From: a phage
Length of the DNA stretch: 64,000 bases
Direction: 5' to 3' (one strand)
Sequence record: PZ445523.1
Position numbers and translations under genes: made by a program
The notes under the pieces: generated by a model
What the model was told of the DNA's origin: nothing
Databases searched by the model: none
What the model saw: the letters and a program-made list of their open reading frames with translations, nothing else
Shown: piece by piece, positions 1-64,000 of the stretch
How the letters are laid out: each line of letters begins with the position of its first letter
Numbering within the stretch: the first letter of the stretch is position 1

Positions 1-118
1 CCAGAGTATCATTCATTAAAGTTATTCTAATGAACTGTGCTGTTTCAGAATCAAGCGCTCTATGATCGCCAGTATCATTTTCAAGACAATTATCAATTAT
101 ATCAGTTAAATTCATCAT
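1..118 (-). CDS. hypothetical protein, N-terminal fragment (gene continues past window start)
   Basis: Minus-strand frame opening with ATG-ATG at 118/115 and running off the left edge; position of T4 cd.x ORFs. Confidence 0.3.
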   Translation of the reverse strand, partial: MMNLTDIIDNCLENDTGDHRALDSETAQFIRITLMNDTL

Positions 119-354
119 AGTACGCCATACACCCTTTGTGCTTCAACTAATCCATCAAAATCCAGTTTAAGATGCGATATTTGATCGCCATCGCCTGGAT
201 TCACAATTACTAATACTGAACGAGGAGTTTCGGTAATAACACGAACCGATGTTTCAGGAAATCGTTCAGAAACCTTATTTACTAATTCCTGTGCAAATAG
301 TTTAACTTTTTCTTGGAATTCTTTAACAGTAATTGGTTTTTCACTTAGTAGCAT
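115..354 (-). CDS. hypothetical early protein
   Basis: 79 aa minus-strand ORF, 10 nt overlap with upstream gene; no recognisable motif. Confidence 0.45.
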   Translation of the reverse strand: MLLSEKPITVKEFQEKVKLFAQELVNKVSERFPETSVRVITETPRSVLVIVNPGDGDQISHLKLDFDGLVEAQRVYGVL

Positions 355-875
355 GTTGATCCCAGCTCCTTACTTTCAACATTTTTAACTAATTTGACAG
401 AAACTAATTCAGCATCTTGAGTAATCATTACCGGACCTTCTTCATACTCTTCAAGATATTCTAGAGCTTTCTTTTTAGCTTCTTCCTTCGTATCAGTTTG
501 AGCATAGATATAAAACATACAACCAGTAATACCTACTACTTTCCACTTAATTTCTTTATCAGCTTTAATTTCAAATTTACTGACAGAATCATCTTTTTGA
601 ACTTCTTCGAAAAAAGAATATTCTAACATATAAGCAATTGAAAATAACGGGCTAACTTTATAGGATTCGCCCATTACATCAACAGCTTTATACCAGCAGT
701 CATCAATTTCGCGTTTAATGCTAATAACATTTTTCGCAGGATCTATTTTTACTTTAAATGAATTTTCTCCAATAAACTGAGCAATTCGTTTATTAGCCCC
801 GCAAGTTTCATTAAAAATATCTTTATATCCAGCTTTAAAGCGATAAACCTTATCTTCTTCAAACCATTCGCTCAT
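345..875 (-). CDS. hypothetical early protein
   Basis: 176 aa ORF; early-promoter-like element (GTTTAC / extended -10, read on minus strand) at about 906-940 just upstream. Confidence 0.5.
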   Translation of the reverse strand: MSEWFEEDKVYRFKAGYKDIFNETCGANKRIAQFIGENSFKVKIDPAKNVISIKREIDDCWYKAVDVMGESYKVSPLFSIAYMLEYSFFEEVQKDDSVSKFEIKADKEIKWKVVGITGCMFYIYAQTDTKEEAKKKALEYLEEYEEGPVMITQDAELVSVKLVKNVESKELGSTCY

Positions 876-937
876 TTCAATTTCCTCGTTTGTTTTGGTA
901 GAGCTATAATATCACAACTCTACCGTAAAGTAAACTA

Positions 938-1213
938 TTAAATTGCTTTGAATTCTGATGTCTGTGATTCAAAGCGAATGTCGCCTTTGATAACTAGCTC
1001 AGCATCAAGACCAAATACGACAATGATATGCGCGGAACCTGGATACAGTGTAATGGCAATAGAATCCACCTGGTCTGGAAGCAAAGTGTTCAATACATGA
1101 GTCACTTGAGCATGGATTCGAAGCTCAGCTGCATTATCAAGTTTTTCAAACATATTATTAGCTATAATTTGGCTAAACACTACTTCTACGATTTTAGAGT
1201 AAGTCGGAAACAT
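938..1213 (-). CDS. hypothetical early protein
   Basis: 91 aa ORF in minus-strand early cluster. Confidence 0.45.
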   Translation of the reverse strand: MFPTYSKIVEVVFSQIIANNMFEKLDNAAELRIHAQVTHVLNTLLPDQVDSIAITLYPGSAHIIVVFGLDAELVIKGDIRFESQTSEFKAI

Positions 1214-1277
1214 ATTTACCTCACATAATTTTCTTCAAGCCAATTAATAATATCCCAAGTTTTATGATGCAAAGCCA

Positions 1278-2481
<1,204 letters not shown>

Positions 2482-2485
<4 letters not shown>

Positions 2486-2712
2486 TTATTTTTCTCAACC
2501 AGTGATTGAATATAATCATGCAGGTCTTTAGATGCTTTACCCCACTTATTTTGGTATTCATTTTTAAGATTAGCACGTGATTGAGCTAATAAAACATCAT
2601 TAGTTGGAGGTAAAGATTCTAACCGCTGAATCTGGCGTCCATAAATCATTGCAGCCATCTCGGATTCATAAATCAATCCTTTGAGATGTTCAAATTGATG
2701 CCATGAAATCAT
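2482..2712 (-). CDS. hypothetical protein
   Basis: 76 aa ORF, start/stop overlaps with neighbours. Confidence 0.45.
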
Positions 2713-3008
2713 TTACATTTATCCTCTTTTAACTCTTGGCGATAATAACATATCATAGTTTTCTGGTCGTGTACATATCGTTTTACATCATTAAGCCAAA
2801 TACGAAATTCCTGAGAATCTTCAAATGGCATACCGACCCAAGCTTTACCATCAATAACTTTAACTTGCCAAGATAATTTAGCTTCGTCATATGACTTTAT
2901 TTGTACAGGCCAATTAGGATGAACTGTTTCTTTCTTTACTTCTAGAGGCTTTGTCGAACAACCAACTAGAAGACCAATAGATAATATTACTGCTGATAGT
3001 TTAATCAT
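2709..3008 (-). CDS. o-spanin (outer-membrane lipoprotein lysis component), T4 pseT.2-like
   Basis: 99 aa; signal peptide with lipobox LLVGC; directly downstream of and overlapping the i-spanin-like ORF. Confidence 0.65.
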   Translation of the reverse strand: MIKLSAVILSIGLLVGCSTKPLEVKKETVHPNWPVQIKSYDEAKLSWQVKVIDGKAWVGMPFEDSQEFRIWLNDVKRYVHDQKTMICYYRQELKEDKCK

Positions 3009-3358
3009 TTAGAAAGGTCCTGGATGTCTTCTGCGAACTTGTTGAAGGAGTTGTTGATTTGTTTTTCAACCAATCCTGGCTTATGAGCCACCACATCCGC
3101 CTTCTTTGCATCTTTGCGCAGTTTTTCATTTTCACGCTCAATAGCAGCAATTGCCTCACGATTTTTATTATTCATCGCATCAATATAATTATACTGAATT
3201 TGCAAATTATTTAACGCTAAGGCGTTTTCATTGGCCGTTTTTGTAATTTCAGTAACTGATGTTTCTAATCTTTCTACCTTATTTTTTAAAATAATAGATG
3301 TTCCGCCAAATGCTATTACAAGTAATAGCAATCCAGCTGTAAAATTACTTACATGCAT
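3005..3358 (-). CDS. i-spanin (inner-membrane lysis component), T4 pseT.3-like
   Basis: 117 aa; single N-terminal TM helix (GLLLLVIAFGGTSIIL) followed by coiled-coil-like periplasmic region. Confidence 0.65.
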   Translation of the reverse strand: MHVSNFTAGLLLLVIAFGGTSIILKNKVERLETSVTEITKTANENALALNNLQIQYNYIDAMNNKNREAIAAIERENEKLRKDAKKADVVAHKPGLVEKQINNSFNKFAEDIQDLSK

Positions 3359-3855
3359 AAAGTTTTAATAACCTCTACAATATCGTCTTGAGAAAGACCG
3401 TTAATTAAAATATGGTGTTCAGCTGGAGATTTAGAAATTTTAAAGCATGCCTCAACATCTTCTGCCATATCCGATGCACTACGATTTGGATTACTAATTC
3501 CAAGACGATGCTTTCCAGTCAAAGGATTAACAATAATGTAGCATTTACAACTATTGATATGAACATTAGGTTGAGTCTGATTAATGAACACTTCACAATC
3601 ATACTTAGCGAGTTGATTTTCTAAAAAGACTTTCATCTCTTCAACCGCATCAGGAAGCATATCACGGGCTTGCTCAAGACGACGATTTCGATATTCTTTA
3701 ATGGTCGTTTTCCGCTTGACTTGCTTAGCTAAATCTTTCTTAAGATCGGTGATATATCCAACTCGACGATTTCCTTTAAATACAGAAATCCCATCTGTAG
3801 TATCACCGTATGCTTCAACGACCATTTCTGTAGTAATAAGTTGTAAATCCATCAT
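3349..3855 (-). CDS. alc: Alc-like host transcription termination/unfolding protein
   Basis: 168 aa (T4 Alc 167 aa) at the syntenic position between pseT.3 and rnlA; early promoter element 3880-3915 upstream. Confidence 0.55.
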   Translation of the reverse strand: MMDLQLITTEMVVEAYGDTTDGISVFKGNRRVGYITDLKKDLAKQVKRKTTIKEYRNRRLEQARDMLPDAVEEMKVFLENQLAKYDCEVFINQTQPNVHINSCKCYIIVNPLTGKHRLGISNPNRSASDMAEDVEACFKISKSPAEHHILINGLSQDDIVEVIKTLCM

Positions 3856-3916
3856 AAAGTCCTCATGTTATGTCAGTAAGACTACTATAACACAACACGA
3901 GGGACTTGTAAACAGC

Positions 3917-5528
<1,612 letters not shown>

Positions 5529-5531
5529 TCC

Positions 5532-6710
5532 TTAAAAGTATTTTTTAAAACTCATCATAACTTTATCATCAACATCATTATCAATCTGTGCAACAAGGTA
5601 AGATGACAGTTCTACTTCTTGTGGCGCGGATTGAACATTATCAGAATTAAGATATTCACGAATCCAAGGATATGGATGTTTAACCGGAGCATCGGTAATT
5701 GGGCATGGAAGACCACACTGCTTCATACGAGATACAGTTAAGTAATCAATAAAGCTCCACATGCTATTTGTATTTAATCCAGGAACATCGCCATCTTTAA
5801 ATAAATGAACTGCCCAATCTTTTTCTTGGCGGTTAACTTCCATGAAAATATCAACTGCTTCTTGCTCACACTCTTGAGCAATTTTAACCCATTCATCGCC
5901 ATCAGTGCCAAGTTGAAGTTGACGAATAATATATTGAGTGCCTTTAAGGTGAAGCTGTTCATCACGTGCAATGAACTTCATAATCTTGGCATTACCTTCC
6001 ATGATTTCCATATTCTTATGAAAGTTAAAGGTACATGCAAAAGATACATAAAAACGAATAGCTTCCAATGCGTTGATTACATGAAGGCAAAGATAAAGAG
6101 ATTTCATTAGTGCTCGTTTAGCTTCGGCTTCTTGTTTAATAGCTCGATTTAAACGAAAATCAGCATCAGGAGATTCTTTAGCTAGTTCTACAAATTCTTT
6201 AGCATTTTCCCATTCACGAGTTTTAATCAGAACATCATCATAATAACGTCCAATGGATTCAGCACGTTTCATAATAGCTTCATCTAGTACAATCTCATCA
6301 AATACCTTTGACGGATCAGTATAAAGATTTCGCATGATATGTGTATATGAACGGCTGTGAATAGTTTCACTAAAAGTCCACGTAGCAACCCATGTATCAA
6401 GGCTCGGGTCTGAAATTAATGACATAAGTACAGCAGACGGCGCACGACCCTGAATGCTATCCAAAAGCGATTGATACTTCAGATTATTAGTAAAAATATT
6501 TTGCTGATACTGAGGAAGCTTATTAAACTGTGCAGCATCCATCATTAAGTTTACTTCTTCGGGACGCCAGAAAAATGACAATTGCTTTTCGGTCAAATCT
6601 TCAAAAACTTTATGGCGTTGAATATCATAACGTGCAATACCAAGACCTGAACCAAAAAACATAGGTTCTTTTAAAACATCAACTGGATTTGTATTAAAAA
6701 CTGTGCTCAT
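5532..6710 (-). CDS. nrdB: ribonucleotide reductase small subunit, uninterrupted
   Basis: 392 aa continuous ORF; ferritin-like di-iron protein at the T4 nrdB position. Confidence 0.9.
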   Translation of the reverse strand: MSTVFNTNPVDVLKEPMFFGSGLGIARYDIQRHKVFEDLTEKQLSFFWRPEEVNLMMDAAQFNKLPQYQQNIFTNNLKYQSLLDSIQGRAPSAVLMSLISDPSLDTWVATWTFSETIHSRSYTHIMRNLYTDPSKVFDEIVLDEAIMKRAESIGRYYDDVLIKTREWENAKEFVELAKESPDADFRLNRAIKQEAEAKRALMKSLYLCLHVINALEAIRFYVSFACTFNFHKNMEIMEGNAKIMKFIARDEQLHLKGTQYIIRQLQLGTDGDEWVKIAQECEQEAVDIFMEVNRQEKDWAVHLFKDGDVPGLNTNSMWSFIDYLTVSRMKQCGLPCPITDAPVKHPYPWIREYLNSDNVQSAPQEVELSSYLVAQIDNDVDDKVMMSFKKYF

Positions 6711-6761
6711 AAATTTTCCACTTAGTTAATAGTTGGTGAATCGTCCGTGAGTCAAATTATA

Positions 6762-9026
6762 TCATAATTTACAGGATGAACAATCTTCAGCTTTTGGAGT
6801 TTCTATTTCATAATCATCAGTACCAGAACCATCGCGGGTATTATGATAATAGAAATTTTTTCCGCCAAAATACCAAAAATACAAAAGGTCATCAATCATT
6901 ATTGACATTGGAACCTTTCCTTTTGGAAAAATCTGCGGGTCATAGTATGTATTCGTTGAAGCTGATTGACACACCCATTTCAGCATAATAGCTACCTGCG
7001 TAAGATAAGGTTTATTACCTTTCTTAGCTAATTTCCACGTATAATCATATAGGTCTATGTTATGCTCAATATTGGGCACGACTTGATTAAAGGAGCCCTC
7101 TTTTGATTCTTTAACAGAGACTGGTCCACGTGGAGGCTCGATACCGTTTGTACTGTTAGAAACTTGGGAAGATGACTCACATGGCATAAGTGCTGATAAT
7201 GTGCTATTACGGATGCCAAAGAGCTTAAGGTCTTCCCGCAGCGACGACCAGTCACAAACGTATTTTGGAGCTGCGATTTGGTCAATCTTTTTATTGTACC
7301 AGTCGATAGGTAATTCGCCTCGAGACCAACGAGTGTCTGAATAATATTCGCAAGGTCCTTTTTCTTTGGCGAGCTTAATGGATGCTTTAATGAGTCCATA
7401 CTGTAATCTCTCAAATAGTTCATGTGTTAAATCGTTAGCATCTTCATAAGAAGCAAAGTTACTTGCCAGCCAAGCTGCATAGTTGGTAACACCTACACCG
7501 AGGTTACGACGCTTTTTGGCTTTTTCTGCTTCAGGAACCGGATATCCTTGGTAATCCAAAAGATTATCAAGAGCACGAACTTGGACTTCTGCCAATTCAT
7601 TAATTTTATCTTGGTCTTGCCAATCAAAGTTATCCAGCACAAATGCTGATAACGTGCACAATCCAATTTCAGCATCAGGGCTATTCACATCATTTGTTGG
7701 AATAGCAATTTCACAGCACAAGTTACTCTGACGAATAGGTGCCTTTTCACGAATAAACGGAGTGTAGTTATTCGTATTATCAATGAACTGCACATAAATC
7801 CTTGCTGTTCCTGAACGTTCAGTCATGAGCAATTCAAATAGTTCACGAGCTTTAATACGCTTTTTACGAATATTAGGGTCTTTTTCTGCTGCTTCGTATA
7901 ATTCACGGAAACGGTCTTGGTCTTTAAAATAAGAATAATAAAGCTCTCCACCCATTTCATGTGGACTGAACAAAGTAATGTAATCGTTCTTTCCAAAACG
8001 TTCCATCATTAGGTCATTCAGTTGAACACCATAATCCATATGACGGATACGGTTTTCTTCTACACCTTTGTTATTTTTCAAAACGAGAAGATTTTCAACT
8101 TCCAAATGCCAAATAGGATAATAAGCAGTTGCAGCGCCGCCACGAATTCCGCCCTGTGAACATGATTTAACAGCAGTCTGAAAATGTTTCCAAAAAGGAA
8201 TAACCCCAGTATGGCGTACTTCACCCATGCCAATCTTAGAACCTTCGGCACGAATCATACCAACGTTAATACCAATTCCAGCGCGTTTAGAGATATATTC
8301 AACAATCGAAGCGGAAGCCTTATTGATAGACTTCAGCGAATCACCTGCCTCAATAACAACACATGAACTAAACTGTCGAGTCGGAGTACGACAACCAGCC
8401 ATAATAGGAGTTGGTAATGAAATCTGTCGAGTAGATACTGCTTCATAAAAACTAATAACATGTTTTAATCTATCAACAGGTTCATCTTGATGCAATGCCA
8501 TTCCAATAGTCATAAATGCAAACTGCGGAGTTTCATAAATTTGACCAGTGGTTTTATCTTTAACTAGATATTTTTCTTTTAATTGCATCGCCCCGGAATA
8601 AGTAAATTCCATATCCCGTTCGTGCTTAATTTTTGATTCTAAAAATGTAATTTCTTCTGCTGAATATTTTGACAATAATTCAGGGTCATATTTACCTTCA
8701 TTTACACAATAAGAAATATGGTCAATAAATGAACGTGGTTCATACTGTCCATAAACATGCTTACGAAGAGCAAACATTAAACAGCGTGCAGCTACATATT
8801 GATAATCAGGCTCTTCAACTGAAATAGAATTCGCAGCAGCCTTAATGACAATAGTCTGAATATCATCAGTTGTCATTCCATCACGGAGATAAGATTTAAT
8901 ATTTTCATATAATTCATAAGGATCTACTGATGTTCCTTCAGCTGCCCAAGATAAAACTTTAATAATTTTTTGCGGGTCAAAGCTCTGAGAAACACCACTA
9001 CTTTTGATAACATTAATTAATTGCAT
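6762..9026 (-). CDS. nrdA: ribonucleotide reductase large subunit
   Basis: 754 aa, same length as T4 NrdA; class I RNR alpha features. Confidence 0.95.
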   Translation of the reverse strand: MQLINVIKSSGVSQSFDPQKIIKVLSWAAEGTSVDPYELYENIKSYLRDGMTTDDIQTIVIKAAANSISVEEPDYQYVAARCLMFALRKHVYGQYEPRSFIDHISYCVNEGKYDPELLSKYSAEEITFLESKIKHERDMEFTYSGAMQLKEKYLVKDKTTGQIYETPQFAFMTIGMALHQDEPVDRLKHVISFYEAVSTRQISLPTPIMAGCRTPTRQFSSCVVIEAGDSLKSINKASASIVEYISKRAGIGINVGMIRAEGSKIGMGEVRHTGVIPFWKHFQTAVKSCSQGGIRGGAATAYYPIWHLEVENLLVLKNNKGVEENRIRHMDYGVQLNDLMMERFGKNDYITLFSPHEMGGELYYSYFKDQDRFRELYEAAEKDPNIRKKRIKARELFELLMTERSGTARIYVQFIDNTNNYTPFIREKAPIRQSNLCCEIAIPTNDVNSPDAEIGLCTLSAFVLDNFDWQDQDKINELAEVQVRALDNLLDYQGYPVPEAEKAKKRRNLGVGVTNYAAWLASNFASYEDANDLTHELFERLQYGLIKASIKLAKEKGPCEYYSDTRWSRGELPIDWYNKKIDQIAAPKYVCDWSSLREDLKLFGIRNSTLSALMPCESSSQVSNSTNGIEPPRGPVSVKESKEGSFNQVVPNIEHNIDLYDYTWKLAKKGNKPYLTQVAIMLKWVCQSASTNTYYDPQIFPKGKVPMSIMIDDLLYFWYFGGKNFYYHNTRDGSGTDDYEIETPKAEDCSSCKL

Positions 9027-9343
9027 AAGTCCTCAACTTGAAAATCGTCTTTAAACAATCGGTTAACTATATGAGCTATTATATCACCATGACACGGCTT
9101 TGGTTTACATGTGCATCCTAGCCTCATTCCACGTAAAGGCTCTAAATGTGCTTTAGTTATTTCTCCGGATTTAATTCGACGTATAAAATCTTTTTTGAAT
9201 AATTCAATGGCAGCCTCCCGGCTGCCAGCATCTTTACCGACGTAATTTCCCCAAAATGTACCGCGGTGAATATTAACATCAAAGTCGGATTTATATTTAT
9301 TCACTACCTGGCATAGACGGCCCGCGTGGTGATAATTCGTCAT
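9017..9343 (-). CDS. hypothetical protein (nrdA.1 position), Cys/His motif C-x-C-x-P-x-P-C-H-G-D
   Basis: 108 aa; conserved-looking GNYVG ... [14 protein letters not shown] segment. Confidence 0.5.
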
Positions 9344-9572
9344 ATTGTTTTTCCGTTAAAACAGTAATATCATAGTAACAATCAGAAGAAGTTTTAACTG
9401 TAGAAATTTTATTATCAAAATACTCACGAGTCATTTTATGAGTATAATATTTTTTGCCATAAATGATAATAGGCTGATTTGGTCCTGGAACTTCTAGCTC
9501 ACTTGGATTAGGAAGTGTAAAAAGAACTACACCAGAAGTATCTTTAAATCGTAAAATCATATATCCTCGCAA
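9297..9572 (-). CDS. hypothetical protein (nrdA.2 position)
   Basis: 91 aa ORF between td and nrdA. Confidence 0.45.
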
Positions 9573-9580
9573 TAATAAAA

Positions 9581-10441
9581 TTACACCGCCATCTTTCCTT
9601 TAATTGGCGGGTGAGATACATAGTTGTTAAGAACAAAATTATGCGGCTTTGCGAATTGACTCAACCAAAATACCTGCGATTCTGTGTTCCATTCATCAAA
9701 TTCATCTGGAAATTTTAATTGTAATTCGCATAAATCCATAGGTTCACGACGCAAAATTTCTTTACATTGTTCTACGTGATTCATATAGATATGAGTATTA
9801 CCACCAGAAAATATCAAATCTCCAGGAATAAGATTACACATCTTAGCTACAATATGAACTAACGTAGCATATGATGCAATATTAAATGGAAGACCGAGGA
9901 AAACATCTACCGAACGTTGATACCACTGCAAATCCAAATAGCCGTTACGCACATTAAACTGATAGAACATATGACAAGGCGGTAATGCCATCTGCTTGAG
10001 TTCAGCTGGATTCCATGCAGAAACAATTTGACGCCTATCATTTGGCAATTTTTTAATACGATCAACAACTTCTATAATTTGGTCTACACCGCCAAAATCG
10101 CGCCATTGTTTTCCATAAATTGGACCAAGTTCACCGCTATGGTATCCTAAATCTTTTGCTTGATTTTCGTAATTTTCATCCCAGACTGTTTTGCCTTGAA
10201 TTAATGAATCATGTTGAATTAATCGTAAATCATTGACATTTGTGCTTCCCGATAAAAACCATATTAGCTCAGCAATGCAAGCTTTCCAGGCGAGCTTCTT
10301 AGTTGTTACTGCAGGAAAACCTTTAGTTAAATCCCAGCGTAATTTAGTACCGAACAAAGCAATTGTTCCTGTGCCCGTTCTGTCATCGGTTTCATAGCCA
10401 TTTTCAAAAATGTCTTTAATTAAATCTTGGTATTGTTTCAT
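9581..10441 (-). CDS. td: thymidylate synthase, intronless
   Basis: 286 aa uninterrupted ORF; active-site PCH ([11 protein letters not shown]). Confidence 0.95.
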
Positions 10442-10486
10442 TTAGTACCTTATATAAATTATAATACATTTTATGAAGCTAAATAA

Positions 10487-10846
10487 TCAATACGGTTTAG
10501 CATCAAATTTTCTCTCAATTTCAGGCGTGAAATATAATTCTTTACCGCGTTTGGAAAAGCGACCAATAATATGATAATTATTCTCATCAAACGTAATATT
10601 ACCAATATCCATAGCTTTCAACCAAATATCGATATTTCTATCCAGCTTTATGTCAAAATTCCAATACGGAGAACTATTACCGAAAATACTGCAAGCAGAT
10701 TCAGTGAAACAACTGCTATAAATCTTGTCTTTAGGAACTACTAATTGATAGACACCTTTAATAAACTGAGGACCCTGCCATTTAGGTTGTTTCACGTCTT
10801 TTTCTAATAGAATAGGGTAATAATTAAAATTCATATTTTCCGCCAC
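10487..10846 (-). CDS. hypothetical protein inserted between frd and td
   Basis: 119 aa frame (first codon GTG; first ATG at 10834 gives 115 aa); T4 frd and td abut directly. Confidence 0.5.
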   Translation of the reverse strand: MAENMNFNYYPILLEKDVKQPKWQGPQFIKGVYQLVVPKDKIYSSCFTESACSIFGNSSPYWNFDIKLDRNIDIWLKAMDIGNITFDENNYHIIGRFSKRGKELYFTPEIERKFDAKPY

Positions 10847-10854
10847 GCGTTATT

Positions 10855-11677
<823 letters not shown>

Positions 11678-11693
<16 letters not shown>

Positions 11694-12037
11694 TGAAAAG
11701 AGTCATGAGCATATCCGCTAGCGTCAATCATTTTAACTAAAGTTACCATTCCTCTGTTAACTGCTTGCGCGATTTCATCAAAAACTTCGTCACTATCATC
11801 GTAAAGATCATTAAAAAGTTCTAACACGTTCTTCTGAACTTTTAATTTACGGCCGACAATTTCGCCTACAGTAAATTCGTTTCCGCCAAATCCAGCGTAA
11901 AATGTAATTACACCCATTAACTGGCTTTCACGGGAATCTATGTCGTGTGATAAATTAATAAAAGCCGTCCCAGGCGCGGTTTTAAGTTGGCAACGAATTT
12001 TTACTTGGGTAATTCCAGTTATATGAATGTTAGACAT
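11678..12037 (-). CDS. hypothetical protein (frd.2 position)
   Basis: 119 aa ORF. Confidence 0.45.
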
Positions 12038-12047
12038 AATATTTTCC

Positions 12048-12290
12048 TCAGACAGACTTTTTCACAATTTTCCAATCAGCTTTAAACTGCTCGACGTCAG
12101 AATGGTAAATCCAGAATCCTGCGCTTTCTCCGTCTTCATAAAGAGGACATCCATCGCATTCATCTTCCCATCCCATATCACGTAAAAGATGTTCAGCTTT
12201 TTCAACAAGTTCAGAATCTTTACCGATGATATTAAAATACCATTTACCTCTAACTTCCGAATCTTTAATGCTCTGACGTTGTAATCTCAT
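12048..12290 (-). CDS. hypothetical protein (frd.3 position)
   Basis: 80 aa ORF with CDGC pair; early promoter element about 12395-12430 upstream. Confidence 0.45.
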   Translation of the reverse strand: MRLQRQSIKDSEVRGKWYFNIIGKDSELVEKAEHLLRDMGWEDECDGCPLYEDGESAGFWIYHSDVEQFKADWKIVKKSV

Positions 12291-12428
12291 TTTATTCTCC
12301 TTAGCAAGCTTTAATCAAAAGATATAAACAAACCAACATAACTGCTGCCATAATATAAGGTGCGAACATTTTCTTTTCTCCATTAGTTTTGATAGGGTAA
12401 TAGTATCACACTACTACCCTGTTGTAAA

Positions 12429-12830
12429 CTACTTTTTGAAAGTTTTTCGCAAAAGTTCAATGATTTCATCTGCATTGTTTTCATCTACAATGCAGTGAAT
12501 TTTTGTTACACCAGAAACCTTGTCTTTAACTTCATCCTCTTCAGAAGTCGGTTCTTTATATTCGCGGAAACAATAAAACTCTTCTTCACTAAGTTCAAAA
12601 TAATCATCACCCATACCATCATCATTATAGATTTCACCATTAGCACAAATGATTTCGGTTACATAATCAAATCCATCTAAACTTGATATTGATTTAACTT
12701 CAAACCAACCACCATTTTCTTGAATGATGCCGACCATACTAGCATTTGATGAACTAATATCAATGAAAGATTTAATACGATGTGGATTTAACTCGTATTT
12801 TTTGCCGATTTCCATTTTGATTTTCCTCAT
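12429..12830 (-). CDS. hypothetical protein
   Basis: 133 aa acidic ORF; hairpin 12843-12860 upstream. Confidence 0.45.
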   Translation of the reverse strand: MRKIKMEIGKKYELNPHRIKSFIDISSSNASMVGIIQENGGWFEVKSISSLDGFDYVTEIICANGEIYNDDGMGDDYFELSEEEFYCFREYKEPTSEEDEVKDKVSGVTKIHCIVDENNADEIIELLRKTFKK

Positions 12831-12860
12831 TTTAATAGGGGCTTGATAGCCCCTTGATAA

Positions 12861-13088
12861 TTATTGTTCAATCAGTCCCATGTAAAATTCTGCGTCTTCA
12901 GCATCCATACCGTCGCAGTATTCATTAGCCATAAAGCGGGTGAGGTCTTCAAGAGGACCTTCAATAACGATTTGAATACTCCAAAACTTAGAATCTTGCA
13001 CGCTTGTAATACTAAGTTCAGGATAACGATTACGAATAATCTCTTCAATATATTCAAAATCAACAATATCAATATCAACTTTAGCCAT
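12861..13088 (-). CDS. hypothetical protein
   Basis: Start taken at MAKVDID (ATG 13088) with AAAGAGGAAAATAAT-ATG RBS; track ORF extends to 13151 across the promoter. Confidence 0.45.
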
Positions 13089-13124
13089 ATTATTTTCCTC
13101 TTTAATTATTAGCAGTATTGTCGA

Positions 13125-13161
13125 TAGTTGTATAGTACCATGGAAGGACAAGGATGTAAAC
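13125..13161 (-). promoter_or_regulatory. phage early promoter (repeat family copy)
   Basis: Minus strand GTTTAC, 18 nt, TGnTACTAT; conserved flanks CAACTATCGACA shared with other copies. Confidence 0.6.
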
Positions 13162-13182
13162 AGTTTTGTGAAAAAATTTTTG

Positions 13183-13211
13183 AAATAAAAAAGGGGACCT
13201 CTAGGGTCCCC
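13183..13211 (-). terminator. rho-independent terminator after gene 32
   Basis: GGGGACC-TCTA-GGGTCCCC hairpin followed on the minus strand by TTTTTTATTTC. Confidence 0.75.
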
Positions 13212-13233
13212 AATTAATTAGTAATATAATCTA

Positions 13234-14139
13234 TTAAAGGTCATTCAAAAGGTCATCCAGGTCCGTGTCATCAGCACTAGATGAACTGCCAGAGCTTGAG
13301 CTCATAAAATCATCTTCAGTTTTTGTATTGAAGTCATCAACATTGAATGCATCCAAATCATCAGCAACTTTATCAGCTTTCTTAGCAGCAGTTGCAGCGG
13401 CACCGCCCATCACAGCAGTTCCCATAACTTGACTGAACTTAGTGCTCAGTTCTTCAAACGATTTGAATTTATCTTTAGAAGTCATTTCAGAAAGGTCAAC
13501 CATTTGTTCGAACAGTTCTTTCTGGAAAGATTCATCGTCAATGTTTGGAATCGCAGATTGATTTAGGAATTTAGATTCATCGTAGTTACTAAATCCAGAA
13601 ACTTGTTTAACTTTCAGTACAAAGTTAGCACCTTCCCACGGACAAGTTACATCAACTGGAGTTTCACCCATTTCAACATCAACCGCAATCATCGCGTTGA
13701 TTTTATCCCAGATTTTCTTACCGAAACGATATTTAAATACTTTACCTTCATTTTCTGGAGCAGCTGGGTCTTTTACAACAAGAATATTAGCCCAGTAAGA
13801 AGTTTTACGTTTAACAAGATTGTACTCTTTATTGTCAGTGTTGTACAGATCATTTTTACTGATGTATTGACATACTGGGCAAGAATCGTAATCACCATGG
13901 GTAGATGAACATGTTTCAATATACCATTTACCATTTTTCTTGAAACCGTGATTTACAAGAATTGCGAATGGTGCTTGTTCATCATTTTTAGACGGAAGAA
14001 AACGAATTACTGCTTGACCGTTACCCGCATTATCGAGTTTCAGTTTCCACTCGCCTTTATCTTCAGAAGAAAAACCTTTATTGCCATTCAGTTTAGCCAT
14101 TTGTGCAGCAAGTTCAGCAGTAGATTTACGTTTAAACAT
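13234..14139 (-). CDS. 32: single-stranded DNA-binding protein gp32
   Basis: 301 aa; zinc subdomain H..C..C..C ([15 protein letters not shown]); acidic C-terminal tail. Confidence 0.95.
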
Positions 14140-14200
14140 TTTATTTCCTTTTTAATTTAATTTAATTAACAGTTGGTGCTATGACACTTTACCTCATAGC
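14140..14200 (-). promoter_or_regulatory. gene 32 translational operator (pseudoknot plus A/U-rich gp32 binding tract)
   Basis: Minus strand reads GCCAGCTATGAGGTAAAGTGTCATAGCACC...TTAATTAAATTAAATTAAAAAGGAAATAAA-ATG, the known T4 gene 32 leader architecture. Confidence 0.75.
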
Positions 14201-14826
14201 TGGCATAATTCGCAATACTCTGGGTCTTCGAGAGGTATCCAACCTGAGTTGAAATACTTTACCATCGATTTAGCAGTTGTATCAGTTATATTTATATTAC
14301 CTTTAACTCTTCGCCATCCAGGAGTTTTACCGTACAGATTAGAGGATAATAATAACACATAATTCTCGTAAGCGATATGAGATAATTTCCAAGACTCTAT
14401 ATTAGCTCGTGATGTTTTCCAAGGTCTAAAATCGTCACGGTTCATATAATTAGCCAATCTCATATGCTCTCTAACTTCCGGGTCTTTGGCTGGATGAGTT
14501 TCACCACTCACACCAAATCCACCACCAGCATATACCAGATTAAAATAGTCTGGATTATCTCTGGCATTTACTTCAAGTTGGTATTTTCGTTCTGCTTCAA
14601 TAACATCCAAGTCATCATCAATTTGAATTATTTTAACGCTCGGTTTTTGAAGCATTACCGCATTCAAAAATCTTTTTTGTTTACATGAGCTCCAGTATTC
14701 CTTTCCAGAAGAGTCATATATTATTCCGTTCTCAAATGAGCAATTTAATTTACTACCGATATAGTAGTATGGCGGAGTCTTATTTTTGACACGGTCTTCA
14801 AATGTAAACCAATATACTATATTCAT
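14194..14826 (-). CDS. segG: GIY-YIG homing endonuclease, SegG-like
   Basis: 210 aa; N-terminal NIVYWFTF ... YYYIGSK GIY-YIG-like module; lies between 32 and 59 as T4 segG does. Confidence 0.6.
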   Translation of the reverse strand: MNIVYWFTFEDRVKNKTPPYYYIGSKLNCSFENGIIYDSSGKEYWSSCKQKRFLNAVMLQKPSVKIIQIDDDLDVIEAERKYQLEVNARDNPDYFNLVYAGGGFGVSGETHPAKDPEVREHMRLANYMNRDDFRPWKTSRANIESWKLSHIAYENYVLLLSSNLYGKTPGWRRVKGNINITDTTAKSMVKYFNSGWIPLEDPEYCELCQL

Positions 14827-14827
14827 A

Positions 14828-15481
14828 TCAATACTTGCAAGATTTCACAGTTTCAATGAAAACATTTTTAGCTTTCTGTGAATCAATATTTAAAATTTTT
14901 CTATAAGCCTTTAACTTTATAGAATAATTATTCCAGACTAAATTATCAGTCTGTTCATCATGTTTATCAATTATATTTAAAAATGAATCAAGCAAGATAA
15001 ACGTCTCAAACGAAATTATGTTCGATTGCAGAAGTTTAAAAATATAACTTGACTGAACCTTTGGATTATATTCAAAGATTTCTTTAAAAGCAGAAACTTC
15101 AACTTTTTTACTAAAATAGTAAATATTGCGAATATCTTCTTCAAACTTAAATTTAATTTGCTTCAAGCGTCCGATATATTCACGATAAAACACAAGTGCA
15201 TCAGCGTCAGAGATGTCGCCAATCCAAGCATCTTGGTTAGCAACCAAATTACTTATAAAGATTAAAGCAAGTTCCTTTAATTTATATTTTTCTGATAACT
15301 TCTGGAAAAAATACTTATCCCTTCGCTTTTGATAAGCGGCATCAGACACCCGCATGCACCAATTATACTTAATTACATCATACTTTCCATTCATATGTTG
15401 TTTTATCATTAAGTATAATTTATAAACTGATTTACCATCAATGTATCTTTCACCACCAGCAGGCATGCGGAGTTTAATCAT
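14828..15481 (-). CDS. 59: helicase loader gp59
   Basis: 217 aa, same length and N-terminus (MIKLRMPAGGERYIDG) as T4 gp59. Confidence 0.88.
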   Translation of the reverse strand: MIKLRMPAGGERYIDGKSVYKLYLMIKQHMNGKYDVIKYNWCMRVSDAAYQKRRDKYFFQKLSEKYKLKELALIFISNLVANQDAWIGDISDADALVFYREYIGRLKQIKFKFEEDIRNIYYFSKKVEVSAFKEIFEYNPKVQSSYIFKLLQSNIISFETFILLDSFLNIIDKHDEQTDNLVWNNYSIKLKAYRKILNIDSQKAKNVFIETVKSCKY

Positions 15482-15816
15482 AGTAGAAAATCTAATGTAT
15501 TAGTTTTTTCACAACGAACAACAGAAGGACGTAAAAGATTTTCGTCAATAGCTTCTGACTGAATTTTTTCAATTATACCCGAAGGAATAAATTTAGCAAA
15601 TTGAGTTTCAGGAATAGAGTTTTCTTCTAAGAATGCTGTCGTAGCTTCAAGATAACTCATTCCAAACTCTTCTACCATTTTTTCAATAATAAATCCATTT
15701 TCTTGACGATCAAGAAGCTTTGCTATTTCATCCTTTTCTTTCTTGATTGAAAGTTCTTTTTCTGAAAGACCGGTCTCATCGACCGGACGAATATCATTTA
15801 GAGAAAACTGTGTCAT
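15478..15816 (-). CDS. 33: late transcription co-activator gp33
   Basis: Start taken at MTQFSL (112 aa, T4 gp33 size); syntenic. Confidence 0.7.
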   Translation of the reverse strand: MTQFSLNDIRPVDETGLSEKELSIKKEKDEIAKLLDRQENGFIIEKMVEEFGMSYLEATTAFLEENSIPETQFAKFIPSGIIEKIQSEAIDENLLRPSVVRCEKTNTLDFLL

Positions 15817-16063
15817 AAAGTTCAACTACCTCTTCGGTTTCAGCTTCAAACACATCACGGTTATCTTTATGATACAAAGCTAATAGACGATTAAACATCT
15901 TACCATCAACGCCAAGTTCATCTTTGGCACGAATTCGAATATCTTTAATCAGTTCATTATAACCGGAAATTTTCAGTTTATGATCAGATGCTTCTTTAAT
16001 AAATTTAGCCAAGTCTTCGCCGTGGATAGCTTCATCAAATTCAACCATTTCTTTTTTAGCCAT
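15794..16063 (-). CDS. dsbA: dsDNA-binding protein DsbA
   Basis: 89 aa, same as T4 DsbA; overlaps start of gene 33. Confidence 0.75.
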   Translation of the reverse strand: MAKKEMVEFDEAIHGEDLAKFIKEASDHKLKISGYNELIKDIRIRAKDELGVDGKMFNRLLALYHKDNRDVFEAETEEVVELYDTVFSK

Positions 16064-16071
16064 TATTCACC

Positions 16072-16989
16072 TCAAAATTCATTAATGCTATTAGTTAATT
16101 TAGAAAGACCCGCTTTTACAAAATATGAATAAATTTTGCCACGCGGTGGTAATTTATATGAATTATAGTAATTCACAATGTTTGAAGCAATATTATCAGG
16201 AATATAATCAAAATCAATTAGAATTAAATTTTCTTTATAACGATTATATTCAGATTCGGTGAGAAGCACCTTAGCTTGCTCACGGTCATTAGCAATAGCT
16301 TCAACGATTGAAGTTTTCATTGAAGGAGTTCGTTCACCTTCAACTCTGGTAAACCAAAAGTCAGATCGTACTTTAACTGAAGCAACGTTATCCTTTTTGT
16401 CGCCTTTAAGGATTTTAGTCATACAGTCAATTTCAGCAGAACCGCTTTTAATTTTAACCCATTTCTTATGCATCGGAGACCATTGCTTAACATTTGGATA
16501 TTTGTGAAGCTGAGTAAAGTCACCATCAGATGAAATGATTAAAATCTTATGTCCTTCTAAGGAGAACTTTTTAACAAGAACAGCAATGTGGTCATCTGCT
16601 TCATACTTATCAATATCCATAACAATGTATGGCATATAAGCTTTCAATTCATCTATAACTTTATGGCTGGATTCAAAATAACCTTCCCAGTCCCAAGTAG
16701 ATTCTTCTCGTGCTTTTCCACGGTTTTTCTTGTAATAATAAGCGAAATCACGACGCCAGTATCCAGATTTCGCGTTATCAATACACAGCACAATTTTAGT
16801 GTATCCAAGCGTTTTTGCTTTTTTGACATTAAACTTAATTGAGTTCAATATCAAATGACGAACCATCGATAAATTAATTTTTTCTTTATCTGGGAAGTTT
16901 ACCAGAGCAGTTGAAAGAGCAATTTGACTAAAGTCAATTAAGCAAATTCCTTCTTTGTAGTCTTCATCCAGCATCATTTCTAAATCCAT
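16072..16989 (-). CDS. rnh: RNase H / 5'-3' exonuclease
   Basis: Start taken at MDLEMM (305 aa, T4 size; track ORF extends to 17004); FEN-family acidic motifs. Confidence 0.9.
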   Translation of the reverse strand: MDLEMMLDEDYKEGICLIDFSQIALSTALVNFPDKEKINLSMVRHLILNSIKFNVKKAKTLGYTKIVLCIDNAKSGYWRRDFAYYYKKNRGKAREESTWDWEGYFESSHKVIDELKAYMPYIVMDIDKYEADDHIAVLVKKFSLEGHKILIISSDGDFTQLHKYPNVKQWSPMHKKWVKIKSGSAEIDCMTKILKGDKKDNVASVKVRSDFWFTRVEGERTPSMKTSIVEAIANDREQAKVLLTESEYNRYKENLILIDFDYIPDNIASNIVNYYNSYKLPPRGKIYSYFVKAGLSKLTNSINEF

Positions 16990-17011
16990 ATGAACCTCGT
17001 TCAATTAGTGA

Positions 17012-17048
17012 GATTTCTATTATATACTATCTAAATCTTAAAGTAAAC
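17012..17048 (-). promoter_or_regulatory. sigma70-type phage early promoter for rnh
   Basis: Minus strand reads GTTTAC (17048-17043), 18 nt spacer, TATAAT (17024-17019), about 25 nt before rnh ATG. Confidence 0.6.
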
Positions 17049-17051
17049 AGG

Positions 17052-17059
17052 TATAAATA
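17052..17059 (+). promoter_or_regulatory. late promoter (TATAAATA) for gene 34
   Basis: Exact TATAAATA 35 nt upstream of gene 34 ATG. Confidence 0.75.
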
Positions 17060-17093
17060 CTTATTATTGAAAACACAATAGGAGCCCGGGAGA

Positions 17094-20000
17094 ATGGCCG
17101 AGATTAAAAGAAAGTTCAGAGCAGAAGATGGTCTGGACGCAGGTGGCGATAAAATAATCAACGTAGCTTTAGCTGATCGTACCGTAGGAACTGACGGTGT
17201 TAACGTTGATTACTTAATTCAAGAAAACACAGTTCAGCAATATGATCCAACTCGTGGATATTTAAAAGATTTTGTAATCATTTATAATAATCGTTTTTGG
17301 GCAGCAACGGATAATATTCCAAAACCTGCTGGAAATTTTAATAGAATTCGTTGGAAAGCATTACGTACTGATGCTGTATATACAACCGTATCATCTGGAC
17401 CATATCAATTAAAATCCGGAGAAGCAATTTCAGTAGATACATCAGTTGGCAATGACATTGAATTTACTTTACCACCTTCTCCGCTTGATGGAGAAACCGT
17501 AATAATTCAAGATATCGGTGGAAAACCTGGCATAAATCAGGTTAAAATAAATTCTTCAAATCAGAGTATTGTCAATTTTAGAGGTGAACAGGTACGTTCA
17601 GTTTTAATGACTCATCCAAAGTCACAGATGGTATTCATTTTTAATAACCGTTTGTGGCAAATGTATGTTGCTGATTATAGCAGAGAAGCTGCAATTGTTA
17701 CTCCATCGACTGCATATCAAGCACAATCTAACGATTTTATCGTACGTAGATTTACTTCTGCCGCACCGATTAATGTTAAGCTTCCAAGATTTGCCAATCA
17801 TGGAGATATCATTAATTTCGTTGATTTAGATAAATTAAATCCACTTTATCATACAATTGTTACGACATATGATGAAACAACGTCAGTGCAAGAAGTTGGA
17901 ACTCATTCCATTGAAGGCCGTACATCGATTGACGGTTTCTTGATGTTTGATGATAATGAGAAATTGTGGAGATTGTTTGACGGGGATAGTAAAGCACGTT
18001 TACGCATTATAACAACTAATTCTAATATTCGTCCAAATGAAGAAGTCATGGTATTTGGCGCGAATAATGGAACAACCCAAACAATTGAACTTCAGCTTCC
18101 GACTGATATTTCTGTTGGTGATACTGTTAAAATTTCCATGAATTACATGAGAAAAGGACAAACAGTTAAAATCAAAGCTGCCGGTGAAGATAAAATTGCT
18201 TCTTCAGTTCAATTGCTGCAATTCCCAAAACGCTCAGAATATCCGCCTGAAGCTGAATGGGTAACAGTTCAAGAATTAGTTTTTAACGGTGAAACTAATT
18301 ATGTTCCAGTTTTACAACTTGCTTATATAGAAGATTCTGATGGAAAATACTGGGTTGTACAGCAAAACGTTCCAACTGTAGAAAGAGTAGACTCTTTAAA
18401 TGCTTCTACTAGAGCAAGATTAGGCGTAATTGCTTTAGCTACGCAAGCTCAAGCAAATGCTGATTTAGAAAATTCTCCACAAAAAGAATTGGCAATTACT
18501 CCAGAAACGTTAGCTAATCGTACTGCTACAGAAACTCGCAGAGGTATTGCAAGAATAGCAACTACTGCTCAAGTGAATCAGAACACCACATTCTCTTTTG
18601 CAGATGACCTTATCATCACTCCTAAAAAGCTGAATGAAAGAACTGCTACAGAAACTCGTAGAGGTGTCGCTGAAATTGCTACGCAGCAGGAAACTAATAC
18701 AGGTACTGATGATACTACAATCATCACTCCTAAAAAGCTTCAAGCCCGTCAAGGTTCTGAATCATTATCTGGTATTGTAACTTTTGTATCTACCGCAGGT
18801 GCTACTCCAGCTTCTAGTCGTGAATTAAATGGTACGAATGTTTATAATAAAAACACTAATAATTTAGTTGTTTCACCTAAAGCTTTGGATCAGTATAAAG
18901 CTACTCCAACGCAACAAGGCGCAGTAATTTTAGCAGTTGAAAGTGAAGTAATTGCTGGACAAAGCCAAGAAGGATGGGCAAATGCGGTTGTAACGCCAGA
19001 AACGTTACATAAAAAGACATCAACTGATGGAAGAATTGGTTTAATTGAAATTGCTACGCAAAGTGAAGTTAATACAGGAACTGACTATACTCGTGCAGTC
19101 ACTCCTAAAACTTTAAATGACCGTAGAGCAACTGAAAGTTTAAGTGGTATAGCTGAAATTGCTACACAAGTTGAATTCGACGCAGGCGTCGACGATACTC
19201 GTATCTCTACACCATTAAAAATTAAAACCAGATTTAATAGTACTGATCGTACTTCTGTTGTTGCTCTATCTGGATTAGTTGAATCAGGAACTCTCTGGGA
19301 CCATTATACCCTTAATATTCTTGAAGCAAATGAGACACAGCGTGGTACACTTCGTGTAGCTACACAAGTTGAAGCTGCTGCAGGAACATTAGATAATGTT
19401 TTAATAACTCCTAAAAAGCTTTTAGGTACTAAATCTACTGAAGCGCAAGAAGGTGTTATTAAAGTTGCAACTCAGTCTGAAACTGTGACTGGAACGTCAA
19501 CAAATACTGCTGTATCTCCAAAAAATTTAAAATGGATTGTGCAGAGTGAACCTACTTGGGCAGCAACTACTGCGATAAGGGGCTTTGTTAAAACTTCTTC
19601 TGGTTCAATTACATTCGTTGGTAATGATACGGTAGGTTCAACACAGCCATTAGAATCATATGAGAAAAATGGTTATGCAGTATCACCATATGAATTAAAT
19701 CGCGTATTAGCAAATTACTTGCCATTAAAAGCAAAAGCTGTAGATAGTAATTTATTAGATGGTCTAGATTCGCTCCAGTTCATTCGTAGGGACATTGCAC
19801 AAACAGTTAATGGTTCACTAACCTTAACCCAACAAACGAATCTGAGTGCCCCTCTTGTATCATCTAGTACTGCTACATTCGGTGGGTCAGTTTCAGCAAA
19901 TAGTACATTAACTATTTCTAATACTGGAACAGCAACTCGATTGATTTTTGAGAAAGGACCTCAAACTGGAACAAACCCGGCTCAAACGATGACTGTCAGA

Positions 20001-20963
20001 GTGTGGGGAAATCAATTTAGTGGGGAATCAGACACAACACGTTCTACCGTATTTGAAGTTAGTGATGAAACGTCTAGTCATTTTTATTCTCAGCGTAATA
20101 AAGCTGGAAATATAACATTTAATATCAACGGTACAGTAACACCGATAAATGTTAATGCTTCAGGAACATTGAATGCAAATGGTGTAGCAACATTTGGTAA
20201 TTCAGTCACTGCAACTGGTGAAATTATTTCTCGAAGCGCAAATGCTTTCCGTGCTATTAACGGAAATTATGGTTTCATTGTTCGCAATGATGGGTCAGTA
20301 ACGAATTTTATGCTTACTGCATCGGGTGATCAAACCGGCGGATTTAATGGATTGCGTCCTTTAGCTATTAATAATGCATCTGGCCAAGTAACGATTGGTG
20401 AAAGCTTAATCATTGCAAAAGGTGCTACTATAAGTTCAGGCGGTTTAACTGTTAACTCGAGAATTCGTTCTCAAGGTGTTAAAACATCTGATTTATATAC
20501 CCGTGCGCCAACATCTGATACAGTAGGATTCTGGTCAATTGATATTAACGATTCAGCCACTTATAATCAATTCCCTGGTTATTTTAAAATGGTTGAAAAA
20601 ACTAATGAAGTGACTGGACTTCCATATTTAGAACGCGGTGAAGAAGTTAAATCTCCTGGTACATTGACTCAGTTTGGTAACACGCTTGATTCGCTTTATC
20701 AAGATTGGATTACTTATCCAACGACCCCAGAAGCACGTACCACTCGCTGGACGCGTACATGGCAGAAAACTAAAAATTCTTGGTCAAGTTTTGTTCAGGT
20801 ATTCGATGGAGGTAACCCTCCTCAACCTTCGGATATAGGAGCAATCCCATCTGATAATGGAATAATAGGTAATCTTACTATTCGTGATTTCTTACGAATT
20901 GGTAATGTTCGCATTATTCCTGACCCAGTGAATAAAACTGTTAAATTTGAATGGGTTGAATAA
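17094..20963 (+). CDS. 34: long tail fibre proximal subunit gp34
   Basis: 1289 aa, same length as T4 gp34; TATAAATA late promoter upstream; internal repeat module. Confidence 0.95.
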   Translation: MAEIKRKFRAEDGLDAGGDKIINVALADRTVGTDGVNVDYLIQENTVQQYDPTRGYLKDFVIIYNNRFWAATDNIPKPAGNFNRIRWKALRTDAVYTTVSSGPYQLKSGEAISVDTSVGNDIEFTLPPSPLDGETVIIQDIGGKPGINQVKINSSNQSIVNFRGEQVRSVLMTHPKSQMVFIFNNRLWQMYVADYSREAAIVTPSTAYQAQSNDFIVRRFTSAAPINVKLPRFANHGDIINFVDLDKLNPLYHTIVTTYDETTSVQEVGTHSIEGRTSIDGFLMFDDNEKLWRLFDGDSKARLRIITTNSNIRPNEEVMVFGANNGTTQTIELQLPTDISVGDTVKISMNYMRKGQTVKIKAAGEDKIASSVQLLQFPKRSEYPPEAEWVTVQELVFNGETNYVPVLQLAYIEDSDGKYWVVQQNVPTVERVDSLNASTRARLGVIALATQAQANADLENSPQKELAITPETLANRTATETRRGIARIATTAQVNQNTTFSFADDLIITPKKLNERTATETRRGVAEIATQQETNTGTDDTTIITPKKLQARQGSESLSGIVTFVSTAGATPASSRELNGTNVYNKNTNNLVVSPKALDQYKATPTQQGAVILAVESEVIAGQSQEGWANAVVTPETLHKKTSTDGRIGLIEIATQSEVNTGTDYTRAVTPKTLNDRRATESLSGIAEIATQVEFDAGVDDTRISTPLKIKTRFNSTDRTSVVALSGLVESGTLWDHYTLNILEANETQRGTLRVATQVEAAAGTLDNVLITPKKLLGTKSTEAQEGVIKVATQSETVTGTSTNTAVSPKNLKWIVQSEPTWAATTAIRGFVKTSSGSITFVGNDTVGSTQPLESYEKNGYAVSPYELNRVLANYLPLKAKAVDSNLLDGLDSLQFIRRDIAQTVNGSLTLTQQTNLSAPLVSSSTATFGGSVSANSTLTISNTGTATRLIFEKGPQTGTNPAQTMTVRVWGNQFSGESDTTRSTVFEVSDETSSHFYSQRNKAGNITFNINGTVTPINVNASGTLNANGVATFGNSVTATGEIISRSANAFRAINGNYGFIVRNDGSVTNFMLTASGDQTGGFNGLRPLAINNASGQVTIGESLIIAKGATISSGGLTVNSRIRSQGVKTSDLYTRAPTSDTVGFWSIDINDSATYNQFPGYFKMVEKTNEVTGLPYLERGEEVKSPGTLTQFGNTLDSLYQDWITYPTTPEARTTRWTRTWQKTKNSWSSFVQVFDGGNPPQPSDIGAIPSDNGIIGNLTIRDFLRIGNVRIIPDPVNKTVKFEWVE
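18410..19550 (+). repeat. tandem protein-coding repeats within gene 34
   Basis: Recurring TPxxL..R.ATE(T/S)..G.xxIAT(Q)..E.N.G segments, at least six copies. Confidence 0.6.
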
Positions 20964-20971
20964 GAGGTATT

Positions 20972-22087
20972 ATGGAAAAATTTATGGCAGAGTTTGGACA
21001 AGGATATGTCCAAACGCCATTTTTATCGGAAAGCAATTCAGTAAGATATAAAATAAGCATAGCGGGTTCTTGCCCGCTTTCTACAGCAGGTCCATATGTT
21101 AAATTTCAGGATAATCCTGTCGGAAGTCAAACATTTAGTGCAGGTCTTCATTTAAGAGTTTTTGATCCTTCTACGGGAGCATTAGTTGATAGTAAGTCAT
21201 ATGCTTTTTCTGCTTCAAACAATACAACATCTGCCGCTTTTGTCAGTTTCATGAATTCTTTGTCAAACAATAAACTTGTTGCTATATTAACTAGCGGAAA
21301 GGTTAATTTTCCTCCTGAAGTGGTATCTTGGTTAAGGGAAGCAGGAACTTCAGTTTTTCCATCAGATTCCGTATTGTCAAGATTTGACGTATCATATGCT
21401 GCTTTTTACACTTCTTCTAAAAGAGCTATCGCATTAGAGCATGTTAAACTAAGTAATAGAAAAAGCACAGATGACTATCAAACTATGTTAGATGTTGTAT
21501 TTGATAGTTTAGAAGACGTTGGAGCGACAGGATTTCCAAAAAGAACTTATGAAAGCGTTGAACAATTTATGTCTGCGGTTGGAGGAACTAATAATGAAAT
21601 TGCGCGATTGCCAACTTCAGCTGCTATAAGTAAACTTTCTGACTACAATTTAATTCCTGGTGATGTTCTTTATCTTAAAGCACAGTTATATGCTGATGCT
21701 GATTTACTTGATCTTGGAACTGCAAATATATCTATTCGTTTTTATGATGCATCAAATGGATATATTTCCTCGACCCAAGCTGAGTTTACTGGGCAAGCTG
21801 GGTCTTGGGAATTAAAAGAAGATTATGTAGTTGTTCCTGAAAATGCAGTAGGATTTACGATATATGCACAAAGAACTGCTCAAGCAGGTCAAGGCGGCAT
21901 GAGAAATTTAAGCTTTTCTGAAGTATCAAGAAATGGCGGAATTTCGAAACCTGCTGAATTTGGTGTCAATGGTATTCGTGTTAATTATATCGGTGAATCC
22001 TCTTCACCTCCAGATATAATGGTACTTCCTACACAGGCATCGTCTAAAACTGGTAAAGTGTTTGGGCAGGAATTTAGAGAAGTTTAA
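20972..22087 (+). CDS. 35: long tail fibre hinge protein gp35
   Basis: 371 aa (T4 372); follows gene 34. Confidence 0.9.
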   Translation: MEKFMAEFGQGYVQTPFLSESNSVRYKISIAGSCPLSTAGPYVKFQDNPVGSQTFSAGLHLRVFDPSTGALVDSKSYAFSASNNTTSAAFVSFMNSLSNNKLVAILTSGKVNFPPEVVSWLREAGTSVFPSDSVLSRFDVSYAAFYTSSKRAIALEHVKLSNRKSTDDYQTMLDVVFDSLEDVGATGFPKRTYESVEQFMSAVGGTNNEIARLPTSAAISKLSDYNLIPGDVLYLKAQLYADADLLDLGTANISIRFYDASNGYISSTQAEFTGQAGSWELKEDYVVVPENAVGFTIYAQRTAQAGQGGMRNLSFSEVSRNGGISKPAEFGVNGIRVNYIGESSSPPDIMVLPTQASSKTGKVFGQEFREV

Positions 22088-22092
22088 ACTGA

Positions 22093-22116
22093 GGGAGCCT
22101 TCGGGTTCCTTTTTTC
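22093..22116 (+). terminator. rho-independent terminator after gene 35
   Basis: GGAGCC-TTCG-GGTTCC hairpin followed by TTTTTTC. Confidence 0.7.
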
Positions 22117-22118
22117 TT

Positions 22119-22126
22119 TATAAATA
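22119..22126 (+). promoter_or_regulatory. late promoter (TATAAATA) for gene 36
   Basis: Exact TATAAATA 24 nt upstream of gene 36 ATG, right after the gene 35 terminator. Confidence 0.75.
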
Positions 22127-22149
22127 ATATTAAAATAAAGGGGCATACA

Positions 22150-22800
22150 ATGGCTGATTTAAAAGTAGGTTCAACTGTAGGTGGATCTGTCATTTGGCAT
22201 CAAGGAAATTTTCCGTTGAATTCAGCCGGTGACGATGTACTCTACAAATCATTTAAAATATATTCAGAATATAATAAACCACAGGCAGCTGATAATGATT
22301 TCGTTTCTAAATCTACTGGTGGTACTTACACAGGCCCAGTTACTATTAATTATGGTGTAAATAGTTATCTTCAATTAAGTAATAATGAAACCCCCATCCG
22401 AATTCGTTCTGGTGGCGGCACTGGTAATACTCTTGTAGTTGGTGGCTCTTCTGGCGGTATTAGTTTTAGACCAGCAGGTAGTGAAATCACTACTGGACAA
22501 ATTACTATTACGCCAGAAGGTTTGACAACATTTACCAAAGCTGTAACGGCTCCATCTGTAACTGTTACATCTACTCCTTCCGCAGCATCTGATGTTACTC
22601 GTAAAGATTATGTTGATGGAGCAATAAATACTGTTACAGCAAATGCAAACTCTAGGGTATTACGCTCTGGAGACACTATGACAGGAAATTTAACTGCGCC
22701 AAACCTTTTTTCACAGAATCCTGCATCTCAACCTTCACACGTTCCACGATTTGACCAAATCGTAATTAAGGATTCTGTTCAAGATTTCGGCTATTATTAA
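22150..22800 (+). CDS. 36: long tail fibre distal connector gp36
   Basis: 216 aa; own TATAAATA late promoter at 22119-22126. Confidence 0.9.
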
Positions 22801-22808
22801 GAGGACTT

Positions 22809-25754
22809 ATGGCTACTTTAAAACAAATACAATTTAAAAGAAGCAAAACCGCAGGTCAACGTCCTGCTGCTTCAGTATTAGCCGAAGGTGAATTGGCTAT
22901 AAACTTAAAAGATAAAACAATTTTCACAAAAGATGACTCAGGTAGTGTTATAGAATTAGGTTTAAAATATGGAGGAACAATTGATGGTTCTTTAACTGTT
23001 AATGGAAGCATAATTGGAAATTTAACAGGTAACGCTGCAACTGCAACGAAATTAAAAACAGCACGAAAAATTAATGGTATATCCTTTGATGGGTCAAAAG
23101 ATATCACGCTAACTCCATCTGACATAAATGTCAATAGCACAACGTTTATAAAAAATAACGGCGAATTACCTGTTGATGCTAATTTAGATGAGTATGGGCC
23201 TGTTGAAGAATATCTTGGAGTTTGGTCGAAAGCAACTTCAACCAACGCTCAACCAGCAAATAAATTTCCAGAAGAAAATGCTGTAGGTGTTCTAGAAGTA
23301 TTTGTGGCCGGTCAATTTGCTGGTACTCAGAGATATACAACTAGATACGGAAATGTTTATATTCGTTCCTTGACTGCTACATGGAACGGAGTAAACGGTC
23401 CGTGGAGTGCGTGGCGAAATATTCAATCTGGTACTCGTCCACTGTCAACAACGATTGATCTTAATGATCTAGGAGGCGCTGAACACCTTGGTTTGTGGCG
23501 AAATAGTTCAAATTCCATTGCTACCTTTGACAGAAATTTCCCAGAAGAAGGATCGTCCGCTCAAGGACTTTTAGAAGTATATGAAGGTGGAAACTATTCT
23601 CGCACACAGAGATATACGACCAGATTTGGTGTTGTTTATACTCGTTGTCTTGCTGCTGCGTGGGATGCTTCTGCGCCTAAATGGGGACCTTGGCAACAAG
23701 TCGGTAATGTCACACCGGCGACTTTCTATGACGGAGATCTGAATGATTTTAAAATTCCTGGGTTATATAATATTTTAGGCACTGATGCCGTTATTAACTG
23801 TCCTACCGGTGAAGGTTTGCCGACTGTTATTGTTGGTTTGCTGGAAGTTAAACAGCGCGCTTCTGGCGGTGCTATTTTCCAAAAATTTACTACTGCCGGA
23901 ACGGGTTCAACTACTCGCGATCGTATTTTTGAGCGTGCATATACTGGTGGTGCGTGGGGTGCATGGAACGAAGTATATACATCTTATTCCCTGCCAATTA
24001 CTTTGGGTATGGGTGGTATTAAAGCTCAATTAGCGGAGTTAGATTGGCAAACATTTGATTTTGTTCCTGGTAGTATGTTTAGCGTTCCTTTGAACAAAAT
24101 AAAGAACATGCCAGCAAATATGAATTGGGGCACGATTGATGGAAACCTGGTTATGTTTTCCGTTGGTCCTAGCGAACACACTGGCACAGGACGTACTGTT
24201 CAGATTTGGCGCGGCACCGTATCCCAGACAAACTACCGTTATTTTGTCGTTCGTGTATTTGGTAATTCAGGAAATAGAACTTGCACAGTTCGCCGTGTTG
24301 TTCTTGAAGACGGATCACATACTTGGACTGCTCAACAAAACTTTAGGGGATTGCTGAATATCACTGCTGCTGTTAATCTTGGTGCTAATCAGAAAATTTC
24401 ACTTGCTCCAGGAGCATATATTCAAGCCCCTGCTAGCGGTTCTGGTTCTAATACTTACGCAAATCAGAATACTACCATTGCACCATTATATCAGGCCATT
24501 GACGATTCAAATAAAAACCAGTTTGCACCAATTGTTAAACAGAAAAACACTGTAAGTAATATCACCTTTGCCACTGGTATGGCTATAGGTACATCCGAAT
24601 ATAAGATCATTGCTCAGGGTGATTTATCCGCTAATGGAACAGCAGATGGGTTAAAACAATGGACTTTCATGCCGTCAGGTTATTTTAAATCTCCAGGGCG
24701 TGTATATGTTGGTGATGCGTTCCTTAATACAGATGGTAATATTGCCGGTTCAATCTGGAAGAAATATAACAATGCGACAAATTTAGATGCTGCCTTGAAT
24801 ACTCGCGTAGGTAAAGGCGGTGATACGATGACAGGTCGGTTAACAATCAATGCACCTAATGATTCTATTGTATTATCAACAACTGCTAGTAATTCTTTGT
24901 ATATTCGCGGTGACATAGACGGGACTGGTAACTGGTATATTGGCAAGGGTGGTGCTGATAATTCGCTAGCATTTTATAGCTATGCTTCTCAGGCGGCAGT
25001 ACATATCACAAACAATGGTGAGATTGCGTTAAACCCGCAAAATACCGCAATGGTTAACGTTAACCGCGACCGTGTACACATTAACGGTTCTGGATGGATT
25101 GCTAGACAACCGGGTGATTGGGGCAACCAATGGCGAGTAGAAGCTCCATTATTCGTTGATCATGGTTATGTTGGTCAAGATAGTTATTATCCTATTCTTA
25201 AAGCAAGAAGCGTTATAACCAATCAAGGATATAGCACCGCTGTTGACTTTGGTATGCGTCGTATTCCATCACAGTGGGGGCAAGCAATCATTCGTGTCGG
25301 ATCCACGGAGGCTTCTCCTGATGCTGGACACCCACAAGCTGTGTTTGAATTCCATCATGATGGATTCTTTTATACACCAGGAAATGGTAGCTTTAGCGAT
25401 GTGTATATTCGTTCTGACTCCCGTCTCAAGATTAATAAAGAAGAATTAGAATATGGAGCAGTCGAAAAAGTTTGCCGACTGAAAGTTTATATTTACGATA
25501 AAGTTAAGTCTATTAAAGACCGTAGTGTTATTAAACGTGAAGTTGGTATTATTGCTCAGGACCTTGAAAAGGAATTACCGGAAGCTGTATCTAAAGTTGA
25601 AGTTGATGGATCTGATGTTCTGACAATTTCTAACTCTGCTGTGAATGCTCTTTTAATTAAGGCTATTCAGGAAATGAGTGAAGAAATTAAAGAATTGAAA
25701 ACGCCTCTCTTTACTAAAATTGCTCGCAAAATTAGTAAATATTTTAAATTCTAA
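22809..25754 (+). CDS. 37: long tail fibre distal subunit gp37 with C-terminal intramolecular chaperone domain
   Basis: 981 aa; conserved N-terminus [13 protein letters not shown]; C-terminal SDSRLK ... coiled segment typical of autocleaving chaperone domains. Confidence 0.92.
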
Positions 25755-25760
25755 CAACAA

Positions 25761-25780
25761 GGGGGAAATGCCCCCTTTGG
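25761..25780 (+). terminator. hairpin after gene 37 (weak terminator / RNA stability element)
   Basis: GGGGG-AAATG-CCCCC followed by TTTGG; SD for gene 38 follows. Confidence 0.4.
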
Positions 25781-25790
25781 AGTATAAATT

Positions 25791-26573
25791 ATGGCAGTAG
25801 TTGGAGTTCCTGGCTGGATTGGAAGTTCAGCCGTAAATGAAACGGGTCAGCGCTGGATGAGTCAAGCGGCTGGTCAATTAAGATTGGGTGTTCCTTGCTG
25901 GATGAGTCAATTTGCAGGTCGCTCACGAGAAATTATTCACACGCTTGGAGCAGACCATAACTTCAATGGTCAATGGTTCCGAGATAGATGTTTTGAGGCA
26001 GGTAGTGCACCTATAGTGTTTAATATTACAGGTGATTTAGTATCATATTCTAAAGATGTTCCTTTATTCTTCATGTACGGAGATACACCAAATGAATATG
26101 TTCAGTTAAATATACATGGCGTAACGATGTATGGTCGTGGAGGTAATGGTGGTAGCAATAGTCCTGGCTCAGCTGGGGGTCATTGTATTCAAAACGATAT
26201 TGGTGGGAGACTAAGAATTAATAATGGCGGAGCTATTGCAGGCGGCGGTGGCGGCGGTGGCGGCGGATATTATTCTCCTTTTTCACAAATGAGATTGACC
26301 TTTGGCGGTGGTGGCGGTCGTCCTTTTGGTGCGCCAGGCGGATCTATTGATATGCAATCAGGCGCGACTGGTGGTACTATTTCTTCACCTGGCTCAGGAT
26401 CCGTGAATGGTATCTATAATGGTGGAAACGGTGGTGAAGTAGGTTCCGCGGGAGGTAGATGCAATATTCGCGGTCAAGGATCTGAATATGATGGCGGTGC
26501 TGCTGGTTATGCTGTCATAGGGTCCGCTCCAACATGGCAAAATGTTGGAGCAATATATGGTCCAAGAGTATAA
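25791..26573 (+). CDS. 38: receptor-binding adhesin gp38, glycine-rich T2/T6 type
   Basis: 260 aa with several poly-Gly motifs ([27 protein letters not shown]) separated by variable segments. Confidence 0.85.
26241..26268 (+). repeat. GGC/GGT codon repeat encoding poly-Gly within gene 38
   Basis: ggcggcggtggcggcggtggcggcgga. Confidence 0.8.
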
Positions 26574-26603
26574 TGTGAATAAATACCCTTAAAAGGAGGG
26601 TCT

Positions 26604-27260
26604 ATGGCAGCACCTAGAATATCATTTTCGCCCTCTGATATTCTATTTGGTGTTCTAGATCGCTTGTTCAAAGATAATGCTACCGGGAAAGTTCTTGCTT
26701 CCCGGGTAGCTGTCGTAATTCTTTTGTTTATAATGGCGATTGTATGGTATAGGGGAGATAGTTTCTTTGAGTACTATAAGCAATCAAAGTATGAAACATA
26801 CAGTGAAATTATTGAAAAGGAAAGAAATGCACGCTTTGAATCTGTCGCCCTGGAACAACTCCAGATAGTTCATATATCATCTGAGGCAGACTTTAGTGCG
26901 GTGTATTCTTTCCGCCCTAAAAACTTAAACTATTTTGTTGATATTATAGCATACGAAGGAAAATTACCTTCAACAATAAGTGAAAAATCACTTGGAGGAT
27001 ATCCTGTCGATAAAACTATGGATGAATATACAGTTCATTTAAATGGACGTCATTATTATTCCAGCTCAAAATTTGCTTTTTTACCAACTAAAAAGCCTAC
27101 TCCCGAAATAAACTACATGTACAGTTGTCCATATTTTAATTTGGATAATATCTATGCTGGAACGATAACCATGTACTGGTATAGAAATGATCATATAAGT
27201 AATGACCGCCTTGAATCAATATGTGCTCAGGCGGCCAGAATATTAGGAAGGGCTAAATAA
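26604..27260 (+). CDS. t: holin
   Basis: 218 aa, same as T4 T; single N-terminal TM helix and large periplasmic domain. Confidence 0.9.
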   Translation: MAAPRISFSPSDILFGVLDRLFKDNATGKVLASRVAVVILLFIMAIVWYRGDSFFEYYKQSKYETYSEIIEKERNARFESVALEQLQIVHISSEADFSAVYSFRPKNLNYFVDIIAYEGKLPSTISEKSLGGYPVDKTMDEYTVHLNGRHYYSSSKFAFLPTKKPTPEINYMYSCPYFNLDNIYAGTITMYWYRNDHISNDRLESICAQAARILGRAK

Positions 27261-27533
27261 TTATTTGTTCGTATACATCTCTAGATATCGATATACACCC
27301 TCAAAACCCTCGTTGAATTCGTCGATGAGGGTTTTCTTATCTTCTTGAGTTAATTCAGAAACAATTTTACGGAATGAATTCTGATTTAACTTTCTACCTT
27401 CATGCGTTACTCCAATCTCATTCAGAAATGCAATAAAATTAGCACGATTTTCAACAATATCTTCTCTGGAAAATTTAATCAAAATAGATGCAACAGTAAT
27501 AATTTCACGAACTGTATCAATGTTTTTATTCAT
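27261..27533 (-). CDS. asiA: anti-sigma70 factor AsiA
   Basis: 90 aa; sequence MNKNIDTVREIITVASILIKFSRED matches T4 AsiA. Confidence 0.93.
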   Translation of the reverse strand: MNKNIDTVREIITVASILIKFSREDIVENRANFIAFLNEIGVTHEGRKLNQNSFRKIVSELTQEDKKTLIDEFNEGFEGVYRYLEMYTNK

Positions 27534-27694
27534 TAACTATACCACTCAATTAGTTGACTTTGTTATAATATCATCAGACGCTTGATTTGTAAACTGGTCT
27601 GTGTTATTTTCTTCAAAAATTTTTTCTACGAATTCCTTGAACGACTCACGTTCCTGGGCTACATTATGCTCGATTACCTTTTCAAGATTATGAC

Positions 27695-27973
27695 TCATTC
27701 GAAATAATCTTCAATTTCGTAATCATGGACATAAATCATTATAGTTTTTAATACATCATCGATACTTTTTCCTGGAGCTGGAATTACGTAGAAATATCCT
27801 GCTTTTGAGAGGTCTTTATAAGTTCCAATCAAGAAATCATTATTCTCAAGATGTAGTTCTTCAACTAATTCATTGACAATTGAGTGGTATAAATTTGGTA
27901 GAAACTTATATAGCTTTTCTAGAATATCAATTTTGATTGTGTATTGAACCACAGACTGAGAATCAATAATCAT
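27695..27973 (-). CDS. arn: Arn-like anti-restriction (McrBC inhibitor) protein
   Basis: 92 aa acidic protein at the T4 arn position. Confidence 0.6.
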   Translation of the reverse strand: MIIDSQSVVQYTIKIDILEKLYKFLPNLYHSIVNELVEELHLENNDFLIGTYKDLSKAGYFYVIPAPGKSIDDVLKTIMIYVHDYEIEDYFE

Positions 27974-28056
27974 AGACCTTCCCCTTATGTTTCTGTTTGC
28001 GATTAGATTCTTTAAACGCTTTCTTCTTATCCTTATGAACAGAAGCTTTATTAAAA

Positions 28057-28275
28057 TTATGTTTTGCGACTAAATTGTTCATAGTGCTGAATTACCTCTC
28101 TTAAACATTTGCATGTGAATGAAAACTTTTTAGCTACACCACATTCAAATATATGTTCTCTTAAATCGCGCGTATCGGTATATCCCATCTCAACAATAAA
28201 ATGCCGTATTAGATTTTTATCTTTATCATTGAGAGAATTAAAATAATCGGATTTTGAATTAATTTCCCTGGCCAA
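28057..28275 (-). CDS. hypothetical protein
   Basis: 72 aa ORF with several Cys. Confidence 0.4.
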   Translation of the reverse strand: MAREINSKSDYFNSLNDKDKNLIRHFIVEMGYTDTRDLREHIFECGVAKKFSFTCKCLREVIQHYEQFSRKT

Positions 28276-28555
28276 ATTGAATCACCTTCAGTTGACGTTT
28301 TAGTTCTTTTATCATCTCTTCGTTCATCGCAATATAAAGATCGCGTAAAGCAGGTTTTAACATTCCATTTACTGGAGAACTAAATGGACATACATAATCT
28401 TTTCCTACAAGCTTTTTGGTGAATTCCATATCACAGAACTTAAATCCCGGCTCATTGGTATAAATTCCCCAATTAGTTGACATCATTTTATTAGCATATT
28501 CCAGTGCCTGGATTTGATTCATAATTCCATCAATTTGAAACTTTTTAATATTCAT
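28259..28555 (-). CDS. hypothetical protein
   Basis: 98 aa ORF. Confidence 0.45.
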   Translation of the reverse strand: MNIKKFQIDGIMNQIQALEYANKMMSTNWGIYTNEPGFKFCDMEFTKKLVGKDYVCPFSSPVNGMLKPALRDLYIAMNEEMIKELKRQLKVIQFGQGN

Positions 28556-29016
28556 TAGTAAAGGTCCTCAGAGTACAGTTCTTTTTCACTACCACCACGT
28601 TCAATACGTACTTGTCCAGCGTAAGTTGCAATAATCATTGCTTCTTCACGTGTCCAATAATTACTATATTGGTCAATAAACCCTTGGTCATCATCACAAA
28701 CTTGTTGAGTAACTAATTGAGGTTTAACTACATCTAAAACTTCTGCCATATCTTTAGAATAATGACGAGCACCTGGAATAATAAGAATTCGTCCATCTTT
28801 TAATTTAAAACGATTAGCTGCGCAGACAATTCGTCGTTGATACTTTTGGTTTTCATCCCAGTACGCAGTCTGCCAACAGATTTCAGGAACTTCTTTCAGA
28901 ATATCTTCTTCTGTGCATTTATAACCATGCGCTTTAAATTTTTGAACAAGACTCTCCGGAGTCTCACGAGATAAAGGAACATTTAGCATTTTTAAACGAT
29001 TAATAAATGGGTTCAT
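28555..29016 (-). CDS. hypothetical protein
   Basis: 153 aa ORF. Confidence 0.45.
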
Positions 29017-29342
29017 TTAAACCATCCTTTAATACGTTGCCACAAAGTTTTCTGCTGAGCTTTGTTAACACCAATTGAACGAATAACTGGTTGAGATTCC
29101 TGAAATTCTTTATAATCAGCAAGGTAAATTTCGTAAGCTGCATCTGTAAATGAACTTATCGCTGCCATAAAATTATTACGAATACCTATTGGAGCATCTT
29201 TACTTTCACGAATAATCATATATTTACCAGTCTTAATCTTTACAATAGTTCCAAGATAAGCTCCATGGTACCAAATATCCCAACCCTCTTGAGTAGGTTC
29301 TGCACAACGACGAAGTTCATTGACAATTTCTAACTTGTTCAT
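29013..29342 (-). CDS. hypothetical protein
   Basis: 109 aa ORF directly upstream of motA. Confidence 0.45.
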
Positions 29343-29352
29343 TATTTATTCC

Positions 29353-29988
29353 TCACAGTTCAGATGCTACAGTGATTACAGCTTCAATGTTTTCTGCCGA
29401 GCGTTTAATGTCAAGATACACATTACCGTTTTTAGCGATTTTACATGACATTCCGATGTCAGTAAATTTCTGAATATGATGTTCCATCATTTTGTATCCA
29501 AAAATTCGCATATTTCCATTGTTGTTAATTTCAAAATTACGAATTCCGTGAGTACGTTTTTCTAAAATAGCGAGATAGTTACTACGATAAGTTTCAACCT
29601 TTTTAAGAACAAATCCATTTTCATCTAAAAGTTTTAACATGAAGTCTTTATCTTCTTCCATATCGGAAGTAATTTCGCGAGCTTTACGAGTTGCTCGTTT
29701 TTTCAGCAGTTCCGGAGCATTTTCTTGTGCGTATAAAGTTGCTGCATTTGAAATAATATCCTGAGCTTCGCCTGTAATGATTAATCCATCACCAGATTTC
29801 TCTACCAGGCCTTTTTTAATCAATACCCCAATATTACTATTAACTACTGCGTTACCTAAATCTGGATGCACCTCACGAACTTCTGCAGCTGTAATGAAAT
29901 CTTTCTTAGCAATAGTAATTAAAATCGCAGCAGTTTTTTCATTCAGAACATCGTTAGAAGCTTTGATGATGTAAGTTACTTTAGACAT
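29353..29988 (-). CDS. motA: middle-transcription activator MotA
   Basis: 211 aa; sequence MSKVTYIIKASNDVLNEKTAAILITIAKKDF matches T4 MotA. Confidence 0.93.
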   Translation of the reverse strand: MSKVTYIIKASNDVLNEKTAAILITIAKKDFITAAEVREVHPDLGNAVVNSNIGVLIKKGLVEKSGDGLIITGEAQDIISNAATLYAQENAPELLKKRATRKAREITSDMEEDKDFMLKLLDENGFVLKKVETYRSNYLAILEKRTHGIRNFEINNNGNMRIFGYKMMEHHIQKFTDIGMSCKIAKNGNVYLDIKRSAENIEAVITVASEL

Positions 29989-30023
29989 TTTCTAATCTCC
30001 GTAATTCTGTATCAGTAGTTGAT

Positions 30024-30059
30024 AGTTGTATAGTACCACAGTATGCTTTGGTTGTAAAC
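30024..30059 (-). promoter_or_regulatory. phage early promoter (repeat family copy) upstream of motA
   Basis: Minus strand GTTTAC (30059-30054), 18 nt, TACTAT (30035-30030). Confidence 0.6.
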
Positions 30060-30077
30060 CATTTTGTGAAAAAAATT

Positions 30078-30107
30078 AAAATAAAAAGGGAGAGCCGAGG
30101 CTCTCCC
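30078..30107 (-). terminator. rho-independent terminator between motA.1 and motA promoter
   Basis: GGGAGAGCC/GGCTCTCCC hairpin followed on minus strand by TTTTTAT. Confidence 0.65.
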
Positions 30108-30113
30108 TAAAAT

Positions 30114-30262
30114 TACTGCATGACTGTGATAACTATCATGATAACACGTTGAATTCCGAACGCAAGAAGACCTCCTGCTACGGCTGGAACAACACCTAAC
30201 CCCGCAAGTAAAATGCTACCAGATACTAATGCAGCGCTTGTAATACCAATGAATGGACTCAT
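30114..30262 (-). CDS. small hydrophobic membrane peptide (motA.1 position)
   Basis: 48 aa ORF MSPFIGITSAALVSGSILLAGLGVVPAVAGG...; ATG overlaps gene 52 stop (ATGA); terminator hairpin downstream. Confidence 0.4.
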
Positions 30263-31587
30263 TTGATTTCCTCTAAATCTTTGGTGTATTCTGTAACTAC
30301 ATCAGTAGTTTTCCAATATTCGTTTTCTTCTTTTTTAGCTTTAGCTTCTTCAGCAAGTTTCTTCGCTTCATCGGAAGTCATATGAAAAATATTCATTCCA
30401 ACTAGTTTATCAACATAAGAAGAATACATATCAATTTTAGAAAGTTCTTCGGTCAGTTCTTTACGAGTTTTACCCTGTACAACAATTTCACCTGAAATTA
30501 CTTTCTTAATGAAATGTGCCTTGGCAAAGGCTAAACGAAAAGCTGACTCAGTTTCTTTAATTTTGTTATCAATTCGTTTTTGGACATAAGTTTTACGAAC
30601 TTCAACGAAGTCTTTAATTAAATCAACTACGTTATCGTAAACTTGTAGCTTTCCTTTCTCATTAATGACGGTAATATTCTGAGAACGACGCTCAATCAGT
30701 CCGAAGTCTTTCATAATTTTTGCATGGCGTTCTTCTTCGTTATCGCTCAAAGAATATTCTTTACGGAATTTAACTTTGAATCCAAAACCATGCTCACCAC
30801 AAGCATCATCCCATGTAATGAAGCCTTTATCTTCAAGTGGATCTAAGATTTTACTCACATAAGTTTCACGATCATACTTATACGGAATCTCAGTGATATG
30901 CATTTGAGTTCGTGAAGTAAACTTATATGTTCCACGAATTTCATATTGACCGTCAATCTCAACGACTTCACCACGAAATTCTGGGAATTCTACCTTTGGT
31001 TTAGTTACTTTCTTTCCTTGAAGAGCTTGTAATACAGCTTTCTTAACAGAAGAAACACTATGAGGAAGAATGTAAGTTGCATAACCAGTTGCAATACCGG
31101 AAACACCATTAAGAAGAACGGTAGGAATAATAGGCAAATAGAAAGCAGGCGGAATGTGTTCTTTATCTTGATGTACCGGAGCATACTCAGTATCTTTATA
31201 TACGTTATAGAAATTTTTACTTACACGAGCAAAAATATAACGACTTGCCGCTGCTTTTTGAACGGTACGAGAACCAAAGTTTCCTTGACCATCTAACAAA
31301 GGAAAGTTATTATTCCAAGTATTAGCCATCAAAGCTCCCGCATCTTGTGCAGAGTTTTCGCCATGATGATATCCAAGGTCCGCTACACCACCTGCGATAG
31401 AAGCGAGTTTGTGAAACTTATCTTTATTCCCTCGTGCCAAATCAAGAGCTCGAGCAATAACAAATCGTTGAACTGGCTTAAATCCATCAATCATATTTGG
31501 GATAGCACGATTTTCAACCGTGTACATAGCATAAGCCAATGCTTCATTATCAATGATACTTTTTAAATCGCGATTATTCAGTTGCAT
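30259..31587 (-). CDS. 52: DNA topoisomerase II medium subunit gp52
   Basis: 442 aa, same as T4 gp52; GyrA-like cleavage/religation subunit. Confidence 0.93.
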   Translation of the reverse strand: MQLNNRDLKSIIDNEALAYAMYTVENRAIPNMIDGFKPVQRFVIARALDLARGNKDKFHKLASIAGGVADLGYHHGENSAQDAGALMANTWNNNFPLLDGQGNFGSRTVQKAAASRYIFARVSKNFYNVYKDTEYAPVHQDKEHIPPAFYLPIIPTVLLNGVSGIATGYATYILPHSVSSVKKAVLQALQGKKVTKPKVEFPEFRGEVVEIDGQYEIRGTYKFTSRTQMHITEIPYKYDRETYVSKILDPLEDKGFITWDDACGEHGFGFKVKFRKEYSLSDNEEERHAKIMKDFGLIERRSQNITVINEKGKLQVYDNVVDLIKDFVEVRKTYVQKRIDNKIKETESAFRLAFAKAHFIKKVISGEIVVQGKTRKELTEELSKIDMYSSYVDKLVGMNIFHMTSDEAKKLAEEAKAKKEENEYWKTTDVVTEYTKDLEEIK

Positions 31588-31591
31588 AAAT

Positions 31592-31732
31592 TTACCATAC
31601 TAGTGAATGTAGTGCCATAATAACATCAGAAATGAAAAGCACGACTTGAATTAATCCTAACATTACTCCATAATATAATGCTACCAATAAAGTAGCAAGG
31701 GCTAATGAATAGCCCAAGATTTTCTTAATCAT
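31592..31732 (-). CDS. small hydrophobic membrane peptide (T4 ac position)
   Basis: 46 aa ORF MIKKILGYSLALATLLVALYYGVMLGLIQVVLFISD... translated by hand from the minus strand. Confidence 0.35.
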   Translation of the reverse strand: MIKKILGYSLALATLLVALYYGVMLGLIQVVLFISDVIMALHSLVW

Positions 31733-31883
31733 TAGTAGATAACAACACAAATGTTAAATATGCACACATACCCTGGGCTAAAGCTTGTGAAAACACACTG
31801 CTAGCATCGATACAGATAGTTAAAACACATGCTACTATCCAACAAATAAATGAAATAACTCCTAATAATTTTGCAATATTCAT
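31725..31883 (-). CDS. small hydrophobic membrane peptide
   Basis: 52 aa ORF MNIAKLLGVISFICWIVACVLTICIDASS...; overlaps neighbour by 8 nt. Confidence 0.35.
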   Translation of the reverse strand: MNIAKLLGVISFICWIVACVLTICIDASSVFSQALAQGMCAYLTFVLLSTND

Positions 31884-31890
31884 ATTTTCC

Positions 31891-31971
31891 TCACTGGCGT
31901 CCGAAGACGCCTTTAGTTTTAAGATTGTTACGATAGAACTGCATCACATGTTCGTTATGGAAATTACTCAT
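31891..31971 (-). CDS. stp: Stp peptide (restriction-enzyme inhibitor / PrrC activator)
   Basis: 26-codon [29 protein letters not shown], matching the T4 Stp peptide as I recall it; ATG overlaps ndd stop. Confidence 0.75.
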
Positions 31972-32429
31972 TAATATGCCTGCAAAACAAATTTAAAGTT
32001 ATCAGCCAACATACGGTTCATTTCTTCAAGTGTTTGATACTCAGAATGATGATTACGAGTAAATGCCAAAGCTAACTGACCTTTACCAAATCCTGTCGTC
32101 AGAGGTTTCATCTTAGAAGCAGGAAGATAAAATACTGTGTATGGAACATTGTTATTTGCAATAGTACGTGCAAGCTGAGACCGACGTTGACGAATATGAC
32201 TTAGAACTGCACTGAATCCTTGCTTAGAACGCTGATTACCTACATAAAATCGTGCAGACACGCACGGATTACTAAATGGACGACCATCTAATTTACTCAC
32301 TAAAAAGTAAAATCCAGGTTTAGATAAAATATCTTTATGCGGAGTTCCCAAAAACCACTCACCACCCTTGATTGTACCAATAATAGTTGCGCCTGCATTG
32401 TTCAGATCAGTAACAGTCATATATTTCAT
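31971..32429 (-). CDS. ndd: nucleoid disruption protein
   Basis: 152 aa (T4 Ndd 151) at the syntenic position. Confidence 0.8.
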
Positions 32430-32490
32430 ATTAATTTCCTCTAAAATTATTTTCTACTCCAAGGCCGCATGAATACACACGGCCATTAAA

Positions 32491-32706
32491 TTAATCGTCG
32501 CAGTCGACGCTCAATTCCCAAAACTCTTCTACGGTATAAGTTTCAGTATCATTTTCAATACAGAAACGTTCATTACTATTATTTTCTAAAGTAGCGTTAA
32601 CTGTCATTTTCTCGCTGGTGCTCTTAAGAGGTGAAATACGAATTAACTGATCACCGTTATCTAAACAAAAAATTTCACCAACTTTTACATCTTTAAAAAT
32701 TTTCAT
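32491..32706 (-). CDS. hypothetical protein (ndd.1 position)
   Basis: 71 aa acidic ORF. Confidence 0.45.
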   Translation of the reverse strand: MKIFKDVKVGEIFCLDNGDQLIRISPLKSTSEKMTVNATLENNSNERFCIENDTETYTVEEFWELSVDCDD

Positions 32707-32714
32707 AATTCACC

Positions 32715-32822
32715 TCAAGGAGTATAAAATCCAAATGCAGTTGTTGACCATCCCATCCAATATGGGAAATTTGCACCAATGTAAAACATAAGAATATAAA
32801 ACCAACCGCTCAGCAAATTCAT
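32715..32822 (-). CDS. small hydrophobic peptide
   Basis: 35 aa Trp/Phe-rich ORF MNLLSGWFYILMFYIGANFPYWMGW... Confidence 0.3.
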   Translation of the reverse strand: MNLLSGWFYILMFYIGANFPYWMGWSTTAFGFYTP

Positions 32823-33040
32823 CATTTTACACCATTCCAAATTGTTTCAACCACGGATTTTAAACCATTTTGATGAATATCAATTCCGACTACTGTCATC
32901 AAATAGATTCCAACTACAACTGAACCTAAGGCAAAAATCAGCATGAAAATGAATAAAGCCGGAAAAATATTATCGAAAAACCATTCAATAAATGTAAAAG
33001 CATTACGTTTACGCTTCATATTTTCCTCACATAAATCCAA
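32822..33040 (-). CDS. small membrane protein
   Basis: 72 aa ORF with TM helix (FPALFIFMLIFALGSVVVGIYLMTVVGI). Confidence 0.45.
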   Translation of the reverse strand: MDLCEENMKRKRNAFTFIEWFFDNIFPALFIFMLIFALGSVVVGIYLMTVVGIDIHQNGLKSVVETIWNGVK

Positions 33041-33140
33041 AATAAACGTTTAATACATCAATCATTAAAACGATTGGGAATATACTCAAAACTACTAGTA
33101 TTATAACTACATTCCATATAGCTTTAATAATCTTTTTCAT
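33027..33140 (-). CDS. small membrane peptide
   Basis: 37 aa MKKIIKAIWNVVIILVVLSIFPIVLMIDVL...; track ORF extension to 33275 reads through the promoter repeat. Confidence 0.4.
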   Translation of the reverse strand: MKKIIKAIWNVVIILVVLSIFPIVLMIDVLNVYFGFM

Positions 33141-33205
33141 TTTGTGTTCCTCCGTAGTTGATAGTTGTATAATACCACAGAGGAACAGTCTTGTAAACAA
33201 CTTTT

Positions 33206-33304
33206 TTAAAAATATTCGTAATAAATGTGAATACCAACTACTACCGCTGAAACCTGTGCAACCCACCACGCACAAGCAATAAGTACAGAATTCAAAATTT
33301 TCAT
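33206..33304 (-). CDS. small hydrophobic peptide
   Basis: 32 aa ORF MKILNSVLIACAWWVAQVSAVVVGIHIYYEYF. Confidence 0.3.
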   Translation of the reverse strand: MKILNSVLIACAWWVAQVSAVVVGIHIYYEYF

Positions 33305-33383
33305 AATAACCTCATCACAAAAGTAAATGTTAAACAAATTACTGGAATACTAATTAACCAAACAAAACACCACCATAATGAAC

Positions 33384-33656
33384 TCATAGTTCAATCTCAG
33401 CGATTTTCATTTCATTACTATTAATAGCCGCTTTAAGACTATCTGAAAGAATTACATTCCAGTGGTCATTCATATGACCATTAACTAAGCGTGTAATTTC
33501 TTCGGGAGTTGAAAAATAAGGCGTATCAGACTCCCAATGCGATAATCCTAAGCGAGTATAAATCATACCTTCATCATCGCTAGAATATTCAACTGACACA
33601 AACTCATCAGTTATTTTATGCTTAGCATAATAAAATTTAAATTTCATTTTACTCAA
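33384..33656 (-). CDS. hypothetical protein
   Basis: 90 aa ORF. Confidence 0.45.
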   Translation of the reverse strand: MSKMKFKFYYAKHKITDEFVSVEYSSDDEGMIYTRLGLSHWESDTPYFSTPEEITRLVNGHMNDHWNVILSDSLKAAINSNEMKIAEIEL

Positions 33657-33871
33657 TAATCCGCTAAAAGATCAACGATTGCATCACGAAGACACTTATT
33701 CGCAATACGTTTAAGAGCAATTTCAGTTTCTGGAGCATTTTGAATAATCATTGAATTCAATTCAGCCTCAGCAAACTGAAGTTCTTTAACTAATTCAGCT
33801 TTATATTTTCCTTGTCCTTTCTTAGCTTTTGCTCGTTTTAATTCAGCTGTAGTAAACATTTTATTCTCCAA
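33653..33871 (-). CDS. hypothetical protein
   Basis: 72 aa ORF; early promoter element 33881-33940 upstream. Confidence 0.45.
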   Translation of the reverse strand: MENKMFTTAELKRAKAKKGQGKYKAELVKELQFAEAELNSMIIQNAPETEIALKRIANKCLRDAIVDLLADY

Positions 33872-33941
33872 ATCCGTATCAGTAGTTGATAGTTGTATAG
33901 TACCACGGTCCTTGTGGTATGTAAACCGTTTTGTGAAATTT

Positions 33942-34499
33942 TTAAATGGAAAGATACCATCCGTTGTAGTTGCTTTTTCTTACAACCTTACGAAGGTCTT
34001 CTCTGTCACCGATGAACTTCGGAGTGTACTGGATGACACCTGGATGAATTTCTTTAGTGTTGAATATAATTATACAGTCAGCGACTTGATGATTTAGAAT
34101 GGGCCCTAGATTTATTCCAGAACCATATGGATACTCTCCGCTGCATCCTGTTGTCACCGAAATCCAACGTGAGTCAGTTTGATGTGTCTTAACTTCTACA
34201 CGAAGCCCACAGTATCTTGGATGTGCTAAAACATCCCATGCATATGTGTACGGATCATCGACATCTTCTTGACCTTTATTGACATATCCACTTAGCCAAT
34301 CTGCCACAAAAAACTCTGCGTACACAGCGATACGGCATCTTTCGATAACTTCTGCTTTATCCTGGTTCGGGTTTTGTTTTAAAGAATATCTTGCTGTATC
34401 AGCAATTTTGACCTTCATTTCACTAGTCAAGTCACTGTTCGATAGGGTAAATGTCGGAATCTGAAATAGTCTCTGTAACCCAGGATTCGTTTTCTGCAT
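33942..34499 (-). CDS. denB: endonuclease IV
   Basis: 185 aa, same as T4 DenB; syntenic upstream of ndd block. Confidence 0.8.
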   Translation of the reverse strand: MQKTNPGLQRLFQIPTFTLSNSDLTSEMKVKIADTARYSLKQNPNQDKAEVIERCRIAVYAEFFVADWLSGYVNKGQEDVDDPYTYAWDVLAHPRYCGLRVEVKTHQTDSRWISVTTGCSGEYPYGSGINLGPILNHQVADCIIIFNTKEIHPGVIQYTPKFIGDREDLRKVVRKSNYNGWYLSI

Positions 34500-34555
34500 T
34501 TAAACTTTCCTTTATGTCGGAATCACTGATATTCATATAATAAATCATAATTTCT

Positions 34556-34581
34556 CTTAAAACAAAAGGGCCGAAGCCCTT
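34556..34581 (-). terminator. C(UUCG)G-type hairpin plus U-tract, copy 1
   Basis: AAGGGC-CGAA-GCCCTT (minus transcript loop UUCG) followed on minus strand by TTTTGTTTT. Confidence 0.55.
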
Positions 34582-34583
34582 AT

Positions 34584-34778
34584 TTATTTGAATTGTGCAA
34601 TTCTTTTCTCTAAACAGTCAGCATAAGATTTCATTGAGATAAACTGCGAAAGCAGCAGTTCTTGCTCAACTGCACTAACTGTTAGAAACTTTGTGCTTTC
34701 TAAAAATTTACTCAGTGCATTAATTTTGAGCATTAATTGATCGTATTCTTCTTTTACTCGTGCTTGATAACCTAACAT
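34584..34778 (-). CDS. hypothetical protein flanked by duplicated hairpins
   Basis: 64 aa ORF; RBS AAGGAAAATT-ATG; bounded by two near-identical GGGCCGAAGCCC hairpins. Confidence 0.5.
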   Translation of the reverse strand: MLGYQARVKEEYDQLMLKINALSKFLESTKFLTVSAVEQELLLSQFISMKSYADCLEKRIAQFK

Positions 34779-34796
34779 AATTTTCCTTAATATGAT

Positions 34797-34812
34797 AAGG
34801 GCCGAAGCCCTT
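34797..34812 (-). other. C(UUCG)G-type intercistronic hairpin, copy 2 (at rIIB stop)
   Basis: Same 21 bp sequence as copy 1; no U-tract. Confidence 0.5.
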
Positions 34813-35749
34813 ATTTAAATTGTTCAGTAACGTCTTCAACTACTTCGTATTGACAGGTACGCATTTTAGCATCGTTGTAATCAATCGGAATTGATACTAC
34901 ATCACGAGGATGAACTTTAACTTTTACAACTCGGCTGGTTGAACTGCCAAAGTGACGAATATAAGATTTAGAACACACATGCAGACCACGAGAACAAGTT
35001 TGTGTATCATCGTCATTCACACGAGTACGTGGCATTTTAACTACTTTACCCGGACTGTTATCAAAGGTGTTTGAGTGACAGTCAAAGTAATTGCTGCGAA
35101 CTACTTTCCAAGCATAGAAGTAACCATCTTCTGTAATTTCAATATCGTTTGCTACCAAGAAATCAAAGAGTCGAGATACCGCTTTTTGGCTTGGGTTTTC
35201 CAGCAGATTTTCCAAGAACGGAAAATAAAATTCAAAGTTTTCGCCTTTTTCCATCGAGTCAAGAATACGATCAACCAAACCAGACCGCAATTCGATATTT
35301 TGATAGAACAAGCTTCCACCTTCAATTCGAACATCGCCGGAAATATATTTTTCAACAGCGCGACGAACATTAATTTTTTGTGCCGCTTCTTCCAGCTTAT
35401 CCGCTACAAGCAGATTAAGAATTTCCTGGAAGTTTGAATGAGTATTAGGAGTTGCGTTATAAGTTACGCCATCAACAGTAATTGAAATGAATTTTTTAGA
35501 TGCATTCCAAATAATGTCAGATTTAGCAACTGGAGCAATAACTGCATCGCTATTAACTTTAACTGTAATATCACCGCTAATAGTAACTTTAGGGTGTTTA
35601 GCATATTCAGCATTTTTCAAAACACGACGAATTGTGTCAACCGATACACCTTGCCAATCAGCCAATTCCTGTTGGGTGTAATTACCACTTGAATACAGTT
35701 TAACAATTTCAGCTTGTTCGTTTTTGGTCAGGCATTTAATATTGTACAT
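34811..35749 (-). CDS. rIIB: rIIB membrane-associated protein
   Basis: 312 aa, same as T4 rIIB; abuts rIIA. Confidence 0.9.
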   Translation of the reverse strand: MYNIKCLTKNEQAEIVKLYSSGNYTQQELADWQGVSVDTIRRVLKNAEYAKHPKVTISGDITVKVNSDAVIAPVAKSDIIWNASKKFISITVDGVTYNATPNTHSNFQEILNLLVADKLEEAAQKINVRRAVEKYISGDVRIEGGSLFYQNIELRSGLVDRILDSMEKGENFEFYFPFLENLLENPSQKAVSRLFDFLVANDIEITEDGYFYAWKVVRSNYFDCHSNTFDNSPGKVVKMPRTRVNDDDTQTCSRGLHVCSKSYIRHFGSSTSRVVKVKVHPRDVVSIPIDYNDAKMRTCQYEVVEDVTEQFK

Positions 35750-35760
35750 AATTTTCCTTA

Positions 35761-37938
35761 TTAGGCCGCAAGGGCCTTCATAGTTTTAGCGATTTGAGAA
35801 ACTTCATCATCACTTAAAGAGTTGCGATAACCGATGAAGTCGGAAACAATACGGAATTTCTTGGTAAACTCAGCAACCATTTTATCACTGTTTTTTGAAG
35901 CATTATTTGATAATACATCAAAAAGATTAGTTACTGTCCAGATGTCATGACCGATGGTATCTTTTCCACCATTAAAATATACACCCTGTAATGAACTAAC
36001 CATATTAGCGAGTCGTGTATATTCTTCAGAAACTTCATCTACACTGAAATACTTCATCATAAAATCTAACTCAGGATACTTGATAATTTTATCAATATAT
36101 CGTTTAGCTGAACTTGAATAACCTACATACTTATCATAATCTACATCATCAAAAGCATCTACATATAAATCACGCAAAGCTTCAAAAATACATTGGCACT
36201 GACCGAGTTCTTTTACCTTTTTCTGTAAAAGCGGACGAATAACATAAAATTCATTAATGCCAATAAGATTAGCCATACGAATCAAAATATTCATAGATGG
36301 ATGACAAAGAGATGTAGTACCATCCATAGAGAAAATATCAGAACGATGCATATACGCTACATAACCAGTAATTTCATCTGCTTCTGACGTAAGTGTAAAT
36401 AGTTCCTCTTTTTCCCATCGCCCGTCTTTAATTTCAAACTTAAATGCTGTAGCAGCTTTAGGACGAGGAGCTTTACTTTTAACTACCTTTGGAATATAGC
36501 TTTTAACTAAAGCTTCAATTTCTGACAAATAATGAATGTTAACTTCATCACTTTCAAACATCGCCATAATGTCAGGAAGCAAATCAATCTGCGATTCTAC
36601 TTCTGGATTAATAAACAGAAGGCGTTCGTTGTGATGAATATTCAAAGTGTTATTAAATTCACTATCATCTAACGCATGCGCTAATCCACGGACAATATTA
36701 ACACGATTTTTAATATTATCAATAACGATATTAATTTTTGTTGTATTAATACCAAACAGACGATAACTTGATGCAACGGCTGAAGTTTCATGACTTTGCT
36801 TAATGCGCTTCAGTCGAGGGTCAAGATTTACTTCATACACAACTCCTGCATTGCATAACTTACTGTCAGGTTCAAACATGCTCTGCATCTTTTTATATGA
36901 CAAATTTTTAGTCGTGAATTTGACTGAATTACTAATCATATAATCTCGAGCAGAATATCCCATCTTCATCAATTCACGATATGTGTGACGAGGAGATGTA
37001 GATTCTTTAAATCGTTTTACATCTTCATTAAATGCTTTCTCACTGAGTTCTTTAACTCGTTCAATGATATTTTTACGAGTACGATCATCTAGTGAAAGAG
37101 CTTCGCGTGATGGAGCAATATCAAGTGAACCCATTGGAAACTTAATGTAATTCACTTCATTGCGGATGCTTAGCCAGTTACGGTCTTTAATAACACCATC
37201 GATAGGATAAACAATACCGCCATAGATAGCATATAATCCACCACGATCAGGCCAGTATCTTTCTGGATTTACGCCGTAATAATCATCAAAATCCGGAAAA
37301 TAATCAATTTCGCGGTCAAGACCATTAATGATAGCCAAATCTTTGAACGGTCGCATGATATAAGAAACTTCATAAGCAAAGTTTCTAAAGTCTTTTTCTT
37401 CAACTGGAACTACGATTTCAATACCAGTTTTATCATCTGGACCCATTTCTTTTACGAATGTAGGTTTAATCTGTGGACCATCACCATCCATGTAAGCTAC
37501 ATAACCACGAATTTCACCTTTATGATACGAAGTAATACTAAACGTATCAGTATAACTAAACGGAGATTTAGAACCTAAACCAAATCCGCCAATAAAGTCA
37601 TTAGATTCAGCCTTAGATGAACTGAAATATGAATTATACAGACCAGGAGAATTATCATCACCTTGAATATCAAAATCACTCATACCCGGACCAAAATCTC
37701 GACAAACAAATCGCGGGTCTAATCGTCCTGGAACTTGAATGATAAATTTTTCAGGATTTCCATTGAGAGCATGGGCATCAATCATGTTGGTAATCAATTC
37801 ACGGACTACTGCGCGAATCTTGTTTGTATACAAATCAGATGACAGAATTTTAAATACTTTAGGAGATGCTGTGATGCTAAATGCTTTTGATTTAGAACCA
37901 TTACCAAGAATTGTTTCTTTTTCAGTAGTGATAATCAT
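35761..37938 (-). CDS. rIIA: rIIA protein
   Basis: 725 aa, same as T4 rIIA; GHKL-like N-terminal ATPase region. Confidence 0.92.
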
Positions 37939-37948
37939 AATTTCCTCA

Positions 37949-38152
37949 TTAATTCATATTACGCTTAATAACTTCAGCAACTTCTAGTAGTTCATCTTTA
38001 GTTGCAGTGTCGGATTGAATTTTATCTCTAATATCTTTAAAGCGGTTTTTAAATTCTTCGGCTTCTCCCATATCAAAAAAGCGTTGAATGATTCTATATT
38101 CTCGATGAACTGCTTTATCAAAAAGTTCTAAATTTACTTTATATGATTTCAT
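37949..38152 (-). CDS. hypothetical protein (rIIA.1 position)
   Basis: 67 aa ORF; early promoter element 38175-38210 upstream. Confidence 0.5.
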
Positions 38153-38206
38153 TTCAATATCCTCATTTGCCCAATTAATTATACCACATCCTTGTGGTAA
38201 AGTAAA

Positions 38207-40027
38207 CTATTGGCTCATCCATTCTTTACGAAGGTCAGCATTATCTCCCATGAGCATTTCAAAAAGCTCTTTCCAGTTCTCAGGAAGTTTAACAACATCA
38301 TATACTGGGTTTTGAATCATCTCACGATATTCAGATTTTTCCAAAGAGCCAAGTCCCTTAATATAACGGATGCTATGTTTAGGTAGAGCATCTTTAGCAC
38401 TCTCATATTCAGCGACTGTATAAAACCATTCTTGTTTTTTACCGACCTGAGCGATGATTACAGGAGTTTTGACAAAGCGAATTCGTCCTTGCTCAAACAA
38501 TTCTGGCCAATTACTAAAAAATCCAAGCAGAGAAGGATAAATGCTTCCTAGACCATCATGGTCAGCATCAGTCATAATAGCGATATTATGATAATTCAAG
38601 TTTTCAGCTTTTTCACCGAGAACTAATCCAGTGATTGCGCAAATATCAAATAGTTCTTTGTTTTTAAGCATATCTGCATAAGACATACCCCAACTGTTGA
38701 GAACTTTACCACGCAATGGATAACCACCGTGAAGTTCTTTATCACGAACATCAATAAGATATCCGATAGCAGAATCACCCTCAGTCAAGAAAAGAGTAGT
38801 GTCAGCATCTTTACCACAAAGATTCGCTTTGATATGTTTATGAACCTTAGCTTTAGAAGCCTTTTTAGCTGCTTTAGTTTCTGCTGCTTTTTCTGCCGCC
38901 AATTTACGAGCCAAAGCAGCTTCAATAATCGGCATTAGAATTGCTTCATTATTCAAAATAGCGCGTGAAATCTTTTTAGCATCAAGCTGAATATGACTAC
39001 GGATTTCACCAAATGGAGAAGTCAAACGCTCTTTAGTTTGAGAATCAAATCGCATGTTTTTCATATCACGAACAAACATAACGATAGTCAAACATTCTTT
39101 AACGCGTGCTTTAGTTACATCAATTTTGAACTTACGTTTGATTTGTGGAATAAGGTCTTCACAAATATCATCCATAACGCAGTCAATGTGATGGCCACCA
39201 TTCTTAGTATGAATGTTATTCACATAAGTTAATTGGCGAAATCCATCCGGTGAACGACCAACCGCAATAGAACAATTTTCTTGTTCTTGAACGATAGCAT
39301 GCTCATCATATTGGCGTGCATATTTCTTAAAATTGCCCTGAACCTTTTTACCATTAAAGGTAAATTGAATATCAGGATAAACTACTGCAAGTGTCTGGAG
39401 ACGATCTAGTGTAATGTCAAGATAAACTTGTGACAGCTCATTAGTTTCAAATGACATAAAATCAGGAATGAAAGTAACACGAGTTCCTTTCCATTTTCCA
39501 GGAATATCTTCCCATGATTTATTTTCCATGCCATTTGAACAACGAACTACAATATTATTTTGACCGTCGCCAGTTTCACCAACAAACATCACAGAAAAAA
39601 TGTTTGTCAAACTAGAACCAACACCATTCATACCGCCAGTGACGCGCTCTTTGTCATCACCAAAGTTACCACCTGCTTTTGGAATAGTCCACGCAGCAAC
39701 AGGACCAGGAATTTCTTCACCGGTAGGTGTCTTAACCATCGCTTGTGGAATACCACGACCGTTATCTTCAACTGTTACTTGATTGTTTTTAATAGTAACA
39801 TTAATTTTATTTGCGAATTTAAACTTAGTACGAATACCTTCATCTACTGAGTTATCGATAATTTCATCAATAAGCTTAACAAGACCAGGTACATACTGAA
39901 CACTTTCCCATTTACCAAACAGAAAGCGCTCATGCATTTCATTAGCTGAAGAGCCAATGTACATGCCGCTACGCTTTTTGATATGTTCAATATCGCTCAG
40001 AATTTTAATTTCATTCTTAATCATCAC
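38207..40027 (-). CDS. 39: DNA topoisomerase II large (ATPase) subunit, unsplit gene 39 (39 plus 60 equivalent)
   Basis: 606 aa continuous ORF; GyrB-like ATPase; covers what T4 encodes as 39 plus 60. Confidence 0.92.
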   Translation of the reverse strand: MMIKNEIKILSDIEHIKKRSGMYIGSSANEMHERFLFGKWESVQYVPGLVKLIDEIIDNSVDEGIRTKFKFANKINVTIKNNQVTVEDNGRGIPQAMVKTPTGEEIPGPVAAWTIPKAGGNFGDDKERVTGGMNGVGSSLTNIFSVMFVGETGDGQNNIVVRCSNGMENKSWEDIPGKWKGTRVTFIPDFMSFETNELSQVYLDITLDRLQTLAVVYPDIQFTFNGKKVQGNFKKYARQYDEHAIVQEQENCSIAVGRSPDGFRQLTYVNNIHTKNGGHHIDCVMDDICEDLIPQIKRKFKIDVTKARVKECLTIVMFVRDMKNMRFDSQTKERLTSPFGEIRSHIQLDAKKISRAILNNEAILMPIIEAALARKLAAEKAAETKAAKKASKAKVHKHIKANLCGKDADTTLFLTEGDSAIGYLIDVRDKELHGGYPLRGKVLNSWGMSYADMLKNKELFDICAITGLVLGEKAENLNYHNIAIMTDADHDGLGSIYPSLLGFFSNWPELFEQGRIRFVKTPVIIAQVGKKQEWFYTVAEYESAKDALPKHSIRYIKGLGSLEKSEYREMIQNPVYDVVKLPENWKELFEMLMGDNADLRKEWMSQ

Positions 40028-40071
40028 TTATCCTCGTTTGGTTTCGGGAATATTATACTCCGGTAATCATA

Positions 40072-40094
40072 AAGCTAAAGGCCCGAAGGCCTTT
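40072..40094 (-). other. intercistronic UUCG hairpin downstream of gene 39 start region
   Basis: AAAGGCC-CGAA-GGCCTTT. Confidence 0.45.
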
Positions 40095-40354
40095 TATTTA
40101 AAACGGATAGTCGAATCCTTAAAGAACAGCCCAGAACACACGGTTCCTTCTACTTTCTGCCCGGTAGGTCCAATAGCACGAAATCCAGTATGTTGGAAAT
40201 CATTTTCAGAGCAACCGAACCAGTTATATCCAGTGATTTCAATATTAGTAAAACCACTTGAAGACAAAACTTTGGTTGCATTATCAGCATCAGTACATCC
40301 TACTAAAGACACTACTAATACTAATGCTGCGATAGAACGATTAATATATTTCAT
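40094..40354 (-). CDS. putative lipoprotein
   Basis: 86 aa; signal peptide plus lipobox LVGC; four Cys in mature part. Confidence 0.5.
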   Translation of the reverse strand: MKYINRSIAALVLVVSLVGCTDADNATKVLSSSGFTNIEITGYNWFGCSENDFQHTGFRAIGPTGQKVEGTVCSGLFFKDSTIRFK

Positions 40355-40358
40355 AATT

Positions 40359-40730
40359 TCACTTAAATTTAATGGCTTGAAGGAGACTAATAACTCTCAA
40401 ACGACTTCTTTCATCTTTAACTGTAAAAGAAAGAGGGTCACCAGACTTCATAGTAATAGTGCATTCAAAATCAAAACCTTCGGGAACTTCTTCGAATAGG
40501 TCAAATTCTTCATCATAAATTAGAACATTACTCTGAAAACTGTGAAGAATTTTTCCGTCATTTCCAGATGCTGTACTAATCATTGTAACATTATTACCTT
40601 TCATATCTTCAACGATAAATTCGCTTGTAGATATTACATTACTAATAGAACCATTCCTATAAATAGCAGAAAATAGATATTTCTTTTCTTCACCTTCGCG
40701 AATGCGATATTTCTTACCAATTTTAAACAT
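40359..40730 (-). CDS. hypothetical protein
   Basis: 123 aa ORF. Confidence 0.45.
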   Translation of the reverse strand: MFKIGKKYRIREGEEKKYLFSAIYRNGSISNVISTSEFIVEDMKGNNVTMISTASGNDGKILHSFQSNVLIYDEEFDLFEEVPEGFDFECTITMKSGDPLSFTVKDERSRLRVISLLQAIKFK

Positions 40731-40732
40731 AA

Positions 40733-40909
40733 TTACCCTTTAAGTAAGTCGTAAAATCCACCATTCACATGCTTAGGGGCAGAGACTAACCGAATAGCAA
40801 TCCGATGACAATCAGGACATACATCAGTATCTCTTTCAGAAATTTTCTTGATTTTTTCGTATTCTTTTGCACAGTCTTCGGATTGGCATTTATAATCATA
40901 AAGCGGCAT
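40733..40909 (-). CDS. small zinc-ribbon protein (FmdB-like C-x2-C ... C-P-x-C)
   Basis: 58 aa hand-translated ORF MPLYDYKCQSEDCAKEYEK...VCPDCHRIAIRLVSAPK. Confidence 0.5.
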   Translation of the reverse strand: MPLYDYKCQSEDCAKEYEKIKKISERDTDVCPDCHRIAIRLVSAPKHVNGGFYDLLKG

Positions 40910-40911
40910 AA

Positions 40912-41325
40912 TTATTCCTTAAAGTGAACTTTCAACATCTGATACAAAGACCATGCCTGTTCATTATTTTCAATAGTAACTTTCATGATCGGGAATTCAG
41001 ATGGTTCAGTTACTGGTGCAGGGTCTTCCTGCTCTTCAGCAGCCTGATATGGATTTTCCACTTCATTAAAGAACTCGGCTTCGTTGCTAGAAAGCCAGAT
41101 AAAGTTTTCGTCAATGACTGTACCTCGTGATGAATATCCAACTATGCCAGTAGATGTCACAATTTTAGTAGGACGCCCGTAATAGTCAACATCTAAAATT
41201 TTAAAAGGTTCCATACCTAAACGCCGCGCATAGATTCCGTTATCAGTATGGTCTTTAATAAAAGATTCTTGAGCTTGTTTATTTTTGAATTGATACCATT
41301 TATTAACTTCAAATTTAATAGCCAT
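40912..41325 (-). CDS. hypothetical protein (T4 goF position)
   Basis: 137 aa ORF. Confidence 0.45.
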
Positions 41326-41543
41326 TAATAAATTTCCTTCCAGTAAGTTGTGCCATCTTCAGTAATTTCACGAAATACACCGTAAATTGGCTGTTTATCA
41401 CCGACTTTCTCATACACATAAACCGAAGTCAAGTGAGTAAACTTGATGGTGTGTTCCTTTTGAACTACTACCAAATCTGGATCGAATAATACATCTTCAA
41501 ATTCATCATTAGTGCAATTCTGAACAATTTTACGTTTCATCAT
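41325..41543 (-). CDS. hypothetical protein (T4 cef position)
   Basis: 72 aa ORF; promoter-like repeat 41641-41700 upstream. Confidence 0.45.
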
Positions 41544-41712
41544 AATTTCCTCATTAATTGAACATTGGAGCGATGCGTTTCAGAAGAGTATCAGCACCTT
41601 TAACGAATTATCCATTTTATTCTCCAAGTTGTTTTCTGTATCAGTAGTTGATATTGATATAGTACCATAATCAACTACTGATGTATATAGTTTTATGAAA
41701 AAATTTTAAACT

Positions 41713-42204
41713 TTATGCATAGCGAGCTTTGCTGTAGTGTTTAATCCAACTTTCAGGAATGACTTTGTATGTTCCTAAAAATACCGCGTTGTATAACTTA
41801 ACGCCATCTTCTACCCATTGATCAGTAATGTATGCACACACAGCGCGAGTACGCCGAGGAAGTGGTTGTCCACCTTCGGTAAATTCAAACTCATAAGGAG
41901 CAATGAACTTGATAGCTTGACCAAGTTTCCACTTAAAGTCTACACCTACATGCGAAGTATCAATCGTTTCAATTCCTTTAGCAGGAACATCTTTCAAAAA
42001 CGCAGGCTCAAGAAATTTCCATCGAACATAACCAAACTGGGGCTTAGACATTCCATCTTTAGCAATGATACGTACTTTTACTTCAGAATCTTCATCTTTA
42101 ACACCGTGTTTAAGCTGAATGCTTACAACTTCAACCAATTTTCCTGCTGCTTTAGAACGGGATTTATCAGATACACGAGCAATTTCGCCGATATTAATAT
42201 TCAT
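41713..42204 (-). CDS. hypothetical protein, paralogue A (T4 motB position)
   Basis: 163 aa; shares motif CAYITDQWVEDGVKLYNAVF with next ORF. Confidence 0.5.
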   Translation of the reverse strand: MNINIGEIARVSDKSRSKAAGKLVEVVSIQLKHGVKDEDSEVKVRIIAKDGMSKPQFGYVRWKFLEPAFLKDVPAKGIETIDTSHVGVDFKWKLGQAIKFIAPYEFEFTEGGQPLPRRTRAVCAYITDQWVEDGVKLYNAVFLGTYKVIPESWIKHYSKARYA

Positions 42205-42280
42205 AATTATCTCTCACTTGTTAAAAAGATTTTATACTCCACAGGACCATTATACTCTGGTCCCAAGAGTTTGTAAACTA

Positions 42281-42823
42281 TTAATTCAAAATAGCTACCA
42301 CTGCACTACGAGGTACTACGCTAAAATCACCTGCATGAACAACGTTCAGAAGTTCAACACCATCTTCAATCCACTGGTCTGTTACCCAACCACAGACCGA
42401 AATAAATGGGGTCTTGATAGCTACAGCACGAGTCAAAAGGTCAGTAGGATCACATTCTTGGAAGAGGATAAGCTCTGCTTCAAAGACTATAGTTTTAATT
42501 ACTTCATCATTATCTAAGCGATGTGCTCGAATCACATAAGCTTTATTCTTATCATACCAATTACTTTTTGAAAAACTTTTAACTACAAACTCGCCTTCAC
42601 CAAAAACACTAGTCAATGCTTTATAACCCAAATCTAGTTCAGTAGTTTTAATTTCAGTTTCAACCAGTTTGTAGGTTTTGCCAATTTCGATGGTCCGAGC
42701 AGTCATAAATGTTTCCTTAATTTCTAATGGTTTAATAAGAGTGCCGTACATGCTTGCTATATCCATATCAAACAGCTTATCTGCAGGATTCGGTGTGTAT
42801 TCAGGATTATAATTAAATTTCAT
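42281..42823 (-). CDS. hypothetical protein, paralogue B
   Basis: 180 aa; motif CGWVTDQWIEDGVELLNVVH parallels preceding ORF. Confidence 0.5.
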   Translation of the reverse strand: MKFNYNPEYTPNPADKLFDMDIASMYGTLIKPLEIKETFMTARTIEIGKTYKLVETEIKTTELDLGYKALTSVFGEGEFVVKSFSKSNWYDKNKAYVIRAHRLDNDEVIKTIVFEAELILFQECDPTDLLTRAVAIKTPFISVCGWVTDQWIEDGVELLNVVHAGDFSVVPRSAVVAILN

Positions 42824-42825
42824 AA

Positions 42826-43377
42826 TTATCTCATTTCAATAAAATCTATAAGTTCAGCATGGGATTTACGGAACATTACTTGGTGTCCGCCAATGATAAC
42901 TTCATCTTCAGGAACTTCATAAATCGCAATGTACATTCCACGATCTTTTAAGTCTTCACGCTCTTCTCGGGTGAACCATCTCATCATATCATATTCACTA
43001 GCGAAAGCAAAATGATATAATGAAATAAGCCACAATGGAATATAATTTTCAAATTGTGAGTAATCTTTATTCCATTTAGTTTTAATAGCATCATTAGCAT
43101 TTTCAACTAATAACTTATCATCATGCGGAATAGGAATACTTTCATGACTTTCATAATTATCGCTATGATGATGAAATGATGATGAATTAATACCGCAAAA
43201 TTTTAGCCAAGTTCGAGTTTTCATAGAATCAAATCCACGATAAGGAGTTGATTGAACGCATAACTCTTGCCTAATTTTCATTATACCACTATCATCATTT
43301 AATGCACTAAACGATGATTCAACACGATAAATTTTCATTTTATTATCCTCAGTAGCTATGGTGTTATAGTACCACAA
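42826..43377 (-). CDS. hypothetical protein
   Basis: 183 aa ORF with His-rich patch (SSFHHHSDNYESHE). Confidence 0.45.
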   Translation of the reverse strand: MWYYNTIATEDNKMKIYRVESSFSALNDDSGIMKIRQELCVQSTPYRGFDSMKTRTWLKFCGINSSSFHHHSDNYESHESIPIPHDDKLLVENANDAIKTKWNKDYSQFENYIPLWLISLYHFAFASEYDMMRWFTREEREDLKDRGMYIAIYEVPEDEVIIGGHQVMFRKSHAELIDFIEMR

Positions 43378-43401
43378 CTAACCGAGGAAGTAAACAACTT
43401 T

Positions 43402-44085
43402 TTATCGTTTTGTTGGAATAGATAGAGGATCGCATTCTTCCTCTGATGGAGCGTCTTCAAGACCCATAGCATATCGCAAAGCATACTTCATCATCAGGAT
43501 GTCTTTTGCACAGTCATGAATAGAATCATGTGCAACGAATCCATCTAAAGTTCCCTTTGGAAGAGGACATGTGGTCATATCACGAACAAGCAGAAGTGCT
43601 TCAATTCTGGTACGAATATCACGCTGATTCCAGAATTTACATGGTTCTAACTTAAATGTGTCAAGCTCATTCTCAGATACACCGTTAAGGCGTTGAATAT
43701 CACGAATGAGATCGACTAAAATTGGAAAATCAAACGACATTCCACGGCACCAGCCTTGAGATTTCCAAGGATCGATATTATGTGCATTGATGTAATCATT
43801 AAATTTTACAATACCATCGATAGTGCTTACATCTTCATCGGATGGTGCAATATTTTTTCGAGCTTCAGGGGATTGATTCTTCCACCATTCGATAGTGCTT
43901 TTAGTAAAAAGACGATGTCCTTTTTGGCTTTTTAAATCAAATTTGATTTTAATGCCACGTGAAACTAATTCATCAAACGTTTCAACGACTTCTGGATTAG
44001 GGTCAAAAGCAATTACAGCCAAATCAATAACCGCTGCTTTTTCACCACTTCCCATTGTTTCAAAATCTATAATAAAATCAAACAT
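43402..44085 (-). CDS. dexA: exonuclease A (DEDD family)
   Basis: 227 aa, same as T4 DexA; N-terminal FIIDFETMG exo motif. Confidence 0.88.
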   Translation of the reverse strand: MFDFIIDFETMGSGEKAAVIDLAVIAFDPNPEVVETFDELVSRGIKIKFDLKSQKGHRLFTKSTIEWWKNQSPEARKNIAPSDEDVSTIDGIVKFNDYINAHNIDPWKSQGWCRGMSFDFPILVDLIRDIQRLNGVSENELDTFKLEPCKFWNQRDIRTRIEALLLVRDMTTCPLPKGTLDGFVAHDSIHDCAKDILMMKYALRYAMGLEDAPSEEECDPLSIPTKR

Positions 44086-44327
44086 TAAATTTTCCTCGCT
44101 AAATCACGAATTTGACCTACAGTATAGTCTTGAATATAAACTTTATTAATAGGCTCATCAATAAATTTTGCCATAGATTCAATATCTTTTTGTATTTCTT
44201 CAAGACTGTATACTATCTTTGAAGCTTTTTCGCGAATAGTAATATTTTCAGGACCAGGATTTTCCTCAATGACAGCTTTAACATTTGTCATAAGAGATTT
44301 AAACTGATACCAACTCAATTCAATCAT
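44085..44327 (-). CDS. hypothetical protein
   Basis: 80 aa ORF. Confidence 0.45.
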   Translation of the reverse strand: MIELSWYQFKSLMTNVKAVIEENPGPENITIREKASKIVYSLEEIQKDIESMAKFIDEPINKVYIQDYTVGQIRDLARKI

Positions 44328-44580
44328 TAATAATCGCCTTATAAAGATAGCTAATTTCGCCTAAAACATAATCATTGATTGTAACAGTTTTCACTTCACC
44401 ACAAAAGAATTCTAACGCAATTAAATCCCGTTCAATTTCTTCTAATTGAAGCATCAACTTACTAGATTCAATTTTTACAGTTTCACGATTTTTGCTATAA
44501 GCTATTTCATAAATTTCGCTTACTTTATCCTGAAGAAGATAAAACTGATCTTTAGTTATTTCCACGAATAGCTTCCTCAA
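44320..44580 (-). CDS. hypothetical protein
   Basis: 86 aa ORF. Confidence 0.45.
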   Translation of the reverse strand: MRKLFVEITKDQFYLLQDKVSEIYEIAYSKNRETVKIESSKLMLQLEEIERDLIALEFFCGEVKTVTINDYVLGEISYLYKAIIND

Positions 44581-44812
44581 ATTTAATCAGTAATTTACAA
44601 ACACTTTCATCTAATGTAATTACCGTATCTGTATTACTGTGATATGATTGTTTTTCAATTCGTTTAATTGCTAATATAGTATCACTTATAAGATAAAGCT
44701 TATGAAGGAGCTCAGCTCCTGTTACCATAACATTAAGATTATCTTGCTTATTAGTATGCTTCCTTATACCATCTATTAGACGATTTAAATATTTTGAATT
44801 GATGTTAATCAT
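44552..44812 (-). CDS. hypothetical protein
   Basis: 86 aa ORF. Confidence 0.4.
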   Translation of the reverse strand: MININSKYLNRLIDGIRKHTNKQDNLNVMVTGAELLHKLYLISDTILAIKRIEKQSYHSNTDTVITLDESVCKLLIKFEEAIRGNN

Positions 44813-44818
44813 ATATCC

Positions 44819-46138
44819 TCACACATAAAATACGTCATAACGACCACGGGTAACACCAACATAAAGAAGTTGTTGAGCCAATTCAGCATCTGCATAATGA
44901 ATACAAGGCGTATAAATGAAAGCACGGTCTACAGACATACCTTGCGCTTTATGGAATGTTGATGCAGGAAGTGCTTTCACTTTACTAAACTGTGATTTAG
45001 CATCCCAAAAATCACTCCATGGAGCTTTTCCGCCTTTATTCCAATTTTTATAAGTTTCTGCTGTTTTACCTAAAAATAGGTTAAACTTATATAATTCTTC
45101 ATCAGATGAAATTATTTTAATCTTTTCACGATAATATTCATCATCGCCGTAAGTTTCTACTGTTAAATCCCAATGACGAATTAAGTATTCTCCATGAACA
45201 CCACGAGCTTTAACAAACGTTGATGTATACTCTGCTTCTATAATACGAACTAATTGTCCGTTATTAAAAATAATTTCTGACACAGGCTTTCCATCAATTT
45301 TATATGTTTTAATTAATGGTTCCTGCATTACAATAATTTCACCGACAATAAAATCTTTATCAGTTTCAAAAATCTTTTTACGAATAATGCTATTTAACTT
45401 GTCAACAGATTTATTCGTAAATGCCATTACGCGATTTTCAAACAAATCATCTAGTGATTTTACGATTGAAAAATAATTTACCATAAAATCTCGTAAAGCG
45501 GTATCACCAGTAAATCCACGTACTCCATGCCCGTCAACAATTTTATCATAAATCCACTTACCGTTACGAACGTCAGTAGCTACATCAATAATAGGAGCAT
45601 TACTGCGTTTAACTTCAGTGAGTTCACACTGATAAAAATCTTTATGTGTAAAGAATGGACTGATATAAGCAGTATTTTCTCCTGGGTCAACAGGTCTAAT
45701 TTGCTTATTATCACCTATTCCAATTATAGTACACCACGGCGGAATAGTTGAAAGCAGAATTTTAAATAGCTTTCTATCATACATTGACACTTCGTCGCAG
45801 ATTAATACCCTGCATTTAGCTAAATCTGGTACTTCCTTCTGCTCAAAGAGGACATTTTCTTCATATGTTACTGGGTTAATTTTAAGAATACTATGAATAG
45901 TACTCGCTTCTTTCCCTGATAGTTTTGAAAGAATCTTTTTAGCCGCATGCGTAGGAGCTGCTAAAATAATACCAGTTTCACCCGTAGATATTAGAGCTTC
46001 AATGATGAATTTAGTAAGAGTAGTCTTACCGGTACCAGCAGGTCCATTAATAGTTACATGATGTTTCTTTTCTTTAATAGCCTTCATAACAATGTTAAAG
46101 GCATTTTTCTGGCCTTCGGTCAAATCATCAAATGTCAT
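44819..46138 (-). CDS. dda: Dda DNA helicase (SF1)
   Basis: 439 aa, same as T4 Dda; Walker A GPAGTGKTT. Confidence 0.93.
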   Translation of the reverse strand: MTFDDLTEGQKNAFNIVMKAIKEKKHHVTINGPAGTGKTTLTKFIIEALISTGETGIILAAPTHAAKKILSKLSGKEASTIHSILKINPVTYEENVLFEQKEVPDLAKCRVLICDEVSMYDRKLFKILLSTIPPWCTIIGIGDNKQIRPVDPGENTAYISPFFTHKDFYQCELTEVKRSNAPIIDVATDVRNGKWIYDKIVDGHGVRGFTGDTALRDFMVNYFSIVKSLDDLFENRVMAFTNKSVDKLNSIIRKKIFETDKDFIVGEIIVMQEPLIKTYKIDGKPVSEIIFNNGQLVRIIEAEYTSTFVKARGVHGEYLIRHWDLTVETYGDDEYYREKIKIISSDEELYKFNLFLGKTAETYKNWNKGGKAPWSDFWDAKSQFSKVKALPASTFHKAQGMSVDRAFIYTPCIHYADAELAQQLLYVGVTRGRYDVFYV

Positions 46139-46446
46139 CGTAAATTCCCTGCAATTGGTATACTAACAATACGCCCAGTATCTAAAATTCGCCGATATAG
46201 TCTTTGTGTGTCTACATCAGGCTTAACATGTTTAACTTCTATTTTATTAAACCAAAATTTACGTGGAGTCTCAACTAATCTTGGAATTCCCTTACCTAAA
46301 GCTAGTCGATACTGCTCTTTAAGAGTAGTAAATACTTTATCAGCAATCTTCCATTCAAAAAATACAGCAGGACGATGTTCATCAAGCGGAACTGGCGCTA
46401 TAAATCCGTCTTTGTCTCGGTAAACTATCGCATATACATAAACCAT
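46135..46446 (-). CDS. hypothetical protein (dda.1 position)
   Basis: 103 aa ORF. Confidence 0.45.
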   Translation of the reverse strand: MVYVYAIVYRDKDGFIAPVPLDEHRPAVFFEWKIADKVFTTLKEQYRLALGKGIPRLVETPRKFWFNKIEVKHVKPDVDTQRLYRRILDTGRIVSIPIAGNLR

Positions 46447-46447
46447 A

Positions 46448-47194
46448 TTATCCTCGGATAAGTTTAAAAATTGAACAATTTAGCGGATATCCTCTTTTCA
46501 GTTTAAGTTTATCAATAAAAGACAAGTTTTGATACCGCTCTACACCTTGAATAATTTTATCACACATATCATATTGCATTTCTGCTTCTGACAACTTTTT
46601 CACAATTTTCCAATCCGAGCCTTTAAGAAGAACGTTCAATTTAACAACTTCAGCGCCTTCTGCTATGCGAGAACCATCAATACGAGCTTTAAGTGCTATA
46701 ATTCTTAGCTTAATGTCAGAGGTCTGTTTTGATTTAGAAAGCTGAGAAATGTGTTCAATTCGGTTTTCACGTTTTTTCTGTATAGCTTTAATTTGATTAT
46801 AAGTCTTTTTGATTTTAGCCCATTTCTTTTCATCTAAATTTAGTTTATGAACTTTTTTCGCAGATGAACGACCAATTCGCAAAGCAAATAAATCACGCTT
46901 TTCAATCAACTCTTCTAAAGTATAATCAGAACGAAATGTATTATACTTTTTCTTTACTGCAATAACATTCCCTTTAATGTATCCAACGTTATTATCAAAA
47001 CGTTCTAATGATAATTTCTCTCCTTCAATACGATTATCAAAAGGTTCTCCCGAGTAAGCACAAACTTTTTGATCTAAAATGTTCTTAATGTAATTGAAGT
47101 CTAAGTTAAAATCTTTAGAACGTCTTTTTGCAGATGCCTGAGTATGCTCTAGACGACGTTTAATTTTACGAATTTGGTTATTAGACAGTTTCAT
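46448..47194 (-). CDS. Srd-like basic protein
   Basis: 248 aa, very basic; position and size like T4 srd; contains C-x-Y-S-G ... SLERFDNNVGY segment. Confidence 0.5.
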   Translation of the reverse strand: MKLSNNQIRKIKRRLEHTQASAKRRSKDFNLDFNYIKNILDQKVCAYSGEPFDNRIEGEKLSLERFDNNVGYIKGNVIAVKKKYNTFRSDYTLEELIEKRDLFALRIGRSSAKKVHKLNLDEKKWAKIKKTYNQIKAIQKKRENRIEHISQLSKSKQTSDIKLRIIALKARIDGSRIAEGAEVVKLNVLLKGSDWKIVKKLSEAEMQYDMCDKIIQGVERYQNLSFIDKLKLKRGYPLNCSIFKLIRG

Positions 47195-47227
47195 ATTTTT
47201 CTCACATCTTACGGACGGTTAACTACT

Positions 47228-47260
47228 TATACTATAACATTTTTACTTTAACTTGTAAAC
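47228..47260 (-). promoter_or_regulatory. phage early promoter upstream of srd-like gene
   Basis: Minus strand GTTTAC (47260-47255), 18 nt, TGTTATAGT extended -10. Confidence 0.55.
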
Positions 47261-47273
47261 AACTTTATGTAAA

Positions 47274-47300
47274 AATGCTTTAAAACTTTCATGGTATAAT
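47274..47300 (+). promoter_or_regulatory. MotA-type middle promoter on the plus strand (antisense to modA)
   Basis: AATGCTTTA (47274-47282), exactly 12 nt, TGGTATAAT (47292-47300) read on the plus strand. Confidence 0.5.
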
Positions 47301-47317
47301 GAATCTAAGTCCTTCCA

Positions 47318-47920
47318 TTATAGATTAAATCCTTCAAAATCAAGAGTATAGATAGTGTATGTTGAATACTTTTTGTACTCATATCTATCTGCAATTCTAA
47401 ATACACTTCCAGCCGGTATCATTACTTCTTGTTCATCTGAAACTAATTCCATATTACGATAACGATGGCTATCCGGAAACTTAAAGTTTGGATTGTATTC
47501 TTTACAGCGTAGAGCTTTTATAGCATACTCCTGGAAATTGAATACCATAGGAGCTTTGAATTCAAAAATAACTTGTGTGTTATACTCTAAACCGGAAGCA
47601 AAATGTAGAGCTATATTTTTATCATATGAAGCTGATACTACTTTATCAAATGTAATAATATCAATTCCTTGATTTAATACTTGTTTAGTCTCAGCTGGAA
47701 CACCTCTCCAAAGAGGTTTATCGTTTGGAACCAAACGAGATTTGATTATTTCATTTAACCAAGTATGGTCATCTGGTTTATTAGTAATACAATGAATTAA
47801 AAGTTCAATTTCAGATAAATTAAACCCTTCAGAAAGTAATTCTTCACGAATAGAAGCACGCACCGATGCATCCATTGATTTTATTTTAAAATCTTTTAGT
47901 TGCATTACTGAGTATTTCAT
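47318..47920 (-). CDS. modA: ADP-ribosyltransferase ModA
   Basis: 200 aa; R (LWRG), S-x-S (SAS) and E-x-E (EQE) ART motifs. Confidence 0.8.
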   Translation of the reverse strand: MKYSVMQLKDFKIKSMDASVRASIREELLSEGFNLSEIELLIHCITNKPDDHTWLNEIIKSRLVPNDKPLWRGVPAETKQVLNQGIDIITFDKVVSASYDKNIALHFASGLEYNTQVIFEFKAPMVFNFQEYAIKALRCKEYNPNFKFPDSHRYRNMELVSDEQEVMIPAGSVFRIADRYEYKKYSTYTIYTLDFEGFNL

Positions 47921-48540
47921 TCAACTACCTCAATATCATAAACTTTAAATGTTCCAAATGAATCGTGTAATTTTTCTTTTGAAATAGAAGTTATTCTATA
48001 CTTTCCAATTGGAATCATCCATTCTTGTTCACGCACAATCATCATTAAGTTATCAGTACGCTCTGAATCTAGTCCATCAGTATCTTCATACGTGTACTTA
48101 AACTCAGTATTAGGAGAAGAAAGTATAATATCGCTGATATGGTCAGAATAATTAAAAGCTTTATCAGTTTTTAAACGAAGTATTATTTTAGTAAAATATT
48201 CAGCATAAGAAAAAGAACATGCTGTGAGCAAACTAGTAGTAAATGAATCTACTCTGTTCGTTGAAAACACTTCTCCAACTTGTAAATCTTTAATAAGTTC
48301 TTTTGTCGATTTTGATATACCACGATATAACTGATATGGTGATTTAGTTAAATGCTTTTTAACGATTTTATTCAACTGCCGATGAAGAGCTTCATTCTTT
48401 TTGGCTTCCATACATTGCCAAAGAATTGACTGCTCAAAGTCAGTAAATTTTTCACAGACCTTTTTATACATATCATATTGAAAATCAACGCTTTCAGCTT
48501 TTATAGATAACTGTTCAACATCTGCAAGATTAATAATCAT
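47917..48540 (-). CDS. modB: ADP-ribosyltransferase ModB
   Basis: 207 aa paralogue of modA with R (LYRG) and EQE motifs. Confidence 0.8.
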   Translation of the reverse strand: MIINLADVEQLSIKAESVDFQYDMYKKVCEKFTDFEQSILWQCMEAKKNEALHRQLNKIVKKHLTKSPYQLYRGISKSTKELIKDLQVGEVFSTNRVDSFTTSLLTACSFSYAEYFTKIILRLKTDKAFNYSDHISDIILSSPNTEFKYTYEDTDGLDSERTDNLMMIVREQEWMIPIGKYRITSISKEKLHDSFGTFKVYDIEVVE

Positions 48541-48607
48541 GATAGCCTCCGTATACTTCAGAAGCTATCATATCATCGTTAGAAAGGAAAGTAAACAACT
48601 TTTTGAA

Positions 48608-48790
48608 TTATTTTGCCCAGGGAGCCCAGGGCGGAGGGTCAAGATGGTATGAAGCTAGTTCTTCTAGAAGAGCATCTGGGGCTTCAATTCCATAATTCTG
48701 TAATATTATACGGTACTCTTTCTTATAATCACTAGAATCATTCTGGATATTCGTAGAATGATTATCTTCTAACATCTCAAATAAATCCAT
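48608..48790 (-). CDS. hypothetical protein
   Basis: 60 aa acidic ORF. Confidence 0.4.
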   Translation of the reverse strand: MDLFEMLEDNHSTNIQNDSSDYKKEYRIILQNYGIEAPDALLEELASYHLDPPPWAPWAK

Positions 48791-48798
48791 ATTAATTC

Positions 48799-49269
48799 CT
48801 AGCGATAAAAACCAAATTGACGATTAGCTTCAATAATCTTTCTTTCTTCTTCGGACATTCTCCAGCGTAGTCCAACGTCAAAATGAGCCCAGACCATCTT
48901 AACAAATGCATTTATATCTTTAATATCTTCAATAATGAATGTTTTACTTTTCGAAGGTTGACTCGCTAATTTAACTTTATCATCTTCAAACAGGTCAAAA
49001 AGACCGTATTCATAAGCTCTTTTATAGCCTTTAATAGTTAAAGCCTCAGAAGAAGAAAACGGTGAATCGGTATTATGCAAAATATCTTCAGTATGCTTTA
49101 TAATTAGAATAACATTTTCTGGATATTTTCTTTCTTTTATATCTTCAATTAAAAAATCCGGATTTTCTGCTAAAGGAATAATTAATGAGCATTTTTTACC
49201 AAGAGTATTTACTGATTTATCTTCTTTAGACATGAATTCTACTGAATAATGTTTTGCTACTTCAATCAT
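48799..49269 (-). CDS. hypothetical protein
   Basis: 156 aa ORF. Confidence 0.45.
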
Positions 49270-49412
49270 GTGATTTCCTTTTGCCTACTAATGGACCATC
49301 GGGAATTTTGTTTTCCTGGATATATTTCTCATTTTCTTCCATCATTTTACTGCCGATTTTAAGAAGCAAATCCAGTGCTTCATTTGCTTTTGCTTTAGCC
49401 TCATATCTTTGT

Positions 49413-49616
49413 TCATGATTTATCACCATAGATGTCTCTCATCAATTTAAGCGCTGAGCGTTCTAATTTCTTTTCTTTCTCAGCACTAATCATTGATTTC
49501 ATCCATTCTTCCGATTCGTTCTGCATTTCTTTATTTGCTTGTTCAACCCAACCATCATCAATATACATTGAGTTTGGTCTATTGAACCATTCAAGAATCT
49601 TCTTGAGAGCTTTCAT
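49413..49616 (-). CDS. hypothetical protein
   Basis: 67 aa ORF. Confidence 0.4.
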
Positions 49617-50088
49617 TTATTTTACCTAAAACAATAGTAGGAGCATCGTCAAATTTATGAATTTTTAGCAAATTTGGATTTAAATTATTCCATAAAGAGG
49701 TAATAAAATATGATAGCGCACTTTCGTCCGTAATTATAAATTTATTTCCTTTATCTATTTTCCAATCATATATTGAATCATATGAATAGAAGGATAACGG
49801 TTTATTATTATAATATGCTTCAGCAACATCAATATAGTTAGATTTAGTAAATGCTTGAATTGCCATAAATGGAGAATTTTGTACAGTTTCAATAATTCCG
49901 ATCTTTTTAAGTTTTATTTCAACATCTTCTGGAATTGGCATTGAAATAAAATCTTCTACTAGATACATGTTATTGTCATATCTTTTATCAATCATTACTG
50001 CTACGGTAATTGGAACATCCTTGACAAACGCCATACTAATACTATTGATAGACATTTCAAACAAAATTGCTTCCATAATTTTCCTCAA
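49591..50088 (-). CDS. hypothetical protein (T4 mrh/srh region)
   Basis: 165 aa ORF. Confidence 0.45.
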
Positions 50089-50417
50089 TCACAAGATGTA
50101 GATGAACAACTAGAATCACAAGAACTTCCACATGAATCACCTGCCCATACATGAACAGGAACATTAGTGTCATATGAATCAGAACTAGATTGTGCATTAG
50201 ATGATGTAGTAGGTGTTGACCAGCGCCAAGGATTTTTATAATATTCTTGGGCTTCTTCATAAGTCATAGTGACTGCTTCTACTGTTCCATCTCCCATATA
50301 AACATATTCAACTACAGTTAAAGGAAGGTAATCGTTTGAAATAGGAACTACACCTTCTCCAGGAGTCGTAGAGAAAAAATCCGTAAAGAAACTTTTAAAC
50401 CAATTAAAGATAAACAT
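50085..50417 (-). CDS. hypothetical protein with Ser/Cys-rich C-terminal tail
   Basis: 110 aa; C-terminus [18 protein letters not shown]. Confidence 0.45.
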
Positions 50418-50623
50418 TACAAAAAGCCTCTCTTAAATTCGACTTGTTTATCGCCATAATCATATCGAATCTCTGCATTAAATTCGACAGAGCCATCTGC
50501 GTACATCATAAATGAATGCACAACAACTTCTGTAGACCATGGTTGTAGTTCATATTTCTTCATTACGTGTCGTGAAATGATAATATCTAAATCTTCATTT
50601 GGTTTAATCCAACGATTTAACAT
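50417..50623 (-). CDS. hypothetical protein
   Basis: 68 aa ORF; promoter plus hairpin 50640-50708 upstream. Confidence 0.45.
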   Translation of the reverse strand: MLNRWIKPNEDLDIIISRHVMKKYELQPWSTEVVVHSFMMYADGSVEFNAEIRYDYGDKQVEFKRGFL

Positions 50624-50685
50624 AGTGCTCTCCTCTATAAGATAATTCTATTATACCATACTCATTTTGGAAAGTAAACCATTTA

Positions 50686-50708
50686 AATGAAAAAGGACTC
50701 CCGAAGGA
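50686..50708 (-). other. intercistronic UUCG hairpin
   Basis: AAGGACTCC-CGAA-GGAGTCCTT. Confidence 0.45.
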
Positions 50709-50718
50709 GTCCTTAAAT

Positions 50719-50964
50719 TTATTCACCAGTTACTTTCCACAAATCTTCATTTGCAGCAATCCATGCAGCACGTTGATTTTCTTCATATACTGTAGAATAT
50801 GCTGCTTTTTCTGAAGGGAATGTCTGGTAATGAGCACCAGAAATTTTGTGAACGTCAGAATAAAGAGGGAAAGCTACGGAAATTTCCTTTCCTTCAATTT
50901 TCTTATTTCCATCTAATTTCTGCTCAAATGTTTTGATATTAACATAACCGCGAGTACTAGCCAT
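50719..50964 (-). CDS. soc: small outer capsid protein
   Basis: 81 aa; MASTRGYVNIKTFEQKLDGNKK matches T4 Soc; minus-strand TATAAATA late promoter at 50995-51002. Confidence 0.88.
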   Translation of the reverse strand: MASTRGYVNIKTFEQKLDGNKKIEGKEISVAFPLYSDVHKISGAHYQTFPSEKAAYSTVYEENQRAAWIAANEDLWKVTGE

Positions 50965-50980
50965 GTAATTCTCCTTTTAT

Positions 50981-51190
50981 TTAAATTACATGATTATTTA
51001 TAATAAATTCTCGCGGAACGTTAAAATACCCAATTTTAGTTAATATAACAACATCGCCGTTAATAATTACCGGAGAATAATCGGCTGGAGCATTAAATTT
51101 CCAATGGGCTCTAATATTATATCCATCAGAACCAAATGCTCGACTAGCCGGTCTCCCGGCTTTTTGCCATGCATAAAAATCAAATTTCAT
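50981..51190 (-). CDS. hypothetical protein (soc.1 position)
   Basis: 69 aa ORF. Confidence 0.45.
   Translation of the reverse strand: MKFDFYAWQKAGRPASRAFGSDGYNIRAHWKFNAPADYSPVIINGDVVILTKIGYFNVPREFIINNHVI
50995..51002 (-). promoter_or_regulatory. late promoter (TATAAATA) for soc
   Basis: Plus strand TATTTATA = minus TATAAATA, about 30 nt upstream of soc ATG. Confidence 0.65.
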
Positions 51191-51390
51191 TTTGAATGCT
51201 CTATAATTAATTTTAAGGCTTCTTCACGCACCAACTTGTCTAATGGTATATGCCCAGTTTTAATTATGTAAGCTTTGTGGAGCTGATTAGATAAGAGCTC
51301 ACATACGAGCTCCTTGTCATAATCTTTAAATAGCTGGTCAATACGTTTCTTGCGGGCTTTCTTGAGCTGGCGTTTATTTAAACGAGCCAT
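51187..51390 (-). CDS. hypothetical protein (soc.2 position)
   Basis: 67 aa basic ORF. Confidence 0.45.
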   Translation of the reverse strand: MARLNKRQLKKARKKRIDQLFKDYDKELVCELLSNQLHKAYIIKTGHIPLDKLVREEALKLIIEHSK

Positions 51391-51908
51391 TAATAACCTC
51401 GGTCTTGACGAGCGAAATTTTCAGCATTTTTCAGATAATAAAGTTTAAAGATTTCTTCAGCTGACATTCCAAGAGCAATAAATTTATTCATGAAAAAGTG
51501 AAATTGGTCAATCAGTTCAAATTTAATTTCAAGCTGATCTTCGGGAGATAAATCTTGAATTTTCTTGGATTGCATTTCAGAATAACGTTTCTTCCAAGGT
51601 TTCCATACAGCAGAAGCTTCTTTTTCACCATTACTCATACCACCAAGAGAAGTATATAGCTCGCGAGTTTCGTCTGCGATATAATCGTCTTGGTTTCGCA
51701 GCCAAGCAAGAACTTCTCCTGCGGTTTCAAGTGAATCAGGATGACGATTTGTTTCTGGCTTATCATTAGCCAAACGAATCTGTAAAGACCGCTGCATATC
51801 AAGCATAACCTGCAATGGGTCTTTTTCATCACCGAGAATATCCCAGTATTCATTTTGAGCTTTATCAACACCTTCGATCAAATGAGCACATTCATTAAAG
51901 TGAGCCAT
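51390..51908 (-). CDS. 56: dCTPase/dUTPase gp56
   Basis: Start taken at MAHFNECAHL (172 aa, T4 gp56 is 171) with AAAGGAAAAATAATG RBS; track ORF N-terminal extension lacks RBS. Confidence 0.88.
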   Translation of the reverse strand: MAHFNECAHLIEGVDKAQNEYWDILGDEKDPLQVMLDMQRSLQIRLANDKPETNRHPDSLETAGEVLAWLRNQDDYIADETRELYTSLGGMSNGEKEASAVWKPWKKRYSEMQSKKIQDLSPEDQLEIKFELIDQFHFFMNKFIALGMSAEEIFKLYYLKNAENFARQDRGY

Positions 51909-51979
51909 TATTTTTCCTTTCAATTCATGGGTTAGTAGATTAATTATACAATAAATATATAAAGCAATAAGGAGGACAT

Positions 51980-52180
51980 ATGGTACAAAAATTAATGGCA
52001 CTTGTTGATGCCATAAAAGGTAATAAGAAACGTATAGCTTTTACTATTTCTGCTATGGTAGGAATTTTACTCTGGAACTTTATTTTATCACCTGTTGCAA
52101 TTGCTCATGATGTTAATATTCCAGTAGTTACTCTTGATACATTCGTAGATTTAGCATTTGCTTTAGTTGGGTTAATTTAA
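51980..52180 (+). CDS. small membrane protein on opposite strand, at the position of T4 gene 69/dam
   Basis: 66 aa ORF with TAAGGAGG 4 nt before ATG; TM segment; no overlap with other coding except 3 nt of gene 61 stop. Confidence 0.45.
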   Translation: MVQKLMALVDAIKGNKKRIAFTISAMVGILLWNFILSPVAIAHDVNIPVVTLDTFVDLAFALVGLI

Positions 52181-53205
52181 ATCTTAGCATATTTAGATAG
52201 TCGCATTTTAGCCATCAACCCCTGGGCAATATTATTTTTCATATATTCCATAATTTGTTCAGTGGTTGCACCTTCCTTTCTAATCATATCATTAACATCT
52301 TTTGATTTCCAGGGAGATTTATCCCAAAACATAACCCTTTCTCCTGCATCAACTAATTTAGTCATTCGCTTAATAGTGTCAGGATGACGAGGTTCATTAT
52401 CTAAAACCCACACACGTCTATCTTTAAATGGAACAACTTCTAGGTCTAATTGACCACCCGTAATAGCTATACCATTTTCAATAAAAAGTGAATCTATAGG
52501 TCCTTCTAGAACATATACATCACCATCTTTAACTCGTTCGACTCCATAGATTTTTGTTGCCTCAGGATAAGCTTTGATGGTGATATATTTTTGAGGAGCA
52601 TCTTTCTTTAATGCACGTCCTTGAAACGACTCAGCTTTTCCATTAGCATTATAAATTGGAATAACAAGACGAGGCTCAGAAATTTCCTTTTTGTATGTTC
52701 CCGGTGCTATACTATTAACTAATTTAGGCCATTCGGTTGTAAACCAAAGATATTTCCATTTATCCTTTGGAATACAACGAGCTTTTACATATTTTATAAT
52801 TGGATGGTCTTCCGCCAGTTTATCTAATCTAACACATGACGGAAGAGATTTAATTATTTTCTTCTCAGGTTGTTTAGGAAGTTCTTTAGGTTTTTCTACT
52901 GGACGACTTTTACCTTTTTCTTTTCTTATTTCAAAGATATACTCACGATATAAATCAGGTTCAAACTCCTTTAAATATATTCCGATTGGTGCATGATAGT
53001 TACAGTTATAACAATGAATATTTCCTTCATTATTATCACCATAATACCATCCACGGGCTTTATTTTGGTCGGTTTTTGAATCTCCACACACTGGGCATCT
53101 AAACCGTAATTTAAAAGTTGAACTATTATTTACTTGTGTGAATTTAGGTAAATGAGCTAATGCACGGTATGCAAACTCATTATCAATCCAAGGTATTGAT
53201 GACAT
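52177..53205 (-). CDS. 61: DNA primase gp61
   Basis: 342 aa, same as T4 gp61; N-terminal zinc ribbon CPVCGDSK ... CYNCNYH. Confidence 0.93.
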   Translation of the reverse strand: MSSIPWIDNEFAYRALAHLPKFTQVNNSSTFKLRFRCPVCGDSKTDQNKARGWYYGDNNEGNIHCYNCNYHAPIGIYLKEFEPDLYREYIFEIRKEKGKSRPVEKPKELPKQPEKKIIKSLPSCVRLDKLAEDHPIIKYVKARCIPKDKWKYLWFTTEWPKLVNSIAPGTYKKEISEPRLVIPIYNANGKAESFQGRALKKDAPQKYITIKAYPEATKIYGVERVKDGDVYVLEGPIDSLFIENGIAITGGQLDLEVVPFKDRRVWVLDNEPRHPDTIKRMTKLVDAGERVMFWDKSPWKSKDVNDMIRKEGATTEQIMEYMKNNIAQGLMAKMRLSKYAKI

Positions 53206-53208
53206 TTT

Positions 53209-53370
53209 TACTCTTCTTTTTCTTTAGATTCCTCTTTTTTCTTTTTAGGAATCTGTTCAGGACCTTTATTTACTACAGCGCCTGACGTTGTTCCAGTAGA
53301 GATATTTTCAGGATTACCACCTGAATCTCCAGCGACCATATCTTCTTTGATAAATTCTTTATATGTTTTC
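53209..53370 (-). CDS. hypothetical small protein (61.1 position)
   Basis: 53 aa hand-translated ORF with Lys/Glu-rich C-terminus. Confidence 0.35.
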
Positions 53371-53373
53371 ATA

Positions 53374-54000
53374 TTAACCTCTATTCATAAAAGCATTAAA
53401 AATTTGGTCATCAATAGAAACATTTACTTTAGACTGTTTTTCAGATGGCAATTCATAACCACATATTACAATTTTATGATCAATATCAAAATACACAGAA
53501 GCAATATGATTAATGATATTTTCAGTGAAGTCTAAATCAACATCAATGTCTTTTTGACCAAAGCCCAAAGGATAAATAATGCGAGTAATTCGATTATCTT
53601 TAACAAAGATTCCACCGACATACTCTGTGCTGCGTTTAAAGTCTACACGCCGACGAAATGAAAAATATTCAGACTCTTTATGAGCTCGGCTTATAGGGCA
53701 CAACGAATAACTAGAATAAGAGATGTCAAATCCTACGCCTTCAATATGAACTAAATTGTCATGATTAAACCAATTATAATCATATGCCAAGTCCATTAGA
53801 TTGTCATATGTGAAAGGCACCGGATTAACATCATTGGTCACAAGCATATAATTAGCAACTGCTATAATTTCATTATTTTTAACGAATACAAACCGTGATT
53901 GATGCGAATGACCTGGACCTGTGTTTTCACGATTAATGATATAACACTGGGCACCTTTATATTTGTACGTGTCTTTACACTTGTGCATTTGATAAAGCAT
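53374..54000 (-). CDS. hypothetical protein (61.2 position)
   Basis: 208 aa ORF. Confidence 0.5.
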   Translation of the reverse strand: MLYQMHKCKDTYKYKGAQCYIINRENTGPGHSHQSRFVFVKNNEIIAVANYMLVTNDVNPVPFTYDNLMDLAYDYNWFNHDNLVHIEGVGFDISYSSYSLCPISRAHKESEYFSFRRRVDFKRSTEYVGGIFVKDNRITRIIYPLGFGQKDIDVDLDFTENIINHIASVYFDIDHKIVICGYELPSEKQSKVNVSIDDQIFNAFMNRG

Positions 54001-54293
54001 TATTCACCTACCACTTCAGCGATGATATTTTTATTATTAAAGTTTTTATCGCAATACAGAACATAATTATACTGCATTACACCGCCAGACTTAAGTTGTT
54101 TTTGTACTTCAGCTTTCATTTCAGGACGATCACGCTCAACGATATTCATAATATCTGCTTCAATTTGAGTTTCAACCTCAGTCTGATCCGCAGTCATAGA
54201 CCATTCACACAAATCTTTATCATAACCTGCCATAGCAGGCTGAGCAGCACAAGAAGCTAAAGCAAAAATTGTAACAAAGATAAATTTTTTCAT
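54000..54293 (-). CDS. sp: Spackle-like periplasmic protein
   Basis: 97 aa with signal peptide MKKFIFVTIFALASCAAQPAMA; T4 Sp size and position. Confidence 0.7.
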   Translation of the reverse strand: MKKFIFVTIFALASCAAQPAMAGYDKDLCEWSMTADQTEVETQIEADIMNIVERDRPEMKAEVQKQLKSGGVMQYNYVLYCDKNFNNKNIIAEVVGE

Positions 54294-54353
54294 GATAATC
54301 TCCTCAGTAGTTTATGTTTATATAGTATCTCAATTTCCAACAAAAGTAAACAG

Positions 54354-54653
54354 CTATTTTAAAATTTCTGCGTAATCACATGTTACAAGCTGTTTCTCTA
54401 GCTTGACGATTTTACGAAAGTATCTTTTGCATTGGCGAATCTGCCGCTTCGTAGGGCGAACAACAAACTTAATAAATTCCACTCGACCAAATGGAGGACT
54501 TTCTTCTGCTGGAATATCTAACACCAATTCCCACGTATCTGCAATAAGTGCTTTAAATTGCGTATTTTTCCTGACGTTATACGGAGTAGGTTTAAATAAA
54601 ACAATATGCATATTATCCTCGGCAATCCACTTCACATACTTTCTTGTCATCAA
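54354..54653 (-). CDS. hypothetical protein (61.4 position)
   Basis: 99 aa frame; likely start at internal MHIVLF. Confidence 0.45.
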   Translation of the reverse strand: MMTRKYVKWIAEDNMHIVLFKPTPYNVRKNTQFKALIADTWELVLDIPAEESPPFGRVEFIKFVVRPTKRQIRQCKRYFRKIVKLEKQLVTCDYAEILK

Positions 54654-54795
54654 TGAAAGCTTTAACTAATGCTTTATTAACTTCAGCATATTGAGCAGTA
54701 GCCCATTGAACGTCATCTTTCATCATTGTGGTTTCTTTAGTAAACATGCTTTCATTCTTAAACCACCCCATAAAAACTACCTTTACCAATTCCAT
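54613..54795 (-). CDS. dmd: Dmd antitoxin (discriminator of mRNA degradation)
   Basis: 60 aa; MELVKVVFMGWFKNESMFTKE matches T4 Dmd. Confidence 0.85.
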   Translation of the reverse strand: MELVKVVFMGWFKNESMFTKETTMMKDDVQWATAQYAEVNKALVKAFIDDKKVCEVDCRG

Positions 54796-54853
54796 AACAA
54801 TCTCCTCATTTAACCAACAAGACTACTATACCATAGTCTTGTCAGCTTGTAAA

Positions 54854-56281
54854 CTAAAATTTTAATTCATTTGCCAAAGCATCTAACTGAGCTCGAGTCG
54901 ATTCATTTCTTTGATAGCGATTCTGTTCAGCCTGAATCTGTTGTGAACCTGCTACTTCGTTCACTTCAGTTGGAGTAGAATCTTGTTCAATTTCTACCCA
55001 TTTTTGATTTCCTTTTTGAACACCCATCAAAAACTTATTCCACTTATTCTTATCACCATATCGTGATTTGATTTGCTTAATGAGTTGTTGTTCAGCAGCT
55101 GCTAACTCCTCGGTTTCAATGACCGCAAGCATAAAATCAGCTGTTGCTGGAAGACCAGCAGATTCTGCAATATCGCTCATGTTAACATCAGAAGAATCCC
55201 AAGCTTGTTTGCCGACCTGCGCTGCAGTCCAAAGAACAGTTTCGGTTTCAACAGCCAGAGCACGCAATTCCTCTGCAATAGCTTTAACAGTTGTGTAACT
55301 ATTTTCTGAATAAACTCTAATGCGGCAAGATTTACAAATACCTAGATAGTCGACAATAATGATAGTTGGAACAAAATTCTTCTTGAGCTTCAATTCATTC
55401 AAGAGAGACCTGAATGTGTTAGCATCTGCTCCACCAGTAGGATACTGTTTAACAATTAAACGACCGAGAGTAGATTTCTCACGCCATTTTTCCATTTTTC
55501 CTTTATACTCAGCGTAAGAAATATGCCCATCATCAATATCATCAAGAGAAACATCAAGCATATTAGCATCAATACGCTTAGCACAGACTTCTTCTGCCAT
55601 TTCCATGGAAATGTAAAGAACATTATGTCCGAGCTGCAAATAATCTGCTGCCAATGAACACAATCCTAATGACTTACCAACGTTAACTCCAGCCATTAAA
55701 ACGTTCAGTGTTCCAGTCTCAGCTCCGCCTTTAGTAATTTTGTTTAGAATTCTGAGTTTAAATGGAACCTTACGAGCTTTATTCATATAAGATAGCCAAC
55801 GTGCTTCGTAGTCATCCATCCAATCATGGCCAACGTAGCTATCAAATGAAATAGATAATGCTTGGCGCATGATGTCAGGAATAGCACCAACATCCGGCAT
55901 TTTCTTATTTCGTTTTTCCGGAGGAAGCTCAGCATTAGTTTGAATTTCGATTATTTTAGACGTAGCATTAAACATCGCCCTTTGCTGAACATATTTTTCT
56001 GTTTCTTTTATTAACCAACTGTGGTCTTCCGGAGAATCAGCTAGTTTTGAAATAAGTGTTTTTACACCAGAATATTCTGTTTCAGTAAATGAACTATTTT
56101 CTAATGCAACATTTAACGCATTAATAGATGGAACGCTATGATACTCATTGACATGAGATTTAATTAATTTGAATGTATTTTTAGCTGGACCACTTTCAAA
56201 ATATTCTGAATCCATATATGGCCAAACTTTTGAAAAATAAGCTTGATCAAATATGAGATGAGAAAGAATAATTTCTACCAC
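54854..56281 (-). CDS. 41: replicative DNA helicase gp41
   Basis: 475 aa, same as T4 gp41; DnaB-family Walker A GVNVGKS. Confidence 0.95.
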   Translation of the reverse strand: MVEIILSHLIFDQAYFSKVWPYMDSEYFESGPAKNTFKLIKSHVNEYHSVPSINALNVALENSSFTETEYSGVKTLISKLADSPEDHSWLIKETEKYVQQRAMFNATSKIIEIQTNAELPPEKRNKKMPDVGAIPDIMRQALSISFDSYVGHDWMDDYEARWLSYMNKARKVPFKLRILNKITKGGAETGTLNVLMAGVNVGKSLGLCSLAADYLQLGHNVLYISMEMAEEVCAKRIDANMLDVSLDDIDDGHISYAEYKGKMEKWREKSTLGRLIVKQYPTGGADANTFRSLLNELKLKKNFVPTIIIVDYLGICKSCRIRVYSENSYTTVKAIAEELRALAVETETVLWTAAQVGKQAWDSSDVNMSDIAESAGLPATADFMLAVIETEELAAAEQQLIKQIKSRYGDKNKWNKFLMGVQKGNQKWVEIEQDSTPTEVNEVAGSQQIQAEQNRYQRNESTRAQLDALANELKF

Positions 56282-56290
56282 ACTTACTCC

Positions 56291-56653
56291 TTAAAAGAAT
56301 TTAAATTTTTTCTTTGACCTTTTATTAAATGCATCTTGTAGTTGCATTGTAATACATTTTTCTACATGAGGAGCTAACTCAGCTTTTCTTTCTTGGTCAA
56401 GAACAGCAAAGTCCATTACAACCTTTCCATCAACCCAATCCAGTTTTGTTACATACACTATATGTGTAGAACCATCTTCTAGTTTAATGACAATCTCCTG
56501 GATAACATTTTCCATAGCGGATTTAATTATCTTAAGAGATTCATTAAAAAGACGTTCTTTTCTTTCTTCTTCCCCCTCCGAAGAGGGGGATTCATCGATA
56601 ATTTCTAGATCTAAATCTAAATCATCTTTATTCATTAAATTCTTCCATATCAC
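56291..56653 (-). CDS. 40: head vertex assembly chaperone gp40
   Basis: 120 aa frame (likely start at MNKDD, 56635) between uvsX and 41. Confidence 0.6.
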   Translation of the reverse strand: MIWKNLMNKDDLDLDLEIIDESPSSEGEEERKERLFNESLKIIKSAMENVIQEIVIKLEDGSTHIVYVTKLDWVDGKVVMDFAVLDQERKAELAPHVEKCITMQLQDAFNKRSKKKFKFF

Positions 56654-57809
56654 TTAACTGTTCGAGGTCAGTTTCTAAATCAGCAGCTGATTTACTTTTA
56701 CTTTCTGGAGATTTAAATTTTTCAACCTTTGAGTTAATCAATTCATCGACTTCAGCCTCAACAATTTCATTACTATCAATAGCACCTAACTGATAAGCAC
56801 GTTTAATAGCATCTCGGAATGGTTGATGCTTAAATAAAGGACCCCAGAATGTAGTGCAGTTGGTATCTTTTGCACGCCAAGATTTTTCTTCGCGAATCAT
56901 CTCGCCGGTTTCTTCATCAAGAAATTCACGAGCATACCAACCATTCTTAGGTTTTACCACGAATCCTAATTCTAGAGCCATATCTAACAATCCAGAATAA
57001 GGATCGATACCACCGTCAAATTTAACATCAATAAAGAATTTACTTTTTTCTTTAACGGTACGAGATTTTTCTACATTTAGAACAAATTGATACCCCTGAA
57101 GATCAGAACCATCTTTAATCTGGCGCTTACCGATAATGAATACAGTATCAGCCGAATACATTACGCCTGTACCACCTGTCATCACGGTTTTACTAAACAT
57201 TTCAATGGTTTCAATTGTATGGTTAACCGCAACACATGGAATATTTTTAATGCTAAAATAAGGAGTAACAATACGGAATAATGACTTCAGTGATTTAGCA
57301 CGAGTCATATCTGCCACAGATTTTTCATTCAAGGCATCTTCCGTTTCTTTCTTAGAAGCCATATTACCAATTGAGTCGATGAATACAATAACCTTTTCAC
57401 CACGCTCAATAGCTTCAAGCTGATTCACCATATCAATTTTCAGTTGTTCAACTGACTGGATTGGCGTATGAATTACTCGTTCTGGGTCAACTCCCATGGA
57501 TCGCAAATAAGCTGGAGTAATACCAAATTCGCTATCATAGAATAGACAAACTGCATCAGGATATTTGTTCAAATACGCTGCAACCATAGTCAAAGACATA
57601 TTTGATTTAAAGTGTTTAGAAGGCCCTGCGAAAATAGTTAAACCAGACTGCATACCGCCATCAATCGCGCCAGAAATAGCAATATTAAGCATTGGGATTT
57701 TTGTACGGATTACATCCTTTTCATTAAAGAATTTAGATGTAGTCAGTTCAGCAGTCATTTTAGAAGTGGAAGCTTTAATCAAACGGGATTTTAAATCTGC
57801 AATAGACAT
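56628..57809 (-). CDS. uvsX: UvsX recombinase (RecA-like)
   Basis: 393 aa; near-identical in recalled stretches to T4 UvsX; Walker A GPSKHFKS. Confidence 0.95.
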   Translation of the reverse strand: MSIADLKSRLIKASTSKMTAELTTSKFFNEKDVIRTKIPMLNIAISGAIDGGMQSGLTIFAGPSKHFKSNMSLTMVAAYLNKYPDAVCLFYDSEFGITPAYLRSMGVDPERVIHTPIQSVEQLKIDMVNQLEAIERGEKVIVFIDSIGNMASKKETEDALNEKSVADMTRAKSLKSLFRIVTPYFSIKNIPCVAVNHTIETIEMFSKTVMTGGTGVMYSADTVFIIGKRQIKDGSDLQGYQFVLNVEKSRTVKEKSKFFIDVKFDGGIDPYSGLLDMALELGFVVKPKNGWYAREFLDEETGEMIREEKSWRAKDTNCTTFWGPLFKHQPFRDAIKRAYQLGAIDSNEIVEAEVDELINSKVEKFKSPESKSKSAADLETDLEQLSDMEEFNE

Positions 57810-57834
57810 TCATTTTTTCCATAGGCATCATTAT

Positions 57835-57895
57835 ATTTTCCTCACTGGTTAAAGATAGAGTAATTATAACACAATAAATTTAGGCATTAATCAAC
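57835..57895 (-). promoter_or_regulatory. MotA-type middle promoter for uvsX
   Basis: Minus strand AATGCCTAA (MotA-box-like), about 11 nt, TGTTATAAT extended -10 upstream of uvsX. Confidence 0.5.
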
Positions 57896-58735
57896 TGCTA
57901 TTGGATGAATAGCATTAAACTTATGAAATGCTTCTGATTTTTCTTTACGCGAAACACACATGCGAAGAACCTTTAGTGGTTCATCTTCTTCACCCAACGA
58001 TTTTCGTTTTTCAATATTCGATGTTTTCCAACGAGCTTGCTCTGGAAACTCTCTATTGATTTGTTCAAGCGCTCTATTATGTTTAGAATTACTACGAATT
58101 GAACTACACCCACCGGGAGCGTGTGATTTTCCAGATACAACCAGATATTTGAACAAGGCCAAATGCGGATAACCTTGATTAATTAAATTGAGAAATGCAT
58201 ACATATCTTCGCATAAATCAATTTTTCCGTACCCAATTTGTTCTGTGGTAAGTTTTCCGAGGTCATACCATGTATTCGTGAATCCATATGAATTTTCACG
58301 ATAATTACCCCAAGATGAAGTAATTTTAAAAATTGGTAAACGAGCATGACCATGATAATACCCGCAATCCATGGCATCCTCAACATATTGAATCAATTCA
58401 TAGAACTGTTCACGAGTCAATTGATTGACTTTATCTACACAACGCCGATCATCTCTTTTTCGCATTGAACTCATACGAATAGTAGTATCATCGTCAATCA
58501 TCCAGATTCGTTGACCTGCATACATATCAGTAATTGCTTTACGAGTTCCGGCAATTCCGTTTACATCATCAGGAATAGTTATAATTTTAGCTCTAGACCC
58601 ATAGGCATCATAATAAGCTTTTTCTTCGTGTTCACGCACTACAATATGTGGTTCATAATCAGTCGGAAACATATCAAGGGCAGAAACTGCCCCGACACGC
58701 TGATAGCTTGGAATTACGAATTGAATCATTTCCAC
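57887..58735 (-). CDS. DNA glucosyltransferase, GT-A-like with DxD motif (T2/T6 beta-alpha-gt type)
   Basis: 282 aa at the locus where T4 carries the 351 aa beta-gt; RIWMIDDDTT DxD motif. Confidence 0.6.
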   Translation of the reverse strand: MEMIQFVIPSYQRVGAVSALDMFPTDYEPHIVVREHEEKAYYDAYGSRAKIITIPDDVNGIAGTRKAITDMYAGQRIWMIDDDTTIRMSSMRKRDDRRCVDKVNQLTREQFYELIQYVEDAMDCGYYHGHARLPIFKITSSWGNYRENSYGFTNTWYDLGKLTTEQIGYGKIDLCEDMYAFLNLINQGYPHLALFKYLVVSGKSHAPGGCSSIRSNSKHNRALEQINREFPEQARWKTSNIEKRKSLGEEDEPLKVLRMCVSRKEKSEAFHKFNAIHPIAVD

Positions 58736-59466
58736 TCACCGTTATAATCTTTTTTCACAATATGAGTTTCGCCAGTATTCCACCAATGATCAACCAAGTA
58801 AAAATGACGAGAATATACATGAAGACTTCCAACATTCCATATAATAGAACCTGCTTTATACTGACGAGTTGAATCGCCTGCATTCAAATCAGATACTAAT
58901 TTATCTAATACGTATTTTTGCCATGCATAATCATTACGGAATCCGAAGACCACGTCATTTGAGCGCATGCTTACTACTGCATTGACTTTCTTATCACGAA
59001 TCAGGTACTGTACTGTATTAGTACACATGAAATCTGACATACCATCTTTATTGTAGTCAAATTGCATGGATGGACGAGTATAAATCATGATACCACGTCG
59101 AGAATCAGGATTTTGACCAAGTTCAGCTAAACACATATCATACTGAGCATAGTTATCTTCTGACCAGATAGCCCAACCATAATTCGAGTTAATTTCGCCT
59201 TTAGAAGATGCTACCTGCTGCCAAATCTTTGGTGTTTCACCTGGAATATCTTTAACAAACAAGCTTTTAGATTTATACCATTCAAGTTCACGCTGAATGT
59301 ATTCATCATTAAGAGCGCCAAAAATAAACGGTTCATCTGCTACAAATGATGCGCCAATAATTTCAATAGTTTTAACACCAGTTTTATCAACTACGAAATC
59401 TTTTTCTTTTAATGCAAGCCCCAAATGAAGACGGATTTCTTCAACTGTCATAGAGTCACTAATCAT
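58726..59466 (-). CDS. 42: dCMP hydroxymethylase
   Basis: 246 aa, same as T4 gp42; thymidylate-synthase-like fold. Confidence 0.92.
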   Translation of the reverse strand: MISDSMTVEEIRLHLGLALKEKDFVVDKTGVKTIEIIGASFVADEPFIFGALNDEYIQRELEWYKSKSLFVKDIPGETPKIWQQVASSKGEINSNYGWAIWSEDNYAQYDMCLAELGQNPDSRRGIMIYTRPSMQFDYNKDGMSDFMCTNTVQYLIRDKKVNAVVSMRSNDVVFGFRNDYAWQKYVLDKLVSDLNAGDSTRQYKAGSIIWNVGSLHVYSRHFYLVDHWWNTGETHIVKKDYNGEWK

Positions 59467-59619
59467 TTAAACCTCAATTGATACATTCATATTTAACTTG
59501 TAACAGTAATAAGCTCCAACCTAAAATAATAGTTGGAATCATAAGAGGAACCGTTACACTATAGTATATACTTATTATAATCATCAAGATTAAAAGCAAT
59601 GCTGCTATAATTTTGCTTT

Positions 59620-59871
59620 TCATTCCTTCTCTCTGATGATAATTACTTGATTTGGCTGTGCAGACTTTTTGGTTTCACCCGCAATTGACCAAATAAATGT
59701 AATAAACCAACCAATAATTGACCAGTTAAACAGTAAAGACGTGAAAAAGATTCCTACTGTCGATTTTGACCCACGCATCAAGGCGATAAACCATGGAAGC
59801 ATGTATATAATAATAGCCAACACACCTGAAACTAAAACCATAAAAATTGAACCTGCTACTAAAGTTTCCAT
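59620..59871 (-). CDS. imm: immunity (superinfection exclusion) membrane protein
   Basis: 83 aa, two TM helices; matches T4 Imm. Confidence 0.85.
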   Translation of the reverse strand: METLVAGSIFMVLVSGVLAIIIYMLPWFIALMRGSKSTVGIFFTSLLFNWSIIGWFITFIWSIAGETKKSAQPNQVIIIREKE

Positions 59872-59878
59872 GTTTTCC

Positions 59879-60259
59879 TCACTTAGTCAAATTTTTTACA
59901 CATGAATTATAAGAATTCACTACATACTCCATCGGAGCATTTTTACCTGTACGCCATTGGTAATTATTAGCCCAATTTGCCCAAAGTTCAGCGCAGTAGT
60001 TTTCAATTTTTTCTTCGCGTGTAATTACATCCGAATTACGATATGCTTGAGCAGATTCATCTGGACGAATAGCTTCGTCAAAATTCGCCTGCATTTGTTC
60101 TACTGTCTGTTTTGGAGCTTCTTTATAACACTTGACATTAGGATTATAAAATTTGCTTGAACAGTTTACAATTTTTCCTACATCAGACTGATTTACTACC
60201 GGTCCTTGAGCTACACAACCAGTAAGACCTAATGCAATAACCAAAATAGCGATTTTCAT
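59879..60259 (-). CDS. putative lipoprotein (imm.1 position)
   Basis: Start taken at MKIAILVIALGLTGC (lipobox); track ORF extension to 60370 reads through promoter repeat. Confidence 0.5.
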   Translation of the reverse strand: MKIAILVIALGLTGCVAQGPVVNQSDVGKIVNCSSKFYNPNVKCYKEAPKQTVEQMQANFDEAIRPDESAQAYRNSDVITREEKIENYCAELWANWANNYQWRTGKNAPMEYVVNSYNSCVKNLTK

Positions 60260-60284
60260 TTCATTCTCCAAATCCGTATCAGTT

Positions 60285-60323
60285 GATAGTTGTATAGTAC
60301 CACAGAGGAACAGTCTTGTAAAC
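60285..60323 (-). promoter_or_regulatory. phage early promoter (repeat family copy) upstream of imm.1/imm
   Basis: Minus strand GTTTAC (60323-60318), 18 nt, TGGTACTAT (60302-60294). Confidence 0.6.
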
Positions 60324-60402
60324 AGTTTTGTGAAAAAATTTTTTAATGAATTCAAAGGGTCCAGAATCATCTGTTTTTCATAAGTATAGATTTATATTAC
60401 TT

Positions 60403-60422
60403 GTATGAAAAAGGGACCCGGA
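60403..60422 (-). other. intercistronic hairpin between 43 and imm.1 promoter
   Basis: GGGACC-CGGA-GGTCCC. Confidence 0.45.
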
Positions 60423-60441
60423 GGTCCCTAGATTTATTCTA

Positions 60442-63138
60442 TCAGCCAAACAGGAAGTCTAACGAAGCTTTTTCTTCATAGTCCATACCAGCCGATTCAC
60501 ACATGCCTGCAAGCGGTTTAACAAACGATTTTTGGAACAAAGTTGAGTAGTCAATCCAAGACAGTACGTCAGAACGAATTTCCTTTGGAAGTTCTGTGCC
60601 CGACGGCCAAGCAATACACTTGTCACCAAATGGATTTCCTTCACGTAATGGAAGAACCATTACCTTATTTCCATCCAAAATTGGAGCTACACCCAGACCA
60701 CTAACAGCTCGACGATAAGTTAGCACACCACGAATATGGAACGGGCATTTAAATCCTGGCCAACCTTTATCATCATATTTCGCTATATCGTTCGCAGTTT
60801 TTACTTCAGCAATAACTTTATAGTCGAGTTGACGATATTCTTTCTCGAAGTTCTTGTAATATTCTTGGACAGACTCTTCACCTTCCTGAAGAATACGACG
60901 AATACTTTCTTCGAGAGCTTCTTGCACTGCCTTTGGTGTTGAACTCTGCTGAGTTTCCATACCCATGATTTTTAGATGCGGTTCAGCAAATCGCTTATCT
61001 TCCATATCATAAACGTTCAGAGCATAACGCTTTTTCGCTTTCCAAAATCCACCAACACCCTTTGAACCAAGCGGAGGGCAAGAAATAGCTTCACGGTCCA
61101 TATGCATCAGATGCTCGCGGTTATTCATATAATCACATAACTCACGATATGCAACATCAATCATAGGTTCCATCTTTTTCTTACCGAACTGATTCATGAA
61201 TTCAACCAAATCGTTCTGCTCTTTGAATCGGTCAAGACCTACTTTTTCAATAACTTTATCTACACAAACATATACCGAATCAGTATCACCTGCTGCGATG
61301 AAATCTTCATCATTAGTTCCGCATACTTTATTCAGATATTCATTAATTTTACGAGCAATCCACTGAATACCAACTTGGCCGAAAATTGTGATAGCAGTAG
61401 CATTTCGCAAATCATAGTAACGGAAATGAATATTACCAAGAGCACCATAAAGACTGTTAATGAGAATTTTACGGTTCAGCTGATTTGTATTAGCAAGTGT
61501 AGCCGCTTTTTCGCATTCCTCAATCAGACTATTGAGAACAGATTCAGTATAATTCGATAGTTCATTTAAGAAATCATCACTGAACTTAACATATCGTTCA
61601 ACTTCTGGTTTAGTTGAACAGGACCCTGCGCCTTTCATAATAATCTTTTTAATAGCTTCGGCATTCATTTCTTCAGCGAACATTTTCTTTTTCCAATCTT
61701 TACGCTGGAAAAATACTTTAGCGATTTCCTTTGGAATGATACCTTCTTGATGCTTATCATACATCCATCCATTCGGAGAACAAGAATATTCATCACTCGG
61801 TTTAGGAGCTGTTCCTGCGATATATTCATGAATTGGATGAACTTTAAACTGACCACGAATAGTCTCAGGACTAATGTTAACCTGACGAATAATGCTCGGA
61901 TACAGAGACGTCAAGTCAAAACTCATAATATATCGACGAGCAATTGGTTTAGGTTCAAATACAAATGCACCCGGAAAACTTTGTTTAACGTGCGAACCTT
62001 GTTGAGGAATAACCTTGTGTTCACCTTTCAATGAGTTAAAAATAATAGCATCCCAAGTTTTAATAGGACTCATTACACCAGAAAAAGGCATTTTAGCATA
62101 ATAAGACATACTTAAAACTAGATCGATAAACCCGCGAATTTTATCAATTGCTTGAACTGATTCTACGTCAATGATGTTATAACTAATGTATCGTTGATGA
62201 TTAGTCTCACGAAGTTTATTAATAGGACCGTCGTATGGTAATTTACCTTTTTTGGTTTCATGTTGAGCAACTGATTCCAAAGAGAATGACGGCAAATTAG
62301 TAAATGCGAACTTCTTGTACAAATCTAAATAATCAAGAATAGATACGCCATCAATAGAATAAATTTCTTTGCTACCGTACATATTTTGAATTAGTTTAGA
62401 TTTTACTCGACCGATTGGAGAGAAGCGTTTCATACTGCGTTCACCTAGAATCATTTTAACACGATTCATGATATACGGAACGTCAAATCCCTCAATATTC
62501 CAACCAGTAAAAATAGCAGGTCGTTTCTGTTCCCAGAGATTGATATATTCCATGAGCATATCACGCTCATTATCGAATGGCATATAAATTACTCGGTCAA
62601 GAATTTCTTGAGGAACTTCATCACCACCTTCACAGTCAAGCTTAGCAGCTAACTTTGCATCCCATTTTGATACTGAACCGTACATTGAATTCAAAAGGTC
62701 GAAAACATAAAAACGATCATCAATTGAATCGTAATGAGTGATAGCATCAATTTCATATTCTGCTTTCATTGGGTCAGGAAATTTATCACCGGTAACCTCA
62801 ATGTCACAGTTAGCTACACGAACAAATTTTCGGTCATAAACAATTTCTGAACCATATGTATCACTGATATAAGCGAGTTTAAAGTCGTTCATACCGAGAG
62901 CTTCGAGACCGATGTCTTCCATTCGCTTCATCCAATCTCGAGCATCTTTCATTGATGGAAATTTTTGAGGAGCGCAATTTTTACCATAAATGTCTTTGTA
63001 TTTTGACTCTTCCTTACAATGCCTAAACATAGTCGGAAGATATTCTACTTCACGAGTACGTTCCTTTCCGTTTTCATCAATATAACGTTCAACAATGTTA
63101 TTTCCGACTGTTTCGATAGAGATATAAAATTCTTTCAT
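60442..63138 (-). CDS. 43: DNA polymerase gp43 (family B)
   Basis: 898 aa, same as T4 gp43; exo motif NCDIEV, polymerase motif YGDTDS. Confidence 0.97.
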   Translation of the reverse strand: MKEFYISIETVGNNIVERYIDENGKERTREVEYLPTMFRHCKEESKYKDIYGKNCAPQKFPSMKDARDWMKRMEDIGLEALGMNDFKLAYISDTYGSEIVYDRKFVRVANCDIEVTGDKFPDPMKAEYEIDAITHYDSIDDRFYVFDLLNSMYGSVSKWDAKLAAKLDCEGGDEVPQEILDRVIYMPFDNERDMLMEYINLWEQKRPAIFTGWNIEGFDVPYIMNRVKMILGERSMKRFSPIGRVKSKLIQNMYGSKEIYSIDGVSILDYLDLYKKFAFTNLPSFSLESVAQHETKKGKLPYDGPINKLRETNHQRYISYNIIDVESVQAIDKIRGFIDLVLSMSYYAKMPFSGVMSPIKTWDAIIFNSLKGEHKVIPQQGSHVKQSFPGAFVFEPKPIARRYIMSFDLTSLYPSIIRQVNISPETIRGQFKVHPIHEYIAGTAPKPSDEYSCSPNGWMYDKHQEGIIPKEIAKVFFQRKDWKKKMFAEEMNAEAIKKIIMKGAGSCSTKPEVERYVKFSDDFLNELSNYTESVLNSLIEECEKAATLANTNQLNRKILINSLYGALGNIHFRYYDLRNATAITIFGQVGIQWIARKINEYLNKVCGTNDEDFIAAGDTDSVYVCVDKVIEKVGLDRFKEQNDLVEFMNQFGKKKMEPMIDVAYRELCDYMNNREHLMHMDREAISCPPLGSKGVGGFWKAKKRYALNVYDMEDKRFAEPHLKIMGMETQQSSTPKAVQEALEESIRRILQEGEESVQEYYKNFEKEYRQLDYKVIAEVKTANDIAKYDDKGWPGFKCPFHIRGVLTYRRAVSGLGVAPILDGNKVMVLPLREGNPFGDKCIAWPSGTELPKEIRSDVLSWIDYSTLFQKSFVKPLAGMCESAGMDYEEKASLDFLFG

Positions 63139-63190
63139 AGATATTCCTTAGTTTATAGCCCGAGTTATTAGGCTCTTGATATATTATACT

Positions 63191-63210
63191 CCAAATAAGG
63201 GGCCGAAGCC
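63191..63210 (-). other. hairpin in gene 43 upstream region
   Basis: AAGGGGC-CGAA-GCCCCTT. Confidence 0.45.
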
Positions 63211-63216
63211 CCTTGC

Positions 63217-63480
63217 TTAAATTAGTACTATTTGTCGGTGAAAAATTGTCATTCCATCTGCATTAATTGACTTAACGACTGCGGTAAAGTGTTTTTGTTC
63301 TGGATGAATTAATTTTTGAAATTCTACCTGAAATTTTAGTTGAAGGTTTTCTGGTAAATCAAAAAGTGTTTCTGTTGCAGAAAGATTATATTTTTCTTTA
63401 AGAGACGCCATGTATTCTTGCGGAGTTATAGCAGTCATATTAATTACCAATCGTATATTTAGGAACGAGTTTCCATTCAT
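63217..63480 (-). CDS. hypothetical ORF between regA and 43 (coding status uncertain)
   Basis: 87 aa frame, no convincing RBS at any candidate ATG; lies in the gene 43 leader region. Confidence 0.3.
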   Translation of the reverse strand: MNGNSFLNIRLVINMTAITPQEYMASLKEKYNLSATETLFDLPENLQLKFQVEFQKLIHPEQKHFTAVVKSINADGMTIFHRQIVLI

Positions 63481-63808
63481 GTTTTTGTTTAAAAGAAATA
63501 ACTCGGAAGTTATTAGTTAAATCTTTCATAAAAGTTCTTTGACCAGGAACGATTTCAATCAGTCCCCAATCTTCTAACAACCATGCTATTGAATCACGAC
63601 GAACTTCATCTTCTTCTGTCATTTCAACTTGACGACCATCCATACGAAGCATTTCTTTAAAATGAACGATATAGTATAGTCCTTTTTTCTGAAGAATATG
63701 ACAGGACTGATACAGAACTTTATCTTTATTATTAGCAATTCCCATACGAGTCAAAGTTTCTTTTACTTTCAGAAAATCTTCAGGTTTTTTAAGAGTAATT
63801 TCAATCAT
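63440..63808 (-). CDS. regA: translational repressor RegA
   Basis: 122 aa, same as T4 RegA; N-terminus MIEITLKKPEDF. Confidence 0.9.
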   Translation of the reverse strand: MIEITLKKPEDFLKVKETLTRMGIANNKDKVLYQSCHILQKKGLYYIVHFKEMLRMDGRQVEMTEEDEVRRDSIAWLLEDWGLIEIVPGQRTFMKDLTNNFRVISFKQKHEWKLVPKYTIGN

Positions 63809-63809
63809 T

Positions 63810-64000
63810 TTACCATTCCAATGCTAGTTTTTTGAGTTGTTTCTGTTCTTTTACGTTCTTAGTCACTTCTTTCAAAAAATCATCCGTGACTAAACCTTTT
63901 AGTTCTTTTAATACTAAAGGAAGTTTTCCATTTTTAGTAAGAATTGATTTATAGTTAATTGCATCATTTGTATTAACTTGATACCGCTTAGCAAGTAACT
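63810..64000 (-). CDS. 62: clamp-loader small subunit gp62, C-terminal fragment (N-terminus beyond window end)
   Basis: Open minus-strand frame ending ...[13 protein letters not shown] one nt before the regA ATG; T4 synteny. Confidence 0.6.

Follow-up and report, generated by a model that had tools for sequence, protein, structure and literature searches.

The 64,000-nucleotide stretch of phage DNA analyzed here (the window) comes from a T4-like phage of the genus Tequatrovirus, and the 801 bases around the repeat under study are 96–98% identical to those of phages teqhad, T6, T2, and T4T. A 64-aa open reading frame had been predicted at 34584–34778 between denB and rIIB, and both its position and the identities of its neighbors are borne out; we use its name in the T4 annotation, denB.1. 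The genes of the locus and the two copies of the repeat, A and B, are as follows:

35761–37938, minus strand: rIIA
34811–35749, minus strand: rIIB, 312 aa, with its stop codon at 34811–34813; it ends in the codons CAA TTT AAA TAA, which have a counterpart at the denB.1 3' end
34795–34817, minus strand: copy A (after rIIB), composed of the 21-bp repeat at 34797–34817 and the hairpin AUAAGGGC(UUCG)GCCCUUAU at 34795–34814
34584–34778, minus strand: denB.1, 64 aa, with its stop codon at 34584–34586
34557–34586, minus strand: copy B (after denB.1), composed of the repeat at 34566–34586, the hairpin AAGGGC(UUCG)GCCCUU at 34566–34581, and UUUUGUUUU at 34557–34565
34432–34548, minus strand: remnant of a DUF7418 gene, 38 aa, whose ribosome-binding site and ATG come after copy B
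33942–34499, minus strand: denB (endonuclease IV)

The 64-kb window contains two exact copies of the 21-mer AAGGGCCGAAGCCCTTATTTA, at 34566–34586 and 34797–34817, and no further match when up to three mismatches are allowed (shuffled sequences lead one to expect none). On the minus (mRNA-sense) strand both copies fold into AAGGGC(UUCG)GCCCUU with a C(UUCG)G cap, with energies of −10.7 and −11.9 kcal/mol and modest z-scores (−1.7 and −2.6); the exact two-copy repeat and its hairpins in the minus-strand transcript are thus as the original prediction described them. The 5' arm of copy A contains the rIIB stop codon, and copy B begins 2 bases past the stop codon of denB.1. The distance from stem to next ATG is 16–18 nt for both copies (16 nt from copy A to the denB.1 ATG) with a Shine-Dalgarno sequence inside it, such that each module ends at its 3' side in a Shine-Dalgarno and a start codon, TTAAGGAAAATTATG after copy A and TTAAGAGAAATTATG after copy B. 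A terminator scan finds copy B with its U-tract UUUUGUUUU terminator-like on both strands, and the feature of an intrinsic terminator, a G+C stem followed by a U-tract on the transcribed strand, is present at copy B only; copy A is followed by AUCAUAUU, which offers no U-tract on the minus strand and a T-rich tail on the plus strand.

The true homologous unit of the repeat is the 16-nt hairpin core only. The 21-nt exact match in the window depends on a 4-nt ATAA spacer past the denB.1 stop codon, and among 15 Tequatrovirus genomes small indels in the A-rich stretch ahead of copy B make the length shared exactly by A and B vary from 16 to 21 nt. When gaps are allowed, the similarity extends over ~50 nt and comprises CAATT(T/C)AAATAA, the hairpin, and TTAAG(G/A)GAAATTATG. 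Comparison with known RNA families (Rfam) returned only a sub-threshold match to RAGATH-30 (E = 0.54; 20.9 bits versus a cut-off of 59.5) inside denB.1 on the opposite strand, which we take as chance.

Searches with the 64-aa protein identify the denB.1 product as a small helical protein of family PF21825 (crAss001_48-related). It scores 69 bits against the Pfam model (cut-off 24.8; E = 3e-19), above the curated gathering threshold, with residues 4–61 aligned to profile positions 3–60 of 61, and it matches phrog_774 of PHROGs (1e-22). The sole match to a solved structure, the coiled-coil protein DAD3 (E = 0.013), was judged spurious, and a literature search for "crAss001_48" found no paper. 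The neighboring DUF7418 gene encodes 109 aa in T6 and e11/2, and ~215 bp of it are missing in the window phage and in T4.

Both repeats are standard intercistronic C(UUCG)G stem-loops of T4-type phages and are already annotated. It was in T4 mRNA that UUCG tetraloops were first discovered (Tuerk et al. 1988, as summarized in PMC4371310), and Table 2 of the description of the T4-like phage UFV13 includes both sequences among the predicted Rho-independent terminators (PMC5931544), namely a "denB.1" terminator, CAAATAAATAAGGGCTTCGGCCCTTTTGTTTTAA, on the minus strand and an "rIIB" terminator, TCCTTAGTTAAGGGCCGAAGCCCTTATTTAAATT, predicted on the plus strand, the side of the T-rich tail. GenBank records of e11/2, D5505, fPS-90, and other phages carry "terminator" features at the same site. 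Hairpins of this class are frequent: the window contains CTTCGG 30 times versus 13.4 expected and 15 C(UNCG)G hairpins whose stems have four or more pairs, nearly all directly 3' of genes, and a search of the whole T4T genome recovered 26 C(UNCG)G hairpins. The 16-mer AAGGGCTTCGGCCCTT occurs five times in T4T, after rIIB, denB.1, a-gt, 55.3, and uvsW; a sixth copy, after gene 45, has the 14-nt inner core AGGGCTTCGGCCCT in common with these, and other stems recur as well (AAGGGGC..., AAGGCC..., AGGACTCC...). Given that five of the 26 T4T hairpins carry the same 16-mer, identity between the cores of two neighbors is not improbable (~1 in 5).

The original prediction likened both modules to promoter-early stem-loop (PeSL) modules, which are composed of a stem-loop, a sigma70-like early promoter, a Shine-Dalgarno sequence, and a start codon, and which flank indels between close relatives (PMC2839356, PMC4122927). 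We searched the window with an early-promoter consensus taken from the PST/T4 pair, TTTACW-N17-TAYWAT, which has 14 matches, all on the minus strand, versus ~1 expected; none lies between 33925 and 38178. The candidate promoters nearest to the locus are:

38178–38206, minus strand: nearest upstream match to the early-promoter consensus, TTTACT-N17-TATAAT, upstream of rIIA and marking the start of the unit
35879–35902, minus strand: MotA-box-like middle promoter, TGCTTCA...TAAAAT, at the 3' end of rIIA and upstream of rIIB, a consensus match only
33897–33925, minus strand: next match to the early-promoter consensus, just downstream of denB and marking the start of the following unit

The MotA-box-like site is the sole one on the coding strand of the rIIA–denB block, and denB has neither an early nor a middle promoter consensus of its own. 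A promoter of the form TTTAAA-N16-TATCAT spanning copy A was considered and rejected as weak and at chance level; the segment containing its TATCAT is different in T4. On the basis of these motif searches, rIIA, rIIB, denB.1, the DUF7418 remnant, and denB look like a single early/middle transcription unit, and we infer from the lack of a denB promoter consensus that denB expression depends on read-through of both hairpins. The modules do contain a stem-loop capable of termination (both copies fold, and copy B passes the terminator scan) and a Shine-Dalgarno with a start codon at their 3' end. There is no early promoter directly downstream of either stem-loop, and the ORF is not inserted, deleted, or replaced between close relatives, absence of denB.1 being seen only in other lineages, phage NHEP10 and the genus Jiaodavirus. 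We therefore do not assign either module to the PeSL class, as both lack an early promoter and the 16–18 nt between stem and ATG leave no room for one.

The hairpin after rIIB has a long history. A CUUCGG hairpin is also found at this position in Dhakavirus, Gaprivervirus, Kanagawavirus, Marfavirus, and Winklervirus, with stems that differ (GGAGGC, GGGGC, GGGGAC, and GGAGAC in these genera); in one exception, genome L028, the loop is shortened (GGGGAC-TT-GTCCCC). When 17 distinct rIIB-downstream hairpins from eight lineages are aligned, 96% of cells pair and four of the six stem pairs have double compensatory changes. The covariation score of the alignment was reached by none of 500 shuffles, and a control in which the 3' partner was slid by 1–3 columns scores far lower. 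On the mRNA-sense strand the loop reads CUUCGG throughout the eight lineages, apart from an occasional UCCG or UUUG. The compensatory changes in the stem and the presence of the hairpin in eight lineages indicate that copy A is an ancient RNA structure under selection, already present in the ancestor of the T4-like subfamily; the ancestral state was assigned by parsimony with single-gene identities in place of a species tree.

Copy B has a much narrower distribution than the gene it follows. With a threshold of at least 80% identity, denB.1 is encoded in ~497 of the ~499 Tequatrovirus records that carry the locus; at 45–59% identity it is also found in Dhakavirus, Gaprivervirus, Kanagawavirus, Marfavirus, and Winklervirus, in the same position between rIIB and the DUF7418 gene with denB next. 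In the first four of these genera no copy B-like hairpin lies past denB.1, and the denB.1 stop codon lies directly against the next start codon or overlaps it (TAAAATG, TAATG, and similar arrangements); in Winklervirus the junction contains an unrelated GGCC(UGAA)GGCC hairpin. The lack of copy B in four genera that carry denB.1 indicates that copy B is a derived feature, found in Tequatrovirus only, and on this comparison the denB.1 gene most likely predates the second hairpin. Four genera with denB.1 and an upstream hairpin only come close to the arrangement that the original prediction had named as speaking against it, that is, relatives that all carry the ORF between divergent, nonrepeated flanks.

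The predicted empty site with a single hairpin does exist, in more distant phages: NHEP10 (unclassified) and Jiaodavirus lack denB.1 and have one CUUCGG hairpin with a U-tract between rIIB and the DUF7418 gene. The presence/absence polymorphism expected among T-even relatives, on the other hand, does not. We found no empty site in the ~499 Tequatrovirus records; a synthetic junction composed of the rIIB end, one hairpin, and the sequence downstream of copy B was used as a query against 50,697 phage records, and the best 30 matches were all two-piece matches to occupied sites; and the exact empty-junction pattern had no match in IMG/VR. Marfavirus EI, which has denB.1, and Jiaodavirus, which does not, have rIIB proteins that are 83% identical and differ by a precise ATG-to-ATG indel of the ORF beside a single hairpin, which implies that a pair of hairpins is not needed for gain or loss of the gene. 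Gene conversion between A and B was also considered and rejected, as no derived state is common to the two copies among 15 Tequatrovirus genomes, where the loop of copy A varies (UUCG, UCCG in T6, and UUUG) and that of copy B is always UUCG. We therefore see no sign of ongoing exchange between the copies.

The sequences on either side of the two hairpins suggest how the second may have arisen. Tequatrovirus, Dhakavirus, and some Gapriverviruses share the conserved rIIB C-terminus ...VTEQF..., and Kanagawavirus and Marfavirus the conserved denB.1 C-terminus ...RIA(R/Q)F-stop; these endings in other genera imply that ACAATT(C/T) is native to rIIB and denB.1 alike. The AAA TAA extension of denB.1 (a lysine codon and stop, as in rIIB) is restricted to Tequatrovirus, where it is followed by the hairpin and a similar ribosome-binding region. 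In one genome (L011) the ribosome-binding region after copy B is the same as that after copy A (TTAAGGAAAATTATG) at 15 of 15 positions, and the denB.1 tail of e11/2, GAACAATTCAAATAA, is identical to the rIIB tail of another genome (L012). The left boundary of the duplicated unit is thus a microhomology in coding sequence, not the stem. We infer that copy B arose once, in the ancestor of Tequatrovirus, probably by illegitimate (unequal) crossover at ACAATT(C/T) between the 3' ends of rIIB and denB.1; this event would have copied the rIIB tail, composed of the lysine codon, stop codon, hairpin, and ribosome-binding site up to the ATG, to the end of denB.1. Two routes would be equally compatible: a tandem duplication of the hairpin with denB.1, the second copy of the ORF then being lost, or a single crossover joining a variant that has the gene to one with an empty site. 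The adjacent 215-bp deletion in the DUF7418 gene ends at AAAGGAAAGTTT-like repeats, showing that short-homology events do occur at this locus, and short-homology deletions and duplications in T4 have been described (Singer et al. 1982 and Mosig et al. 1998, as cited in PMC2839356).

The original prediction read the pair of hairpins as the footprint of a cassette inserted by recombination between stem-loops. On this view denB.1 and one hairpin were inserted, or can be excised, in the manner of a PeSL mini-circle. This reading gains from NHEP10 and Jiaodavirus, whose denB.1-less layout is that of the A left flank, one hairpin, and the B right flank, from the need of T4 recombination for short homologies only together with the GGGC/GCCC motifs at T4 deletion end points (PMC2839356), and from the PeSL-mediated exchange documented nearby at ndd.4/.5 (PMC4122927). 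Nevertheless, neither module has a promoter, five other genera hold denB.1 at the same position without the repeated hairpin, the Marfavirus EI/Jiaodavirus difference is an ATG-to-ATG indel beside a single hairpin, the empty site is absent from the ~499 Tequatrovirus records and IMG/VR, A and B have no derived states in common in 15 genomes, and the left edge of the repeat lies within coding sequence. Nor does the identity of the hairpins serve as a sign of insertion, given that the same hairpin follows three unrelated T4 genes. We consider a cassette footprint quite improbable; what stands of the idea is that the two copies are probably related by a copying event, and what falls is the recently inserted cassette, denB.1 occupying the same position in genera that lack the second hairpin. 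Independent recruitment of hairpin B as a short optimal terminator, with no local duplication, is unlikely in our judgment, even though the reuse of the 16-mer and other stems after unrelated T4 genes and the different, independent hairpin at the same junction in Winklervirus show how it could happen. Ribosome-binding sites of the AAGGAAAATTATG form are moreover generic in T4, and with the reuse of the hairpin core this means that part of the A/B similarity could be convergent. Against full convergence, the lysine codon and stop, the spacing, and the 15-nt ribosome-binding region shared by A and B lie outside the stem, the three other exact T4T copies (after a-gt, 55.3, and uvsW) have unrelated flanks, and the rIIB/denB.1 pair ranks third of 325 T4T hairpin pairs in flank similarity, ~3.3 SD over the mean; this similarity is not unique, however, as two T4T pairs have closer flanks.

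The inverted repeats could instead act in the DNA, as cruciforms or protein-binding sites for recombination, replication, or packaging. Palindromic repeats exist on both strands, copy B is terminator-like on both, and Arbiol et al. speculate on a DNA-binding protein that recognizes GGGG...CCCC stems (PMC2839356). The loop, by contrast, reads CUUCGG on the mRNA-sense strand in all lineages, an asymmetry that is meaningful in RNA only, 22 of the 26 T4T hairpins are on the minus strand, the same strand as the neighboring annotated genes, and the compensatory changes maintain pairing and not sequence. An invariant, strand-specific loop on a covarying stem favors a role in RNA over one in DNA, and we regard a DNA-level element as highly improbable.

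Taken as a whole, the locus is probably best explained by standard RNA-level stem-loops within one transcription unit, copy A being ancestral and copy B having been copied by a crossover at microhomology. Both hairpins would act at the RNA level. The most likely role of copy B, with its stem and UUUUGUUUU, is that of a leaky (partial) intrinsic terminator or attenuator that also protects the 3' end by blocking 3' exonucleases. For copy A the most likely role is to stabilize or insulate the rIIB mRNA 3' end while leaving the denB.1 ribosome-binding site unpaired; we are most cautious about this role because copy A has no U-tract in Tequatrovirus. A literature search found no T4 transcript 3'-end or termination data for the locus.

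Hairpins, gene, and hairpin class alike are ordinary, textbook T4 features that were already known, and the locus matters little for discovery; the comparison adds a few small points, namely the age and covariation of copy A, the restriction of copy B to Tequatrovirus, and the position of its junction at a microhomology. The comparative result is of modest value, in that it follows the natural covariation of a single mRNA 3' hairpin cleanly through eight T4-like lineages and dates the second copy to the Tequatrovirus ancestor with a plausible microhomology junction. It also cautions that an identical pair of stem-loops in a T4 genome is not automatically a scar of mobility, since the same 16-mer is reused after unrelated genes. 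A more general notion, which we offer tentatively and think rather doubtful, is that identical UUCG stem-loops spread by copying and not by convergence, the denB.1 junction (ACAATT, then the lysine codon, stop, hairpin, and ribosome-binding site) being one such event. If so, modules of a terminator and a ribosome-binding site would be duplicated to new gene boundaries without promoter or mobile-element machinery, a promoter-less cousin of PeSL shuffling that could explain the five identical 16-mers of T4.

Compared with known systems, the two repeats show essentially no difference from the UFV13 "rIIB" and "denB.1" terminators, which have the same sequences at the same positions; what sets the window apart is that copy A is followed by the ATCATATT variant and copy B preceded by the ATAA spacer, a combination that extends the exact match from 16 to 21 nt. 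Nor do they differ in kind from the C(UUCG)G hairpins of T4 mRNA (Tuerk et al. 1988), with which they share the CUUCGG loop, the C:G closing pair, the short G+C stem, and the intercistronic location on the mRNA strand; to these our comparison adds covariation for one hairpin across eight lineages. With PeSL cassettes the locus has in common a stem-loop, Shine-Dalgarno, and start codon on both sides of a small nonessential ORF, in a region beside a known hyperplastic region; it is unlike them in having no sigma70-like early promoter between stem and ATG, no denB.1 indel between close relatives, and a denB.1 position that is conserved in six genera. As in the short-homology events of T4, the proposed origin of copy B and the 215-bp deletion both involve direct-repeat junctions of 6–12 nt, although the copy B event would be ancient and fixed and is reconstructed by comparison rather than observed.

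CTTCGG occurs 30 times in the whole window versus 13.4 expected, and the window contains 15 C(UNCG)G hairpins, the majority of which lie 3' of genes and are accompanied by U-tracts. Examples of CTTCGG/C(UNCG)G hairpin sites are as follows:

22091-22112, plus strand, hairpin
40077-40094, minus strand, hairpin
50693-50714, minus strand, hairpin
56571-56590, minus strand, hairpin
60412-60429, minus strand, hairpin
63197-63214, minus strand, hairpin

The same hairpin stems are reused at distant loci. In T4T, the T4 genome used for the whole-genome hairpin comparison, both regA and hoc are followed by an AAGGGGC...GCCCCTT stem, and both soc and 30.9 by a AGGACTCC...GGAGTCCT stem. The T4/PST early-promoter consensus TTTACW-N17-TAYWAT is matched exactly at 14 places in the window, versus approximately one expected, and all 14 are on the minus strand; the rIIA-denB block contains none of them.

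906, 12400, 13132, 17019, 27565, 30030, 33169, minus strand, consensus matches
33897, 38178, 42249, 43366, 50650, 54322, 60294, minus strand, consensus matches

The Gaprivervirus VR7 locus (L006) has an additional 163-aa ORF (705-1196) between rIIB and denB.1, and its rIIB is not followed by a CUUCGG hairpin; in the other Gapriverviruses L020, L021, and L023, the hairpin is present and the additional ORF is absent. The VR7 ORF represents a distinct indel at the rIIB/denB.1 junction. The 5' arm of the hairpin after rIIB (copy A) is broken in UGKSEcP1, with TGAC replacing GGGC, and in locus L028 the hairpin loop is shortened (GGGGAC-TT-GTCCCC). In the 1990s T4 entry D16359, copy A has GGC instead of GGGC, which is probably a sequencing compression. 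The T6 record (AP018814.1) names rIIB "baseplate wedge subunit" and places an "attR" misc_feature downstream of denB; both labels look like automatic-annotation errors.

Two small genes lie between rIIB and denB:

34584-34778, minus strand, denB.1, 64 aa, PF21825
34432-34548, minus strand, 38-aa ORF, DUF7418 remnant

Comparison of the 38-aa ORF with the T6 and e11/2 loci identifies its full-length counterpart as a 109-aa DUF7418 gene (PF24193; phrog_2237); T6, e11/2, ECp13, and UGKSEcP1 all retain this gene in complete form. Approximately 215 bp of this gene, flanked by AAAGGAAAGTTT-like direct repeats, are missing from the window and from T4, and Sf22 has lost 22 bp more, including the ATG. 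The DUF7418 gene seems to be degenerating in some members of the genus Tequatrovirus. Database matches place PF21825 homologues of the denB.1 protein also beyond T4-like phages, in a 72-kb Klebsiella phage, an Erwinia jumbo phage, a Sinorhizobium phage, and crAss-like Bacteroides phages, where they are labelled "shock protein C". In several PHROG families the profile is longer, and the denB.1 domain aligns to its C-terminal portion; a search for a solved structure of the denB.1 protein found none.

Each of the two hairpins is followed by an initiation region:

34546-34560, minus strand, AAAUUAUGAUU
34776-34790, minus strand, AAAAUUAUGU

Both match quoted targets of the translational repressor RegA, which are given as AAAUUAUGAUU at gene 44 and AAAAUUAUGUAC at rIIB (PMC3014915). 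RegA may therefore regulate both denB.1 and the DUF7418 gene, and such regulation could explain part of the right-flank similarity of the two hairpins.

Follow-up and report, generated by a model that had tools for sequence, protein, structure and literature searches.

The window, that is, the whole stretch of 64,000 nt analysed here (sequence record PZ445523.1), came from a Tequatrovirus whose locus shared 98.4% identity with T4 and 99.1% identity with phage vB-Eco-KMB40. Between modA and srd was a gap of 123 bp, in which a promoter-type sequence was located on the plus strand, opposite to both genes. The features concerned are listed below by their positions in the window; dda, dda.1, srd, modA and modB are ORFs matching the T4 annotation.

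27261–27533, minus strand: asiA, encoding the co-activator that remodels sigma-70 (Pfam AsiA, E = 1e-42)
29353–29988, minus strand: motA, encoding the activator that reads the MotA box (Pfam MotA_activ, E = 5e-61; MotCF, E = 9e-67)
44819–46138, minus strand: dda
46135–46446, minus strand: dda.1
46448–47194, minus strand: srd, the gene downstream of the intergenic region
47231–47259, minus strand: srd early promoter, TTTACA-17-TATAGT with TG, seen in the sequence and annotated as a promoter in phage Lutter
47273–47282, plus strand: MotA box AAATGCTTTA, fitting the consensus (a/t)(a/t)(a/t)TGCTT(t/c)A (PMC2988021)
47283–47294, plus strand: 12-bp spacer between box and -10 hexamer, including the extended -10 TG (47292–47293), from the sequence
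47295–47300, plus strand: sigma-70 -10 hexamer TATAAT, from the sequence, invariant in all genera examined
47301–47312, plus strand: discriminator GAATCT, predicted start A47307 (T4 11897) and AAGTCC, by likeness to the T4 uvsY/oriF promoter
47307–47920, plus strand: putative antisense non-coding transcript across modA, which may reach modB, from the orientation of the promoter
47318–47920, minus strand: modA, encoding an ADP-ribosyltransferase of the RNA polymerase alpha subunit
47917–48540, minus strand: modB, encoding an ADP-ribosyltransferase, the upstream gene of the same early operon

An earlier reading of this DNA from its sequence only had placed a near-perfect MotA box with an extended -10 at 47274–47300 on the plus strand, and these coordinates were found to be right: the plus strand had AATGCTTTA at 47274–47282, TGGTATAAT at 47292–47300 and TATAAT at 47295–47300. 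Its gap of 12 nt was correct when measured from the box to the TATAAT hexamer, but not as a distance to TGGTATAAT, which begins only 9 nt past the box. Its description of the surrounding genes as all minus-strand was borne out for ORFs of at least 150 aa between 28555 and 63138, the exception being two overlapping spurious ORFs, and the back-to-back arrangement that it described with the srd early promoter (47259–47231) was also present. The T4 counterpart of the element was identical base for base, with its plus-strand box at 11866–11872, -10 hexamer at 11885–11890 and predicted start at 11897.

Two further sequences were observed on the minus strand beside the element. A second -35/-10 pair, TTTACA-17-TAAAGT (47245–47273), overlapped the srd early promoter from 14 bp upstream, its -35 hexamer abutting the antisense promoter at its MotA box. 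Within the 5′ leader of srd (47205–47218, CCGTCCGTAAGATG), a short element, CGTCCGTAAGA(T/C)G, was seen shortly before the ribosome-binding site of this gene. The element, in which a 4-bp stem and a loop of 5 nt are possible, was kept in Tequatro-, Dhaka-, Gapriver- and Mosigvirus, and in Jiaodavirus it lay inside the spacer of the antisense promoter.

In middle promoters, the MotA box is separated by 12 ± 1 bp from TAtaaT (PMC2988021). In the element, AAATGCTTTA occupied the position of the box, which is expected to be centred near -30, and was followed after 12 bp by TATAAT with TGn, the TG being at -15/-14; this distance was 12–13 bp in other Tevenvirinae genera. A match to the -35 hexamer TTGACA was found at 1 of 6 positions here and at 1–4 of 6 in other genera, the box taking the place of this hexamer. 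About half of the versions of the element carried TGn, which is the proportion reported for middle promoters in general (PMC2988021). Both factors required were encoded in the window (motA and asiA), and MotA homologues were found in 1144 phage records, whose distribution over host genera paralleled that of Srd. The strict pattern TGCTTTA-N11-13-TATAAT occurred twice in the 64-kb window versus 0.03 expected from shuffles, the second match being located on the sense strand, ahead of the gene 56 region, and a loose pattern occurred 10 times versus 4.4 expected. In addition, GCTTT-N13-14-TATAAT appeared in 0.03–0.1% of shuffles of each mod-srd intergenic region. The site is not a product of chance.

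Alignment with other T-even genomes, proposed in the earlier reading as a check, showed that the motif is kept in close relatives and also across genera. Within Tequatrovirus, 17 sequences were compared (11 GenBank phages and 6 IMG/VR contigs), in which the box, the TG and the -10 hexamer were unchanged except for one T-to-C substitution (TGCTTCA) that is still within the consensus, while spacer positions 47286 (C or A) and 47291 (A or G) varied. The mod-srd intergenic region was the most variable part of the locus in this genus, with indels and substitutions in the srd leader and the early-promoter spacer. Outside Tequatrovirus, the Mod proteins were about 25–36% identical, and an antisense GCTTT-N13/14-TATAAT was found between mod and srd in every MotA-encoding genus examined. 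It occupied the same strand and place in 11 Tevenvirinae genera, 12–45 bp after the mod stop codon as measured from the end of the -10 hexamer. These included Dhakavirus (QL01, MX01 and NC-G), Gaprivervirus (VR26), Mosigvirus (WFK and RB69), Kanagawavirus (Entb_45), Jiaodavirus (PKO111 and Mineola), Karamvirus (PS49), Gelderlandvirus (STML-198), Tegunavirus (fHe-Yen9-01) and a Slopekvirus-like contig. Lazarusvirus had a version with a 14-bp spacer, and further IMG/VR genomes also carried the element. In each locus of about 3.5 kb, it was the sole such match on the antisense strand. A scan of IMG/VR with the 15-nt TATAATGAATCTAAG was too unspecific to be of use, yielding more than 120 matches, mostly by chance.

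A similar element with a 14-bp spacer was present in Acinetobacter phage Abraxas of the Twarogvirinae, where the upstream genes were a small ORF and a macro-domain gene instead of mod, a point against antisense regulation of mod. Just upstream of the antisense promoter of Abraxas (L034, about 1040–1061) was a palindrome, TGTAAAGCACGCGTGCTTTACA, consisting of two MotA-box-like sequences back to back, for which a divergent promoter pair or a hairpin is possible.

The element resembled the T4 uvsY promoter (PuvsY, which is also ori(uvsY) or oriF), with a mapped start at T4 115371 (PMC2988021, Table 1). Both have a TGCTT(t/c)A box 12–13 bp from a TATAAT with TGn, and 21 bp were identical, from TGGTATAAT to +6 (run TGGTATAATGAATCTAAGTCC), comprising the -10 hexamer, the discriminator and the start, followed by xTCCAxTA. 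The T4 uvsY promoter, ...AATGCTTCACGTTAAAACGTGGTATAATGAATCTAAGTCCATCCAATAAC, and the element, ...AAATGCTTTAAAACTTTCATGGTATAATGAATCTAAGTCCTTCCATTATAG, were thus similar past the 21-bp identity too. Since the mapped uvsY start is the A after GAATCT, the start of the antisense transcript was predicted at A47307. The two differ in that PuvsY serves a gene, uvsY, of the main coding strand and has also been mapped as an origin, whereas the element has no ORF behind it and faces the local genes. Near-identity to the uvsY promoter was confined to the T4 group. When ten genomes were compared, a common downstream consensus of about GGTTCT / AGGTCCTT was seen in the uvsY and mod-antisense promoters, with 8.6–8.8 of 16 positions identical; co-variation of the two start regions within genomes was unsupported (p = 0.39, 10 genomes).

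The earlier proposal of a MotA-type middle promoter directed antisense into modA is therefore strongly supported by the sequence, by the deep conservation of the exact promoter elements and by a core nearly that of the mapped uvsY promoter. In our view, the element is very probably functional as a MotA/AsiA-dependent promoter, placed on the strand that carries none of the surrounding genes.

Besides the element, the window had a single strong antisense match of the MotA type, P34i (ori(34) or oriG), TGCTTCAAGAATATTAAGGGTATAAT, at 19328–19303 on the minus strand, inside gene 34 (17094–20963, plus strand), and the T4 record annotates P34i as oriG, with the primer RNA opposite to gene 34. Like the element, P34i is a MotA-type promoter directed against opposite-strand genes and giving a non-coding RNA; it is, however, located within a late structural gene and has been proven to act as a replication origin, whereas the element is at a gene 3′-end in an early operon, with no origin mapped. 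These relationships underlie the main rival to antisense regulation of mod, namely a promoter of the origin type. As at oriF and oriG, a MotA-dependent transcript would persist there in an R-loop, either priming leading-strand synthesis or opening the duplex so that replication dependent on recombination can begin; the antisense orientation would be incidental. Such an origin is unlikely, although the core identical to the oriF promoter, the oriG annotation of P34i and the orphan state of the promoter are all in its favour. Replication from oriA is also said to use a nearby MotA-dependent promoter (PMC3016281), and the toxicity of modA (PMC2988021) may have kept the fragment out of classical plasmid origin screens. 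On the other hand, whole-genome arrays found oriA, C, E, F and G only (PMC3016281), and oriA was rejected as the identity of the site, being annotated at T4 16763 in the minus-strand direction, 4.9 kb away. A fork from the element would, moreover, meet the main direction of transcription head-on. A DUE-like AT-rich tract downstream was unsupported in any genus when compared with the background (AT content from +1 to +100, 0.72 versus 0.68 here and not raised in six other genera), by a measure that also fails to pick ori(34).

The start-region motif shared with the uvsY promoter was rejected as a mark of origins, because an ordinary sense promoter of the nrdC region had it too; a looser form was present in P34i. 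Its occurrence in the nrdC-region promoter and at other sites indicates that it marks a subclass of middle promoters and not origins as such. A subclass with the start region TATAAT-GGTTCT-AG(G/A)(T/C)CC(T)T was observed in IMG/VR contigs L043, L054, L063, L075, L076 and L087. Gapriverviruses had 4–5 copies per genome of GCTTT-N13/14-TATAATGGTTCT, versus about 1.5e-4 expected by an estimate from base composition. The copies included the uvsY promoter, the nrdC-region sense promoter and orphans in antisense orientation, found at the gp2-like/gp3-like and gp18-like/gp19-like gene junctions; these gene identities were assigned by eye, on the basis of ORF size and sequence. A perfect 10-bp inverted repeat, CCGTAGAACC/GGTTCTACGG, bracketed the 18/19 copy.

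The position of the element relative to its two neighbours bears on whether it serves the mod operon, as antisense regulation implies, or srd. The srd early promoter shifted between genera, being back to back with the element, face to face with it or not evident. In five genera, the two were back to back, the box preceding the srd -35 by 8–20 bp; in Karam- and Gelderlandvirus, they were face to face with nearly coincident starts; and in Jiaoda- and Tegunavirus, the element was embedded in the srd leader, 15–18 bp from the ATG. Each of these arrangements would suit an action on srd at the DNA level, in which the early promoter of srd, or the UP-element region of that promoter, is occluded by bound polymerase or MotA, or read-through into srd is blocked, so that srd is off at middle times. 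From what is known of sigma region 1.2 and the discriminator, TATAATGG is expected to favour long-lived open complexes, which would also suit such an action. This explanation is nevertheless improbable, as the geometry toward srd varies in this way, and in the Slopekvirus-like contig, an inserted small ORF placed srd about 260 bp away from the element, which remained about 28 bp past the stop codon of the Mod homologue. Given the constant position at the mod stop codon and the variable relation to srd, the conserved partner of the element is the mod 3′-end rather than srd. In PS49 (L025) and STML-198 (L032), the srd early promoter, GTTTAC-17-TAGAAT, overlapped the mod stop codon and faced the antisense promoter, with predicted starts within a few bases of each other, a convergent and mutually exclusive layout unlike the back-to-back layout of T4.

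In the table of mapped T4 middle promoters (58 entries; PMC2988021), Pdda.1 (11138) is followed directly by P56/69 (16813), and the site is absent; this may mean no more than that nobody looked on this strand. No feature was found at the site in T4 GenBank records NC_000866, AF158101, MT984581 and the original M30001, and the annotation of phage Lutter gave minus-strand promoters only at this place. The element is thus absent from the T4 promoter catalogue and the GenBank records although T4 is the reference system for phage transcription. In the open-access literature, no paper joining MotA-dependent with antisense was found for T4; a recent T4 dRNA-seq preprint gives 22 antisense start sites (bioRxiv 10.1101/2024.04.04.588121). 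In Additional file 4 of Nolan et al. 2006, an HMM prediction for RB69, Pm:12081, is placed on the plus strand with the remark "1 bp ins" and a low score of 7.9 (PMC1524935). This was found to be the orthologous site between RB69 srd and modA, including the 1-bp longer spacer; the prediction stands in that supplementary table as a coordinate, the entry carrying no remark on orientation, conservation or function (PMC1524935).

The absence from the mapped-promoter list would agree with a silent look-alike, that is, a sequence conserved for a sense-strand reason, such as the mod mRNA 3′-end or the region upstream of srd, and merely resembling a promoter. Some good consensus matches are reportedly silent in T4, a finding ascribed to Stoskiene et al. 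in 2007. Such a look-alike is, however, hard to square with the conservation pattern, and we regard it as quite improbable. In a multiple alignment of 10 sequences from 7 genera, the invariant columns were GCTTT, TATAATG and two others, that is, exactly the MotA-box core and the -10 region, and the GCTTT core was invariant in additional genera beyond the alignment too. The spacer had no invariant column, the 13–14 bp between GCTTT and TATAATG being unrelated in sequence across genera and constrained in length. Read on the sense strand, CATTATA-N13-AAAGC matched no known signal, the small sense ORF across the site was without an ATG in several phages, and no shared RNA structure was observed. 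A Krischvirus locus, which has srd and no mod gene and served as a negative control, had no element; its group, that of RB49, is without MotA (PMC1524935).

Downstream of the promoter, short plus-strand ORFs such as that at 47355–47462 (35 aa, GTG start) could be taken for an unrecognised small protein, but this is very improbable, since none had a Shine-Dalgarno sequence, as the earlier reading had stated, and none was conserved in position or sequence in seven genera. The same reading had offered a relic of a lost plus-strand gene as a possible origin of the element; this was rejected, because all MotA-encoding genera examined have kept the element, and none of its copies has an ORF behind it. 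The product in question for antisense regulation of mod would thus be a non-coding RNA. The opposite-strand promoter directly abuts its target, the predicted start A47307 preceding the modA stop codon by 11 nt. There was no sign of a discrete RNA having a defined 3′-end, since no intrinsic terminator was conserved across genera and only weak hairpins, at +395 and +414, were seen in this phage. Neither unusual folding of the first 150 nt (z = 0.32) nor a consensus RNA structure across genera was detected, and the downstream RNA had no match in Rfam. A defined small RNA was therefore rejected for want of a conserved terminator, structure or Rfam match. Rho might terminate an untranslated antisense RNA early.

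ModA is highly toxic, and the way in which T4 ends early gene expression has been stated to be unknown (PMC2988021); a brake applied by the activator of the middle genes would therefore be the most economical function of the element. From about 2–3 min after infection, MotA would bring the AsiA-remodelled sigma-70 RNA polymerase to the box at 47273–47282, and the polymerase would open TATAAT at 47295–47300 and start at A47307. The non-coding RNA would be made back through modA, and perhaps modB, by transcription running head-on against the early transcription of modB, modA and srd in that order. Most likely, the toxic ADP-ribosyltransferase operon would thereby be shut off or insulated at a set time, and read-through from the mod operon into srd-dda would be cut as well; the route may be polymerase collision (transcriptional interference), pairing of sense and antisense RNAs, or both. 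Antisense regulation of the ADP-ribosyltransferase genes would fit best as a function in that the promoter stays with the mod 3′-end even in the Slopekvirus-like contig, and this conserved place fits a brake on the mod operon. A timed antisense brake on the Mod enzymes is also suggested by conservation in all MotA-encoding genera that were compared. What is inferred here is that the promoter fires in vivo, how far its RNA extends and that mod expression is lowered. Taken as a whole, the statement that the element is a MotA/AsiA-dependent promoter, that it gives a non-coding antisense RNA and that mod is repressed is tentative, standing nearly as good a chance of being right as of being wrong.

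A related arrangement is known in lambda, where OOP RNA is a cis-antisense RNA opposite to cII, at the 3′-end of a phage regulatory gene. In both cases, a promoter just past the stop codon fires back, or would fire back, into the gene, and down-regulation is expected by pairing or by transcriptional interference. OOP RNA is, however, short, ended by a terminator and made by unmodified host polymerase, whereas the element has no conserved terminator and initiation would be gated and timed by the phage's own activator. It is possible, though it may well prove wrong, that the element is a deeply conserved, MotA-timed antisense switch that silences the mod operon by convergent transcription and might be the founding case of a small group of orphan middle promoters in antisense orientation; in the Gapriverviruses, similar ones were observed between late genes 18/19 and 2/3. 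If true, it would provide a first concrete mechanism by which an early T4 operon is turned off and would explain how mod expression is limited to the opening minutes of infection. Interest in the toxic enzymes ModA and ModB has been renewed, and the hypothesis is testable by point mutation in non-coding DNA. If the site were instead a cryptic oriF-like R-loop site, it would matter for T4 replication; brake or origin, the element deserves annotation in T4-like genomes.

Other observations concerned modB and the region upstream of the mod operon. At the modB start (48538–48572, minus strand), an inverted repeat with a 14-bp stem covered the Shine-Dalgarno sequence and the ATG, and its 5′ arm overlapped the -10 of the modB early promoter (48595–48567). 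The modB start could thus be sequestered in read-through RNA from upstream, whereas the RNA of the proximal promoter lacks the 5′ arm. As a terminator of the antisense RNA, this hairpin was rejected, because no T-run follows it on the plus strand. In comparison with T4 15000–18000, no ORF of at least 150 aa was found at 50088–51390 in the window; a gene 56-like ORF (51390–52001) was followed, after 176 bp, by a primase ORF (52177–53205). From this layout of ORFs around 50088–53205, dam and segF of T4 seem to be missing at these positions in this phage. The ORF at 53374–54000 encoded a homologue of AdfA (anti-DarT factor).

Follow-up and report, generated by a model that had tools for sequence, protein, structure and literature searches.

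The gene order around the DNA primase gene (gene 61) has been described for both T4 and T6. In the T4T annotation (HM137666) it reads soc - segF - 56 - dam - dam.1 - 61, and in T6 soc - T6ORF029 - soc.2 - 56 - dam.1 - 61, with dam.1 on the plus strand in either case. The small gene carries this name in the T4T and T6 annotations (proteins ADJ39749 and AXN58073, respectively). It is unannotated in the T4 RefSeq record NC_000866.4, the most used T4 reference, which is blank between dam (ending at 17625) and gene 61 (starting at 17935); in its numbering, the ORF spans 17738-17938.

Here, we analysed a stretch of phage DNA of 64 kb (hereafter the window), in which an earlier note had described a 66-aa ORF as a membrane peptide gained, in convergent orientation, in place of dam. 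This feature is already known: it is the ordinary annotated dam.1, present in T4 itself and in about a thousand relatives. Taken as a whole, it is very probable that the ORF is the orthologue of T4 and T6 dam.1, that is, a single-copy, Tevenvirinae-wide gene arranged tail-to-tail with the primase gene and coding for a late inner-membrane product.

Gene content between genes 56 and 61

The window originates from a T6-like Tequatrovirus. Its ends correspond to T6 positions of ~131.9 kb and ~28.0 kb, and a 2-kb stretch around the ORF shares 98.1% identity with phage QOTSP and 97.3% with T6. Two minus-strand genes flank the ORF: gene 56 (dCTPase; 51390..51908), a T6/T2-type allele with 77% amino acid identity to T4 gp56, and gene 61 (DNA primase, 342 aa; 52177..53205), which shares 99% amino acid identity with T4. 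The gap between them measures 268 bp, in agreement with the roughly 270 bp given earlier for the distance from the start of gene 56 at 51908 to the stop of gene 61 at 52177. The dam.1 orthologue occupies 51980..52180 on the plus strand and encodes the 66-aa, 7.1-kDa product MVQKLMALVDAIKGNKKRIAFTISAMVGILLWNFILSPVAIAHDVNIPVVTLDTFVDLAFALVGLI; its assignment as a small membrane protein gene of PHROG 2024 draws on the ORF itself, homology, dN/dS, the codon-position pattern, transmembrane (TM) prediction and AlphaFold. At its 3′ end, the ORF shares four coordinates with gene 61 (52177-52180), the two TAA stops being interleaved in TTTAA; the 3-nt overlap reported before was a trivial miscount. The other properties ascribed to the ORF, i.e., opposite strand, 66 residues, a strong ribosome-binding site and a TM helix, agree with the coordinates, the Shine-Dalgarno site, the hydropathy profile and the AlphaFold helix. 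A search with an HMM against all six-frame ORFs of the window and of T6 showed dam.1 to be single-copy, with no paralogues.

Comparison with T4 reveals the same ORF at 97% amino acid identity, immediately upstream of dam and tail-to-tail with gene 61, and the peptide has thus not been gained in the phage studied here. The orthologues of T4 and T6 resemble that of the window throughout (95-97% amino acid identity): the tail-to-tail arrangement with gene 61, the Shine-Dalgarno site and the upstream ATAAATA core are all shared, as is a full-length match to PHROG 2024. They differ in that the window allele carries the substitutions N10D and G44D, that T4 has dam inserted just upstream and that T6 has ATT in place of the ATG. 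The T6-type gene order is exactly that of the window, identical gene for gene at 97% nucleotide identity and without any architectural difference. What had been regarded as a departure from the T4 architecture is therefore the T6 layout, which forms the majority among Tequatrovirus records (a contiguous dam-less junction of 56 and dam.1 in 294 records versus T4-type dam DNA in 184 phage records) and is also found in Mosigvirus and Gaprivervirus. The description of T4 as carrying both dam and gene 69 between genes 56 and 61 holds for dam only; segF, formerly known as gene 69, is found on the other side of gene 56, between it and soc. The earlier reader probably mistook the ORF for something new because of the annotation gap in NC_000866.4.

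Several side observations concern these alleles. Position 10 is affected at nt 52007 and position 44 at nt 52110 (GGT to GAT). While N10D is common to some relatives, G44D is absent even from the closest relative, QOTSP; Gly44 is invariant in every other homologue examined, and Asp occurs in the window allele only. G44D may alter or abolish function, or may stem from an error in sequencing. The similarity of gp56 to T4 (77% amino acid, 78% nucleotide identity) next to a gp61 of 99% identity marks the known SegF/gene 56 region as the site of a sharp mosaic boundary. Downstream of gene 56, the segF slot is taken by two small ORFs (51187-51390 and 50981-51190) matching T6 soc.2 and T6ORF029. In T6, both independent records, one of them NC_054907, have ATT at the site of the dam.1 ATG, at positions 2181-2183 of the locus extracted from the other, while ATG is found in all other Tequatrovirus sequences examined; the T6 gene is annotated from Met6, which lacks a Shine-Dalgarno site at the proper distance. 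Database labels within the family, for example in NC_054907 (144-329 of the extracted locus) and UniProt A0A482MZV5, are inconsistent and include 'putative head morphogenesis protein', 'Holin', 'putative transmembrane protein' and 'hypothetical protein'. The first of these was assigned by similarity to the annotation of another phage, and gene 56 in NC_054907 is annotated as similar to 'ferredoxin'.

According to long-standing reports, the adenine methylase of T2 and T4 is not induced by T6. Consistent with the earlier statement that dam is missing from the slot between genes 56 and 61, tblastn at E-values of up to 10 detected no homologue or remnant of Dam or SegF in the 64 kb of the window, apart from noise of 13-19 residues elsewhere in it. 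A search with T4 Dam in T6 from 14,051 to 135,000, which together with the window makes up a complete T6-type genome, was likewise blank, and a dam gene elsewhere, as the earlier note had envisaged, did not come to light. In genomes of the T4 type, a cassette of ~0.9 kb that comprises dam and its upstream region is inserted at a point corresponding to 51949..51968 of the window, as located by BLAST blocks and alignments: T4T ~1589-2487 of the extracted locus (~0.9 kb) stands opposite window positions 51949-51968 (~20 nt). From just 5′ of the dam.1 Shine-Dalgarno site rightwards, T4T and the window are 98% identical, compared with 78% over gene 56 and its upstream 40 nt. Mosigvirus and Gaprivervirus have no dam at this slot. 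Karamvirus CkP1 also lacks it there and has a 101-aa minus-strand ORF instead, while in fPS-2, to give an example among other phages, a homing endonuclease sits in the dam slot. At this locus, parsimony points to the dam-less state as the probable ancestral one.

These comparisons also bear on the suggestion, prompted only by the comparison with T4, that the region is a degraded dam gene or that dam has moved elsewhere in this phage. We found nothing in its favour. Besides the blank tblastn searches of the window and of the T6 remainder, which also turned up no frameshifted remnant, the 268-bp gap can be aligned over its full length to the T4 sequences on either side of the dam cassette, and the slot is dam-less in the other genera sampled. 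We therefore regard a decayed or relocated dam as extremely improbable. The cassette of ~0.9 kb is facultative, and its absence, which is common and typical of T6-type genomes, is unconnected with the ORF. The idea that the ORF is specific to dam-less phages was rejected, as it is found in T4, T2 and other dam-bearing genomes.

The apparent loss of dam together with the gain of a peptide thus resolves into two known facts: many T-even phages, T6 included, are dam-less, and all of them, T4 included, carry dam.1. The gene is real and under-studied, but it has not been gained and has no connection to the missing dam. The small gene left out of NC_000866.4 is under clear purifying selection and conserved in roughly a thousand Tevenvirinae genomes. 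Because of this omission, transcriptomic and proteomic studies restricted to annotated features never report dam.1.

Distribution and coding constraint of the dam.1 family

A tblastn search with the 66-aa product, the database comparison proposed in the earlier note, returned 693 phage records including T4, and 686 of these matched at a coverage of at least 80%. The PHROG 2024 profile is matched with an E-value of 3.1e-29 over residues 2-66, corresponding to profile positions 1-65 of 65. Homologues show an identity of ~50% in Mosigvirus and Gaprivervirus and of ~30% in Karamvirus, and they are always located on the plus strand between genes 56 and 61. Syntenic homologues between these two genes are found in four Tevenvirinae genera, and the primase-adjacent copy keeps the stop overlap with gene 61. 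When divergent members served as queries, 935 and 130 records were obtained, which include phages of Klebsiella, Enterobacter and Pectobacterium as well as Dhakavirus. A phmmer search against 1.8 billion representatives gave merely seven matches, all belonging to the same family except for one weak match in several stretches to a 1,255-aa protein; the small number of matches indicates that the family is confined to Tevenvirinae. In IMG/VR, a single-protein search retrieved five near-identical loci.

Gaprivervirus VR26 possesses two tandem, diverged copies of the dam.1 family (extracted-locus positions 1995-2192 and 2201-2401), with a mutual identity of ~22%. It is the second type that neighbours the primase gene in Dhakavirus (JS10, WG01) and in some phages of Klebsiella, Enterobacter and Pectobacterium; in the RefSeq record of JS10 it is unannotated.

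Within Tequatrovirus, pairwise dN/dS values mostly range from 0.07 to 0.3, with two near-identical pairs at 0.6-0.9, and variable sites are distributed over codon positions 1/2/3 as 6/3/12. Across genera, nucleotide identity at these positions amounts to 0.52/0.80/0.37, a pattern characteristic of selection on a hydrophobic protein. The dam.1 region is not spanned by any minus-strand ORF to which this pattern could be due. A chance ORF was rejected by the codon-position and dN/dS tests, and by the same substitution patterns dam.1 is a genuine gene under purifying selection. It evolves faster than its neighbours: in comparison to Mosigvirus, gp61 is 74%, gp56 69% and Dam.1 52% identical. Truncated variants occur occasionally, in a few cases. 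Judging from these variants and from the ATT in place of ATG in both T6 sequences, dam.1 is probably dispensable in the laboratory.

Candidate expression signals around dam.1

In T4, early and middle transcripts are of a single polarity, while late transcripts run in either direction (Geiduschek and Kassavetis review, PMC2988020). In the T6 annotation from 14 to 69 kb, dam.1 is the only plus-strand CDS, its direction being opposed to that of all early and middle genes. As dam.1 lies on the strand that is transcribed only late in T4-type phages, we propose that it is expressed late. Most likely, transcription would occur only at this stage and from a gp55-type promoter of its own, giving an mRNA with a short leader. 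The candidate for this promoter is the late-promoter-like motif AATAAATA at 51950..51957 on the plus strand, directly followed by TATATAAA; these are the A/T-rich near-late-promoter motifs that had been noticed upstream of the ORF. The motif matches 7/8 positions of TATAAATA, from which it differs by A(-13), and predicts a start near 51963, equivalent to about 17,722 in NC_000866.4, and a leader of ~17 nt. In a list of 50 T4 late promoters, A(-13) is the most frequent departure from the consensus and occurs at nine sites (PMC2988020). Alone, AATAAATA amounts to no more than chance in A+T-rich DNA, with 6 copies in the window versus 13.1 expected; its weight stems from conservation across genera, as Tequatrovirus, Mosigvirus and Gaprivervirus all keep the ATAAATA core 16-22 nt 5′ of the ATG within otherwise diverged intergenic sequence. 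The Shine-Dalgarno site TAAGGAGG (51968..51975, plus strand) is located 4 nt 5′ of the ATG, and AGGAG(G) is present within the last ~13 nt 5′ of the ATG in every genus examined. Translation would start from this strong site.

Counted against dinucleotide-preserving shuffles of the window, both AATAAATA and TATAAATA (6 found versus 9.7 expected) are under-represented, which would fit an avoidance of spurious late promoters. One copy of TATAAATA lies at 50995-51002 on the minus strand, just upstream of soc.

A pattern scan further revealed a MotA-type middle promoter of gene 56 at 51943..51969 on the minus strand, composed of the box TATTGCTTTA (51969..51960), an 11-nt spacer and the -10 element TATAAT (51948..51943); the MotA consensus and a spacing of 12+/-1 were taken from PMC2988021. 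In fPS-2 the same element is annotated as 'predicted middle promoter'. The plus-strand late motif at 51950-51957 is the reverse complement of the middle-promoter spacer, so that the two promoters stand back to back. With respect to the MotA box, the late motif is situated inside the spacer in the window, outside the box in Mosigvirus and abutting it in Gaprivervirus. In T4, dam splits the pair: the MotA box stays with gene 56, its spacer being devoid of the motif, and ATAAATA stays with dam.1, where there is no MotA box. We also considered that the conservation of ATAAATA might be due to the middle promoter of gene 56, and rejected this since its offset from the MotA box varies among genera and the T4 motif segregates with dam.1. 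The locus would thus offer a tidy example of overlapping divergent promoters, i.e., a middle one for gene 56 and a late one for dam.1, that were pulled apart by the insertion of dam in T4.

A terminator-like hairpin (ATGGCATCAACAAGTGCCAT) with a U-run is present on the minus strand at 51985..52014 (hairpin 52014..51995). It falls within codons 6-12 of dam.1, at a distance of ~165 nt downstream from the stop of gene 61. It is annotated as a terminator in fPS-2 and restricted to Tequatrovirus. The DNA of the hairpin codes for dam.1 on one strand and is a probable terminator on the other. On the plus strand, we found no terminator-like site for about 4 kb downstream of dam.1, so that a late transcript would be expected to continue into gene 61 as antisense RNA.

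A literature search for 'dam.1' returned no papers, ribosome-profiling literature was uninformative, and a published T4 omics paper uses an annotation that lacks the ORF. A dRNA-seq preprint (bioRxiv 10.1101/2024.04.04.588121) reports 150 T4 transcription start sites, 22 of them antisense.

Two further readings of the locus draw on these signals. According to one, the frame is an untranslated by-product, and the region is kept as the 3′ UTR and terminator of gene 61 and as the promoter of gene 56. The hairpin and the middle promoter do lie in or beside the ORF, which T4 RefSeq leaves unannotated and which has no ATG in T6. However, regulatory DNA of this kind would not account for the three-base periodicity across genera, for dN/dS values well below 1 or for a frame that is intact in 686 of the 693 records; moreover, the Shine-Dalgarno site and the length persist down to 30% identity, and the hairpin is genus-specific while the ORF is not. 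We thus consider it quite unlikely that the frame has no function.

According to the other, the main function resides in the RNA: a late rightward transcript from AATAAATA, antisense to gene 61, would help to shut off primase and early mRNAs, and the peptide would be secondary. This is in line with the tail-to-tail stop overlap, which leaves no space for a terminator, with the antisense overlap expected from the missing plus-strand terminator, and with the transcription of both strands at different times that is known from several T4 sites (PMC2988020). Nevertheless, constraint at the amino acid level and invariant residues would remain unexplained, and an antisense RNA has no need for a strong, conserved Shine-Dalgarno site; an antisense effect is also compatible with a functional protein. 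A primary role of the RNA therefore appears very unlikely, even more so than an untranslated frame, and we favour dam.1 as a late gene expressed for its protein.

In this late reading, dam.1 resembles T4 late genes with variant TATAAATA promoters (gp55/gp33/gp45) in having an 8-bp box of the A(-13) type followed by an A+T-rich segment, a short leader and an orientation allowed only for late transcripts. It differs from them as a lone late-direction gene inside a block of early genes, and its promoter is a candidate.

Predicted properties of Dam.1 and related membrane proteins

The N-terminal ~18 residues of Dam.1 are basic (net charge +4/+5) and followed by a strongly hydrophobic stretch (residues ~19-42) that contains the invariant W32-N33 and P38; the Kyte-Doolittle maximum for a 19-residue span is 2.0 at residues 23-41. 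Invariant across homologues are W32, N33, P38, P48 and G64. With G44 added to this set, the window protein retains five of the six, having Asp at position 44. After the TM segment comes a conserved A-H-G...P48 stretch, which leads into a short helix that carries D53 and D57 on one face and is hydrophobic at its end. AlphaFold, run on a shallow alignment, predicts helices at residues 2-12, 16-42 and 52-63 with a mean pLDDT of 80. The positive-inside rule predicts a cytoplasmic N-terminus and places the last 24 residues in the periplasm or at the interface. Thus, the product would be inserted into the inner membrane through one TM helix (about 16-42), the basic N-terminus remaining cytoplasmic, and the A-H-G...P turn and the short acidic amphipathic C-terminal helix would be placed at the periplasmic face.

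Searches of Pfam, NCBIfam and PADLOC gave no matches, PHROG 2024 is listed as 'unknown function', and Foldseek against BFVD returned family members only, one of them labelled 'Holin', with no informative fold match. Our guess is that Dam.1 is a non-essential late envelope accessory, which might act in lysis timing, lysis inhibition, late superinfection or exclusion, or in interactions with host defence. Such a role at the envelope late in infection is a tentative possibility.

The segment P38-V-A40-I-A42|H43, with its equivalent P-x-A-x-A/T|H/Q-G in all homologues, resembles a signal-peptidase site. Dam.1 could be a pre-peptide, which signal peptidase I would cleave at P-x-A-x-A|H-G to release the 24-residue acidic hydrophobic peptide HGVNIPVVTLDTFVDLAFALVGLI late into the periplasm or medium. 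If so, its targets could be the holin/antiholin system or cells that are superinfected or nearby. It would represent a secreted phage peptide, and its gene, which the T4 reference annotation omits, would be the only one in late direction within the T-even early region. We regard this as a long shot: the h-region is long (about 19-24 aa) and contains the invariant W-N, which favours an uncleaved anchor.

Lysis by T4 is known to depend on the T holin. The 'Holin' entry of the family in UniProt gives a bare label, as do the other database labels in the entries examined. Dam.1 has one strong TM domain, but the charged C-terminal tail of holins is absent, the protein having a hydrophobic end (…AFALVGLI) with no basic tail. 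There is also no linkage to endolysin or spanin genes, as the neighbours encode dCTPase and primase, and T6 e, t, rI and pseT.2/.3 are located elsewhere. Compared with class II holins and pinholins, the T4 RI antiholin and T4 Imm, Dam.1 exhibits no sequence or fold similarity, but it is of similar size and, like them, has a TM helix after a basic N-terminus as well as a further short hydrophobic helix.

Follow-up and report, generated by a model that had tools for sequence, protein, structure and literature searches.

A T2/T6-type beta-glucosyl-HMC-alpha-glucosyltransferase gene between gene 42 and uvsX in a Tequatrovirus genome

The region between uvsX and gene 42 in the window (the whole 64,000-nt stretch of phage DNA analyzed here, PZ445523.1) contains an uninterrupted minus-strand open reading frame of 282 codons, 57887..58735 when counted from a GTG codon (GQRIWMIDDDTTIRM), which encodes the DxD-containing segment RIWMIDDDTT (Table 1). 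Frame, motif and flanking genes agree with the original prediction, made from the DNA letters alone, which further described the product as a 282 aa protein. The ORF does span 282 codons, but the protein itself is 280 aa long, because the ATG at 58729 is the start used by every annotated ortholog and overlaps the TGA stop of gene 42 as ATGA. On the minus strand the gene 42 junction reads ...GGT GAG TGG AAA TGA, placing a GGTGA sequence before the ATG. Annotated orthologs in T2 (AP018813 and MH751506), vB_Eco_EL, TB37 and EH2 all begin at this same ATG and measure 843 nt/280 aa, and the exact 280-aa product is already present in public assemblies, where the gene call also begins at the ATG, within a cluster of 485 members, the named ones being labeled beta-glucosyl-HMC-alpha-glucosyltransferase or glucosyl transferase. 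The ATG is thus almost certainly the true start. A start at the GTG (58735) was considered and rejected in favor of the ATG, since no Shine-Dalgarno sequence precedes it, and the two additional codons probably contribute no residues to this protein.

The upstream neighbor, gene 42, encodes a product identical to T4 gp42 at 239 of 247 positions, stop included, and the overlap between its stop codon and the downstream start suggests translational coupling of the two genes. The order gene 42, glucosyltransferase gene, uvsX is the same in T6, T2, EL, TB37 and EH2.

Table 1. Features of the gene 42-uvsX region, in window coordinates.
Feature	Position	Strand	Basis
g-gt (TAGT) coding sequence, 280 aa plus TAA stop	57887..58729	-	ORF, ATGA overlap, ortholog identity, Pfam, PHROG
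Two extra codons, GTG GAA, probably untranslated as part of g-gt	58730..58735	-	No Shine-Dalgarno before GTG; ortholog annotations begin at ATG
Gene 42, dCMP hydroxymethylase (hmC precursor)	58726..59466	-	Thymidylate-synthase family match
uvsX recombinase, downstream neighbor	56628..57809	-	PF21134 T4_UVSX_C and RecA
D79-D80-D81 codons, DxD metal/nucleotide-sugar motif	58487..58495	-	GAC GAT GAT at 58495-58487
R11 codon, N-terminal IPSYQR loop	58697..58699	-	R in 146/146 aligned relatives; His in both T2 records
E174-D175 codons (CED)	58205..58210	-	D in 148/148, E in 116/148 relatives
S202-H203 codons, sole residues differing from TB37/EH2 enzymes	58121..58126	-	Common to EL
Last 22 nt of g-gt (including TAA) and 3 nt beyond	57885..57909	-	24/25 identical to T4 NC_000866 24238-24262, E=3e-5

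Profile searches matched the protein to PHROG 842, 'beta-glucosyl-HMC-alpha-glucosyltransferase' (E=1e-88), and to the Pfam family PF20691, 'TET-associated glycosyltransferase' (E=2.2e-9), the latter with 38 bits against the curated gathering threshold of 27.5 bits used as cut-off, which is exceeded over the whole domain (residues 5-209 on profile positions 2-205 of 205). The original prediction had proposed a fit to the T2/T6 beta-1,6-glucosyl-alpha-glucose transferase, to be abandoned if the best homologues turned out to be unrelated glycosyltransferases. Direct comparison showed that the closest homologues are T2/T6-type enzymes, and that T2 and T6 carry theirs at the same locus between gene 42 and uvsX, with the same 4-nt overlap with gene 42 and the same DDD motif. 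We therefore regard the ORF, with a probability of about 0.93, as an ortholog of the T2/T6 beta-glucosyl-HMC-alpha-glucosyltransferase (g-gt; Pfam PF20691 TAGT), the second T-even DNA glucosyltransferase. This is a known gene in its usual place, representing the majority state among Tequatrovirus genomes, and nothing in the analysis contradicts its identification. Gene, product and locus are textbook knowledge that has been re-examined in 2026 papers, and the value of the window lies in correct annotation only.

At the level of alleles, the T2 enzyme, also 280 aa, differs from the window protein by four substitutions (R11H, S202A, H203Q and P251S; 276/280 identical) and the T6 enzyme by five (Y40N, D55G, R106H, S202A and H203Q), in addition to a lesion of its own that depends on the T6 record. 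The window protein thus has R11 and P251 where T2 has H11 and S251, Y40, D55 and R106 where T6 has N40, G55 and H106, and S202/H203 where both have A202/Q203. The enzymes of TB37 and EH2, two phages with measured DNA modification, show just two differences (S202A and H203Q), while the EL enzyme carries five substitutions but has S202/H203 in common with the window protein. A tblastn search of the whole window for the marker genes of the EL group, dam and the restriction-enzyme-like ORF, and for segA of T4, which has a dam gene as well, returned only chance matches; the EL markers are missing from the window. The window phage consequently matches neither measured group (TB37/EH2 or EL) exactly, because it has S202/H203 as EL does, without the other five EL substitutions and without the dam and restriction-like genes.

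Two features of the reference sequences came to light in this comparison. The g-gt of T2 has His at residue 11 in both independent records (AP018813 4283-5125 and MH751506 2286-3128), at the codon corresponding to window positions 58697-58699, and both records also carry P251S; the residue is Arg in 146 of 146 distant relatives and in all other T-even copies examined. The two T6 records carry different lesions, namely an amber codon at position 10 in MH550421 (4138-4980), where the gene is annotated from Met20, and a shortening of the invariant DDD to DD in AP018814 (2135-2974). These lesions, which reflect either differing stocks or sequencing errors, are odd in the phage with the highest gentiobiosyl level.

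The wider family provides a second line of comparison. The window protein has the PF20691 signature (IP[ST]xxR, DDD, ED, GG and R212), and the DDD motif, R11, D175, G206-G207 and R212, nearly invariant across 148 distant family members, are all intact. D79, D80 and D81 are kept in 146, 148 and 141 of these 148 members, respectively, and are invariant in a further alignment. The structure model, of medium quality and with loops 129-140 and 196-211 at pLDDT <50, predicts a GT-A-type fold: one Rossmann-like alpha/beta/alpha domain for nucleotide-sugar binding that resembles solved GT-A structures, with D79-D81 located where a predicted beta-strand (residues 74-79) ends. Conservation of the motif, its placement at a strand end and the GT-A-like model all accord with the earlier DxD reading. 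By analogy with the GT2 'ED' motif, D175 is a candidate base for catalysis by an inverting GT-A transferase. When the PDB was searched by sequence, no relative emerged (best match E=1.5, to an unrelated protein), and NCBIfam has no model for the protein. We propose that the enzyme is a DxD-dependent transferase of ~32 kDa with a GT-A fold.

This conservation also bears on whether the gene could be an inactive remnant or remain unexpressed. Lesions do occur in database copies, as the T6 amber (MH550421) and Asp loss (AP018814) illustrate, but the intact frame of the window gene, its complete set of invariant residues, the ATGA it shares with the essential gene upstream and the GGTGA preceding the ATG make such a remnant barely credible. 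Nor is the enzyme likely to act with a specificity other than that of T2/T6 g-gt, using another sugar donor or accepting beta-glucosylated or bare hmC. The family is indeed diverse as well as large: an exhaustive profile search recovered 2153 representatives at E<=1e-3 (a word-indexed homolog search had returned only 11 proteins), and most PF20691 members have <35% identity; TAGT homologs are found paired with either alpha-GT or beta-GT, and solitary distant TAGTs occur in 288 of 753 genomes (PMC13216743). The window protein, however, belongs to the small, experimentally anchored T-even subgroup, at the amino-acid level it is 98-99% identical to enzymes from phages whose products have been measured, its sole differences from the TB37/EH2 enzymes fall at a variable position, and the window holds no beta-gt. 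A divergent specificity is accordingly very improbable, and we retain the g-gt assignment.

Under that assignment, gp42 and the replisome would place 5-hydroxymethylcytosine in the DNA, an alpha-glucosyltransferase would then attach an alpha-linked glucose to hmC after replication, and g-gt, transcribed together with gene 42 and probably coupled to it in translation via the ATGA overlap, would use UDP-glucose to add another glucose, in beta linkage, to the 6-OH of the first, an inverting reaction yielding gentiobiosyl-hmC. Reaction and product are here those described in the literature for T2, T6 and near-identical phages. The present analysis itself shows that the gene is orthologous and syntenic, that its ORF and family-invariant residues are intact and that its product has a GT-A-like model. 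The same reaction is strongly favored, because residues 202-203 alone set the enzyme apart from those of TB37 and EH2, and this site varies across the family and is part of a loop modeled with low confidence.

The acceptor for this reaction depends on alpha-gt, which a tblastn search did not detect in the window, a stretch that ends short of the expected locus. In T4, T6, T2 and EL, alpha-gt lies between genes 47 and 55; the window terminates ~860 nt past the start of gene 43, with the alpha-gt locus expected ~9-10 kb further. A search with T6 alpha-gt identified 504 phage records, exactly as many as the g-gt records (475) and T4-type beta-gt records (29) combined, and the counts agree genus by genus. 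This equality supports the inference that the phage carries alpha-gt beyond the end of the window.

Published measurements on phages carrying both enzymes indicate the range of DNA products to be expected. T2 and T6 carry alpha-GT and g-gt, and gentiobiosyl-hmC amounts to ~5% of cytosines in T2 and ~72% in T6 (PMC13216743; PMC13390438; bioRxiv 10.64898/2026.02.25.707755), the T2 figure being one for which both PMC13390438 and bioRxiv 10.64898/2026.02.25.707755 cite older work. Deletion of g-gt in T6 leaves ~75% alpha-glucosyl-hmC (bioRxiv 10.64898/2026.02.25.707755). HPLC/MS of virion DNA from Tequatrovirus phages of the Durham collection revealed alpha-5-gentiobiosylmethyl-dC, the kind of glycosylation anticipated in the original prediction, and no beta-glucosyl form, with hmC:glc:gentiobiosyl ratios of ~1:2:2 in EL, BGP and Geo, and approximately one-third hmC and two-thirds gentiobiosyl form in TB37, EH2 and others; the authors credit the gentiobiosyl form to a TAGT 'at the position syntenic with' the T4 beta-GT (PMC13390438). 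From these data we infer a substantial gentiobiosyl-hmC fraction in the window phage, T6/TB37-like or EL-like and above the trace level of T2. The precise fraction is not predictable from sequence, because the second glucosylation differs ~14-fold between T2 and T6 despite nearly identical enzymes.

The low T2 value raises the question of whether the window phage carries a true g-gt ortholog that behaves as in T2, converting a few percent of sites and leaving DNA that is practically alpha-monoglucosylated. T2 provides the nearest protein among the classical phages, at four differences, and its DNA is only ~5% gentiobiosyl-hmC (PMC13390438; bioRxiv 10.64898/2026.02.25.707755). The window protein nonetheless lacks the T2-specific H11 and S251, having instead the invariant R11 (146/146) and P251, as TB37 and EH2 do, and all measured g-gt phages other than T2 have at least 40% gentiobiosyl-hmC (PMC13390438), so that a T2-like outcome is unlikely and a substantial gentiobiosyl fraction remains the preferred reading. 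R11H, together with P251S, may itself explain the low level in T2. A broader proposal, that g-gt alleles set the ratio of mono- to di-glucosylated hmC, with R11H/P251S giving the 5% of T2 and S202/H203 giving an EL-like intermediate pattern in the window phage, as opposed to that of T6/TB37, is rather doubtful but can be entertained; if true, a mixed modification state here could hedge against defenses specific for either form.

The presence of g-gt matters for host defense, since it decides between gentiobiosyl-hmC and the mixture of alpha- and beta-monoglucosyl-hmC found in T4, and hence which defenses can act. BapA is unable to remove glucose from gentiobiosyl-hmC (bioRxiv 10.64898/2026.02.25.707755), Brig1 is specific for alpha-glucosyl-hmC, and GmrSD-type enzymes still cut gentiobiosyl DNA (PMC13216743; PMC13390438). 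Modest leads also lie outside the window's own sequence: R11H in T2, the lesions in both T6 records and a relic of g-gt in T4.

To place the locus among known phages, we compared it with a phage collection by megablast. The g-gt gene is present at >=90% identity in 475 phage records (best 97.6%), mostly from Tequatrovirus phages of Escherichia, Shigella and Yersinia, whereas T4-type beta-gt is found in only 29, mostly T4 itself and RB55/RB59; the alpha-GT and beta-GT pair has been reported in just 6 of 753 genomes (PMC13216743). The 20-kb neighborhood of the gene shares ~97% identity with several Tequatrovirus genomes, among them fPS-65, RB18 and EL, and the collection contains no exact genome match (best 97.6% for the gene and ~97% over 20 kb). 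The source phage therefore belongs to Tequatrovirus and is absent from the collection. Database labels at this locus are muddled, as in records KM607002/KM607003 (RB55, RB59) and KM606994 etc. (RB3, RB5...): true beta-gt genes are called 'beta-glucosyl-HMC-alpha-glucosyl-transferase', g-gt genes are named 'b-gt', and many copies are labeled 'hypothetical protein'.

In T4, as originally stated, the corresponding slot holds the 351 aa beta-gt (1056 nt); in T4 a homing endonuclease gene, segA, also separates beta-gt from uvsX, a point the original prediction omitted. The two enzymes occupy the same position downstream of gene 42, use UDP-glucose as donor and form a beta linkage on phage DNA, but beta-gt has a GT-B fold and accepts bare hmC, whereas g-gt is GT-A and accepts alpha-glucosyl-hmC, and the two have no detectable sequence similarity. 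A tblastn search of the whole window revealed no homolog of T4 beta-gt (best E 1.5). When aligned, the window and T4 are homologous across uvsX (56600-57797) and, from 58744 onward, across gene 42 except for the 18 nt before its stop, the C-terminal residues of gp42 being VGKYA in T4 and NGEWK / KGEWK in the window phage and T6.

Between these homologous segments, T4 retains an isolated 25-nt block, immediately upstream of the segA start codon, that corresponds to the 3' end of g-gt (Table 1). Shuffled T4 sequence yielded at most 18/25 matches in 20 shuffles, compared with 24/25 for the relic, which would read ...VHRIAVD* where the window g-gt ends in IHPIAVD*. Apart from this block, T4 has no g-gt, and its locus contains no TAGT-like coding sequence. 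The description of g-gt as replacing beta-gt is hence right about the slot but T4-centric about the direction: g-gt is the common state (475 versus 29 records), and it is T4 that appears to have undergone replacement, because it keeps a relic of the g-gt 3' end. The simplest reading of the alignment is that a T4 ancestor carried g-gt until a beta-gt cassette took its place, segA being inserted alongside, which makes T4 the exception. Two 2026 papers on these glucosyltransferases make no mention of the relic. A further 15-nt block, TATCTTTAACC(A/G)GTG, is shared between window positions 57843-57857, in the spacer between g-gt and uvsX, and T4 NC_000866 24356-24370, where it lies just after the beta-gt stop, on the far side of the relic.

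In the accessory loci of the region between genes 56 and 61, the phage resembles T6 and TB37, unlike T4 and EL. A scan of positions 57600-60500 for sigma-70 promoters and terminators identified nothing specific to g-gt, and a hairpin inside the ORF (58693-58677), with a poor T-tail, is probably due to chance. T4 middle promoters combine a MotA box, TGCTTtA, with a -10 element. By eye, the 77-nt spacer before uvsX contains, on the minus strand at 57863-57886, TGCCTAA followed after 11 nt by TATAAT, which resembles such a promoter and is a candidate MotA-dependent middle promoter. Directly after the gene 43 stop, on the minus strand at 60412-60429 and 60383-60411, a T-tailed, G+C-rich hairpin precedes the promoter-like sequence TTTTCA-17-TATACT, a possible start for a tightly packed imm.1-imm-ORF49-42-g-gt unit.
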